Part shown: positions 1-64,000 of the stretch, one piece after another
How the letters are laid out: every line of letters starts with the position of its first letter
Position numbering within the stretch: the stretch's first letter is position 1
Assembly: GCF_044704955.1 (NCBI RefSeq)
Contig: NC_091998.1
Coordinates: 60,078,001 to 60,142,000, forward strand
Source of the DNA: Pristiophorus japonicus
Taxonomy: Eukaryota
Reading direction: 5' to 3'
DNA: 64,000 nt
Translations under genes and position numbers: made by a program
The notes under the pieces: model-generated
Databases searched by the model: none
What the model saw: the letters and a program-made list of their open reading frames with translations, nothing else
Told to the model about the DNA's origin: nothing

Positions 1-2893
1 AATTGGCCTCAACTACTTTCTGTGGTAGAGAATTCCACAGGTTCTGGGTGAAGAAGTTTCTCCTCATCTCGGTCCTAAATGGCTTACCCCTTATCCTTAG
101 ACTGTGACCCCTGGTTCTGGACTTCCCCAACATTGGGAACATTCTTCCTGCATCCAACCTGTCCAAACCCGTCAGAATTTTAAACGTTTCTATGAGGTCC
201 CCTCTCACTCTTCTGAACTCCAGTGAATACAAGCCCAGTTGATCCAGTCTTTCTTGATAGGTCAGTCCCACCATCCCGGGAATCAGTCTGGTGAATCTTC
301 GCTGCACTCCCTCAATAGCAAGAATGTCCTTCCTCAAGTTAGGAGACCAAAACTGTACACAATACTCCAGGTGTGGCCTCACCAAGGCCCTGTACAACTG
401 TAGCAACACCTCCCTGCCCCTGTACTCAAATCCCCTCGCTATGAAGGCCAACATGCCATTTGCTTCTTAACCGCCTGCTGTACCTGCATGCCAACCTTCA
501 GTGACTGATGTACCATGACACCCAGGTCTCGTTGCACCTCCCCTTTTCCTAATCTGTCACCATTCAGATAATAGTCTGTCTCTCTGTTTTTACCACCAAA
601 GTGGATAACCTCACATTTATCCACATTATACTTCATCTGCCACGCATTTGCCCACTCACCTAACCTATCCAAGTCACTCTGCAACCTCATAGCATCCTCC
701 TCGCAGCTCACACTGCCACCCAACTTAGTGTCATCCGCAAATATGGAGATACTACATATAATCACCTCGTCTAAATCATTAATGTACAATATAAACAGCT
801 GGGGCCCCAGCACAGAACCCTGCGGTACCCCACTAGTCACTGCCTGCCATTCTGAAAAGTACCCATTTACTCCTACTCTTTGCTTCCTGTCTGACAACCA
901 GTTCTCAATCCACGTCAGCACACTACCCCCAATCCCATGTGCTCTAACTTTGCACATTAATCTCCTGTGTGGGACCTTGTCGAAAGCCTTCTGAAAGTCC
1001 AAATATACCACATCAACTGGTTCTCCTTTGTCCACTTTACTGGAAACATCCTCAAAAAATTCCAGAAGATTTGTCGAGCATGATTTCCCTTTCACAAATC
1101 CATGCTGACTTGGACCTATCATGTCACCATTTTCCAAATGTGCTGCTATGACATCCTTAATAATTGATTCCATCATTTTACCCACGACTGAGGTCAGGCT
1201 GACCGGTCTATAATTCCCTGCTTTCTCTCTCCCTCCTTTTTAAAAAAGTGGGGTTACATTGGCTACCCTCCACTCAATAGGAACTGATCCAGAGTCAATG
1301 GAATGTTGGAAAATGACTGTCAATGCATCCGCTATTTCCAAGGCCACCTCCTTAAGTACTCTGGGATGCAGTCCATCAGGCCCTGGGGATTTATCGGCCT
1401 TCAATCCCATCAATTTCCCCAACACAATTTCCCCAACACAATTTCCCGACTAATAAAGATTTCCCTCAGTTCCTCCTCCTTACTAGACCCTCTGACCCCT
1501 TTTATATCCGGAAGGTCGTTTGTGTCCTCCTTAGTGAATACTGAACCAAAGTACTTGTTCAATTGGTCTGCCATTTCTTTGTTCCCCGTTATGACTTCCC
1601 CTGATTCTGACTGCAGGGGACCTATGTTTGTCTTTACTAACCTTTTTCTCTTTACATACCTATAGAAACTTTTGCAATCCGCCTTAATGTTCCCTGCAAG
1701 CTTCTTCTCGTACTCCATTTTCCCTGCCCTAATCAAACCCTTTGTCCTCCTCTGCTGAGTTCTAAATTTCTCTCAGTCCCCAGGTTCACTGCTATTTCTG
1801 GCCAATTTGTATGCCACTTCCTTGGCTTTAATACTATCCCTGATTTCCCTAGATAACCACGGTTGAGCCACCTTCCCTTTTTTATTTTTACGCCAGACAG
1901 AAATGTATAATTGTTGTAATTCATCCATGCGGTCTCTAAATGTCTGCCATTGCCCATCCACAGTCAACCCCTTAAGTATCATTCGCCAATCTATCTTAGC
2001 CAATTCACGCCTCATACCTTCAAAGTTACCCTTCTTTAAGTTCTGGACCATGATCTCTGAATTAACTGTTTCATTCTCCATCCTAATGCAGAATTCCACC
2101 ATATTATGGTCACTCTTCTCCAAGTGGCCTCGCACAATGAGATTGCTAATTAATCCTTTCATTACACAACACTCAGTCTAAGATGGCCTCCCCCCTAGTT
2201 GGTTCCTCGACATATTGGTCTAGAAAACCATTCCTTATGCACTCCAGGAAATCCTCCTCCACCGTATTGCTTCCAGTTTGGCTAGCCCAATCTATGTGCA
2301 TATTAAAGTCACCCATTATAACTGCTGCACCTTTATTGCATGCACTCCTAATTTCCTGTTTGATGCCCTCCCCAACATCACTACTACTGTTTGGAGGTCT
2401 GTGCACAACTCCCACTAACGTTTTTTGCCCTTTAGTGTTCTGCAGCTCTACTCGTATAGATTCCACATCATCCAAGCTAATGTCTTTCCTAACTATTGCA
2501 TTAATCTCCTCTTTAACCAACAATGCTACCCCACCTCCTTTTCCTTTTATTCTATCCTTCCTGAATGTTGAATACCCCTGGATGTTGAGTTCCCAGCCCT
2601 GATCATCCTGGAGCCACGTCTCCGTAATCCCAATCACATCATATTTGTTAACATCTATTTGCACAGTTAATTCATCCACCTTATTGCGGATACTCCTTGC
2701 ATTAAGACACAAAGCCTTCAGGCTTGTTTTTTTAACACCCTTTGTCCTTTTAGAATTTTACTGTACAGTGGCCCTTTTTGTTCTTTGCCTTGGGTTTCTC
2801 TGCCCTCCACTTTTCTTCATCTCCTGTCTGTCTTTTGCTTTTGCTTTTGCCTCCTTTTTGTCTCCCTCTGTCTCCCTGCATAGGTTCCCATCC
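1..2893 (-). mobile_element. CR1-clade LINE ORF2 (endonuclease + RT), young subfamily, frameshifted; 3' end runs off the window start
   Basis: APE motifs (CLNARSIRNK, GITETWL, MGDFN) in ORF 2173-2712; RT motifs (YLDFQKAFDKVPH, GVPQGSVLGP, FADDTKL) in ORF 439-1185; 14-bp tandem duplication at ~1411-1447. Lies in the last HK2 intron. Confidence 0.95.
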
Positions 2894-3810
2894 CTCCGTC
2901 CACACAGATTACCCTCCTGGTCTCTAATAGGCCCTACCCTTTCTTTATTATCCTCGCTCTTAATATATTTATGAAACATCTTTGGGTTTTCCTTGATTTT
3001 ACTTGCCTAGAATTTTTCATGCACTCTTTGCTTTCCTAATATCCTTTTTAATTTCACCTCTGGACTTTCTATACCCCTCTAAAAATTCTACAGTATTTAG
3101 TCCTCGGTATCTGTCATAAACCTCCCTTCTTTTCTTTATCTTACCCTGTATATCCCTCGACATTCAGGGGGCTCTAGATTTGTTAATCCCACCCTTTTTC
3201 TTTAAGGGCACATATTTGGCCTGTACTCTCCAGATTTCCTCCTTGAATGCCTCCCATGGCTCTGACACTGATTTACCTACAAGTAGCTGTTTCCACTTAA
3301 CTTTGGCTAAATCACCTCTCCGCTTAGCAAAGTTGGCTTTTCCCCAACTTAGAACTTTTATTCCTGGTCTATCCTTGTCCTTTTTCATAACTACCTTAAA
3401 TCTAACTGAATTATGGACACTAGCACCTAAATACTCTCCCACTGATACCCCTTCCATCTGCCCAACTTCATTCCCTGAAACTAAATCCAGAACCGCCGCC
3501 TCCCGTGTTAGGCTTGCTTGCATACTGACTAAAAAAAAGTTGTCTTGAATGCATTTTAGGAATTCCACACCCTCTATACCCTTCATACTGATTTTGTTCC
3601 AGTTAATATTAGGATACTTGAAATCCCCCACTATTACTGCCCTATAGTTTTTGCACTTCTCAGAAATGTGCCTACATATTGCTCTTCTATCTCCCTCTCA
3701 CTGTTTGGGGGTCGATAGTACTCGCCCAGCAGTGTGATCGCCCCATATTTTGTTTTTCAGTTCGATCCATATGGCCTCGTTTGATGATCCCTCTAACATA
3801 TCATCCCTCT
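2894..3810 (-). mobile_element. Older CR1 endonuclease-region fragment
   Basis: ORF 3164-3631 (GDFKYPNINW...LDLV...HNSVRF) is a degenerate CR1 EN; boundaries approximate. Confidence 0.8.
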
Positions 3811-3991
3811 TCACCGCACCTCACCTCTTCTTGGATTTGTAAGCTGTAATAGTTTTGTAAAATGGCGGAGCAGGCTCGAAGGGCTGTAGGGCCTACTCCT
3901 GCTCCTATTTCTTATGTACTTGTGATTGTGAAATGCCTGCCCATCTTCAGCTTTAGTTTCTCCTTGTTTAACCTCTTTCTCTTCTTTTCAG

Positions 3992-4136
3992 CTTCTCCAC
4001 AATAATGCACGAGACTGTCGCACGCCTGTCTCCCAAATGCAAGGTGTCCTTTGTGCCGTCGGAAGATGGCAGCGGGAAGGGAGCGGCACTGATCACCGCG
4101 GTCGCCTGTCGCATCCGAGAGGCCGGGCAGCATTAG
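3992..4136 (+). CDS. HK2: Hexokinase 2, terminal coding exon
   Basis: Polypyrimidine tract + cag acceptor ending 3991; phase-2 exon reads [65 protein letters not shown] is the hexokinase C-terminal signature and [11 protein letters not shown] matches the HK2-type tail. Not in the ORF track. Confidence 0.93.
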
Positions 4137-4179
4137 AACAGACTTGCAGCAAGTTTTCTCCTTCATCGACACTAGGAAC

Positions 4180-4452
4180 CTTCCCTTCTCTCCCCTCCCC
4201 CCTTCCTCTCCCCCTTCCCCCTTCCTCTCCCCCCTCCCCCCTCCCCCTTCCACTCCTCCCCCTTCCACTCCTCCCTCCCCCCCTTCCTCTCCTCCCCCCC
4301 TCCCTCTCCCCCCCTCCCTCTCCCCCCTCCCTCTCCCTCTCCCCCCCCTCCCTCTCCCCCCCTCCCTCTCCCCCCCCTCCCTCTCCCCCCCCTCCCTCTC
4401 CCCCCCCTCCCTCTCCCCCCCCTCCCTCTCCCCCCCCTCCCTCTCCCCTCCT
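4180..4452. repeat. Polypyrimidine/polypurine low-complexity tract with ~15-nt (ctccctctccccccc) units
   Basis: Almost only C/T on the + strand, just downstream of the HK2 stop. Confidence 0.9.
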
Positions 4453-6853
4453 CGCACCCCTGAAGAATTGAGCCACTCTGCTTCTCCTGTATTCCAGAGT
4501 TAGGTGGTGATTGTTCTTGTGCTTCCAGAGTGAGAGTGAGATGTGATCCTGTTGTAATCTGAAACCCCTCAGGTCATTCTCTTATTCAAATGTACACTTG
4601 GTTGGGGGGTGGGAAGGGAAATGAAGAGTGCTTGAAATTTGCCAGACCCCACAGTTTATCTGTCAGTAAGATGTCGTCACTGACATTGTTTTGACCTTCT
4701 GCCTCTCTCTCTTCCCATTTGAAGGATGCTGTTGAAATTGCAATTGCTACTTCTAACTGAACAGGACAAGTTTGGTTGGGAAATACGTTTTTTAATATTT
4801 CAAATTTATAGCTGATGTGATGGGGGTGGGTGGGGGGGGGGGGGGTGGGAAATAAGACAAAAAAATCCAAGAGGAGGTGGGGTGGGGGGGTAATTCCATG
4901 CTTTACTTTGAACCAGCCATTGATGCAGTTTGGTGGAGCAGGAATGTTACGATAGACTTTTTATTGGCGGTGAGAAGGCGTCGATAACTGTGCCCCTTTG
5001 AAAGCGATCCATTTATAGATTGTATGGTGGTTCCTGGTGATGCACGGTGGTTGAGAAATACTAGCTCTTTGGAAACAGTGCCATCTACAGACCAGGAGGG
5101 TGGTGAACCTTTCTTGTACATACACTCAAGTTGCACTCTGCCCCTTTTCCTACTTTGTTCTGTCAAAGCTTGCAGATTTAGGGGAAGAGGTTAATTGGCC
5201 ATTTATTAATCTGATAATCCCCTTCTCTTACCTGGTTTACATTATCAACCTGCTATGTTGAGTATTTACTTATTCAGTTCCATCTACTGCCGTAAGCAGT
5301 AGCTATGCCACACACGGAAGTGAGTGAGAGATTATCCTGGGTCTTCCTGTTGGGTGTATATCTCAGCACGTCACACTGCGTGAGAAGAGCCTTTTACTCC
5401 ACACCGGCATTGGTGGGAATTTACACTGTATTAATATTGGTGGAATGATGTTGGTCCAGGCACCAATCTGCAGAAGTCCCCTGTGTTTACAAAGCTATAG
5501 ACCCTCACAGCTTTAAGAACACCATCATGCAGACATAGAGAAGGGTGGTGGCATCACCCTAACATCTTTTGGCTGTAGATACCCAGGCAAGATTAGCAGT
5601 TTCCTTTGGCATTAGATCAGGGGCATGTTTACATGACATCTGGTACAAATCTGCGAATGAAGGGAGAGCTAGCTCATGAGCAATCTTTCAAACTACTATT
5701 TATTGTATTTTAAAAAATGTACAGAAGAAATGTACAGAGCCAAACTGGTGTGGGTGTGGTGATACGCAGTGAATTATCACGGACTTGCTCGCTAAGTTTG
5801 TGCGTTGCACATTTCACTTCCGGGGGGGCGAATGAATTCCACATTCCAAGGGCTTCCTAGTTGCCAGGAGGCTTATATCTGCAATTTATTTCTCTCATTG
5901 TGATTCCTGCTGCTCAGGTTGCTTTGTAGATATTTGGCACAGCATTGAAAATATTTTTGGATTTTCAAACACTCAACGAACAAAAAAATGGAGAAAATAT
6001 ATATATTTTTTTTATGCCAAAACAAAATAATTGTCAAATACTTGAACGGGATCTGCATGAAGGATGTTACTGAAAAATGACTGCAGCCGCCCTGTAGTTA
6101 GGCTCAGTACAGATTACGTGAAGCTAGCGCACTATTTTACTAAAACAGTGAAATTCAGTTTATATGCAATAACATAGCACAAACAAAACTACCTATGTGG
6201 GAAAGGGTCCAATCATGTCACCCAAGTGAGGACTTGGTAATGATTCCAACCAACAAGAGTCTGTTAATTGGCCAGGGTGGGGAGGGTCTCTGTAAGTGGG
6301 AACATTTGATTAGATACTGATTCAGCCCTCATTCCTTTGTTTCTCGAGGTATTCGCGGAGAGGACTTGCCCAGATTTTTTCCCACAAATTGGCCGGGGTA
6401 TTTTAATCCTTTTTTCGCCTCTCCCAGGAGATTGCATGGCTTTGGGTGTGATAGAGAGTGTATACATTATGATACACAAGGTATCGCAATTGTGTGGGAC
6501 AGGCTTGATGGACTAGAGGGTCTTTACCTGTCTGTCATTGTTCGTATGTTCATATATGTAACCCTGGTATATCTGTGACCTACGACTCGAGTGGGAGAGG
6601 TGCACCATTTATACTAGGGACAATACGCTGCTGGTGCTGAAGGTGAGCCTATCTGGTGGTCTAAGGTGATTAATTCTGGCACCACCATCATCAACTTGGC
6701 TCATATTTCCCTTGAGTTACTGAGTCTCCTACTTCACTGGATACAGACCCTAAAGCACAGTGCATTTGTCGCTGACGCAGAGGGTTGTGGGTTGCTCAGT
6801 ACCTGGGTGTGCACGTGTGCAGGAGGTGCTACTGAGAGCTATAAAGCCTTGCA

Positions 6854-7371
6854 ACTCTTTTTGGGGTAAACAAAATTAAACATTAAATCAAGTGCCCCCC
6901 GATCTGGGGGACAGTGCAAACACTTTTCACGTGCCCTTTTTTTTTGGGTGATTTTTGTGTTTGTTTTTTTTTGGGCAGTAAAATCATAATTTACAAGTGC
7001 CCCCTATAAAAGGGGAGGGAACACTAAAATCGGCAGTTAAAACAAATTAAACTTTAAAACATATAAAATCAAATTAAAATTTGGTTGCCGGGGGTAACGA
7101 TGCACTCCAGTCCCTCCGGCGCCCACCTCTTGCGGAAGGCCGCGAGCGTACCGGTGGATATAGCCTTACAACTCTTTTGGGGGGGGAGCAAAATAAACGT
7201 TAGATCAAGTGCCCCCCGATCTGGGAGACACTCCAGACACTTAACTGCCCCTTTTCTTGAAATGTTTTTTTATTTCTTTTTTGGGGGTTTTTTGTGGGGT
7301 TTTTTGTGATTTTTTTGGGAGGCATTAAAACCATATATTTTACAAGTGCCCCCTATAAAAGGGGAGGGGGA
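6854..7371 (-). mobile_element. Two tandem 5'-truncated Tx1-type LINE 3' ends
   Basis: 7080-7156 matches the ORF2 end at 28660-28737; units 6854-7155 and 7171-7371 share 3' UTR sequence; ggatatagccttaca repeated at 7156-7170 and 7372-7386. Confidence 0.75.
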
Positions 7372-9539
7372 GGATATAGCCTTACATACTGGATTCCCAT
7401 CTGTACAGGTGATGACATGGTGACCACTCAGGAATGGAGTCAGTGAATTCTGAACTTTTACCCAGAACAGTTTCAGGAATCTAACAAATTCTCCTCACCC
7501 TGAGGACCTCTTTGTTGCTCTTGCCTAGTTGCCTGTATTAGACCGTGCATTGATGGAAATGAATGAATGAGCAGATGTTTGCTCACCATGGGGGTGGGGG
7601 GGGTTCTTCGGGAGAGTTGAACTAAATCAGGAATTTGTTGGCATCAGATTTACTACAGGGGTGGGCTTTGTGGATGGCAACACATAAGACTAAGCAGATC
7701 AATGATCCCCATAATCAATGCTGCTTTACTGTGTAAGGAAATGCACATTCAGTTGTGTGTCTCTACCTGTTGGAACTGTATGCAGAGAAGGCATGATTTT
7801 TCACTGTGTCTGGGTCTCAACTGAATGAGATGGACCTCCAGTCCAAGAGACTGTTCTTCGTCAAAGAGGTGAGATCCAGCACATATGCTCACTAAGACTA
7901 CTTCTATCTTGAACTCCTTAGGACTCTTGAGCTGTTAAGTGCAGCAAGCAATACAAAGCAACTTGAATTGTTTGGGTAGAGGGGCGTTAGCTTAACCTAG
8001 GCAATGGATGCTCTTGGTACATAGGCTGCATTGGTTTGATTGTCCTTTGGTTTTACTCAGTTTATTTATTTTGTGTTTTATTAAAATTAATTTTGCTTGG
8101 CAAGGAACAGCAATGGTTTGGGTCGGGGAGGTGTAGGTTTAACAATAATAGTGACAGTAATTCCTCCTCAGCAACCTTCTCTTGTACGTTTCCTCAAAAT
8201 TCTCCAACATGTAGCATAGGTTTTCCTTGCCGATCCCTGCTGTGCAATTGCTGATATGCAGCACGACTGTTATCACAAACCGTTAGTCTGTGCCGAAAGA
8301 AAGTACATCGCCACTTGTACAATGATGCAGACACTGGTGAGATACCTCAAACCAGAGCACAGGCTTGTACACAATGAGCAGTGAGCAAAATAAGCCGTTC
8401 TTCCGCTCCTCAAACCAGTTTGAGGTATTTTTACTCTTTAGTATTATTCAAGCTCTAAGGGTCTTTTTATTGTTTTGGTACAGTCTGCTTGTAGGTAGAT
8501 GGCAATGCTGTATTGTCAGTGTATTTTTGACACTTGTTAATGCAGGTGAAACAGTGCCACCTACTGATGAAGAGCAAAAGTGCAGCTCCTTCCGCGGTAA
8601 GTTATTACAGTGTCACAGAAAAGTCACCGCTGGGGCAGCGGGAGAGCCCGTGTTGAGTGCTGGAACATGTCATCAGAACCCCGAGGTCGCGTTGCAGCCT
8701 ATAACCTCATTCCAGCCAGTAATGTGATTCGATTGCCGTTCTAACCCATACTTAGATAGTGGAATCTGATGTAGGAAAAGAAACGGGAGCAGGATGGAAG
8801 ACACAAGTTTCTGGGATTAAATGGAGATTGAAATCCACGTGCAAAAGCTTTACAACGACATTATTCCGTGGGAGAAGAGGGAGGGAATAGACAGGGCTTG
8901 CTTTTAGTTTTTGCTTTTAATGCGTGAGAATTTGTAACCCTCCGCAAAGCCCAGTCCTTTGGATGGTGCGAGGGAAGCACTGACTGTAGCCATGTGAGGA
9001 TTTTGATGATGCACTGGGCAATTAAACACTTAATTCGCTCAGCCCATAATATGGGAACTAATTTAATCTGCAATACCTTCAAGGCTGCTTAATAGACGTG
9101 CCGTGTTTATGCGTGGATATTCTCATTGGAAAAGTTTCTGGTATAGATCCTAGTGACCCCACTGTCCCAGCATAACAGCAAACTGCGGCACAATTCAGAT
9201 AGATGGGTTCAGAAGGACATCTTTTGACAGAGCGTCATTGCGCATATTAGAAGAGGATGTCTAATGTTCATAGCTAGCCCAGACATGAAGAGCTCAACAT
9301 GGATATTATACACACACACACATAACATGCCGCCACCAAATGTAACTGTGTTGACGTATGATGGTGATGAAACACTTTATAACAATCTGACCTTGACTGA
9401 GCTGCAGTAGCTCAGGATGCTGAGCCAAGGAGAATCAGGAAGGCTGAAAATCTGAAATTAAAGCAGAATGCATTCTATGGAAATGTTGGAATGATCATCT
9501 GGAAGAAACAAAAACGGTTAAAGTTTTTGGGTGGGGCTG

Positions 9540-10470
9540 AGAATCATCGAATGATATAGTACAGAAGGCGAGAATCATCGAATGATATAGTACAGAAGGC
9601 GATTATTCAACTGACTAAGCCTGTGCCGGCTCTTTAAACGCGCTGTCCAATTCGCCCCACTCCCCATCCCCTTCACCATAGCCTAGCAAATGTTTCACCT
9701 TCAAGTATTTATCCATTCCCTTCTGAAAGTTACTGTTGCATCTGCTTCCACTCCTTTTCGAGCAGCGTATTCCAGATCTCAACAACTTGCTGCGTAAAAA
9801 AATCTCATCTGGTCTCTAGTTATTTTGCTAATGACCTTAAATCGGTGCCCTCTGGCAACTGACCCTCCCGCCACTGGAAACAGTTTCTCCTTTACCCTAG
9901 CAAAACCATTCATAGTTTTCAATATCTCTATCTCCATTTAACCTTCTCTGCTGTAAGGGGAACAACCCTAATTTCTCATCTCTTCACCTAATCAAAGTCC
10001 CTCATTCTTGGTATTCTTCTAGTAAATCTCTTCTGCGCCCTCTCTAAGGTCTTGATATCCTTCCTAAAATGTGGTGCCCAGAATTGGACACCATACTCCA
10101 GCTGGGGCCTAACCAATGATGTATAAAGGGTTTGCATAACTTCCGTGCATTCTCCACAGACAGCTGCCTGAATAGTTCCAGCATTTTCTGTTTTTATTTC
10201 AGATTTCCAGCATCCGCAGTATTTTGCTTTTATACTGGGTGTCTCTGTTTATAAAGCCAATGATCCCGTCTGCTTTTTTAACAGCCTTCTCAACTTGTGC
10301 TGCCACGTTCAAAAATGTCCATACACACCCCCAGGTCTGTTCCTGCACCCCCTTTTAATATTGTACAATTTTATTTATATCGTTTCTCTCCATTCTTCCT
10401 ACCAAAATGCATGACCTCACACTTCCCTGTGTTAAATTGCATCTGCCATGTGTCTGCCCGTTTCACCACT
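9540..10470 (-). mobile_element. Degenerate CR1 3' fragment containing a Penelope-type palindrome fragment (~10150-10232)
   Basis: Similarity to the other CR1 3' regions in the window; 31-bp tandem duplication at ~9539-9601. Confidence 0.7.
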
Positions 10471-13389
10471 GACTTTGATCACAACTTTTTATGTGATGAA
10501 GAGAGTCACTGGCCCTGAAGCTATAACCAAACTCTCTTTGATTGCTATTTCAGCTGCTGTCGTTTTCCAGCATTTTCTGCGTTTTTTAATTGAAGGAATT
10601 AATGGGGAATGATGCAACTTAAAAGCAGAATTGTGATCTGCATGGCTGGGTTTTGCTCCTCCTGTCTGGGCTTAGTTTGTACAGCTGATCAACACGGCGT
10701 TGGATATAAAGGAAGTCTAAGTTTCCGTTCCTCCTTTACCGAGGTAGTTTTTATAATGTTTAAACGAGGGTGTGTAATATATTGCTATGTGCATAGTACT
10801 CATCTCACCAATGACTACCCTCCAACAGTAACCAATAGAAATTGCTCAAACACAATTCTTGTCATTGCTGTGAGGACTTTGCGGCCACGAGACGTTGAAT
10901 TGTGCGGGTGTTCAATTGAAGAGTAGAAAATAATTAATATTTACCTCCTTTGTCTTTTCACTTGATGAAAGCAATATTTTAATGCTGAAGAAACCCTTTT
11001 TCCGAGTAATACTGAAAGTTGCAATCGCTTATTACAGTTGAGTAATCACCTCTGCTTGTCTGAGTATGTTCCACGTAGTGAATCTTGTGAAACTATTTCT
11101 TCTTATAAAATTTCATAGCATTGGGGTACAAATCCATGATTACACAATATCGGTACTTGCTCTGATTCCAGAATGGTCATTTGGAATGATGGGGGCATTC
11201 TCGGCTGTCGGGGCATTGAATGATTTGTAAATGAGATCCATTAGGACTAACCAGCTCCTGTTGCAGTTATGAATCAACAGGAAGTATCACTCTCTAACCA
11301 GATTTAATTCATTTACCTTCCATTTGCTGTTACCTCTTTAGTGCTGGTTAGTAATTTATGAAAGGAGACCATTGGATTGGGATTTATTTCACTTGAGCCG
11401 TAGTTTGATAAGATAACCTCTGGACTGTTTAATGTGGGATGGGTTTCCCATGGAAAGCACTACTGCCTGAATATCGAGCCCAGCTCCTACTTAGAGCCGC
11501 CTTTATAGCTGTTGTTAGTATTGGGCTTCTGTATGTTACATGGGATTATGATATTGCTGAAACCAATTTGGGTTATCACATTTGTGCGGGCTACTATGTG
11601 AATCCCTCAGTCTGAAATCACTCCCAGATTGTACATTTGAACCATCTGAAGTCTTTGACGAGATTGCAGCCCGTGACCGTTGTAGTATGTATATTGATGA
11701 CTGTTAATAATATACAAGCTTTAATATCTTTGTTTAAATATGAGCAACTTCGAGCTGCGCCATTACAATATTAGTTACAAAGGGACTGCGCGTTGCAGAG
11801 AATTGGGGCAGTCATTAGTAACTGTATGGTACTGAGTTCCTGCTTATTGGATCCTTGGTGAACTGAGTTTGGCACAGGCTGGACCCAGCAGTAGCCCCCA
11901 GCACGAAGCAGCCCATAATGAGTACCGCTTGGTAATTTCACTCAAAGTGACCACAAGCAGACAGCAGGAGTGGGGAACAGTATTGTCCGGCCGGTATAGA
12001 TGCTCCTTTTTGAAGGGGAAGTTGAGACCACGCTCTACTTCTAACCCGTGCTATACCTCAACTGGGGGAGTGCTTAATGCTGGCACTAGGTGGGAGATAG
12101 TTCCATTTCTTAACACCTCGAAAAGCACTAAATCCACAGTCTTAAATCAAATGTATAAGTTTAAAGATCCTCGGTGTCTAAATTGGAAGTGGCTGGTTTG
12201 AACAAGGCCATCAGGTCCCAAGGGCCCAGCATTAATTGGGGAGATGCGGTGCAAGGCAGTTTGAATATTGGTATTCAATTGAATGCATAATTTATAAAGA
12301 TGACTACACAGAGGGAAGCTGCTTTTAAGTTTTAAACTGTTGTGTTTAGTGTTAAATGCTCTGTTGTAACGCAAGGTTTCTGAAATACGTGCAGTGTGTT
12401 TGATATTCGATGGGATGCGATGAGTTTTCGGAATTAATGCGACAGGTTTGTGTGTTGCATCTCTGCAGCAGTCCTAATGTGGTCACCCACTCCCAGACTG
12501 TGTTGTAGGTATGTTTTACCTGTAACCGTGTGTTGTGTTGTGGAAAGCTGCCCAAAGTTCAGGCTGCACACAGTAATGAGAGAGCACAGTTACTGCCAGC
12601 GTCAGTACTCTCACAAGGGACTGAGAGCTGTTATCATTGTAGCGCTGTGTCTCCATGCCTCCGATACCACGACCTGGTCCTCAGCTGGCAGCTCATGTTC
12701 TGCCCATCAGTATGTACACGCGATGCAGCCTCATACAGGGCTCGCACCTTTATCCTATAAGCTACCTGCACATGCCTTGGTTGCGAGTTTGAGCAGGGAA
12801 CCTGCTCATGCCCCTCTCGGTGTGAGCACTCTTCTGGGAGCCTTCAGAGAATTTCTACAGAAATAAGTGTTAATGAGGCCCCTGTCGTGCTTTTGTGAAT
12901 CAGACCCATATAAAGAGAGACTTCTGATGTGACAAGATTGCATTGTTTTTTTTAAGTAAATCTCCATTTATATCCCATGGCGGACGCTATCACAGCAAAC
13001 CTGCTCCTGCCCAAAATAAACTGGTACATTTAAACTGCATACACTGCACAACCTTTCCAATAACCGACGATTCATTGCATCCCACTCCTAGACATTAATC
13101 TGTGAGACCAGTGACTGGGTCACCAGCAGAGACAGTGTCACACACTCCTGTAAGTAGGCTCGCAGGTCTGGCCAGAGATTGTGCAATAGACTCGAGCCTT
13201 GCATTGCAAATCTTGAAATGTCGGGAGGCAGAGGTGTTATTTATGAATATTTATTTATTTTGATGGCTTAGTGCGATAGAGCAGGTCTGTTATTTTGATA
13301 TAGTGTCTGGGCTGTTTATAAGGCTGTTGTTCCTGTTCCATTTGGGTGTTTTCTCTCTTCACATTTAATGGATGGTTGTTTCGATGCAA

Positions 13390-13452
13390 ATTAAAGAATA
13401 TATTTCCCATAGAAATGCCTTGTTGCACTTATTTTGTCTCTTTTGTATTTTT
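13390..13452 (+). terminator. Candidate distal poly(A) signal for HK2
   Basis: ATTAAA at 13390-13395 followed by a U/GU-rich tract; AU-rich element tatttatttattt at ~13246-13260; unique sequence ends shortly after. Confidence 0.3.
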
Positions 13453-13532
13453 AAGTGAGGCAGACTGCAGACATGTTCAGTCATAAATGCACAGAACTTG
13501 CTTACCTCTGATTTTACAAGTGCCAGTGTTTT

Positions 13533-14470
13533 AGAAACATAGAAAGTAGGTGCAGGAATAGGCCATTCGGCCCTTCGAGCCTAAAGCACCATTCAATAAG
13601 ATCATGGCTGATCATTCCCTCAGTACCCCTTTACTGCTTTCTCTCCATACCCCTTGATCCCTTTAAGGGCCATATCTAACTCCCTCTTGAATATACCCAA
13701 TGAACTGGTAAACAACTCTCTGCAGTAGAGAATTCCACAGGTTAACAACTCTCTGAGTGAAGAAGTTTCTCCTCATCTCAGTCCTAACTGACCTACCCCT
13801 TATCTGTAGACTATGTCCCTTGGTTCTGGACTTCCCCAACATCTGGAACATTCTTCCTGCATCTAACCTCTCCAGTCCCGTCAGAATTTTACATGTTTCT
13901 ATGAGATCCCCTGTCATCCTTCTAATCTCCAGTGAATACAGGCCCAGTCGATCCAATCTCTCCTCATATGTCAGTCCTGCCATCCCAGGAATCAGTCTGG
14001 TGAACCTTCGCTGCACTCCCTCAATAGCAAGAATGTCCTTCCTCAGATTAGGAGACCAAAACTGCGCACAATATTCCAGGTGAGGCCTCACTAAGGCCCT
14101 GAACAACTGCAGTAAGACCTCCCTGCTCCTATACTCAAATCCCCTAGCTATGAAGGCCAACATACCATTTGCCTACTGCACTGGCTGATGTGCCTGCATG
14201 CCAACTTTCAATGACTGATGTACCATGACACCCAGGTCTCGTTGCACATCCCCTTTTCCTAATCTGCCACCATTCAGATAATCTGCCTTTGTGTTTTTGC
14301 CACCAAAGTGGATAACCTCATATTTATCCACATTATATTGCATCTGCCATGCGTTTGTCCACTCTCCTAACCTGTTCAAGTCACCCTGCAGTCTCTTGAA
14401 GTTCTCCACACAGCTCACACCACCACCCAGCTTAATGTCATCTGCAAACTTGGAGATATTACACTCAATT
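13533..14470 (-). mobile_element. CR1 LINE 3' fragment
   Basis: ORFs 13663-14163 and 14173-14559 (KFADD, RPHLEYC.QFWSP); agaaacatagaa tail. Confidence 0.92.
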
Positions 14471-14494
14471 TTCTGGGCAGAATCTGCCACCCCA

Positions 14495-14730
14495 TAAAAG
14501 AAAGAACTTGCATTTATATAGCGCCTTTCACAACCTTGGGACATCCCAGCGTGCCTCAAAGTACTTTTGAAGTGGAGTCACTGTTGTGTTCTAGGAACTA
14601 CGGCAGCCAATTTGCACACAGCAAGCTCCTACAAACAGCAATGAACTAAATGACCAAATGATCTGTTTTAGTTCTATTGTTTGAGGGGTAAATATTAGTC
14701 AGGATTCTGAGGAGAAATCCCCAAGAATGA
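14495..14730 (-). mobile_element. Deu-domain SINE 3' half
   Basis: aaagaaagaacttgcatttatatagcgcctttcac tail, reverse complement of the AmnSINE1/SacSINE1-type 3' end. Confidence 0.7.
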
Positions 14731-15114
14731 ATAACTAAAAAATGTTGAGGATGGGTGGGCCCCAAGAGAAGAAGACATTGAGAAATGGAACTGGGCATTT
14801 TTTGGTGCCAATCTAATTTTAGAAAGCACAAATGGCACAAGGATTCTGTGATGCAGACATGCCACTCTTTGGCACCAATTAAAGATGCTGGTCTCTGAGT
14901 GTGTGCTGGCAGTGAGGTCTTCGGATCCACACAATGCACAAGGGATTCCAGTACAGAAACACATGCAGCGAATGGTGAGTGGGAATGACAGCACTGGCTC
15001 AAATAATTCAATGTAGTGCTAACTCAAACATAATGGGTGCCCCAGGTGTTATACCAGAGTGGAGGAACTGGAATTTCCTGACCGGGCTGCTCGATATCTG
15101 AGCAGTCCTATGGC

Positions 15115-15860
15115 AGAAATAATGAAAAACAAATTATAATTTAAATGGAGAAAAATTGCAAAGTGCTGCAGTTCAGAGGGACCTGGGGGTCATTGTGTAT
15201 GAAATATAAAAAGTTAGTATGCAGGTACAGCAAGTAATCAGGTAGGCAAATGGAATGTCGGCCTTTATTGCAAGGGGGATAGAGTATAAAAGCAGCGAAG
15301 TCCTGCTACAACTGTACAGGGTATTGGTGAGGCCACACCTGGAGTACTGAGTACAGTTTTGGTCTCCGTATTTAAGGAAGGATTTACTTCAGAGAAGGTT
15401 CACTAAGTTAAACTCCAGAGTTGAGGGGGTTGACTTATGAGGATAGGTTGGGCCTATACACATTGGAGTTCAGAAGAATGAGAGGTGATCTTATTGAAAC
15501 ATATAAGATAATGAAGGGGCTCGACAAGATGGATGCAGAGAAAATATTTCCACTCATGGGGGAAACCAAAACTAGGAGACATAGTCTTAGAATAAGGGGC
15601 CGCCCATTTAACATTGAGATGAGGAGAAATTTCTTCTGAGGGTTGTTAATCTATTGAATTTTCTGCCCCAGAGAGCTGTGGAAGCTGGGTCATTGAATAT
15701 AGTTAAGGCGGAGATGGACAGATTTTTGAGTGATAAAGGAGTAAAGGGTTGGGGGAGTGGGCAGGAAAATGGAGCTTAGTCCATGATCAGATCAGGCATG
15801 ATCTTATTGAATGGTCCGAGGGGCCAAATGGCCTACTCTTATTTTTTATGTTATGTTCTT
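15115..15860 (+). mobile_element. CR1 LINE 3' fragment
   Basis: LEFRRMRGDLIETYKI in ORF 15421-15639; CR1 3' UTR and ttatgtt tail. Confidence 0.88.
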
Positions 15861-16133
15861 ATGGGACAATGCAGAGCAGGGAACTGTTTCCCCTCCACCA
15901 CTACCCAAAGTGGGAGGAAGAAAGCCTGCCAATCACAATGGCCTGGACTTTGTGGTGCCGAGGATGGAGTCTGCACAGTGTACACCATCGTAAGCCTTCG
16001 GAAAGGTTCTGCAAGTTCCAGGTTTCCACGTGCGCTGAGCATGCGCGAAAGCCCAAAACTTGATCTACCGCACCAACCCGAAAATCACTTTTGCTAGCAC
16101 AGAGTTTGCCCACAAATGCCCACGAAACCCTTC

Positions 16134-17700
16134 TTAGGCAGTCCCCCAAAGTTGAGGATGACTTGATACCACACTAGTATGAGTTCTAAGGTGACTGTTG
16201 ATGCCAATGGGGGATCTACAGTCTCTGTTACAGGTGGGGCAGGTGGTGGTTGGAGGGATGGGTGGGTGGGGTGCTTGGTTTTTCATACGCTCCTTCCACT
16301 GTTTGTACTTGGCTTCCGCGTGCTCCCGGCGAAGAGACTCGAGGAGGCTTTGAGGGTGTTCTTGAAGCGTTTTCTCTCCACTCCTGAGACTCACTTGCCA
16401 TGACGGAACTCGGAGTAAAGTGCTTGTTTCTGGAGTTTAACATCGGGAATGCAGATAATGTGGCCTGTCCACCGGAGCTGGTTGAGCGTAGTCAATGCTT
16501 CGATGTTGGCCTGAGAGAAAACGCTGATGTTGGTGCGTCAATCTTGCCAGTGGATTTGCAGGATCTTGTGGAAGCAGCATTGGTGGTACTTCTCCACTGC
16601 TTTGAGGTGCCTGCTGTATATAGTCCATGTCTCTGAATAATACAGGAGGGCATGTATAACTACTGCTCTGTAGACCATGAGCTTGGTGCCAGATTTGAGA
16701 TCCCGTCTTTGAACAATCTTTTCCTCAGGCGACCGAAGGCTGCACTGACACACTGAAGATGGTGTTGGACTTCGTTATCGATGTCTCTCCTTGCTGACAG
16801 TAGATTCCCAAGGTATGGAAAATGGTTCACGTTGTCCAAGATCTCATCATTGTAGGATTTCTAAATCTCTCTGGACTTACATTAAAAACATACACAAATG
16901 CACATTAACAGCAGTAATCAGTTACTTAGTTACAACAAATGAGGTTATAATAAAAACGATATACTTAGTTCCCTTTGGCTGGCAGATTGGACACACAGCT
17001 TGCTGTTTTAGCTGGTCTTCAGGGATGTCTTGTGCTGTGTGTCCGAGAGAGAGAGAAAAGCCTTTGGCTGAGTTCTTTTAAACCTCTCAAAGCCATTGTC
17101 CCTCTGAAAGCCCCATGATTGGACCCTGGCACCAGGGCAGTTCCCCATTGGCTCGCCTCGCACATGTGGCTGTCTGGTCTGGCTCAGCCATCTCTGATTA
17201 GTTTAAATGGCTTTTCAATACACAGAACCCACGCGGCAGCTCTGGGGGCTTTCATTTTGTTTCTTACAAAACTTAGCCCATGCTGGCAATCTGTGGGCTT
17301 CCATTTTATCTCAATACAAACAGGCCTTTCTGTTAATCTACACTTTTAACATTTCTACATACACATAATCAATTTTAATCATTAATAAACACTTTTATTC
17401 TGATATCATGGATTTTGATTGGCGGGTGTGGGGGGAGGCGGGCAGTGCTGTGTGGTGTGGGGAGGTTGGTAGAGAACCTTTTTCTTACGGATGTTTAATG
17501 TAAGGTCCAGACTCTCTCAAGCTTCGGTGAAGGTGTCAATAGTGGTTCGGAGTTCGGCCTCCAAGTGTGCACAAACACAAGCATCGTCTGCATACTGATG
17601 TTCAATGACACAGATTGGAAAAACCAGGGATCTGGACTGGTGGCGATGGAAGTTGGACAGTTCCCGTATGTCCAAGAGATTAGCTCCATTCCACCCTTAC
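16134..17700 (-). mobile_element. RTE-clade LINE fragment, split by a solo LTR at 16851-17405
   Basis: TKLMVYRAVV..LLY.SETWT, ILQIHWQD and the C-terminal CPTCNRDC...H zinc motif; the RT YADD region continues at 17406-17700. Confidence 0.88.
16851..17405 (-). mobile_element. Solo LTR of the retrovirus-like element at 18956-23698
   Basis: Reverse-complement homolog of 20572-21172, ~45 bp shorter; 4-bp TSD tcat at 16847-16850 and 17406-17409; RTE sequence is contiguous across it. Confidence 0.9.
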
Positions 17701-18955
17701 ATCAATAAAAGCAGGCGTAGGGGCTGCTTTCACTAGCGTAAGGGTTAATATACATCGTAAGTTAAATTTTTAGAAATAAAACATCATTCATAAACACTTA
17801 AAATTAGTTTATGCAAATTTTGGCCCAGATTAAAATGTTTAAAATTATTTTTCCAAAAAAATTAAATTTTTATTGTATATGCTTTAAGTGAAGGTATTTT
17901 AAAATTAAATTTGAACATTTATTTTTATTCCAGTTGTATAAATTATTTAATTATTTGGAAATTCCTCATATGCTTATGGGGATTCTGTCTGTAAATGGAA
18001 TCCCTGTAAGCATATTAGGAATCCTCTTTTCTGATTGGAGGACCTGGCCCACATGATCCCAGGGACGCTTCCAAAGCGCCTGTGTCCCTGTGGTCCGTGG
18101 GACTTTATGCAGGCGTGGGCCTGCCAGCACAGGACCCAAAGACTCCGAAGTCCGCGAGCCTGAAAGTAAGTGCAGATATTTTTAGCAGGTTGGAGGTATA
18201 CTCCGGAGGTACGCCTCCTACTGGAAATTCCCAGCCAATGTCACCACAAAAGCAACTCGGCACAGACAATCTTGATCTGGCCTCCCTCTGAGACATGAGT
18301 AAGAGAGGGCTCAGGGACACGAGCCACTGTACAGTTATCTACCTTCATAAGAGGCAAGTGCCTTGTGATAATTCAGTTGCACACACTTCCCATTTCTGAT
18401 TTGCTGTCCTGTGCAGGTTATGCAGCAATGATTTGCAACGACTACAATTGATACTGTGAGAAATCCTTATTGGTCAGGAAATAGTGTTGGGGAAATTGAT
18501 GGGATTGAAGGCCGATAAATCCCCAGGGCCTGATAGTCTGCATCCCAGAGTACTTAAGGAAGTGACCCTAGAAATAGTAGATGCATTGGTGGTCATTTTC
18601 CAACATTCCATGGACTCTGGATCAGTTCCTATGGATTGTAGGGTAGCTAATGTAACCTCACTTTTTAGAAAAGGAGGGAAGGAGAAAACAGGGAATTATA
18701 GACCGGTCAGCCTGACATCGGTGGTGGGGAAAATGCTGGAATCAATTATTAAAGATGTGATAGCGCATTTGGAAAGCAGTGACAGGATCGGTCCAAGTCA
18801 GCAAGGATTTATGAAAGGGAAATCATGCTTGACAAATCTTCTAGAATTTTTTGAGGATTTAATGAGTAGAGTGGATAAGGGAGAACCAGCAGATGTGGTG
18901 CATTTGGACTTTCAAAAGGCTTTTGACAAGGTCCCATACGAGAGATTGGTGTGCA

Positions 18956-20208
18956 GTCACGGAGTCCTGCAATGCTGTTAGCAAGGCCTCCCCAACAGAT
19001 ACCCTAGATTTAAAATCCCTGAAGCAGCAATATTGGTCATATGCTGTTGTAAGCGCCTGGCACGAGGAAGGCAGACCCCTTCCTTAACCAACAGCCTGGG
19101 CTCCCAATACCAGTCTAGCCACTGCCCCTGACTCAGTAGAGCAGTTGTTGATGTTCAAAAGAAAGCCACACCCCTGCCCGGTGGTGTGTATTCCACCAGA
19201 GGTGGGTCAGGAGCTGCTCTCACTCTTTCACTCCCACCTCACAGCAGGGCACTATTTGGCCCTGATATTCTTCTACAAGGTAGCATCCACAGCTTGGTGG
19301 CCTTCTATGAGGGAATCAATCAACCAATATGTGGCACGATGCCTACTGTGCCTATATGCACTAACCGAGCCTTGCTTCAAAGTGCACCCCCACCACAAGG
19401 GCCATGGACTCATGTCCAGATAGACTTCATTGAGCTACTTCCACAGGCGCAAGGCAATTTTCAGCATGCCCTAGTGGTGGTGGATCAATTCACTAAATGG
19501 ACACAACCACAGCAGCAGGGGAATGCTTCGATCCATTTGTAGGTGGGGAGTACCAGTACAAGTGGACAGCGATCAAAATTCACACTTTATCGGTAAAATT
19601 TTTACCCACCTGCAGGAAATGTTGGGGATAAAACACAAATTACATATTGCTCACTGTCCCCAGTCATCCAGAGGGGTCGAAAGGGGGAAACAGGACCCTC
19701 AAGTTAATGTTAAAAAAATTGTGCGTGGATCACCCCACTCAATGGGCTAACATGCTGCCAATGTGCTTAATGGCAATGAGGTCCACATCTCATAGAACAT
19801 CAGGGTTCTCCGCATATCAGGCTATGACGGGGACGCTCATGAGAACACCAGGCCAACTAACGCTAACAGGGATGAGTCCCCTGACAATGAAAACATGTAG
19901 TTCAAAGTGGCTGGAACAAGTGATAGATCACACCGATCAGATCAATCGATTTGTGGCCACCAAATTGGGGAAGTCAAAGAGACAAATTAAAAAGTACTTT
20001 GACAAGAAAGTACGTCCCTGTGAATACAAAGTGGGATACTCAGTGATGATTCCAAATTATGGGAAAAAGAAACTGCCTCTGAGCCTGGGTGGTGGGGACC
20101 ACATAAGATTATAGACCCGTGGTTTATTTGATTCAGTTACCAGGGAAGAAGGGTGTTAAGTACAAGAAGTGGTTTCACAGTAATCAGTTAAAAACTGCCA
20201 AAGAGTAA
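18956..20208 (+). pseudogene. Retroviral-type integrase (3' pol), frameshifted
   Basis: HHCC (FHSHLTAGH...VARCLLC), PPQGPWTHVQIDFI, VVVDQFTKW, VDSDQNSHF, HCPQSSRGVE(R), NRTLK and C-terminal KWFHSNQLK spread over several frames. Confidence 0.88.
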
Positions 20209-20571
20209 ATACTGCCCTGACCTTGTTTCCCACAGACTATGTTACGGATCCTCACGATTGTCAGGACGACACTGGCCAAGACTGAAGCCGAGGGAAGATG
20301 CAGAAGCGGGAGCCACAGCTTGACTCATGGACATCATCAATAGTCAATGTGCTTCGAGAAGCGACGGTGCACTGAGGATACAGGAAGGGGAGAGTCTCCG
20401 CTGGAGATGTTATCGGACTGTTATTAAATCCCCTACACCTTACGAGGTGGGGACCAAATCAGGCCACCCACTTTTCTTCCTTTCCCCCTCAATGTCTATA
20501 ATATGTGATCCCTGAGGAGATAAGCCATATGAGGGGTCAATAAGGATATTTCCCCCTCAAGGTGGGGAGTT

Positions 20572-21172
20572 TGTAAGAATAAAAGTGTTTATTAATGATT
20601 AAAATTGATTATGTGTATGTATAAGTGTTAAAAGTGTAGATTAACGGAAAGGCCTGCTTGTGTTGAGATAAAATAGAAGCCCACTGATTGCCAGCATGGG
20701 CTAAGTTTTGTAAGAAACAAAATGAAAGCCCCCAGAACTGCCGCATGGGTTTTATGTATTGGAAAGCCATTTAAACTAATCAGAGATGGCTGAGCCAGAC
20801 CAGATAGCCACATGTGTGAGGAGAGCCAATGGGGAACTGCCCTGGAGCCAGGGTCCAATCGTGGGGCTTTCGGAGGGACAATGGCTTTGAGAGGTTTAAA
20901 AGAACTTGGCCAAAAACTTTTCTCTCTCTCTCTTAGACACACAGCACAAGACATCCCTGAAGACCAGCTAAAACAGCAAGCCGTGTGTCCAATCAGCCAG
21001 CCAAAGGGAAGTAACATATATAGTTTTTATTATAACCTCATTTGTTGTAACTAAGTAACTGATTACTGTTGCTAATATGCTTGTGTGTATGTTTTTAATA
21101 AACTCTTCTAATTGTTTGGAAAGAATCGTCCCACTGTCGAATATAAGTCCAGAGAGATTTAGAAATCCTACA
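20572..21172 (+). mobile_element. Single internal LTR (601 bp) with PPT upstream and PBS downstream
   Basis: tgtaaga...tcctaca ends; purine tract aaggtggggag at 20559-20569; PBS tggtggggaatgcgggca at 21177-21194, complementary to the tRNA-Ala(AGC) 3' end with one G-U wobble. Confidence 0.9.
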
Positions 21173-21409
21173 AAATTGGTGGGGAATGCGGGCAACTGGC
21201 GAGACAGCTTTTTGATGATTCTTTTGAACAATTGGAAATCTCGGGAGTTGCGATTCTAACCTGTGTTGCGATTATAATTGAAACAATTAAACAAATCGGG
21301 AGATGTGTCTTAGGGGAGCAGTCATCTCGATAGTTGTAACTGTTTAGGTAGGGTGGGTTGGAACTGTTTAACTGGGGACCCATCAGGCGTTATATTCAAA
21401 AGACACAGG

Positions 21410-23213
21410 ATGAAGGGATCGGTCATGGACAGGAAGCCAACAATAAAAAGTAATGTTGAGCTAGTTTATCAGGAGAGGTTGTCCAAAAAGTTCCCGATAC
21501 AAGACGCAGAAGAGTTAAGAGCACAGGCACAGCACGAGGGTAGACCTGCCTCAATTGGGGAGACGGTGAGAATTATCCAGGAGAGGGTAGATAGGGGAGA
21601 GCTGAGATCAAAACGGGCAAACAGTCTCGTGACATTTAGCGCTTTTTATTGTGCCAGGAGAGATGAGGAATTAATGAGGCAAGACGCCAAAGTGATACAA
21701 GATTTGAAAGAATTGCAAGTAAAAGAGATTCAGTTAAAAGAAAGAGAGAATGAAGGTATAAAACAACAAAAGGAAGAAGGCCTCCAACATGTGAAACAGT
21801 TAAAAGAGGGAGAAATACAGCATTTAAGACAAGAAATTGGCCACTTAAACCACAGCATTAAGCAATTAGAAAGAGAGGCCGAACAGGCAGCTTCACTGCT
21901 ACAGCAACAAAGCCTTTCAAACTTAAATGCTACCGCAGCCATTGTTGAAGCAAATGAAAAGAAATTAGAGTTAAAAAAATATAAATGAGAAAACTTGAGG
22001 CTCCAGCAAGAGATAGAAGATGCTAGAGCTGTATTAGGAGAAGTCATTAAGAAGCCACATAGGGAAACAGATCACTCCCAGTGCCAGCTAGAAATAGCGA
22101 GGCTAAAAAGTAAGTTAGGGGAGCAGCAGGCCCTGGTATCCAGAGTAACACGGGGAGCCATAACAGAGACAGCGAAAGGGGGAACCAGATTGGGAAGAGG
22201 AAGGCAGTCAGTATAATCCCCAGGAGAGTGGTGTAGAATGGGATACCTTGGAGACACAAGAGCCAATCGTAGCCGTAGTAACCACTTCTTCATGACGTAA
22301 TGTGCACGGCCACATCACCAGTAACCATACCGACTCACGGCCCATATCTGGTTCTGACGCCATGGCGTGTAGCCATGAGTTGGGGCCCATTAATGATGGG
22401 GACGACCCACTGGAAGTTAATAGGAGGTGAGAAAATTTCAGGAGGCGTCACCCCGAGTTGAAAGAGAGAGACTTAACACAAGACCTCTTCTTGGCCTGTT
22501 CCACTTCCCTAAAAGATAATCTGCCAGAAGCAATCCTCCAGGTTGCCACAGCGGCCGACGCACTCATGACCGAGATCCTAAACCATTTAGGGATCCGAAA
22601 CTTGAACTTAGTGGCTCTGCTTAATCAGACCAAGCAGCACCCGGGAGAGACCCCTAGAGCCTTCAGTAATCACCTGTACGATATCTATCAACGTACGCAG
22701 AACCAGGCACCTGCAAATGCTACAGTAGGAAAGAATCAGGAACAATTTAAATCGATGTTCCTGACCCAATTCCACCCTTTAGTTAAAACCACCCTGGGAA
22801 TAGCCATGAGGCCCACCAATCAGTGGACAGATATAGAGACCAATGCTCAAATAGCCTGGGAGATGATAAAAGACCAGTTAAAGGGGAAGTCACCACCCAC
22901 TGCAAATAAACCAGTGTCAACGGTGGAGGGATCTCAAAACTGTCCCTTTAAGGGACAGTGCTTTAATTGTAAGAAGGTAGGTCACCTAGCAAAAGACTGC
23001 AACAGACCCAGACCAGCACCGAATTATGATGCAATGCATAGATACCTCGCGAGGGACAAATACAAGCCCTCTGGGACAGACCAAAGATTGGATAAATTGA
23101 TAATCTTTATACAAACCGAAATTGCCACGGGGAGGTTGCAAAATTATTTAGCGGTGCACGTAATCGACAATGCATACTCATTAGAGAGACCCATTCCAGG
23201 ATCGACCCTGTGA
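21410..23213 (+). pseudogene. Gag with N-terminal coiled coil, capsid-like region and CCHC knuckle; disrupted
   Basis: E/K/Q-rich heptads in ORFs 21353-21988 and 21995-22216; KQHPGETPRAFSNHL (MHR-like) and CFNCKKVGHLAKDC in ORF 22458-23213; in-frame stop at 21986-21988. Confidence 0.85.
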
Positions 23214-23698
23214 CAGGGTTCGGCCCCCCAAAGATTGGTCGGAAGTGGGGTTCTGACATGATGGTAGCGGGAGACCAGTAGTCCGTGTTGTCTTAAAAGG
23301 GGGCAGGCAGCAGTTTATGTTTATCGATATTGGCTCAGCCGTTACCATCATCCACACCCCATACCCTGAACGTCATGCGGCGGTGGGCAAGGGTTATATG
23401 ACCCTTAAAGGGTTTAACAGTGATACAACCACCGCGTATACAGGGAAGGCCACTGAACTTCAGTTGGAAGGCCTCACCTGTAAGGTCCCAGCACCTATGC
23501 TGATGACCACCCCCGACAGAAGGGGAATTTTAGGGACTGATGTGTTGGATCAGTATGGCGCGATAATAGATTATAATCAGGACTGTGTTTGGATGGGATT
23601 GGGAGATAATGCAGGAGTGATATAAATTTCAGATGCTCACTTGGTTTTTGCTATTAAAAAGCCATCTGCGTACGACGCTACAGCGAGTGAAAATGAAG
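23214..23698 (+). pseudogene. Retroviral aspartic protease; pol truncated before RT
   Basis: FIDIGSAVTII (degenerate DTG) and GILGTDVL motifs; joins CR1 at ~23699. Confidence 0.82.
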
Positions 23699-25719
23699 CT
23701 AGTGGGGTGCTGCAAGGCTCAGTGCTGGGACCCCAGCTATTTACAATATACATTAATGATTTGGACGAAGGAATTGAGTGTAGTATCTCCAAGTTTGCAG
23801 ATGACACTAAGCTGGGTGGCAGTGTGAGCTGTGAGGAGGACGTTAAGAGGTTGCAGGGTGACTTGGACAGGTTAAAGAATGGGCAAATGCATGGCAGTAT
23901 AATGTGGATAAGTGTGAGGTTATCCTCTTTGGTGGCAAAAACAGGAAGGCAGATTATTATCTGAATGGTGATAGATTAGTAAAAGGGGAGGTGCAGCAAG
24001 ACCTAGGTGTCATGGTACATCAGTCATTGAAAGTAGGCATACAGGTATAGCAGGCAGAAAAGAAAGCAAATGGCATGTTGGCCTTCATAGCGAGAGGATA
24101 GAAATATAGAAATATAGAATATGCGAATAGGAGCAGGGAGGTCTTGCTGCAGTTGTACTTGGTGAGACCACATCTTAAGAATTGTGTGCAGTTTTGGTCT
24201 CCTAAGCTGAGGAAGGACGTTCTTGCTATTGAGGGAGTGCAGCGAAGGTTCATCAGACTGATTCCCGGGATGGCTGTACTGACATATGAAGAAAGATTGG
24301 ATCGACTTGGCTTATATTCACTGGAAGTTAGAAGGTTGAGAGGGGGTCTCATAGAAGCATATAAAATTCTGACGGGATTGGACAGGTTAGATGCAGGAAG
24401 AATGTTCCCGATGTTGGGGAAGTCCAGAACCAGGGGGTCACAGTCTAAGGATAAGGGGTAAGCCATCTAGGACCGAGATGAGGAGAAACGTTTTCACCCG
24501 GAGAATTCTCTACAGTTGTTGTTGAGTCCAGTTCGTTGGATATATTCAAAAGGGAATTAGATGTGGCCCTTACGGCTAAAGGGATCAGGGGTGTGGAGAG
24601 AAGGCAGGTATGGGGTACTGAAGTTGCATGATCAGCCATGATCATATTGAATGGTGGTGCAGGCTCGAAGGGCCGAATGGCCTGCTCCTGCACCTATTTT
24701 CTATGTTTTCTATGTTCCTATATCGATTGGGGGTGCAGGGAGAGGATTGTAATTTGCTGATCAGAATAGTTGCTTCTGGGAACATTGCTTTTACATATAG
24801 TTCTACATCGTATGAAAATCTCTCTGGTTTTTCGCAGGCACTGGGAGCCACCTTGTGGTAAAAGTCTGCAGGAACAGCCCCAGGTACAGTCCAGCGAAAG
24901 ATGACTTTTAACATGCAGCACCGAAACAGGCTATTCGGCCCAACATGTCCGGTGTTTATCCTCCACAGGAGCCTCCTCCCACCCCTCTCCATCTAAGCCC
25001 ATCAGCATATCCTTCTACAGGTATTCCTTTCTCGCTCATATTTAAATGCATCTGTGCTATTCGCCTCCTTGGGTCGCAAGTTCCACATTCTAACCGTTCT
25101 TTGGTTAAAGAAGTTTCTCCTGAATTCCCAACTGGACTGTCTTATATTTATGGTCCCTAGTTCTGGACCTCCCACGAGTGCAAATATCTTCTCTACGTCT
25201 ACCCTTACAGAATTTTTCAGACCTCCGTAACGTCACTCCTCAGCCTTCTCTTTTCCAAAGGAAAAGAGTCCCAGCCTGTTCAATCTTTCCTGGTACGTAT
25301 AACCTCTCAGTTCTGGTACCATTGATAGGAGGCATTGAGGGGAGAAATAAAGTTCTGCGTAAGTTAAAAATGCATTTTATATTTTCCAAAGATTCAATCT
25401 AGACTCTTTATGAAATAATGCTTGTGACATCTGTAATATATTGAAATACAAATCTGAAGGGGCAATACATATTGTAAACGTTCCAGAGAGCATTATAGAA
25501 GGCAGTTACAGATAACACATTCTATGTTGGAGGCAGTGTGTTTAAGGATAGAATTTTATAAGGCAGAAGGAGATCATTCGGTGAAACACATCTATGCCAG
25601 CTCTCTGAAACAGCTATTTACTTTTCCCCATGCTCCTGCCCATTCTTCATACAATGATACAGTACAGAAGGAGGCTAGTCAGCCCATCATGGCAATAGAG
25701 CAGTGTAGCGAGAGAGTTT

Positions 25720-26205
25720 AATATGAATAGTGCATCAGCGAATAAGGTCAAAGCAGGGAATAATGGTGAAAACATTAAATTAAAGGCTCTTTATCTGAAT
25801 ACATGATGCATTAATAATGAGACAGATGAACTAGTGGCACAAATAGAGGTACACTAGTTTAATCTAAGTGCAATTATAGAGACGTGGTTGCAAAGATGAC
25901 CATGTTGGGAACTAAATGATCCAGGGTACTTGACATATCAAATGGAAAAGGAGGGGGTAGCCCTGATAATAAAGGATGATATAAGGACAGTAGTGAGAAG
26001 GAATCTTGGATTAGAAGATCAGGAAGTAGGATCAGTATGGGTGGAGATAAGGAATAACAAGAGGCAGAAAACACTGGTGGGAATAGTATATAGGCGCCCC
26101 AACAGTTGGACAGAACATTAATCAAGAAATAACCAGAGCTTGTAACAAAGGTAATGCAATAATTGTGGGGACTTTAATTTTCATATCGACTGGACAAATC
26201 AAATT
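25720..26205 (+). mobile_element. Old CR1 endonuclease fragment
   Basis: GVALIIK, SVWVEIRN, GIVYR.PNS, IVGDFN motifs. Confidence 0.8.
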
Positions 26206-26770
26206 TCCCTTTCAGGCAGCGCATTCCAGATCACAACAACTCGCTGCGTGATAAAAGTTCTCATCTCCCTTTGGCTTGGAGTGCAATCATCACTGAGCTG
26301 TCGGCATCATTTTTATTTCACACAGCGCGGTGTGATCTGGAACGCGCTGCCTGAAAGGGCTGTGGAAGCGGATTCAAAAGTAACTTATAAAAGGGAATTA
26401 GATAAATACTTGAAGGGAAAAAAATTCAGAGCTTTGGGGAAAGAGCGGGGGAGTGGAATTAATTGGATAGCTTGACCAAAGAGCCGGCACAGGCAGCATA
26501 GGTGGAATGGCCTCCTTCTATGCTGTCAGATTCTGTGAAATTTAACTGCAGAGCAGATCAGAGACGGACAAGGAAGCTCTGTATATTTGACACCTTTATA
26601 CATTTCCTGGTTTGCCACCTTCCTATCGTTCAGTTATTTTGCCCCCTTATCATGGTTGCTATCGTGGTGAGAATTGACAGGAAATGTGAGGGCTGAACTG
26701 CCTGTCTATTCTAAGTGCTGCTGTGTTGTCTTTATGGCGACTTCTCACTAAAACTCGGAAGAGTACATGA
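26205..26770. repeat. Paralogous noncoding block, copy 1 of 3 (others ~45790-46590 and ~46930-47430)
   Basis: Shared aaatttaactgcagagcagatc...tacatttcctggttt...atggttgctat...gacaggaa(a/g)tg...gaactgcctgtctattct sequence, each preceded by the same CR1 3' fragment. Confidence 0.8.
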
Positions 26771-27244
26771 CTTTAAAATGGCGAGTAAATTGTACCGACC
26801 TGCCCTGGTCCAATTATCCTCTGACCCTGCTTCCCCTGGAGGCTACACTTGGTAAGGACCATGCTGTAAACATTCACAGACAGGAGAGTGAATCACAGAA
26901 TGAATATTGCCTCAAACACGCCCACAAAGGATTGAATTTGTACATTCTGTCTTGGTGGAATGTCGATCAATACCTAAAGACATTATAATCACAATGGAGA
27001 GAAGGATAACTCCAACAGTGGGGACAATGCTGGAGGCGGACGTATGCAGTGAAACCCAGTGAGAATGATCTGGGCTATATTAGCACTCAACAATCGGGGA
27101 TAACATCAGCTCTAAGAAACTGCAACTGATTATGTCAAGCAGTTTAGAACTCATTTTTTGGTGGAAGAGTGGGAGCAGTCCTGTGGTTTCTAGGAAGGTA
27201 AAGTGTCAGATCACACATTCCCATACACAGGACCCTCATCTCTT

Positions 27245-27805
27245 GTTGGTTAGACCACACTTGGAGCACTGCATACAGTTCTGGTCGCCATATTATAAAA
27301 AGGATTTTAGAGCCACTGAGAGGGTGCAGAGAAGATTTACAAGGATGACACCAGAAATGCGAGGGTATACCTATCGGGAAAGGATGAACAGGCTGGGTTT
27401 ACTTGTATTTTGAAAAGAGAGGGCTGAGGGGTGACCTAATAGATGTCTTTAAAATGATGAAAGGTTTTGATAGAGTGGATACAGAGAGAATGTTTCCACT
27501 TGTGGGGAAGAGCATAACCAGAGGTCATCAATATAAAATAGTCATCAAGAAATCCAATCGGGAATTCAGAAGAAACTTCTTTACCCAGAGAGTGGTGAGA
27601 ATGTGGAACTCGCTGCCACAGGGAGTGGTTGAGGTGAATAGTATCGATGCATTTAAGGGGAGGCTGGACAAGCATATGAGGGAAAAGAGAATAGAAGGTT
27701 ATGCTGATAGATTTAGATGAGGAAAGAAGGGAGGAGGCTCGAGTGGAGCATAAATGCCGGCGTGGACTGGTTGGGCCGAATGGCCTGTTCCGTGCTGTAT
27801 GTGCT
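27245..27805 (+). mobile_element. CR1 LINE 3' fragment
   Basis: VRPHLEHCIQFWSP and RRNFFTQRVV..WNSLP in ORFs 27132-27720. Confidence 0.9.
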
Positions 27806-27811
27806 ATATAA

Positions 27812-27897
27812 AACTTGCAGTTTTCATAAATATCATGGTCTTGATATGGATTGATGCGGGGTTTAGATCTTATTTCCAGGACCTCCTCCTCTGTTTT
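27812..27897 (-). pseudogene. Possible orphan cytoplasmic exon with a YEN motif (Siglec/CD22-like tail)
   Basis: Strong acceptor catttccttttctattacag, then KTEEEVLEIRSKPRINPYQDHDIYENCK; abuts a CR1 tail. Confidence 0.4.
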
Positions 27898-28619
27898 CTG
27901 TAATAGAAAAGGAAATGAGCAGAATGACAATCAGCATGATGTGCATTTGGTATCTTTTCGTCCAGTTCGAAAATTCCACCCGCAATTGGAGCCATTGATT
28001 TTTGATATTGTAAAGTGTTGGAATATAACAACAGGAGGAGGCCATTCAGCCCCTCGAGCAAGTTGCACCTTTCAATTACATGGTGGCTGATTTGTCTCTT
28101 AACTCCATCTTTCTGCCATGGTTCTGAAACCCTTAATACCCTTGCCTAACAAAAATCTTATCCATCTCATTTTTGATATTTTCAATTGACCCTCCACTCT
28201 CAACTGCTTTTTAGGGGAGTGAGTTCCAGATTTCCACTACCTTTTGTGTGAAGAAGTCCTTCCTGACATTACCCCTGAACGTTATACCCCCTTGTTCTGT
28301 GCTCTCCCAGCAGAGGAAACAGTTTCTCTCTATCTGTAATGTATTTGCTTCATGGGTTGTTGCTTACGAATTCATAGCAACACATTGCTATCAAGAACTA
28401 GTTGGTTTATTAACAAATGTTGAACAATCACACTCCAGATTACCAGTTCATCCACTAGGCTCACAACTGCATGCCTCATCAGCTGACTGGGGTTTTATTG
28501 AGTCTTGTGAACATCACGTGACTCGCTAAGCGACTCACAATTCAACAACTCTACAACTATTTTAGTTGAACGTAAATCAAGTGCTTTCTTTTGGCAAGGG
28601 CAGCAGAACCAACAAATTT

Positions 28620-29200
28620 CAAATTAAACGTTTAAAGTAACTTACATAAAAATTAAAATTTGGTTGCCAGGGGTGATGATGCACTCCAGTCCCTCCGGCG
28701 CCCACCTCTCGCGGAAGGCCACGAGCGTACCGGTGGACACCGCATGCTCCATCTCCAGGGACACCCTGGCTCGGATGTAACCATGGAAGAGAGGCAGACA
28801 GTCGGGCTGAATGACCCCCTCGACCGTCCGCTGCCTGGACCGGCTGATGGCCCCCTTGGCCAAACCCAGGAGCAGTCCTACGAGGAGGCCTTCCGACCTG
28901 CCTGCTCTCCTCCGCACAGGGTGTCCAAAGATCAGGAGTGTGGGACTGAAGTGCAACCAGAATTTGAGGAGCAGCCCCTTCAAATAATGGAATAGGGGCT
29001 GCAGCCGCGCACATTGAACATACACGTGGAATACGGACTCCTCCAGACCGCAGAAATTGCAGGCGGCCTGGGAGTCCGTGAACCAACTTAAAATCTTATT
29101 GCACGGGACTGCTCCATGCAACACTCTCCAGGCCAAGTTCCCAATAAATAGTGGGAGGACTCCCACATAGAGAGCCCTCCAATGGGGACCCCCGCCCCAC
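28620..29200 (-). mobile_element. Tx1/L1-group LINE ORF2 C-terminus
   Basis: ORF 28642-29166: LAWRVLHGA...CNFCGLEESVFHVYVQC zinc knuckle...AFRERW. Confidence 0.88.
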
Positions 29201-29244
29201 CGTCAACTACAGCTCTACAAACCTGTGAGCATACATTACACCAT

Positions 29245-29925
29245 CTACCCTATCAAATCCTATAACCATCTTAAACACCTCAATAAGATCACCTCTTAAT
29301 CTTCTATACTCAAGGGAATTGAAGCCTACTCTATCTAATGTGTCCTTTGTAATTTAACCTTTTTATTCCCAGTATCATTCTGATGAATTGCTGCTGTACC
29401 CTTTCTAAGGCCAATATATCATTCCTGAGGTGTGGTGTCCAGATCTGAACACAGTACTCCAGATGGGGTCTAACCAGAGCCTTGTTTACCTGTAACATTA
29501 CCTCTGCCCCTTTGTATTCCAGCCCATGTTGCGATAAAGTCCAATCTTCCGTTAACCTTTTGAAATATTTTTTGTACCTGTCTGCTAGCTTCCTATGATT
29601 TCTGGTGCTTGTGACCTCCAAATCTCTCTGCTCCTCCACAGTTCCTAGCTTCTCACCATTTAGATGATCTATCTCTCTTAGGTCCAAAGTGGATGACCTC
29701 ACACTTCCCTACAGTAAACTCCATCTGACACAGTTTTGCCCACACACTTACTCTATCAATGCCACTTTGCAACGTTCCGCTCCCATCTGCACTATTTACT
29801 GTGCCAGCTCACTTAGTGTCATCAGCAATCTTGGGTATACGGCTCTCTATTCATTTGACTAACTCATTTATAAATATAGTGAAAAGCTGAGGTCCAAGTA
29901 CTAATCTCTGGGGACACCACTAATC
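29245..29925 (-). mobile_element. Old CR1 RT fragment
   Basis: KALVRPHLEYCVQIW in ORF 29331-29702. Confidence 0.82.
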
Positions 29926-30899
29926 AGTTTGAATATACACCCATACAGATCAGCCATGATCTTATTGAATGGCGGAGCTGGCTCAAGGGGCCAAATGGCC
30001 TACTCCTGTGCAGGGAGGTCTTACTGCAGTTGTACAGGGCCTCAGTGAGGCTTCGCCTAGAATATTGTGTTCCGTTTTGGTCTCCTAATCTGAGGAAGGA
30101 CGTTCTTGCTATTGAGAGAGTGCAGCGAAGGTTCACCAGACTGATTCCCGGGATGGCTGGACTGACATATGAGGAGAGACTGGATCTGTCATGTATTCAA
30201 CCAGCATTGCAACCCATGTATAAACTGACATAAGTTGTACACCGTGAGAACACTGACCTCTAGGTGGGAGACACTCCTAACCTGGACCTTCAGGTATAAA
30301 AGGGGAAGCTCCACCCACCTTCATCACTTGAGTGCTAAGGCATAAAGGACAGGTCACAGACTGACCTTCTCTCAAGCATGGGCCTCGTGTGCATTTATAC
30401 TGTGTAGTAAGGACGTATCAATGGCGACAAGAAACTGGGATTTAAACCACGCGAGCATGGCCACTAGCAGAACAGACGAGAGGTACTGTGTTAAGGAATG
30501 GTTGGGACAGAGATTCAACATTGTTAAAGCAGCACACAGTTCTCCAGGCAGACAAGGGCAGTCAGGCATGCCCCAACATGTAGTCGAACCCAGAAGAGGA
30601 GTTCGACAGAGACAATGGCAAGCCGAACAGCGATTCACGCAATTGCAAGGGACAATGCGGCCAGTAATGGGGCCATCAACACCTGTTAATGGTGCACTCA
30701 AGGACAATAACAGGGGCAGTCAGGGACGATCGACTGGCAAGGGACATTTTGTTTCAAACCGCAACTCATGCTGGAGGCGTGGAGGCATACATTCAGCCGG
30801 AGATGAGCAAAATACCTGCAGAAATTGCAGAAATGGACACTGGGGGAAATCGCTGGAAGCTAAAGTTCAGCGAGTTCATGTGGAACATGTATACAGTTC

Positions 30900-31881
30900 A
30901 TAGAAACATAGAAACATAGAAAATAGGTGCAGGAGTAGGCCATTCGGCCCTTCTAGCCTGCACCGCCATTCAATGAGTTCATGGCTGAACATGCAACTTC
31001 AGTACCCCATTCCTGCTTTCTCACCATACCCCTTGATTCCCCTAGTAGTAAGGACTTCATCTAACTCCTTTTTGAATATATTTAGTGAATTGGCCTCAAC
31101 AACTTTCTGTGGTAGAGAATTCCACAGATTCACCACTCTCTGGGTGAAGAAATTCCTCCTCATCTCGGTCCTAAATGGCTTCCCCCTTATCCTTAGACTG
31201 TGTCCCCTGGTTCTGGACTTCCCCAACATTGGGAACATTCTTCCTGCATCTAACCTGTCTAACCCCGTCAGAATTTTAAACGTTTCTATGAGGTCCCCTC
31301 TCATTCTTCTGAACTCCAGTGAATACAAGCCCAGTTGATCCAGTCTTTCTTGATAGGTCAGTCCCGCCATCCCGGGAATCAGTCTGGTGAACCTTCGCTG
31401 CACTCCCTCAATAGCAAGAATGTCCTTCCTCAGGTTAGAAGACAAAAACTGTACACAATACTCCAGGTGTGGCCTCACCAAGGCCCTGTACAATTGTAGC
31501 AACACCTCCCTGCCCTTGTACTCAAATCCCCTCGCTATGAAGGCCAACATGCCATTTGCTTTCTTAACCGCCTGCTGTACCTGCATGCCAACCTTCAATG
31601 ACTGATGTACCATGACACCCAGGTCTCTTTGCACCTGCCCTTTTCCTAATCTGTCACCATTCAGATAATAGTCTGTCTCTCTGTTTTTACCACCAAAGTG
31701 GATAACCTCACATTTATCCACATTATACTTCATCTGCCATGCATTTGCCCACTCACCTAACCTATCCAAATCGCTCTGCAGCCTCATAGAATCCTCCTTG
31801 CAGCTCACACTGCCACCCAACTTAGTGTCATCCGCAAATTTGGAGATACTACATTTAATCCCCTCGTCTAAATCATTCATA
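30900..31881 (-). mobile_element. Young 5'-truncated CR1 inserted between Gypsy gag and protease
   Basis: Open 293-aa RT C-terminus (30999-31880); (catagaaa)n tail; ttcata at both junctions. Confidence 0.95.
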
Positions 31882-34800
31882 CATCAGGACGCCACCGATA
31901 ATGATGAAAGTGCTCCTCAATGGCATCCCAGTATCAATGGAGTTAGACACGGGGGCCAGCCAGTCCTTGATGGGTATCAAACAGTTCGAAAAGTTGTGGT
32001 CATCCAAGGCCAGGAGGCCAAAATTATCGCCGATTGACGCACAGCTACGGACTTGCACAAAGCAGATCATTCCGGTGCTAGGCAGCGCCACGGTAATCGT
32101 GACCCACAAAGATTCGGAGAACAGGTTGCCACTCTGGATTGACCCAGGGGACGGTCCCGCACTACTGGGGAGGAGTTGGCTTGCTGTCATGAACTGGAAA
32201 TGGGCCGATGTCAATGCAATTTCCTCTGTGGAGCGAGTATCATGCTCACAGATCCTGGACAAATTTGACTCATTATTTCAACCCGGCATTGGCACTTTCA
32301 TGGGGGCCAAGGTAGTGATTCACATAAACCCAGACGCCAGACCAGAACACCACAAGGCCAGAGCGGTGCCGTACGTGATGCGGGAAAAGATAGAAGGCGA
32401 ATTGGACCGCCTGTTGAGGGAAGGCATCATCTCGCCAGTCGAATTCAGTGACTGGGCGAGCCCGATTGTGCCGGTGCTCAAGGCGGATGGGTCGGTCAGG
32501 ATATGTGGCGATTACAAGGCCACCATCAATCGGGTGTCACTCCAAGACCAGTACCCGCTACCGAGAGTGGAGGACCTCTTTGCGACGCTATCCGGTGGCA
32601 AACATTTTTCAAAATTGGACCTGACCTCAGCTTACATGACCCAGGAGCTGGCGAGTGAGTCGAAGAAGCTGACCTCCATCACGACACACAAGGGGTTGTT
32701 TGAGTACAACAGATGTCCGTTCGGGATTCGCTCGGCCGCCGCGATCTTCCAACGAAATATGGAAAGCCTCCTCAAGTCGATTCCAGGGACGGTGGTTTTT
32801 CAGGACGACATCCTCATTACGGGTTACGATACTGAAGAACACCTCCACAACCTGGAGGAGGTGCTATGCAGGCTGGACCGGGTAGGTCTGCGACTGAAAA
32901 AGTCGAAGTGCATCTTCCTAGCTCCAGAGGTAGAATTCCTGGGGATGAGGGTAGCAGCAGACAGGATCAGCCCTACTGCATTGCATCCAAGACGGAAGCG
33001 ATCCAGAGAGCACCCAGACCCCGTAACACGATGGAGCTGCGTTCGTTCCTGGGGCTCCTGAACTATTTTGGTAACTTCCTTCCCAAATTGAGCACGCTGC
33101 TAGGGCCGCTACACGTGCTCCTACGCAAAGGTCGCAAATGGATCTGGGGGGACAGCCAGGAAACGTCTTTTAATAGAGCATGCAATTTGTTATGTTCCAA
33201 CAATCTGTTAATGCTATATGACCCATGTAATAAACTTGTGTTAACGTGCGATGCGTCATCCTATGGTGTCGGGTGTGTGTTGCAGCATGTCAATGCCAAG
33301 GGTCAGTTACAGCCGGTAGCTTATGCCTCCAGGAGTCTGTCCCAGGCAGAAAGGGGCTACGGGATGGTAGAAAAGGAGGCGCTCGCATGTGTATATGCGG
33401 TAAAGAAAATGCACCAGTACCTGTTTGGCAGGAAATTTGAGCTGGAGACAGATCACAAACCCCTAACGTCCCTTTTGGCCGACAACAAGGCCATAAATGC
33501 AAACGCATCGGCCCGCATACAGAGGTGGGCACTCACGTTAGCTGCCTATGACTACACAATTCGGCACAGACCGGGCACCGAAAACTGTGCCGATGCACTC
33601 AGCAGGCTCCCACTAGCCACCACTGAGGGGGCTACCGAGCATGGTGCTGAGATGGTCATGGCTGTTGAAGCTTTCGGAAGCGAAGGCTCACCCGTGACAG
33701 CCCGTCAGATTAAAGTCTGGACAAATAGAGACCTGCTATTGTCTCTAGTCAAGAATTGTGTCCTGAATGGGGACTGGGCAGCCACGTACAGGGCATGCCC
33801 TGAGAAATTTAAACCATTTCACAGGCGCAAGGATGAACTCTCGATTCAGGCCGATTGCCTACTATGGGGAAACCACGTAGTCATGCCACAGATGGGCAGA
33901 GAGGTGTTCATCAGAGAACTCCACAATGGGCACCCGGGCATTGTCACGATGAAGGCAATTGCCAAGTCACACGTTTGGTGGCCAGGGATAGACGCAAATC
34001 TGGAACTTTGTGTTCGCAGGTGCAACACGTGTGCCCAGCTGGGCCATGCGCCCAGGGAAGCCCCCCCTGGCCATGGCCCGCCAAGCCTTGGTCACGCATC
34101 CATGTGGACTACGGAGGTCCTTTCATGGGGAAAATGTTTTTGGTTGTAGTAGAAGCCTACTCCAAATGGATCGCGTGTGACATTTTAAATTCAAGCACAT
34201 CCTCTGCCACAGTAGAAAGTCTACGGGCAATGTTCGCTGCCCACGGTCTACCGGACATCTTGGTCAGCGACAATGGCCCGTGCTTCACAAGCACTGAATT
34301 CCAGGACTTCGTGGCAGGCAATAGAATTAACCATGTTAGAACGGCACCATTCAAGCCGGCCTCAAACGGCCAGGCAGAACGAGCAGTGCAGATAATCAAA
34401 CAGGGGATGCTCAGATTCCAAGGGGGTTCCCTACAAACCTGCTTATCACGCCTCCTGTTGGCCTATAGATCCCGACCACACTCGCTCACAGGGGTTCCAC
34501 CCCCAGAGCTACTAATGAAAAGGACGCTCAAAACCCGATTATCCCTTATACACCCCACCATGAAAGAAATTGTCGAGAGCAGGCACCTGTCACAATATCA
34601 CTACCATGACAGGAATGCGAGGGCGCGATGTATTGATGTAAATGATCCTGTTTTTTGTCCTCAACTATGCTGCAGGGCCCAAATGGCTCGCAGGCACTGT
34701 GGTTGCCAAAGAGGGAAATATGATTCTGGTAGTTAAATTTACCAATGGACAAATCTGCCGCAAACATGTGGATCAAACAAAAAGGAGGTTCAGCAACCTC

Positions 34801-35016
34801 ATAGAAGAAGCAGAGGAAGAACACGATATAGAGTTCACTCCACCACAGGTGACCGAACACCGGAACCAAAGGGAGGAGAGCCCAGTCACTGTGGGCAGTC
34901 CGGACAGGCCTGAGGCACTGCAAACAGCAGACACTCAGGCCAGCGTCCAACAACCGGAGCCCCAACTCAGGCACTCTACAAGGGAGCATAAACCACCAGA
35001 GAGACTCAACCTGTGA
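31882..35016 (+). pseudogene. Gypsy pol (PR-RT-RNase H-IN) with ~3 frameshifts
   Basis: LDTGA, FQDDILI, CDASSYGVG, ETDHKPL, HHCC, PWSRIHVD, VSDNGP, SNGQAERAV motifs in ORFs 31901-35016. Confidence 0.93.
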
Positions 35017-36799
35017 TCCCAATAAGACTTTGGTGGGGGAGGTGATGTCATGTATTCAACCAGCATTGTAACACATGTATAATCTGACCTAAGTTGTACA
35101 CCGTGAGAACACTGACCACTAGGTGGGAGACACTCCTAACCTGGACCTTCAGGTATAAAAGGGGAAGCTCCACCCACCTTCATCACTTGAGTGCTAAGGA
35201 ATAAAGGACAGGTCACAGACTGACCTTCTCTCAAGCATGGGCCTCGTGTGCATTTATACTGTGTAGTAAGGACGTATCAGGATCAACTGGGCCTTTATAC
35301 ATTGGAGTTTAGAAGAATGAGAGGGGATCTCATAGAAACATATAAGATTCTGAGGGGCGGGACAGGTTAGATGTGGGTAGAATCTTCCTGATGTTGGGGA
35401 GGTCGATAACCAAGGGACACAGTCTTAGGATAAGGGGTAGGCCATTTAGGACTTGAGGAGAAACTTCTTCACCTAAGAGAATTGTTAACCTGTGGAATTC
35501 CCTGCCGCTGAGAGTTGTTGATGCCAGTTCATTGGATATATTCAAGAGGGAGTTAGATATGGTCCTTATGGCTAAGGGGATCAAGGGGCATGGAGAGAAA
35601 GCAGGAAAGAGGTACTGAGGGAATGATCAGCCATGATCATATTGAATGGTGGTGCAGGCTCGAAGGGCCGAATGGCCTACTCCTGCACCTATTTTCTATG
35701 TTTCTATGTTCCTAGTTCTTATGTTCTTATCCCTACTTCCTAACCAATCCTCTGCACACGTCAATAAGTTGCCTCTAACTATGTGCTCTCATTTATGTTA
35801 ACCGTCTCTTATGTGGAACCTTATCGAATACATAGAAACATAGAAACATAGAAAATAGGTGCAGGAGTTGGCCATTTGGCCCTTCGAGCCTGCACCACCA
35901 TTCAATATGATCATGGCTGATCATGCAACTTCAGTACCCCATTCCTGCTTTCTCTCCATACCCCTTGATCCCTTTAGCCGTAAGAGCCATATCTAACTCC
36001 CTTTTGAATATATCTCGCGAACTGGCCTCAACAACTTAACATAACTTCTGGATGTCCATATAGATTACACCATAGATATTCCCTTACCTGCCACATTAGT
36101 TAACTCCTCAATACATTCCTCTAGGTTCGTTAGATATGATTTACCCTTTACAAATCCAAGCTGGCTCTCTCTGATCAGTTCGTATTTGTCCAAGTGCTCA
36201 GATATTCTGTCCTAATAACAGATTCTAGTCACTTCCCCACAACAGACGTTAGACTAATAGGCCCGTACTCCTCTAATTTATCTCTCCTACCCTTAAATAA
36301 TGGAGCAACTTTCCAATCCAAGGGGACCGTTGCTGAATCAAGAGGGTTGAAAGGAAGGAAGATACGTTTGAGGGAAGGATTGGAGGAATGAAGGAATGAG
36401 TGAAGGAACAAGGAATAGAGGGAAGGAAGGAAGGAGGAAGAGAAGGGAGCAAGCTGGGAGGGAAGCAAGGAAGATTATAAGAAGGAATGAGAGAAGGAGG
36501 GATGGAGAGAGAGAAGGAACATAGACGGGGTCTCAGTTTAAAAAGATGGAACCTCCGACAGTGCAGTGCTCCCTCAGTGCTGCCCCTCCAGTACCACACT
36601 GAGTGTGTCAGCTTGGATTATGGGCTCAAGTCATTACACTTCCTTCGTCCCTTGAACTAGTAACATCTCCTGTATGCCAGACTTGAGCCCTATGGTCAAA
36701 GACACTTTTTGTAAATTCCACAGTCTCGCGTAGATATTAATTTGTTTGTATTTAGAGAGAAGTTGAAGTATCTGTACACTCACATTCCACAGTGATGGT

Positions 36800-37674
36800 C
36801 TCTAAATTGTCAGACTGCTTGTCCGGCATCAGTGCTGGATGAGCGGAAATTTTCTCCACTTAAATATTGGGAAGACCGAAGCCATTATCTTTGGTCCCCA
36901 CCACAAACTGCATTTCCTAGCCACCGGTTCCATCCCTCTCCCTAACATCTGTCTGAGGCTGAACCACACTGTTTTCAACCAAGGTGTCATATTTGACCCT
37001 GAAATGAGCTTCCGGCCTAACTAACTAAAATCATCTATTTCCACCTCTGTAACATTGCCCGTCTCCGTCCCTGCCTCAGCTCATCTGTTGCTGAAATACT
37101 CATCCATGCTTTTATTACCTCTAGACTTGACAACTCCAAAGCACTCCTAGCCGGCCTCCCACATTCTATCCAACATAAACTTGAAGTCATCCAGAATTCG
37201 GCAACCCGTGTCCTGACTCGCACCGAGTCCCGCTCACTCATCACCCCTCTGCTCGTTGCCCCGTGTCCTAACTCGCACCAAGTCCCATTCACCCATCGCC
37301 CCTGTGCTCGCTGACCTACATTGGCTCCCGCCTTGATTTCAAAATTCTCATTGTTGTTTACAAATCCTTCCATCGCCTCGCCCCTCCCTATCTCTGTAAT
37401 CTCCTTCAGTCTCAACCCCCCCGAGATATCTGCCCTCTTGAGCATCCCTGATTATAACTGCTCAACCATTGGTGGCCATGCCTTCAGCTGCCTGGGCCCT
37501 AATCTCTGGAATTCCCTCCCTTAACCTCTCCACCTCCCTAACTCTCTTAAAACCTACCTCTTTGACCAAGCTTTTGGTCATCTGTCGTTATTTTTTTTGT
37601 CTTAATACACTCCTGTGAAGCGCCTTAGGTCATTTGACTACGTTAAAGGTGCCAGATAAATGCAAGTTGTTGTT
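36800..37674 (+). mobile_element. L2-clade LINE 3' fragment inserted in the last codons of a Siglec Ig exon
   Basis: WMSGNFLHLNIGKTE, LIHAFITSRLD; tail aaatgcaagttgttgtt; TSD gtgatggt at 36792-36799 and 37675-37682. Confidence 0.88.
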
Positions 37675-37799
37675 GTGATGGTTATGGGTCTCTCCACTGC
37701 TCCATTCTCTGCCACACACTGATACTCTCCAGTGATTCTGGGTGTAACATGAGAATACTCCAACCACAGTTCGTCGGAACTTCTCCAACTACAGCAAGA

Positions 37800-38102
37800 T
37801 GTTGCCACGTCAGGATTTCGAATTAAATCATGGGCCATGGCCATCACAGGCAAGGCCAGCATTTATTGCCCTTAACTGAGTGGTTTGCTGGGCCATTTCA
37901 GAGGGCAGTTATGAGTCAACCACATCGCTGTGGGTCTGGAGACACATATAGGCCAGAGCGGGTAAGGACGGCAGATTTCCTTCCCTAAAGGACACCCCCA
38001 GAATACCGGGAAGAACCATGGTTGGATTTGAATGCGTGTCTCCGGGCCATTAGTCCAGGTCTCTGGATTACTAGTCCAGGAACATGACCACTGTGCTACC
38101 AT
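37800..38102 (-). mobile_element. tRNA-headed SINE with CR1-type tail inside the Siglec D3 pseudoexon
   Basis: A/B-box-like head tggtagcacagtgg...ttcaaatcc; tail shared with ~58165-58390. Confidence 0.6.
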
Positions 38103-38299
38103 ACGCAGGTACTGAACGACTAACCTTTAATTGTATCAAGAAAAGTACTTGAGGCATTGCGTGGTGCGTCTAAAAACAAATAAAGATCAGTTAACTTACA
38201 TTGGCTGTGAAGCAATTTGAGAGATGACGGGAAGATAAAATGGGTGATATCAATGCAAGTTCCTTCATCACAAAGCACATAAACCAGGCCAACACTTTA

Positions 38300-39087
38300 G
38301 TGCAGTACCGAGGGAACACTGCACTGTCGGAGGGGCAGTACTGAGGGAGTGCCGCGCTGTCAGAGGGGCAGTACTGAGGGAGTGCCGCACTGCCGGAGGG
38401 GCAGTACTGAGGGAGTGCCGCACCGTCGGAGGGGCAGTACTGAGGGAGCACTGCACCATCGGAGGGGCAATACTGAGGGAGTGCCACACTGTAGGAGGTG
38501 CAGTACTGAGGGAATGCTGCACTGTAGGAGTGGCAGTACTGAGGGAGTGCTGCACTGTTGGGGGGTCATTACTGAGGGAATGCTGCACTGTCGGAGCGGC
38601 AGTACTGAGGGAGTGCCGCACTGTAGGAGGGGCAGTACTGAGGGAATGCTGCACGTCGGAGGGGCAGTACTGAGGGAGCGCACTGTCGGGGGGGTCAGTA
38701 CTGAGGGAGTCATCATCATCATAGGCGGTCCCTCGAATGTGGATGACTTGCTTCCATGAGTTCACGGTGTTTTGATGAAGGACCTGATGTTCCAGCCCTG
38801 AACTCCAATTGATGAGGTGGAAGATGCCTGTGCGTGGATTTTTTTCACATATGGTGACCGTTGCACACCAGCCACCACACGGGCTTGACAGAGCTAGGCC
38901 TTGGTCCAGTGGCAAGGATTAACCAAGACGACTGGAGACCTGACTGACTGAGGGAGTGCTGTACTGTCGGAGGGGAAGTACTCCGGGTGTGCTGCACTAT
39001 ACAAGGGGCGGTACTGAGGGAGCGCTGCATTGTCAGAGGGGCAGTGCTGAGGGAGTACCGCACTGTAGGAGGGGCAGTGCTGAGGGA
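38300..39087 (+). repeat. 33-bp DeuSINE-derived minisatellite (gcagtactgagggagtgccgcactgtcggaggg)n
   Basis: Tandem units seen directly; interrupted at ~38711-38946 by a short RTE-related element flanked by actgagggagt. Confidence 0.9.
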
Positions 39088-39846
39088 CCCAGGTTAAGAC
39101 AGGTGCTGTTCCATTGCATGTGTTGTTGAAGGTGCAGCTTACATCCACACGCTTTCTGGCAATAATTCTAGCAGGGAATGTCGTGGGTTTATCTGTGAAA
39201 TCTAACACACAGAGAAAGGATCCTTTTAGATAAATATAACATGAAGCATCAGTTCAAATAGAAATCACAGTCCCAGAACTGAGAGGTTACAATGATCAGG
39301 AAAGGCTGAACAACCTGGGGCTCTACGGCTGAGAGTGAGCTGAAAGACATCGTTACAATTATGAAGGACCAGATGTAGAGACGATACTGCCGCTTGTGGG
39401 GGAGTCTAAAACTCAGGGCCATAAATAAAAGATAGTCACTAATAAATCCAATAGCGAATTCAGAAGAAAGTTCTTTACCCAGAGAGTGGTGAGAATGTGG
39501 AAGTTGCTACCACAGGGATTGCTGTGTTAATATATAACTGGGAGCACAGTCCCGCATTCCTGAACTCTTTTATTCAGCACACGGTCTGAAGTTTGGATCA
39601 AGAAAACAGAAAGATTGGAAGTTTGGATCGAAAAGAAACTGTTGGATAATGTGGTGCCTTCCAGCCATTGAGATGAGTGACTGGTCATGTCTGGATGTTA
39701 AATATTTGAGTACCTTGTTACAGTGGGAATAATGGAAATTCATGACGAAACGATTCTGTATGTTAAGTATTTGATTGTACCTTTGTTACTATTTAATGAC
39801 ATCTGTAGGTTAAACAAGCAATGTTTAGTATTTGAGTACCTTGTTA

Positions 39847-42503
39847 CGGACAGAATCCCTGCTGAGGCATTGAAGTATGGCGGAGAGACACTGCTGACGC
39901 GAAAACACGACCTCATTTCTCTCATCTGGAGGGAGGAGAGCATGCCGGGAGATCTCAGAGATGCAGTGATCGTGACCATCTTTAAAAAAGGGGACATAGA
40001 AACATAGAAACATAGAAAATAGGTGCAGGAGCAGGCCATTCAGCCCTTCTAGCCTGCACCGCCATTCAATGAGTTCATGGCTGAACATGAAACTTCAGTA
40101 CCCCATTCCTGCTTTCTCGCCATAACCCTTGATCCCCCGAGTAGTAAGGACTTCATCTAACTCCCTTTTGAATATATTTAGTGAATTGGCCTCAACTACT
40201 TTCTGTGGTACAGAATTCCACAGGTTCACCATTCTCTGGGTGAAGAAGTTTCTCCTCATCTCGGTCCTAAATGGCTTACCCCTTATCCTCAGACTGTGAC
40301 CCCTGGTTCTGGACTTCCCCAACATTGGGAACATTCTTCCTGCATCTAACCTGTCTAAACCCGTCAGCATTTTAAACGTTTCCATGAGGTCCCCTCTCAT
40401 TCTTCTGAACTCCAGTGAATATAAGCCCAGTTGAATCAGTCTTTCTTGATAGGTCAGTCCCGCCATCCCAGGAATCAGTCTGGTGAATCTTCGCTGCACT
40501 CCCTCAATAGCAAGAATGTCCTTCCTCAAGTTAGGAGACCAAAACTGTACACAATACTCCAGGTGTGGCCTCACCAAGGCCCTGTACAACTGTAGCAACA
40601 CCTCCCTGCCCCTGTATTCAAATCCCCTCGCTATGAAGGCCAACATGCCATTTGCTTTCTTAACCGCCTGCTGAACCTGCATGCTAACCTTCAATGACTG
40701 ATGTACCATGACACCCAGGTCTCGTTGCACCTCCCCTTTTCCTAATCTGTCACCATTCAGTTAATAGTCTGTCTCTCTGTTTTTACCACCAAAGTGGATA
40801 ACCTCACATTTATCCACATTATACTTCATCTGCCATGCATTTGCCCACTCACCTAACCTATCCAAGTCACTCTGCAGCCTAATAGCATCCTCCTCGCAGC
40901 TCACACTGCCACCCAACTTAGTGTCATCCGCAAATTTGGAGATACTGCATTTAATCCCCTCGTCTAAATCATTAATGTACAATGTAAACAGCTGGGGCCC
41001 CAGCACAGAACCTTGCGGCACCCCACTAGTCACTGCCTGCCATTCTGAAAAGTACCCGTTTACTCCTACTCTTTGCTTCCTGTCTGACAACCAGTTCTCA
41101 ATCCACGTCAGCACACTACCCCCAAGTTTGACTGCGGCGACTACAGAGGAATCTCCCCGCTATCAGCCACTGGGAAAGTCATCGCTAGAGTCCTCCTTAA
41201 CCATCTTCTTCCCATGGCCGAAGAGCTCCTCCCGGAGTCACAGTGGGGATTTTGTCCCCTACGGGGCACAACGGACATGATTTTTGTAGCGTGACAGCTG
41301 CAGGAAAAATGCAGGGAGCAGCACCAGCCGTTATACATGGCCGCCTTCGACCTTACAAAGGCCTTTGACACTGTCAACCGCGAGGGTCTATGGAGCGTTC
41401 TCCTCCGTTTCGGATGCTCCCAAATGTTCGTCACCATCCTCCGCCTGCTCCACGACAACATGCAGGCCGTGATCCTTACCAATGGATCCATCACAGATTC
41501 AATCCACGTCCGGACCGGGGTCAAACAGGGCTGCATCATTACCCCAACCCTCTTCTCGATCTTTCTCGCCGCCATGCTCCACCTCACAGTCAACAAGCTC
41601 CCCACTGGAGTGGAACTAAACTACAGAACCAGTGGGAAGCTGTTCAACCTGCGCCATCTCCAGGCCAGGTCCAAGACCACCCCAACCTCTGTCGCGAGCG
41701 ACAGTATGTGGATGACGCCTGCATCTTGCGCACATACAGAGGCTGCATTTCAGGACATAGTCGATGTATTTACTGAGGCGTACGAAAGTATGGGCCTTAT
41801 GCTAAACATCCATAAGACAAAGGTCCTCCACCAGCCCGTCCTCACAGCACAGCACTGTCCCCCAGTCATCAAGATCCACGGGGCAGCCCTGGACACCGTG
41901 GACCACTTAACATATCAGCAAGAGCAGTATCGACGACGAGATCCAACACCGCCTCCAGTGCGCCAGTGCAGCCTTTGGCTGCCTGAGGAAAAGAGTGTTT
42001 GAAGACCAGGCCCTCAAAATTGCCACCAAGCTCATGGTCTACAGGGCTGTAGTAATACCTGCCCTCCTGTATGGCTCAGAGACCTGGACCATGTATAGTA
42101 GACACCTCAAGTTGCATCCTCATTCAGGCTAACCTCCCCAGCATTGAAGCACTGAACACTTGATCAGCTCCGCTGGGCAGGCCACATTGTTCGCATGCCA
42201 GACACGAGGCTCCCAAAGCAAGTGCTCGACTCGTATCTCCTTCACGGCAAATGAGCCAAAGGTGGGCAGTGCAAATGCTACAAGGACACCCTCAAAGCCT
42301 CCCTGATAGAGAGCAACATCCCCACTGACACCTGGGAGTCCCTGGCCCAAGACCGCCCTAAGTGGAGGAAGTGCATCTGGGAGGGCGCTGAGCACCTCGA
42401 GTTTCAACGCCGAGAGCATGCAGAAATCAAGCGCAGAAAGCGGAAAGAGCGTGCGGCAAACCTGTCCCACCCACCCCTTCTCTCAATGACTATCTGTCCC
42501 ACA
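39847..42503 (+). mobile_element. RTE-clade LINE split by a CR1 insertion
   Basis: IVTIFKKGD | K.DCG.YRGIS continuous across the CR1; FDLTKAFDTVNR, GVKQGC motifs. Confidence 0.9.
39994..41123 (-). mobile_element. Young 5'-truncated CR1
   Basis: Near-identical to the copies at 1-930 and 30900-31881; (catagaaa)n tail; one stop at 40761. Confidence 0.95.
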
Positions 42504-43479
42504 GAAAGCAGTTAGTCATGATTGTCTAAATGCAAAGAATAAGAGTTCAAAGGTTTTTTGGATATAAAAGATGGAATTGTCTTTTGTCACACAGACTCTT
42601 ATGGACTGTAGAGACACTAGAATCTCGAAAGGTGTGTAACTTCTTGGAGATCTGCCTTTGCAAGCAGAGGGTTGGCTTGTGAATGTCTGAATGTCTAATT
42701 AAAAGACCCAATCTGGCCTTTACTACAACTGATTGGGTGTAATTTGACATTTCAACCAACGAAGCGAAAAGAGCAAGACAGCCATTTACAACAGTAACCT
42801 CCACAGTTCATGTTATTTCCTATTGACTGCTAAATGTGAATGTTGAGTAATTATAACACAGAACTTACCAGAAACATGAAGCTGTGTTACAGGATAGTAG
42901 CTGAAGTTATTCTTGTCAAATTCTATTCTGAAATACATCTTCCTGTGTGATGTCATTTATAATCAGTGAACAGTCGCCATCTTTCAGCTCTCTAGACAGC
43001 CAGGTCCGATGGTGTAACCTTTCTGACTCGTGATTGTGATCCGTGGAGTGAGAGGCTATAGACGATGATATCCATTACTTGTTATTAAACCAGATTCCAG
43101 CTTGAGAATCATTTGCCAATCTCAATGGATAACTGTAATGACATGGAATCTGTGCGCACAAACCTTCCTGTGCTGTCACATCTCGTGGACACTCTTCTGA
43201 TAATACAACTAAGGAGGAAAATATCAATATTTAGCACTGCATGGCTTGTAGACCCACAAGACTTGATATTCACTCCTCTGTCACTGGCGTATTGAGGCTG
43301 CAGTGTGTACCATTGACAGGACAAACAAGGAACTCACCAAGGTTACTCAATGAATGGAAGGGAATCATGGACGCGGGAGTGGAAAAGTTAATTTTATATT
43401 CTCACGGACCTAAGAACCCTGTTAAGTGAAGCAAGTCTCCTACCCAACACACTACCTACCAGACATGCCAATGGAGATA

Positions 43480-44330
43480 TCATAGAATCATAGAATGGTT
43501 ACAGCACGGAATGAGGCGATTCGGCCCGTTGAGCCCGTGCCGGTTCTCTGCAAGAGCACTTCAGCCGATCCCATTCCCCCGCCTTTTCCCAGTAGCCCTG
43601 CAATTTCTTTTCCTTCAGCTACTTATCCAATACCATTTGAAAGCAGTGATTGAGTCTGCCTCCACCACCCTTTCAGGCAGTGCATCCAGATCCTAACCAC
43701 TCGCTGCGTAAGAAAGTTGTTCCTCATGTCACCTTTTGCCAATCAGCCTAAATCTCTGTCCTCTGGTTCTCGACCTCTCCACCAATGGGAGCAGTTTCTC
43801 TCTATTTACTCTGTCTAGACCCCCCATGATTCTGAACACCTCGATCAAATCTCCTTTTAGCCTTCTCTGCTCTAAGGAGAACAAGCCCAGCTTCTCTAGT
43901 CTATCCACGTAACTGAAGTTCCTCATCCTGGAACTATTCTCGTAAATCTTTTCTGCACATTGTCTAAAGACTTCACATCCTTCCTAAAGTGTGGTGCCCA
44001 GAATTGGACACAATACTCCAGTTGAGGCCTGTCTCTATTTATGTAACCCAGCAATCTGTAAGCTTTTTAACCAGTTTCTCAACCTGCCCTGCCAACTTCA
44101 ACGGTCTGTGCATATACCCCCAGGTCTTTCCGTTCATATACCCCCTTTAGTTTATATTGTCTCTCCTCGTTCTTCCTACCAAAATGTATCACTTTGCACT
44201 GTTCTGCGTTAAATTTCATCTGCCACATGTCCGCCCATTTCACCAGCCTGTTTATGTCTCCCTGAAGTCTACTGTTCACTGTACAGCCAAGTTTTGTTTC
44301 ATCTGCAAATTTTGCAATTGTGCTCAGTAC
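43480..44330 (-). mobile_element. CR1 3' fragment
   Basis: LGLFSLEQRRLKGDLIEVF; catagaatcatagaat tail. Confidence 0.85.
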
Positions 44331-44995
44331 TTACAAGTCCTTAATATATATCTATATATATATATACAAAAATATATTCTGTGCTGATTACAATGCAGGA
44401 AAAATGGATTGGAAACCATCAGAACTCACGCCATTTACTCCATCGCGAGTCACTGATTAACCAAACCTTCTTGTTTGGTCTGCAACCCATCTGATTGTCT
44501 TAGCTGATTCAGTCTCCTTGATGCACTTTAATCCTCATTGGCTGAATAATCAGTTTGGACCCACAACAACAACAACTTTTATTTATATAGCGCATTTAAT
44601 TTAGGTAAACGTCCCAAGGCACTTCACAGGAGTATAATGCGCTAAAAAATTTGACACCGAGCCGCATAAGTAGAAATTAACGCAGGTGACCAAAAGCTTG
44701 GTCAAAGAGGTATGTGTTAAGGAGCGCTTTGTAGGAGGAAAGAGAGCATGGCGCCTAGGCAACAGAAGGCACGGTTACCAATGGTTGAGCGATTACAATG
44801 AGGGATGCTCAGGAGGGCAGAATTAGTGAAGCGCAGACATCTCGGGGGAGCTGTGGGGCTGGAGGAGATTACAGAGATAGGGAGGGGCGAGGCCGTGGAG
44901 GGATTTGAAAATAAGGATAAGAATTTCCTCACTGTCTAAGGAAACACTTTGGATACAAAACCAATATTGTTGTAGGTTGATTCCAATGCCGCATT

Positions 44996-45499
44996 GTAGA
45001 CTGACTGGTCCCCAGCTCAGCACGGGCCCTGCTCCAGCATCGTAGACTGACTGGTCCCCAGCTCAACACGGGCCCTGCTCCAGCATCGTAGACTGACTGG
45101 TCCCCAGCTCAACGCGGGCCCTGCTCCAGCATCGTAGACTGACTGGTCCCCAGCTCAGCAAGGGCCCTGCTGCAGCATCGTAGACTGACTGGTCCCCAGC
45201 TCAGCACGGGCCCTGCTCCAGCATCGTAGACTGACTGGTCCCCAGCTCAGCAAGGGCCCTGCTCCAGCATCGTAGACTGACTGGTCCCCAGCTCAACACG
45301 GGCCCTGCTCCAGCATCGTAGACTGACTGGTCCCCAGCTCAACGCGGGCCCTGCTCCAGCATCGTAGACTGACTGGTCCCCAGCTCAACGCGGGCCCTGC
45401 TCCAGCATCGTAGACTGACTGGTCCCCAGCTCAACGCGGGCCCTGCTCCAGCATCGTAGACTGACTGGTCCCCAGCTCAGCAAGGGCCCTGCTGCAGCA
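44996..45499. repeat. 46-bp minisatellite, 11 copies (last incomplete)
   Basis: Unit gtagactgactggtccccagctca(g/a)c(a/g)(c/a)gggccctgct(c/g)cagcatc starts every 46 nt from 44996 to 45456; no spacers. Confidence 0.95.
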
Positions 45500-48059
45500 G
45501 ACACTTTGAAGCACAGCAGCAAAGCGGCTCCAGCCTGAACTCTGAACATGTCGGAGGGGTTCATGACTTTCACAGATGGTGTCACTGATGGCAAACGCCT
45601 CTGGTTCCCCGTTCTTCCCCAATATTAATGATTTCAGCTGGAAAGTTACTGAGTTTCTGATAAGGAGCATAAATCATCGAGTCTTATAGCACAGGAGGCC
45701 ATTCGGCACATCGTGCATGTGCTGGGTCTTTGAAGGACCTTTACAATCATCCCCACTTCCCGTTTTTCCCCATCACCCTGCAGTGCTTATTATGCTGCAA
45801 GCCACGGGGAGTTGGGGAGAAATTTTTATTACACAGCAAATTGTTATAATCTGGATTGCGCTGCCTGAAAGGGTTGCGGAAGAAGATTCAATATTAACTT
45901 TCCGAAGGGAATTGGATAAACACTTGAAGGGGAAATTTTGCAGGGCTATGGGGGAAGAGTGGGGAAATGAGACTAGTTGGATTGCTCCACCAAAGAGTCG
46001 ACACAGGCACAATGGGCCGAATGGCCTCCATCTCTGCTCTATCAGTCCGTAGTGCCCATTTCCTTCTGTTTAGCCCAGTAAAAGCAACTATTTCTCAGCG
46101 ATCTTTTGGGCCTTGCATCAGCCCAGCGAAGTGCATGCTAGGTGCCGAAACTCGGACTGGGCTTTGTGTGGGCGATCAGTTCGGCGATCATTTCGGCAAA
46201 GTGAGCCGAAACTTGGGCACTTGTTTTTTCAGCGATGTTTTGGGCCTAGTGTCCACTTTTTCCTCAAAATGGGCGATAGAGGTCTGTTTTGGGCGATAGC
46301 CGGGCCTTAGATGGGCGATGTGAAGTGGAAAGTCTAGCCCATTCTATGACATTTAACTGCAGAGCAGATCACAGTCAAACAGAGAAGCTCTGTACATTTC
46401 ACACCTTTATACATTTCCTGGTTTACCTTCTTTCTATTTTGCAGTTACTTTGTCCCCTTATCATGGTTGCTATCATGGTGACAATAGACAGGAAGTGCGA
46501 GGGCTGAGCTGCCTGTCTATTCTCAGTGCTGCTATGTTGCCTTCATGGGAACTTCTTACTAAAATCAGCAAAAGACACACATTTCAGAACTTTGTTATCA
46601 GACCTCAAGCATCGGGAGAGATTGCTTTCCCCGTTTTGATCCCCTTCTTCCCTCAACCCATTGCCCCCTGTGCTCATTGTGCTACATTGGCTCCCATTCT
46701 GGCAATGCCTCGAATTTAAAATCTTCTTTGTCGATTTTGTCCCGCCGATGCCTCATCACCCTTCCCCATATCTGTGTAACCTCCTCCAGCCCTACAATCC
46801 TCTGTAATCTCTGCGCTCCTCCAATACTGCCCAGGAACGCTCTGTAATCTCTGCGCTCCTCCAATACTGCCCTGAATGCTTTTCCAATTCCCTTCTGAAA
46901 GTGAATCTTCTTCCATCATCCACACAGGCAAAGCATTCCCCATCACAACAACTCACTGCATAATAAGGATTCTCCTCATGTCCCCTTGGCTTGGAGCACA
47001 ATCAACACTGAGCAGTCAGCCTAAGTTTTAGTTTACACTTCGAGTTGCTGTGATCTGGAATGTACGGCCTGACAGGGCGGTGGAAGCAGCTTCAATATAA
47101 ACTTTCAAAACTCAATTGCATAAATACTTGAAGGGAAAAAAATTATAGATCTTTGGGGAAAGAGCAGCGTAGTGAGATTAATTGGGTGGAATGGCCTCCT
47201 TCAGTGCTGTAAGATTCAATGATTCTATGAAATTTAAAGCACTGCATATTTGAGCCGATTATACATTTTCTGGTTTGCCTTCTTTCCATCTTTCAGATAT
47301 TTGCCTCCTTATGGTTGCTATGGCAGTGAGAATTGGCAGGAAGTGTGAGGACTGAACTGCCTATCTATTCTAAGTGCTGATGTGCTACTTCATGTCGATA
47401 TCTCACTAAAATCAGCAAAAGACACACAATTTTAAGCCTTTGTAGCAGCAGAACAGGTTTTGTAACCCAGTTTTTAATCCCCCTTCTCTCCTCATCCCAT
47501 TACCCCCTGTGCTCAGTGTGCTGCATTGACTCCCGGTCTGGCAACACCTCGAATTTAAAAACTTCACACTCGATTTCAAATCCCTCTGTGGCTTTGCTCC
47601 TCTCCCTATCTCTGTAACCTCCACCAGCCCGGCAACCCGCACTGACCTCTCTGCTCCTCCAATTGTTGCCGGACTGGTAGCCAATGTATGTCAGCGAGTA
47701 CAGGGTGATTTGATGAACGGACTTGGTGCAAGTTCGTGCATTGGGTCACTGCTGAATTTGGTTCCCAATCCTAGCTCAATACGAATCATCTTTTGCAAAG
47801 ACTATTAGCCCAGACCTATTTATGGATAACGATGATATTACCTTGGAGAAGTGGCAGGAGAAAGTAACATTTCCTGATCATTGCCACTCCCATATATTTC
47901 ATCAACTTCTCACTCTCAACGTCTGAAAGTTTCAGACACTGAGACCTCACCTCTTGCCCGACAGCTCTGAAGAGATCAAAACTGCTTTTAGACAATTTTT
48001 CACGGAATCATTTGATTCTCTGTGGGATGATAGGTGCTCTGTAGTGAGTTGCAAGGCTT

Positions 48060-49425
48060 TAAGGAAACTATAGACCAGTTAGCCTAACATCTGTCATTGG
48101 GAAAATGCTGGAGTCCATCATTAAGGAAGTAGTTTCAGGACATTTAGAAAAACATAATGCAGTCAAGCAGAGTCAGCATGGTTTTATGAAAGGGAAATCA
48201 TGTTTGACAAATTTGCTGGAGTTCTTTGAAAATGTAACGAGCAGAGTGGATAAAGGGGAACCAGTAGATGTCTTGTATTTGGATTTCCAGAAAGCATTCG
48301 ATAAGGTGCCACATAAAAGGTTACAGTACAAAATAAGAGCTCAAGGAGTTGGGGTTAATATATTAGTTAGCCAATTCTCTATCCATGCTAACAGAAAACA
48401 GAGAGTCGGGATAAATGGGTCATTTTCAGGTTGGCAATCAGTAACTAGTGGGGTGCCACAGGGATTAGTGCTGGGGCCTGAACCATTTACAATGAATATG
48501 AATGACTTGGATAAAGGGACCGAGTGTAATTGCTGATGATACAAAGATGGATGGGAAAGCAAGTTGTGAGGAGGATGCAAAGAATCTGCAAAGGGATATA
48601 GACAGGCTAAGTGAGTGGGCAAACATTTGGCAGATGGAGTGTATTGTGGGAAAATGTGAGGTTATCCACTTTGGTAGGAAAAATAAAAAAACAGGTTATT
48701 ATTTAAATGGGGAGAGATTACAAAATGCTGAGGTAGAGGGATCTGGGGGTCCTTGTACATGAAACACAAAAGGTTAGCATGCAGGTACAGCAAGTAATCA
48801 GGAAGGCAAATGAAATACTGGCCTATATAGCAAGGTGGATGGAGTATAAAAGTAGGGAAGGTTGTTGGTAAAACCACACGTGGAGTAAAGTGTACGGTTT
48901 TGGTTTCCTTATTTAAGGAAGGATATTCTTGCATTGGAGGCAGTTCAGAGAAGGTTCACGAGGTTGATTCCGGAGATGAAGGGGTTGTCATATGAAGGAT
49001 GGTTGAGCAGGTTGGGCCGATACTCATTGGAGTTTAGAAGACTGAGAAGTGATCTTATTGAAACGTATTCTGAGGGGGATTGACGGTAGATGCAGAGAGG
49101 TTGTTTCCCCTCGTGGGGGAACCTATAACTAGGGGGCATAGTTTTAGAATAAGGGGCTGCCCATTTATAACTGAGATGAGGAGGAATTTCTTCTCTTAAA
49201 GGGTCATGAATCTTTGGAATTCTCTACATCAGAGAGCTGTGGAGGCCGGGTCATTGAATATATTTATGGTGGAGACAAACAGATTTTTTAATGATAAGGG
49301 AGTTAAGGATTATGGGGAACGGAGTGGGAAGTGGAGTTGAGGCCAGGATCAGATCAGCTGTGATCTTATTGAATGGCGGAGCAGGCTCGAGGGGCCGAAT
49401 GGCCTCCTGCTCCTATTTCTTATGT
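48060..49425 (+). mobile_element. CR1 RT-to-3' end fragment
   Basis: QHGFMKGKSCLTNL, DFQKAFDKVPH, ADDTK motifs; short inverted segment at ~48366-48390. Confidence 0.9.
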
Positions 49426-49829
49426 AAGAAAGAAAAACAAAGAAAGACTTGCATGTCTATAACCTTTCACTACCTCAGGCTGTCCCAAAGCGCTTTGTGG
49501 CCAATGAAGTACGTTTGAAGTGTAGTCACTGTTATAATGTGAGAAACACGGCAGCAAGATTGTGCACAGCAACAGTCCACAAACTTCAATGAGATAAATT
49601 GCCAGGCAATCTATTCCTGATTTTTCTGACACGTGCTGCTTGGGCCGAATATTCAATTAGAAAGCGTTGACTTGACATTTAGAGTCAAATGACGAAATGG
49701 GGAACAAGTGAGAAAACATCACTAAGTCTTAACGCTATAAGAAAACTGTTAACCCTTTGTGTCCTGACACTGTGACGATATTTTTGCTCAAAGCTGGGCA
49801 GCCGTTGACATGGCGTTTCTACCATGGCT

Positions 49830-50307
49830 CGGAGGGTTTAGCACTCTCTCTTTCTTGCTCTCACTCTCTCCCTCTCTTTCTCACCTCTGTTGGAAGGTCG
49901 CAGGTTCAAGTCCCCATTCCAGAGGCTTGAGCCCTATAATCCAGGCCGTCACTCCCAATGCAGTACTGAGGGAGCGCTGCATTGTTGGAGGTGCAGTCTT
50001 ATAGATGAGACGTTAAACCAAGGCCCATCTGCCTTCTCAGGTGGACGTAAAAGATCCCATGGTCACTATTTCGAAGAAGAGCAGGGGATGTTATCTTTGG
50101 CGTCTTGGGGTCAATATTTATTTATCCTGCAATCAACATCACTAAAAAACAGATTATCTGCTCATTATCGCCTTGCTGTTTGTGGGATCTTGCTGTGCGC
50201 AAATTGTCTGCCACCTTTCCTACATTACATCAGTGACAACACTTCAAAAAGTACTTCATTGGCTGTGGAGCGCTTTGGAACATCCTGAAGCTGTGAAAGG
50301 CGCTGTA
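49830..50307 (+). mobile_element. Near full-length Deu-domain SINE (SacSINE1/AmnSINE1-like)
   Basis: ggttcaagtcc B box; core gatgagacgttaaacc...ctcaggtggacgtaaaagatcccatgg; L2-like 3' end; a single copy of the 33-bp unit. Confidence 0.8.
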
Positions 50308-52144
50308 TCAGTGCGGGGTGATATTGAATGCTCAGTCTACAGGGAATGGGACATTCTATGTGGACCCTCTCTCTCCATCTGAAGGAACAGATGGTGCCCA
50401 GGGCTCAAATCCTTGGGACATTCAACCCTTTACATAAAATGGAGAAATCTGGTGCAAACACTAATCTGGTTCATGGATACTCCTGCATGCATACGCCCTT
50501 GTGCACAGACACTCTCGCTCACAAGCACACACTCTCACTGTCCTCAGTCTTTTACACACACAATTACAGGAAAGATGTGATTGCACTGGTGAAGGTGCAG
50601 AGGAGACTTACGAGAATGTTGCCAGGATTGGAGAATTTTAGCTATGTGGAAGGATTGGGTAGGCTGGGGCTCATCCTTTGGAACAGAGGAGGCTGAAACC
50701 CTCATCACATTTCAAAAGTACTTGGATATGCATTTGAATGGCTGTGATCTACAACACTATGGACCAAGAGGTGGAACATTGAATGAAGGTGGGTAGATCT
50801 TTTATGGCTGGCACAGACACGATGGGCCAAATGGCCGCCTCCTGTGCCGTAAATTTCTACAATCTCATTCACACAGTTACTACCCTCTCACTTACCTTAA
50901 CTCACATTCTGATTCACACACTCACTATCTTTCTCACATTGTAACACACCCATTGATTCACACTCACTATCCTTCTCTCACATTCCCCTACACACACACA
51001 CACACTTTCAATCATGTTTTCTCTCAGGAGACAGTCTCCCGAGTCAAGAGAGGGTAATGTGAGAGAGTGGAGACTGTGAAAGAGGGAGAGAGAGGTTGAG
51101 CATAAGGAGAGAAAGGAGAGTGTGAATGAGAGAGGGAAAGAGGAAAGGAACGGGAGAGACAGGCAGGAGAGCAATCCTAATTACAAGACCATGGCTGGAA
51201 TAAAACAGGTCAAAGGCCACTTTGCGGGCTCGCTTCACAATGTCTTGTTGGTTCTCTAGCGTAGCTGCGGACTGTAAGAACGTGTGTCTCCCTGTTACTG
51301 TACTGTGCGTAAGCAGACAATGTGGTGCTGGGCTCGGGGTCAGCTTGGCTCGCTCAGCCGCACTCTGGCCTCTGACCCGAGCCTGACCTTCCCTGTGGGT
51401 AGAGCCAGCGATGGGGATTGGGGAGAAGGAGGAGATTGACCCCGCGGTTCCCCATTATCTCCGGCCACACCTGCTGTTCCAGCGACACTGGCGGCCCTTC
51501 CATAGTTGTCCTGTGCAGCCGCTCTCCGTGTGTCCGAGCAGTGAGTGTGAGCGGGGCCGAGCAATGGGACAGGGCGGCCTCACAGGCTGGCCCGGCCCAC
51601 AAGTTGCAGGGAAGGAAAGATTTCCCCAATCCTCGGTCTTAACATTGCAAACACAATCAGGCGGTTCCCCATGGTCCCGGTGTTTGAAGAAGATTGTAAA
51701 CATAACAGGAAGATTACCTCTGGCCCCTGAGTGTTCGGAATATCATGAACAAAGTGGCAAGATTTCCACTGAAATGCAAAACTGTGAAATTATAGTGCCA
51801 CCACTGCTCGGAGAGTGTAATTACAGAGTGACATGTTGACATAGGAAGTTGCCATTGTAAATATGGACAAAGGTATTTACATAATGGGAGTGGGGAAGGT
51901 AAATGTAACAACAGGAAGAAATGTTTTGGAGACACAAATTGTGCACAGATGCGAGAGCTTTATTATAGATATATCTGCACATAACTGATCATTTAAATCC
52001 CTTGTGTTTAAAAAATATATATAACCAATATACTGGCAATCTTTCACAGCATAAAAAAGGTGCAATAATCAGAAAGAACGTATCCGACATCAAAGTCGGC
52101 CACACAGCTGAGCTGGGGCACACCAGGTTCAAAGGGCATGTATA

Positions 52145-52169
52145 TTTATTGGCATGCAACGTATTTATT
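52145..52169 (-). terminator. Candidate poly(A) signals of Siglec gene A
   Basis: Two minus-strand AATAAA (tttatt at 52145-52150 and 52164-52169), ~1 kb past the stop. Confidence 0.45.
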
Positions 52170-53147
52170 ACCCACATGCTTTACACCCACTCCGTTGTTC
52201 CATTCTGACTCTGCGCAAATTACAACAACTTGCATTTATATAGCGCCTTTCAGGTAATAAAACGTCCCAAGGCATTTCACAAGAGGATAAATCAGACAAA
52301 AAATAGACACCGAGCCACAGAAGCTGGGTCAAAGAGGTAGTTTTCACGGAGAATCTTAAAGAATGAGAATGTGAGGCGGGGAGGTTTAAGGAGGTAATTT
52401 CAGAGCTTAGGGCCTAGGCGGTTGAAGGCTCAGCCGCAAATGGTGGAATGCAGGAAATCGGGGGTTCATGGCTGAAGTGAATCACGGAGAGCAGGAGCAA
52501 TCAAGCCCTGGTATTGGATCCAGGTCACGGAGTGTGGTCACAAATCTTGGAGTTATTCACGAGGCGGAGAGATTGTGTGACGAAGAATCCCGGGAGTATA
52601 TGGAATGTTTAGCTCAATGAGTCGAATGGTCTCTCTCATCTGCACTTCCAACATAAAATACACACTGACCAGATGTTCAGGGAGAAGGGCTGAATAGGGA
52701 AAGGGGCAGGGTATTGGGACTGAGAGGGTCACTCTTACACAGAGCTAGAACAGGGGGAGATGGGCCGATTGGGCGAAAGGGTGCAAGAACAGGACTAAGT
52801 GGATCGTTGTTCAAATGCGATGAGTCAAATGGCCTGTAGAATTCCCTGACTACGCAGAGAACTCGTAGCACCGACTCCACCCAACACATTTGATGATTGT
52901 GGATGAGAGATGTTTGTGCGGAGAGAGGCGGGCCTTTGAATCTCTTGCCCCAATGGGTCAGCATCAAGTTGTCCCAGGTCAAGCATTTAATCCCAATCAC
53001 GTCAAGCGCAAAACCTTTCAGTCCTGTCCCTCCTCCCAACATCTCCCCAGCAGGTTGTCTGTTGTTACCAGGAAAATCAAACCCTCCCTCGCCCTGATTC
53101 TTACCCCTCCCCCCCTCCCCCCCCCCCTCCCCGTTTCACTCTCAGTT

Positions 53148-53390
53148 TCACTGCAATCTGATCTGTGCGTATTCTGTGTCCTCGCCCCTGTGGACAGTCC
53201 CGTCACCGCTGGGCAGCATCAAGAAGTTGATGTTGGCATACAGAAGGTCCTCATGCATGGCAGGTTGTCCATGTCCAGCATCTCCTACCGCCGGACCCTC
53301 AGAGAGATCCTGGGGAGCTGGTGTCTTCGGCTCGCTGGCTATGGCACTGGTTGTGTTCCGCGGGTCAACAACCACCGCGCTCTGTGGATC
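53148..53390 (-). CDS. Siglec/CD22-like gene A, last exon with ITIM and ITSM-like motifs
   Basis: Acceptor ccattttctttgtag; phase 0; ...EDLLYANINF...DTEYAQIRLQ-TGA. Confidence 0.9.
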   Translation of the reverse strand, partial: DPQSAVVVDPRNTTSAIASEPKTPAPQDLSEGPAVGDAGHGQPAMHEDLLYANINFLMLPSGDGTVHRGEDTEYAQIRLQ

Positions 53391-53635
53391 CTACAAAGAA
53401 AATGGAAGCACAAGATAATCTCACATCACTTACCAGGGCTGAGAGAAATAACTTATTGTGTAGACTCGCTAGTGGCAGCCGTGGCTCAGTGGGCAACACC
53501 TCTCTCTCACCTTGGAGTCAGAAGGTCATGGCAGCCAATTTGCACCCAGCAAGCTCCCACAAACAGCAATGTGATAATAACCAAATAATCTCTGTATACT
53601 GTGAGATTGATTGAGGGATAAATATTGACCCAGGA

Positions 53636-55505
53636 CATAGAAACATAGAAAATAGGTGCAGGAGTAGGCCATTCAGTCCTTCGAGCCTGCACCACCATTC
53701 AATAAGATCATGGCTGATCATTCACCTCAGTTACCCCTTTCCTGCTTTGTCTCCATACCCCTTGATCCCTTTAGCCATAAGGGCCATATCTAACTCCCTC
53801 TTGAATATATCCAATGAACTGATCAACAACTCTCTGCGGTAGGGAATTCCACAGGTTAACAACTCTCTGAGTGAAGAGGTTTCTCCTCATCTCAGTCCTA
53901 AATGGCTTACCCCTTATCCTTCAACTATGTCCCCTGGTTCTGGACTTCCCCAACATCGGGTACATTCTTCCTGCATCTAACTTGTCCAGTCCTGTCAGAA
54001 TTTTATATGTTTCTATGAGATCCCCTCTCATCCTTCTAAACTCCAGTGAATACAGGTCTAGTCGATCCAATCTTTCCTCATATGTCAGTCCTGCCATCCA
54101 GGGAATCAGTCTGGTGAACCTTTGCTGCACTCCCTCAATAGCAAGAACGCTCTTTCTCAGAAGAGGAGACCAAAATTGAACACAATATTCCAGGTGAGGC
54201 CTCATTGAGGCGCTATACAACTGCAGTAAGACCTCCCTGCTCCTATAATCAAATCCCCTAGCTATGAAGGCCAACATACCATTTGCCTTCTTCACTGCCT
54301 GCTGTACCTGCATGCCAACTTTCAATGACTGCTGTACCATGACACCCAGGTCTCGTTGCATCTCTCCTTTTCCTAATCTACCACCAATCAGATAATATTC
54401 TGCCTTTGTGTTTTTGCCACCAAAGTGGATAACCTCACATTTATCCACATTATACTGCATCTGCTACGGGTTTGCCCACTCACCTAACCTGTCCAAGACA
54501 CCCTGCAGCCTTTTAGTGTCCTCCTCACAGCTCACACCGCCACCCAGCTTAGTGTCATCTGCAAACTTGGAGATATTACACTCAATTCCTTCATGCAAAT
54601 CATTAATGTATATTGTAAATAGCTGGGGCCCCAGCACTGAGCCCTGCGGCACCCCACTAATCACTGCCTGCCATTCTGAAAAGGACCTGTTTATCCCGAC
54701 TCTCTGCTTCCTGTCTGCCAACCAATTCTCTATCCACATCAGTACATTACCCCCAATACCATGTGCTTTAATTTTGCACACCAATCTCTTGTGTGGGACC
54801 TTGTCAAAAGCCTTTTGAAAGTCCAAATACACCACGTCCACTGGTTCCCCCTTGTCCACTCTATAGTTACATCCTCAAAAAATTTCAGATTTGTCAAGCG
54901 TGATTTCCCTTTCATAAATCCAGGCTGACTTGGACCGATCCCGATACTGCTTTCCAAATGTGCTGCTATTTCATATTTAATAATTGATTCCAACATTTTC
55001 CCCACTACTGATGTCGGGCTAATCGGTCTATAATTACCCGTTTTCTCTCTCCGTCCTTTCTTAGAAAGCAGTGTTACATTAGCTACCTTCCAGTCCATAG
55101 GAACCGATCCAGAGTTGATAGACTGTTGGAAAATGATCACCAATGCATCCACTATTTCTAGGGCTACTACCTTAAGTACTCTGGGATGCAGACTATCAGG
55201 CCCCGGGGATTTATTGGCCTTTAATCCCATCAATTTCCCTAACACAATTTCCTGCCTAATAAGGATTTCCTTCAGTTCCTCCTTCTCACGAGACCGTCGG
55301 TTCTCTAGCATTTCCGGAAGGTTATTTGTGTCTTCCTTCGTGAAGACAGAACCAAAGTATTTGTTTAACTGGTCCGCCATTTCTTTGTTCCCCATTATAA
55401 ATTCATCTGAATCTGACTGCAAGGGACCTACGTTTGTTTTCATTAATCTTTTTCTCTTCACATATCTATAGAAGTTTTTATGTTCCCAGCAAGCTTCCTC
55501 TCATA
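53636..55505 (-). mobile_element. CR1 LINE inserted in a DeuSINE within the last intron of gene A
   Basis: RT motifs in ORFs 53921-55461; SINE sequence on both sides. Confidence 0.93.
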
Positions 55506-55509
55506 CTGG

Positions 55510-56163
55510 ACACATGGGAGAACTCCCCTATTCTTTCTTGAAATAGGGGTCTTGGGATCTTTTATGTCTACTGAAGAGGGCAGATGCAGTCATTAGATTT
55601 AATGTCTCATCCGAAAGATGGCATCTTTGACAGTGCAGTGCTCCCTCAGTACTAACCCTCCGACAGTGCAGCACTCCCTCAGTACCGACCTTCCGACTGT
55701 GCAGCGCTCCCTCACTCCTGCCCCTCCGACAGTGTAGCACTCCCTCAGTACTCTCCCTCCGACTGTGCAGCACTCCCTCAGTACCACCCCCTCTGACAGT
55801 GCAGTACTCCCTCAGTACTGCCCCTCCGACAGTGCAGCGCTCCCTCAGTACCACCCCTCCAACAGTGCAGCACTCCCTCAGAACTGCTCGAGCGACAGTG
55901 CACTGCTCGCTCAGTACTGCCCCTCTGACAGTGCAGCACTCGCTCATTACTGCCGCTCCGACAGTGCAACGCTCCCTCAGTACTGCCCTTCTGTAAGTGC
56001 AGCACTCCCTTAGTATTGCCCTTCCGTAAGTGCAGCAGTCCCTCAGCACTGCCCCTCCGACAGTGCATTGCTCACTCTGTACTACAATGGGAGTGTCGGC
56101 CTGGAATATGGAACAAGAGTCTCTGGAATGGGTCTCGAACCAACGACCTTCTGACTCAGAGGT

Positions 56164-56197
<34 letters not shown>

Positions 56198-56222
56198 TAG
56201 CTAAACACTCTGAGCCATGGCT
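55510..56222 (-). mobile_element. Deu-domain SINE with expanded 33-bp repeat (~55630-56070) and (GA)n
   Basis: tRNA-like head at ~56220-56130, ~13 tandem units, Deu core. Confidence 0.82.
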
Positions 56223-56328
56223 GACACCCTGAGCAGAAATTAATGGACAACCCAACCCGGAATCTCCAACACGTGCTGTCTACATGCTGAGACTGAGGCT
56301 TCAGACTAAATGCAAACAGCTCCTGTAC

Positions 56329-56410
56329 CTGGTGTTTCGCGGAGAGTGGGCTGTGGGTCATTGCAATGTCACTGGTCGCTGAAGCTCTCTCCTCAGTCGC
56401 TGCCTTTCTC
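56329..56410 (-). CDS. Gene A cytoplasmic exon 1
   Basis: ag/gt bounded, 82 nt, phase 2 to 0 matching its neighbours; RKAATEERASATSDIAMTHSPLSAKHQ. Confidence 0.8.
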
Positions 56411-57050
56411 CTGAAATATCAGAACATGGCGCTGTGGTTATGATATATCAGAGTGTCAATGCAGGACAGACCTAGTCCCCGATATTACAGCAACTACTGG
56501 GCTGCCTCTTTACATTGCTTTTGTCCACATGCATAGAATCATAGAATCACACAGCACAGAAGGACTCCATTTGACCCAACAACTTTTAGAAAGAGCTATC
56601 CAATTAGTCCCACTCCTCCTGCTCTCTCCCCATAGCTCAGCAAATGTTTCCTTTTCAAGTATTTATCCAAATCCATTTTTGAAAGTTATTTTGAATCTGC
56701 TTCCACCGCCCTTTCAGACAGTCCATTCCATATCATAACAACTCGCTGCGTAAAAATATTTCTCCTCATCTACCCCTCTGGCTTTGTTGCCAATAATTGT
56801 TACTCTGCTTCCTCTGGTTACCGACCTTCCTGCCAGCGGAATCAGTTCCTCCTGATTTACTCTATCAAAACCATTCATAATTTTGAACGCCTCTGTTAAA
56901 TCTCCCCTTAACTGGCCCAACTGGTCCATGCCAGTGTTAATGCTGCTCAACAGCCTCCTCTCACCCCTTTTCATCCAATCCTATCAACATATCTTTCTAT
57001 TCCTTTCTCCGTCATGCACTTACCTAGCATCCTTTTAAAGGCATCTATAC

Positions 57051-57325
57051 TGTTGTGTAAGTAGGCACCTTTAGTAATGACTCCACGAGGCGGGGTATGG
57101 TACTTAAACTGTGTAGAACTGTAGTCCTTTATTTGCAGCTCCTGATTGAGGACAACAAGCTGTGAGTTCCTTTTTATACTGGGTTGCCTGCAGTGTGCAG
57201 GTAACCCTTAGGTCTCCAGCAGCAGCACCCTCTGGTGTACAGGTAAGGTGTGTACAGTATAAGGGTACACTCAGTGTGGCATAACAGTGTTACAGACATC
57301 AAACAGTAAACAGGCATGCACAACA
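57051..57325 (-). mobile_element. Solo LTR (275 bp) of a third LTR family
   Basis: tgttgtg...cacaaca inverted ends; TSD tatac/tatat; TATA and AATAAA on the minus strand; splits a CR1 3' fragment. Confidence 0.8.
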
Positions 57326-57983
57326 TATATTATTTGCCCCAACCACCCACTGTGGTCGGCAGTTCCACATTCTCACTACTCTCTGGGTAAAGAAGGTTCT
57401 CCTGAATTTCCAATCTTATATTGATGACCGTTAATTTTAGTCTGCCCCTCAAGTGGAAACGTCTTCTCTATGTCTTCCCCATTGAACCTCTTCATAATCT
57501 TAAAGACCTATAGCAGGCCACCCCTCAGCCATCTCATTTTTACAGAAAAGAGTCCCACACGGTTCAGTCTTTCCTGATCGCTATAACCTCTCAGCTCTGG
57601 TATCAGCCTTGTGAATCTAAATCAGGGAGAGAAAGGTCGAACATATGAATGTGCCATTATTTATTCACATCCATGGGAAAGCCCCAATTGCTTCCCAGCC
57701 AATCGATTGTTTATCGAGGTGTTGTCACTATGGTTCTGTTGGAGCACATGGTGACCTGATACAATCCAGCATCGAGCGTGCAGCAAGACGCAGCCCTGGG
57801 TCTCGTCAGCATTCACCTGGATACTAGACCATGAACGGCGCATTCCCGATCATAGGGGATCCTGGGACCACTTACGGGAAATGGTGTCTGGTGCTGAACC
57901 AGAGGGAAAGTGTCACTGACTTAAGGAGAGAAAAATTAAGTACAGATTTTGATAAAAACACAAAGTTAAACTGTCTCACTTAC

Positions 57984-58080
57984 TTTCTCACGCACTTGAA
58001 GATTAAGAATCCAGCCAGTTCAACACTCAACATGATCCCAGCTGCAAGCATTCCTACTTCCCATTTACTGAAGTCTCTAC
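57984..58080 (-). CDS. Gene A transmembrane exon
   Basis: 97 nt, phase 1 to 2, tttttacag / gtaagt; GRDFSKWEVGMLAAGIMLSVELAGFLIFKCVR. Confidence 0.85.
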
Positions 58081-58797
58081 CTGTAAAAACAGCCATTAAT
58101 TCGTTTTAGAACAATGCTCTGATGTACCTCGGGAGTGATGCACTCGCTCAATTTTTGGGAATTGATTCTCGGAATGTGAGCGCTGCTGGCTAGGCCGACA
58201 TTTATTGCCTAACCCAAGTTGCCCCTGAGAAGGTGGTGTTGGCCTTTTATCTTGAACCGCTGGTAGCAGGTTTGATACAAAATGAGTGGCACTTCAGAGG
58301 GCAGTTAAGAGTCAATCACGTTGGTACGGGACTGGAGTCATATATATTGGGAAAGGACGTCAGGTTTCCCTCCCTGAAGATATATTAGGGAAGCAACTTA
58401 TATAAGTAATATGTTGTGTTTATACACATCAGTTAACATCACTAAAGTAGCAGATTATCTGGTCATTATCTCATTGCTGCTGGTGGGATCTTGCTGTGCA
58501 CAAATTGGTGGCCACGTTTCCTACATTACAACAGTGACTAAACTTTGAAAGTTCTTCAATGGCTTATAAGGTGCTTTGGAACTATATACGTGTTATATAA
58601 ATGCAAGTCTTCCTTTTCCATGTAACATTTATATATGTAATATGTGTTACATCGATATGTGTACTATCGAAAGGTGCAATATTAATCGCCCTCCTGTTTT
58701 CCCCGACTACTCTATCCAAATCCTTCATGATTTTGAACCGCTCTTACATCGCTCCTTAACCGGCTGAACAGAGAACGATCCCGAAAAGTGCTTTCAC

Positions 58798-59091
58798 CTT
58801 TGACCCACAGATACACCTTGAACATGGCTTCCCCATGCTGGTTTGTAACTGAGCAGATGACTGTCATTTCCTCTTCACCCTTGCCACCCCTCAGGGTCAG
58901 GGAACCAGTCACCAGCTGCCCGTCGCTGATCTGTCTTGCCGCGAAACCGTTGTGCGTTTGGTTGCCGCTGACGTTGGCGAAGGGGAGGTGCCAGCGGAGG
59001 TCTCCAGGCGGGTTGGATCTGGCCGCACACACACAGGTGACGCCCTCGGCCCTCCGAGTGCATTCTGACTCCCGGGAAATCTCCGGCTTAT
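58798..59091 (-). CDS. Gene A membrane-proximal Ig exon (MAG/Siglec type)
   Basis: 294 nt, phase 1/1; YKPEISRESEC...VTCVCAARSNPPGDLRW...VICSVTNQHG. Confidence 0.9.
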
Positions 59092-59634
59092 CTGTGGAGG
59101 GAAGAACAACAATTCGATGTCGTGGCACCGCAAGATAGAACCTAACACAGAAACTCTCAGCCATGCCTTTGTTGCCTCTAGACTTGACTATTCCAATGCT
59201 ATCCCAGCGGGCCTCCCCTCTCCCACCCTCTGTGAACTTGAGGTGATTCAAAGCTCCGCTGTCCGTGTCCTAACCCAAACCGTGTCCCATTCACCAATCA
59301 CCCCCTGTGCTCCCGGTTAAGCAACACCTCGATTTTTAAATTCTCATCCTTGTTTTCAAATCCCTCCATGGTCTCGCCGCTCCCTATCTCTGTAAACTTA
59401 TCCAGCCCCACAATATTTCGAGATCTTTGAGCTCCTCTAATTCTGCCCTCCTGAGCATGCCTGATAGTAATCACTCACTGGTGGAAGGGTGTAATTACAG
59501 CGTGACATTTACATAGGCTGTTACCATTATAATTGTGGACACTGAACACTGAAAATGTGATGACAGGAAGTAAGCTCTTTGCAGACAGGAAGTGCCTGAG
59601 TTTTAATAAGAGATAGATAGAGTAAACTACTTAC

Positions 59635-59910
59635 ATTCCACATTCAGGTGTACAATGGCGGACGTGCCGTTACCCAATGGATTCCTCGCTGTGCAGTAGA
59701 AACTGGCATCACTCTCCCGTGTTACGTGACCGATGTAGACAGACTGAGCACTTGTGTTTAACTGGGTGATCCGGTTTCCGTCGATCCGGAACCAGGCGTA
59801 ACTAGATGCCGGGGGGACGCTTTTGCTGCAGCAGGTTAATGTGATGTTGTTTCCCACTCTTATTCCGCCTGTGGCTCCGCTGATGGTCACTGTCGTCTCC
59901 TTGGGTGGAT
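59635..59910 (-). CDS. Gene A C2-set Ig exon (CD22-like)
   Basis: 276 nt, phase 1/1; PPKETTVTI...GNNITLTC.SKSVPPASSYAWF...DASFYCTARNPLG. Confidence 0.92.
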
Positions 59911-60410
59911 CTGGAACAAGACCAGAGAACAGCCAGCAGGTAATTCCATAGCTCTCCCGGCCAGCTTCCAATCTTCCACACTCAGTAACATTTAGCTCGC
60001 CCGACTCTGCTGCGCCATATATTAAGTCCCACTAACCCATCACCCGCTGTTGCTCGCTGATCACCATTGGCTCCTGGTCGGGCACACTTCAAATTAAAAA
60101 CCTCATCCTTGTGTTCAGATCCCTCCAGGTCCCTCTCCCTATCTTTGGAATCTCCTCCATTCCGACAATCTTCTGCGATCTCTGCGTTCCTCCAATTGTG
60201 GACTATTATGTATCCCCGATTCCTTTCGACGCACCGTTAGCGGCCGTGCCTTCAGCTGCCTGGGTCCTCAGCTCTGAAATTTCATCCATAAACCTCTCCA
60301 CCTCTCTCTCCTCCTTAAGATGCTCAGACAAAATTTAACACTAAGCAACATAAGGTGATATTAGGACAGGTGACCAAAACCTGGTCAAAGAGGTAGGATT
60401 TAAGAGGGAC

Positions 60411-60755
60411 AAAAGCAAAATACTGCGGATGCTGGAATCTGAAATAAAAACAGAAAGTGCTGGAGATCTCAGCGGGTCAGGCAGTATCTGTGGAGAGAAA
60501 CAGAGTTAACGTTTCAGGTCTGTGAGCCTTCCTCAGAACACATGCTGCCTGACCCGCTGAGATTTCCAGCACTTTCTGGTTTTATTACAGATTCCAGCAT
60601 CCGCAGTAATTTGCTTTTGAATCAGTGTTTAATTCACGGCCACTTGTCTTCTAGCAATGCCGAGTTCTGACGAAGGGTCACCGACCTGAAACGTTAACCC
60701 TGTTTCTCTCCACCAATGCTGCCTGACCCGCTGAGATTTCCAGCGATTTCTGTCA
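60411..60755. mobile_element. Penelope-type palindromic repeat with minimal hammerhead motifs (duplicated at 62644-62988)
   Basis: Inverted arms ~60411-60485 and ~60545-60620; CTGANGA-stem-GAAACGTT motifs at 60503-60541 (-) and 60662-60700 (+). Confidence 0.7.
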
Positions 60756-60919
60756 GGATTTAAGAGGTGTCTTAAAGGAGGAGCCAGGAGAAGAGGCAGA
60801 GAGTGTACGTGTGTGTTTATGCTTGTGCGTGTATGTGTCATAGAATTGGTAAATTCCAGTCTCCCATAGATATTAACTTTTTTGTATTTAGAGAGATGTG
60901 CATTTATCTGTACACTCAC

Positions 60920-61201
60920 GTTCCACGGTGATGGTTATGGCCTTCTCCACCGCTCCATGTTCATTCTCCGTCACACACTGATAGTCTCCAGCGACCCGGT
61001 ATGTAACGTGAGCAAACTCCAACCACAGCTCATTGTTGTAACTTGTTCTGTTCCTTGTGACACCAAGATGTCGCCACGTCAGGTTAGAAGCTGGGAAGCT
61101 CTCCACAGAGCAGAGTATCACTGTATAATTCCCTTCTTTTATACTGATCGACGAATCATTAATCATGTCAAGAGAAGTAATGGAGAGATTGCGTGGTGCA
61201 T
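60920..61201 (-). CDS. Gene A C2-set Ig exon (duplicate copy 2)
   Basis: 282 nt, phase 1/1; APRNLSI...VILCSVESFPASNLTW...GDYQCVTENEHG. Confidence 0.9.
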
Positions 61202-61317
61202 CTAAAAACAAATAAAGATCAGTTAACTTACACTGGCTGTGAAGCAATTTGAGAGGTGATGAAAGGTGTGATATCAATGCACATTCATTCATCAAAATCC
61301 ATGCCGATATATTAGTG

Positions 61318-62150
61318 CAGTACTGAGGGAGTGCTATACTGCCGGAGCGGCAGTACTGAGGGAGCGCCGCACTGTTGGAGGGGCAGTACTAAGGAAGCAC
61401 TGCACTGTCGGAGAGGCTGTACTGAGGGAGCACTGCACTGTCGGAGGGGCAGTACTGAGGAAGCTCTACATGGTCAGAGGGGCTGTACTGAGGGAGCGCT
61501 GCACTGCCGGAGGGACAATACTGAGGGAGTGCTGCACTGTCGGAGGAACCGTACAGAAGGAGTTCTGCAAAGTTAGAGGGGCAGTTTGAGGGAGCGCTGC
61601 ACCATGGGAGGGGCAGTACTGAGGGAGTGCCGCTATGTTGCAGAGGCAGTACTGAGGGAGTTGTGCACTGTCGGAGGGGCAGTACTGAGTGAGCGCCTCA
61701 CCATCTGAGGGGCAGTACTGAGGGAGCGCCACACTTTTGGAGGGGCAGTACTGAGGGTGTGGTGCACTGTCAGGGGGCAGTACTGATGGAGCGCATCACC
61801 GTCCAGGGGCAGTACTGAGGGAGTACCTCACCGCCCGAGGGGCAGTACTGAGGGAGTGCCTCACCACCCGAGGGGCAGTACTGAGGGAGCACCTCACTGC
61901 CCGAGGGGCAGTACTGAGGGAGTGCCGCACTGTCGGAGGGGCAGTACTGAGGGAGTGGTGCACTGTCGGAGGTGCTGTCTTTGTCACGAGACATTAAAGC
62001 GATGCTCCATCTGCCCTCTCAGCTGGATGTAAAAGAACCCATGACTCTATTAAAGAAGAGTTTTGCCCAGTGTTGTAGCCAATATTTATCAGTAAAAAAA
62101 CAGGTGTACTGATCATTGCCTTGTTGCTGTTGTGGGATGTTGCTGTGCAC
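61318..62150 (+). repeat. 33-bp minisatellite running into a DeuSINE core
   Basis: ~20 units to ~61975, then ggtgctgtctttgtcacgagacattaaa... Confidence 0.88.
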
Positions 62151-62198
62151 ATGATAGACTATAACGGGTAATGTAGGGTAAAGGATGTCCATACACAC

Positions 62199-62403
62199 AT
62201 TGCACAGTTAGTGCTAGGGTCTGCTGTGATGAAACAGATGGATAACTGACTCTGCAGGTGAGAGATTGCCCTTGGTGTTTGATTGATAGGATCAGGGTCA
62301 GAACAGAAGTATATGACAGAGTGACTCCGTGCTGAGTTACACTGTGTGAGACTGACCCGGGTAAATCAGCGGCTTTGACTCAGGTTACAACAGGTGCTGT
62401 TCC
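62199..62403 (-). pseudogene. Acceptor-less 3' part of a Siglec D2 (C2-set) exon at the duplication junction
   Basis: GTAPVVT*VKAADLPGSVSHSVTQHGVTLSYTSVLTLILSIKHQGQSLTCRVSYPSVSSQQTLALTVQ + gtgtgt donor; its start matches GTAPVLTW at ~39090-39112. Confidence 0.8.
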
Positions 62404-63152
62404 TTCCGAGATCTCCACGTTCCTCCAATTCTGGACACTTATGTATCCCCGATTCCTTTCGCTGCACCGTTAGCTGCCATGCCTTCAGCCGCCTGGGCCC
62501 ACAGCTCTGAAATTCCATCCATAAACCTCTCCACCTCTCTCTCCTCCTTAAGACGCTCAGACAAAATTTGACACTAAGCAACATAAGGTAATACTAGGAC
62601 AGGTGGCCAAAACCTGGTCAAAGAGGTAGGATTTAAGAGGGACAAAAGCAAAATACTGTGGATGCTGGAATCTGAAATAAAAACAGAAAGTGCTGGAGAT
62701 CTCAGCGGATCAGGCAGTATCTGTGGAGAGAAACAGAGTTAACGTTTCAGGTCTGTGACCCTTCCTCAGAACACATGCTGCCTGACCTGCTGAGATTTCC
62801 AGCACTTTCTGGTTTTATTACAGATTCCAGCATCCGCAGTATTTTGCTTTTGAATCAGTGTTTAATTCACGGCCACTTGTCTTCGAGCAATGCCGAGTTC
62901 TGACGAAGGGTCACCGACCTGAAACGTTAACCCTGTTTCTCTCCACCAATGCTGCCTGACCCGCTGAGATTTCCAGCGATTTCTGTCAGGATTTAAGAGG
63001 TGTCTTAAAGGAGGAGCCAGGAGAAGAGGCAGAGAGTGTACGTGTGTGTTTATGCTTGTGCGTGTATGTGTCATAGAATTGGTAAATTCCAGTCTCCCAT
63101 AGATATTAACTTTTTTGTATTTAGAGAGATGTGCATTTATCTGTACACTCAC

Positions 63153-63434
63153 ATTCCACAGTGATGGTTATGATTCTCTCCACCGCTCCATGTTCATTCT
63201 CCGCCACACACTGATAGTCTCCAGCGACCCGGTATGTAACGTGAGCAAACTCCAACCACAGCTCGTTGTTGTAACTTGTTCTGTTCCTTGTGACACCAAG
63301 ATGTCGCCACGTCAGGTTAGAAGCTGGGAAGCTCTCCACAGAGCAGAGTATCACTGTATAATTCCCTTCTTTTATACTGATCGACGAATCATTAATCATG
63401 TCAAGAGAAGTAATGGAGAGATTGCGTGGTGCAT
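63153..63434 (-). CDS. Gene A C2-set Ig exon (duplicate copy 1)
   Basis: 282 nt, phase 1/1; near-identical to 60920-61201 at an offset of 2233. Confidence 0.9.
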
Positions 63435-63549
63435 CTAAAAACAAATAAAGATCAGTTAACTTACACTGGCTGTGAAGCAATTTGAGAGGTGATGAAAGGT
63501 GTGATATCAATGCACATTCATTCATCAAAATCCATGCCGATATATTAGT

Positions 63550-64000
63550 GCAGTACTGAGGGAGTGCTATACTGCCGGAGCGGCAGTACTGACGGAGCGC
63601 CACACTGTTGGAGAGGCAGTACTAAGGAAGCACTGCACTGTCAGAAGGGCTGTACTGAGGGAGCACTGCACTGTCGGAGGGGCTGTACTGAGGGAGCACT
63701 GCACTGTCGGAGGGGTTGTACTGAGGGAATTCTGCACTGCCGGAGAGGCAATACTGAGGGAGCACTGCACTGTCGGAGAGGCAGTAATGAGGGAGCTCTG
63801 CGCTGTCAGAGGGGCAGTACTGCGGGAGCTCTGCACTGCCGGAGGGGCAGTACTGATGGAACGCCGCACTTTCGGAGGGGCAGTACTGAGGCAGCGCTGC
63901 ACTGTCGGAGGGGCAGTACTGAGGGAGTGGTGCACTGTCGGAGGGGCAGTACTGAGGGAACGCCACACTGTCGGAGGGGCAGTAATGAGGGAGTGGTGCA
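63550..64000 (+). repeat. 33-bp DeuSINE-derived minisatellite to the window end
   Basis: Tandem units seen directly. Confidence 0.9.

Follow-up and report, generated by a model that had tools for sequence, protein, structure and literature searches.

The window, a stretch of 64,000 nt of Pristiophorus japonicus DNA (NC_091998.1, 60,078,001-60,142,000; 5.9-Gb genome), is rich in CR1 copies, and one of them is split by DNA of a decayed LTR element. The left CR1 half (18453..18955, plus strand) is 5′-truncated and carries the N-terminal part of the RT. The right half (23699..24720, plus strand) carries the remaining RT and the 3′ end. Between them, and all on the plus strand, lie a 6-nt filler at the left junction (18956..18961); a region running from the RNase H/integrase linker through a decayed integrase to a short 3′ region without env (18962..20558; H2C2 at ~19190-19354 and an integrase core fragment at ~19541-19654); a polypurine tract (PPT, 20559..20569), which also precedes the 3′ LTRs of natural copies; a single central LTR with TG..CA ends (20572..21172), PPT on one side and primer-binding site (PBS) on the other; the PBS itself, of tRNA-Ala type and with 1 difference from the family form (21177..21194); a decayed gag (21410..23213; CCHC knuckle at ~22956-23000); and an aspartyl protease region (23257..23700) extending up to the right breakpoint, ahead of RT. 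Element DNA thus spans 18962-23700; the initial annotation, which set the limits at 18956 and 23698, had included the filler.

The order integrase - PPT - one LTR - PBS - gag - protease, already proposed from the sequence alone, is borne out by the mapped LTR, PPT and PBS and by a Pfam run on 12 open frames of the region. RVT_1 is found in both flanks (profile 3-89 on the left, E 2e-12; profile 114-161 on the right, E 1e-5), and the insert yields Integrase_H2C2 (E 9e-12), a weak rve piece and the zf-CCHC of gag; the aspartyl protease matches (RVP, gag-asp_proteas) are weak and below the cut-off. There are no tRNA or Rfam matches in the region. The integrase region and gag are both interrupted by stops and frameshifts: the locus is a decayed fossil, and presumably neutral. 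RT and RNase H (~1.85 kb in natural copies) are missing, as had been noticed, and this stretch is absent from the whole window and from 20 kb on either side of it.

Insertion by an integrase leaves an LTR at both ends and a target-site duplication (TSD). The central insert ends in pol instead, and the claim that it has neither outer LTRs nor a TSD holds. On the left, CR1 ends at 18955 and the element starts at 18962, after the filler. On the right, the element ends at 23700 and CR1 restarts at 23699, with a microhomology of 2 nt (CT, 23699..23700, plus strand) common to element and CR1, or 6/7 if a gap is allowed. The microhomology of at most a few nucleotides reported earlier holds for the right junction, and the left one has the filler. 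A 6-nt match that would make the filler an inverted copy of CR1 at the right break is visible, with a chance of about 0.1, and was rejected as not significant.

The two CR1 halves are collinear. Compared with 34 CR1 copies that span the break, 114 nt have been lost according to 29 of them and 109-115 nt according to the other 5, in agreement with the loss of ~115 nt first estimated. The halves show the states of one close group at 7/7 diagnostic sites (left) and 12/13 (right), and their own changes amount to 3.8% and 4.2%, respectively. Moreover, CR1 copies selected for their match to the left half also lie closer to the right half than the background does (9.1%, n=21, vs 11.8%, n=13; P 7e-6). 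Both halves are thus one CR1, of one subfamily and age, and about as old as the provirus discussed below; the refuting case named in the initial annotation, halves of different subfamilies, does not apply, and an origin from two CR1 copies is rejected on the gap-free distances and the diagnostic sites. The raw best-match identities of the halves are unequal (93% left, 87% right) because of gaps and selection; a rank correlation tried first showed no trend (rho 0.21, n=13). At its outer ends CR1 has no TSD, the best candidate being 5 nt long and displaced from the ends.

The family is large, with 1037 and 1066 first-look candidates in two genome searches. Forty 10-kb stretches were fetched, representing the top matches, and 7 of these derive from a single rearranged unit. 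In 34 of these 40, gag-PR and IN lie on one strand, and gag-PR comes first in all 34. With gag first in all of these, we reject both a permuted norm for the family and an order like that of Gmr1, which settles a check named in the initial annotation. Another family element, with an inverted LTR-gag piece, is present in 7 near-identical copies. Natural copies have two LTRs, usually with 4-bp TSDs, and carry ~1.85 kb between the two breakpoints, encoding RT and two RNase H-like domains: PF17917/PF17919 (RT_RNaseH), then PF00075 (second RNase_H), the latter above the cut-off in one natural copy and below it in another. The distance from IN to PPT is only ~350-420 nt in mapped copies, with no Pfam match there. 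In its family form, the PBS matches tRNA-Ala genes of the genome at their 3′ end (the pattern has 440 matches; both of the 2 fetched are tRNA-Ala). Among the best 8 of 6509 candidates, the named proteins closest to the family are Gypsy/NYNRIN-like entries of bowfin and coelacanth (37-50% identity), and against solved RTs the family RT scores alike with gammaretroviruses, foamy viruses and Ty3.

Among 39 full-length LTRs, the central LTR is the only one with both the family PPT and PBS, a flag raised by purine count on another having proved false; one more with both was seen by eye among 60 other LTRs. That one (C1:364.78 Mb) and an LTR with PPT and PBS at C11:5.72 Mb were considered as permuted inserts and rejected, being the 3′ LTRs of two-LTR elements in which PBS or leader sequence trails behind the 3′ LTR. 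No permuted copy away from its donor was found among 39 other scored places (best 40 of 3101) or in the 40 stretches. A rough pattern test, which misfiles a few LTRs, finds no PPT and no PBS at about a third of the 60; solo LTRs form commonly in this family.

The longest inverted repeat of the window pairs 17036-17401 with 20576-20941, and leads to a feature that was absent from the initial annotation: a solo LTR of the same family on the opposite strand (16851..17405, minus strand), with a private ~46-nt deletion near its 3′ end, about 1.55 kb from the insert. It is flanked by two copies of the TSD TCAT (16847..16850 and 17406..17409, plus strand). To its left lies a LINE fragment (16343..16850, minus strand) which we take, from a translated motif, to be of RTE type and which would be one side of the original target of the provirus. 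To its right lies host segment B (17406..18452), which separates the solo LTR from CR1 and would now be in its ancestral orientation. The RTE runs on to ~17665 within segment B; the rest of the segment has no matches in the fetched loci and no Rfam match. In 6 distinct natural copies the RTE is collinear across the solo LTR, with offsets of -17 to -33 nt, a count that is 0 under strict limits and positive under relaxed ones. A single LTR, a TSD and collinear host DNA on both sides are all present at 16851-17405, which strongly suggests that this solo LTR is the scar of the provirus's original insertion.

Comparison of the solo and central LTRs points to a close relationship. They are reciprocal best matches at 93% identity (best 40 of 2229 and of 1914 candidates), the other LTRs in the same best-40 lists being 82-88% and 85-91% identical, and a tree of 40 LTRs and another of 62 both place them as sisters (UFBoot 99). 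Both have the same mosaic structure: positions 1-410 are 5-9% from one group, positions 415-490 are 15-20% from it, and over the latter interval a second group is 5-11% away from both LTRs. A diagnostic 26-mer across a common deletion has 2 exact matches in the genome, both of them at this locus (control 0), and its exact form occurs in 0/60 other LTRs; within 2 mismatches it has 13 genome matches, of which the 11 with 1-2 mismatches are in otherwise distant LTRs. In the alignment of 40 LTRs, 0 shared substitutions are strictly private to the pair; what unites the two is a mosaic of states that also occur in other subfamilies, together with indels.

The two LTRs differ by 6.7% (37/555), about equally on each side and evenly along their length (longest identical run 51 nt, P 0.69). 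This distance lies within the 2.7-9.0% range of 9 intra-element pairs and exceeds 8 of the 9; it is twice the own changes of gag-PR (3.4%), those of the IN region being 4.9%. The chance that a family LTR would lie within 1.56 kb is ~0.001-0.005. Taken together, these data argue strongly that the solo and central LTRs are the two LTRs of one provirus. With its sister, the solo LTR between TSD copies, about 1.55 kb away, the central LTR ties the insert to that provirus, and we regard the derivation of the insert's DNA from the adjacent provirus as nearly certain.

How the insert came into being is a separate question. We lean towards the view that two nested inversions in cis, with no free circle needed, probably produced the permutation. 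On strong grounds, the starting point would be an ordinary integration of a full two-LTR element within the RTE, in minus-strand orientation and with the TSD TCAT, ~1 kb upstream of CR1. In a first step, nearby breaks in pol and in CR1 may have occurred, with loss of ~1.85 kb and 114 nt, and the ~4.7 kb between the breaks (gag-PR, 5′ LTR, host segment B and the left half of CR1) would have been end-joined in inverted orientation. Both present junctions would date from this step, and the two LTRs would have become inverted repeats ~3.2 kb apart. In a second step, a crossover between the inverted LTRs would flip the block in between, restoring the orientation of RTE, segment B and CR1, and leaving a TSD-flanked solo LTR at one place and IN-PPT-LTR-PBS-gag-PR inside CR1 at the other.

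With X for the IN region, Y for RT/RNase H, Z for gag-PR, d for the 114 nt and a prime for the reverse strand, the ancestor would read A L3' X' Y' Z' L5' B C1 d C2, and the present state reads A L' B C1 X L Z C2. The segment Z' L5' B C1 would be inverted with loss of Y and d, followed by inversion between the opposed LTRs. In these symbols alone, two inversions reproduce the present order exactly, with the same four junctions. The repeats are opposed and close, no segment is duplicated, and the losses are confined to the two non-homologous junctions. The inversion route demands proximity and opposite orientation, both of which are seen, and its steps may lie far apart in time. Both kinds of step have parallels in man: in the relevant part of bioRxiv 10.1101/2021.12.20.472354, 23 of 183 resolved inversions have flanking deletions or insertions, and 31 of the 183 are flanked by inverted mobile elements. 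Within the family itself, an inverted LTR-gag piece is seen in one other element, as mentioned above. On the other side, two successive events must have been inherited, and no intermediate is seen in the one genome covered. The end state would be formally the same under local re-insertion of a circle or under a templated copy, and therefore the weighing of these routes rests on priors.

The sister-LTR, TSD and junction evidence would fit equally well a crossover between the two direct LTRs that freed a 1-LTR circle and left the solo LTR behind; the circle would then have opened, losing RT/RNase H, and joined a break in the CR1 1.5 kb off. A PPT-LTR-PBS junction and an order permuted against that of the family, as a captured 1-LTR circle would show, are both seen here. 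One allele suffices for this, an even spread of LTR differences is expected for reciprocal products, and intrachromatid LTR-LTR circles, with speculation on their re-entry, are reported for yeast in the pertinent part of PMC4751563. However, this route requires that a circle form, that it be cut a second time and that the chromosome break nearby at about the same time. That the re-insertion was local has to be assumed in addition, the orientation would be 50:50, and no permuted copy distant from its donor appeared among the 39 scored places (best 40 of 3101) or the 40 stretches. We consider it unlikely, and with it the reading that a vertebrate germline LTR element was cut and pasted over 1.5 kb without integrase via a 1-LTR circle, with both reciprocal products remaining side by side.

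A templated copy would account for the locality, and the filler and microhomology suit synthesis-dependent repair. Here the broken end of CR1 would have entered the provirus where RNase H borders on IN. Copying would have run through IN and the 3′ LTR, jumped from there to the 5′ LTR and continued across gag-PR before the end returned to CR1, with the provirus becoming a solo LTR then or later, as is common in the family. But three switches and a separate solo event are required, and there is no low-divergence LTR tract marking a copied stretch, an absence that is uninformative if the event was early. We find this route quite unlikely.

The initial annotation read the insert as a captured circle. 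True permutation, junctions of the end-joining type and the lack of an integrase signature all survive from that reading; a by-product circle of replication patched into an unrelated break is not supported, given that the central LTR is the sister of the TSD-flanked solo LTR. A 1-LTR circle from reverse transcription does fit the permuted order and the missing TSD, as do its stated alternatives, a tandem provirus trimmed by two deletions or a template switch while CR1 was being reverse-transcribed, and PBS or leader sequence behind the 3′ LTR is indeed found in two natural copies. Yet each of these would be unrelated to the solo LTR, so that the nearest relative of the central LTR, inverted and with its own TSD, is left unexplained; they would require a neighbour by chance (~0.001-0.005) and, on top of it, a conversion of the entire LTR long ago, and we judge this group of explanations very unlikely. 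An assembly artefact is hardly credible: in 4 read runs of one sample, present as contigs only (word share 0.39-0.41), repeat copies swamp the signal and no listed piece bridges a junction, which gives the junctions no independent confirmation, but each part occurs here only once, 37 differences separate the two LTRs, the CR1 halves agree with a single copy (7/7 and 12/13 diagnostic sites), and the segments add up, TSD included.

The observation is real and unusual, and the rearrangement steps themselves are of known types. An exchange between LTRs can rarely be traced through both of its reciprocal products, and here they would be kept side by side. If the circle route were true, the locus would be direct fossil evidence that DNA lost at solo-LTR formation can return to the germline. 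If the two inversions are what happened, circular permutation, often taken as proof of a circle, can arise without one, and an inversion can rebuild a textbook solo LTR together with its TSD.

No description of a permuted LTR element adjoining its own inverted solo LTR was found in the literature searched, most subscription journals being outside its scope. The family as such has familiar relatives in layout. Like the lokiretroviruses, Odin retrotransposons and env-less ERVs in the corresponding part of PMC9040795, it has RT, RT_RNaseH, a second RNase_H, IN, two LTRs and 4-bp TSDs, and leaves no space for env. Its dual-RNase H, env-less layout is as described there for Odin elements, a likeness of domain layout; unlike in lokiretroviruses, an env related to Mononegavirales fusion proteins is absent from the family copies mapped.

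As regards the permutation, the solo LTR and excision circle of yeast Ty1 offer a close parallel, with a TSD-flanked solo LTR and internal sequence joined through one LTR, in the sections of PMC4751563 that treat them. In contrast to the Ty1 case, both products are fixed here 1.5 kb apart, inverted and with non-homologous junctions; re-entry of circles is speculated in those sections only by homology into an existing LTR. In PMC5408684, the part concerned goes no further than a scaffold in permuted order that might be a free 1-LTR circle. The circle insertion patterns at cattle KIT and tilapia vasa, where a permuted order is read as the fossil of a germline circle, are similar as presented in the main portion of bioRxiv 10.1101/2022.06.22.497135. 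Those circles are 28-575 kb long and inserted at distant sites, whereas the insert here is 4.7 kb, local and has an identified donor scar; a circle-free route like the present one is not among the alternatives named in that portion (linear fragments, MMBIR). Finally, each step of the proposed inversion route falls into classes found in the portion of the human study (bioRxiv 10.1101/2021.12.20.472354) on deletion-flanked inversions and on mobile-element NAHR inversions and toggling. The net result here mimics circle insertion, which is not met in the human set as presented there, and, unlike in the human inversions described, the first inversion would itself create the repeats that drive the second.

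Among the LTRs of the retroelement family that supplied the permuted insert inside CR1, alignment reveals a patchwork in which blocks from different subfamilies are combined and indels recur, a pattern that suggests frequent recombination between subfamilies. In two elements of the family that carry both LTRs (G000:C11:5719541-5720272 and G000:C1:364779538-364780106, on other contigs of the same genome), the PBS recurs downstream of the 3′ LTR, together with as much as ~130 nt of the 5′ leader. Over-extended plus-strand synthesis is perhaps the source of this additional sequence. Elsewhere, one member of the family has a 24-nt tandem array in its 5′ leader that has grown to ~1.1 kb (G000:C7:103541250-103542380).

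A rearranged form of the element is present in seven copies (L014, L015 and L017-L021), 98.9-100% identical and all on short contigs. In this unit, an LTR-gag piece lies in the opposite orientation to gag-pol, separated from it by ~1.4 kb of a different repeat, and the break falls at a single gag position with a 4-nt overlap.

The window itself contains dispersed arrays of a 33-nt minisatellite on both strands (38212-39111, 55596-56120, 61227-62044 and 63460-64000), a 46-nt tandem array (44899-45591) and, spotted by eye in the host segment between an inverted solo LTR and the left half of CR1, a short imperfect palindrome (17950-18025).

Candidate places for the family in the genome number >1000. 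Its copies, for example L011, L130 and L133, encode RT, RT_RNaseH, a second RNase_H and IN domains, leave no space for an env, carry a tRNA-Ala PBS and are flanked by 4-bp TSDs. Genes for tRNA-Ala form long tandem arrays, spaced about 1.1-1.3 kb, at G000:C1:476.18-476.99 Mb. In its layout, the family is a dual-RNase H, env-less element.
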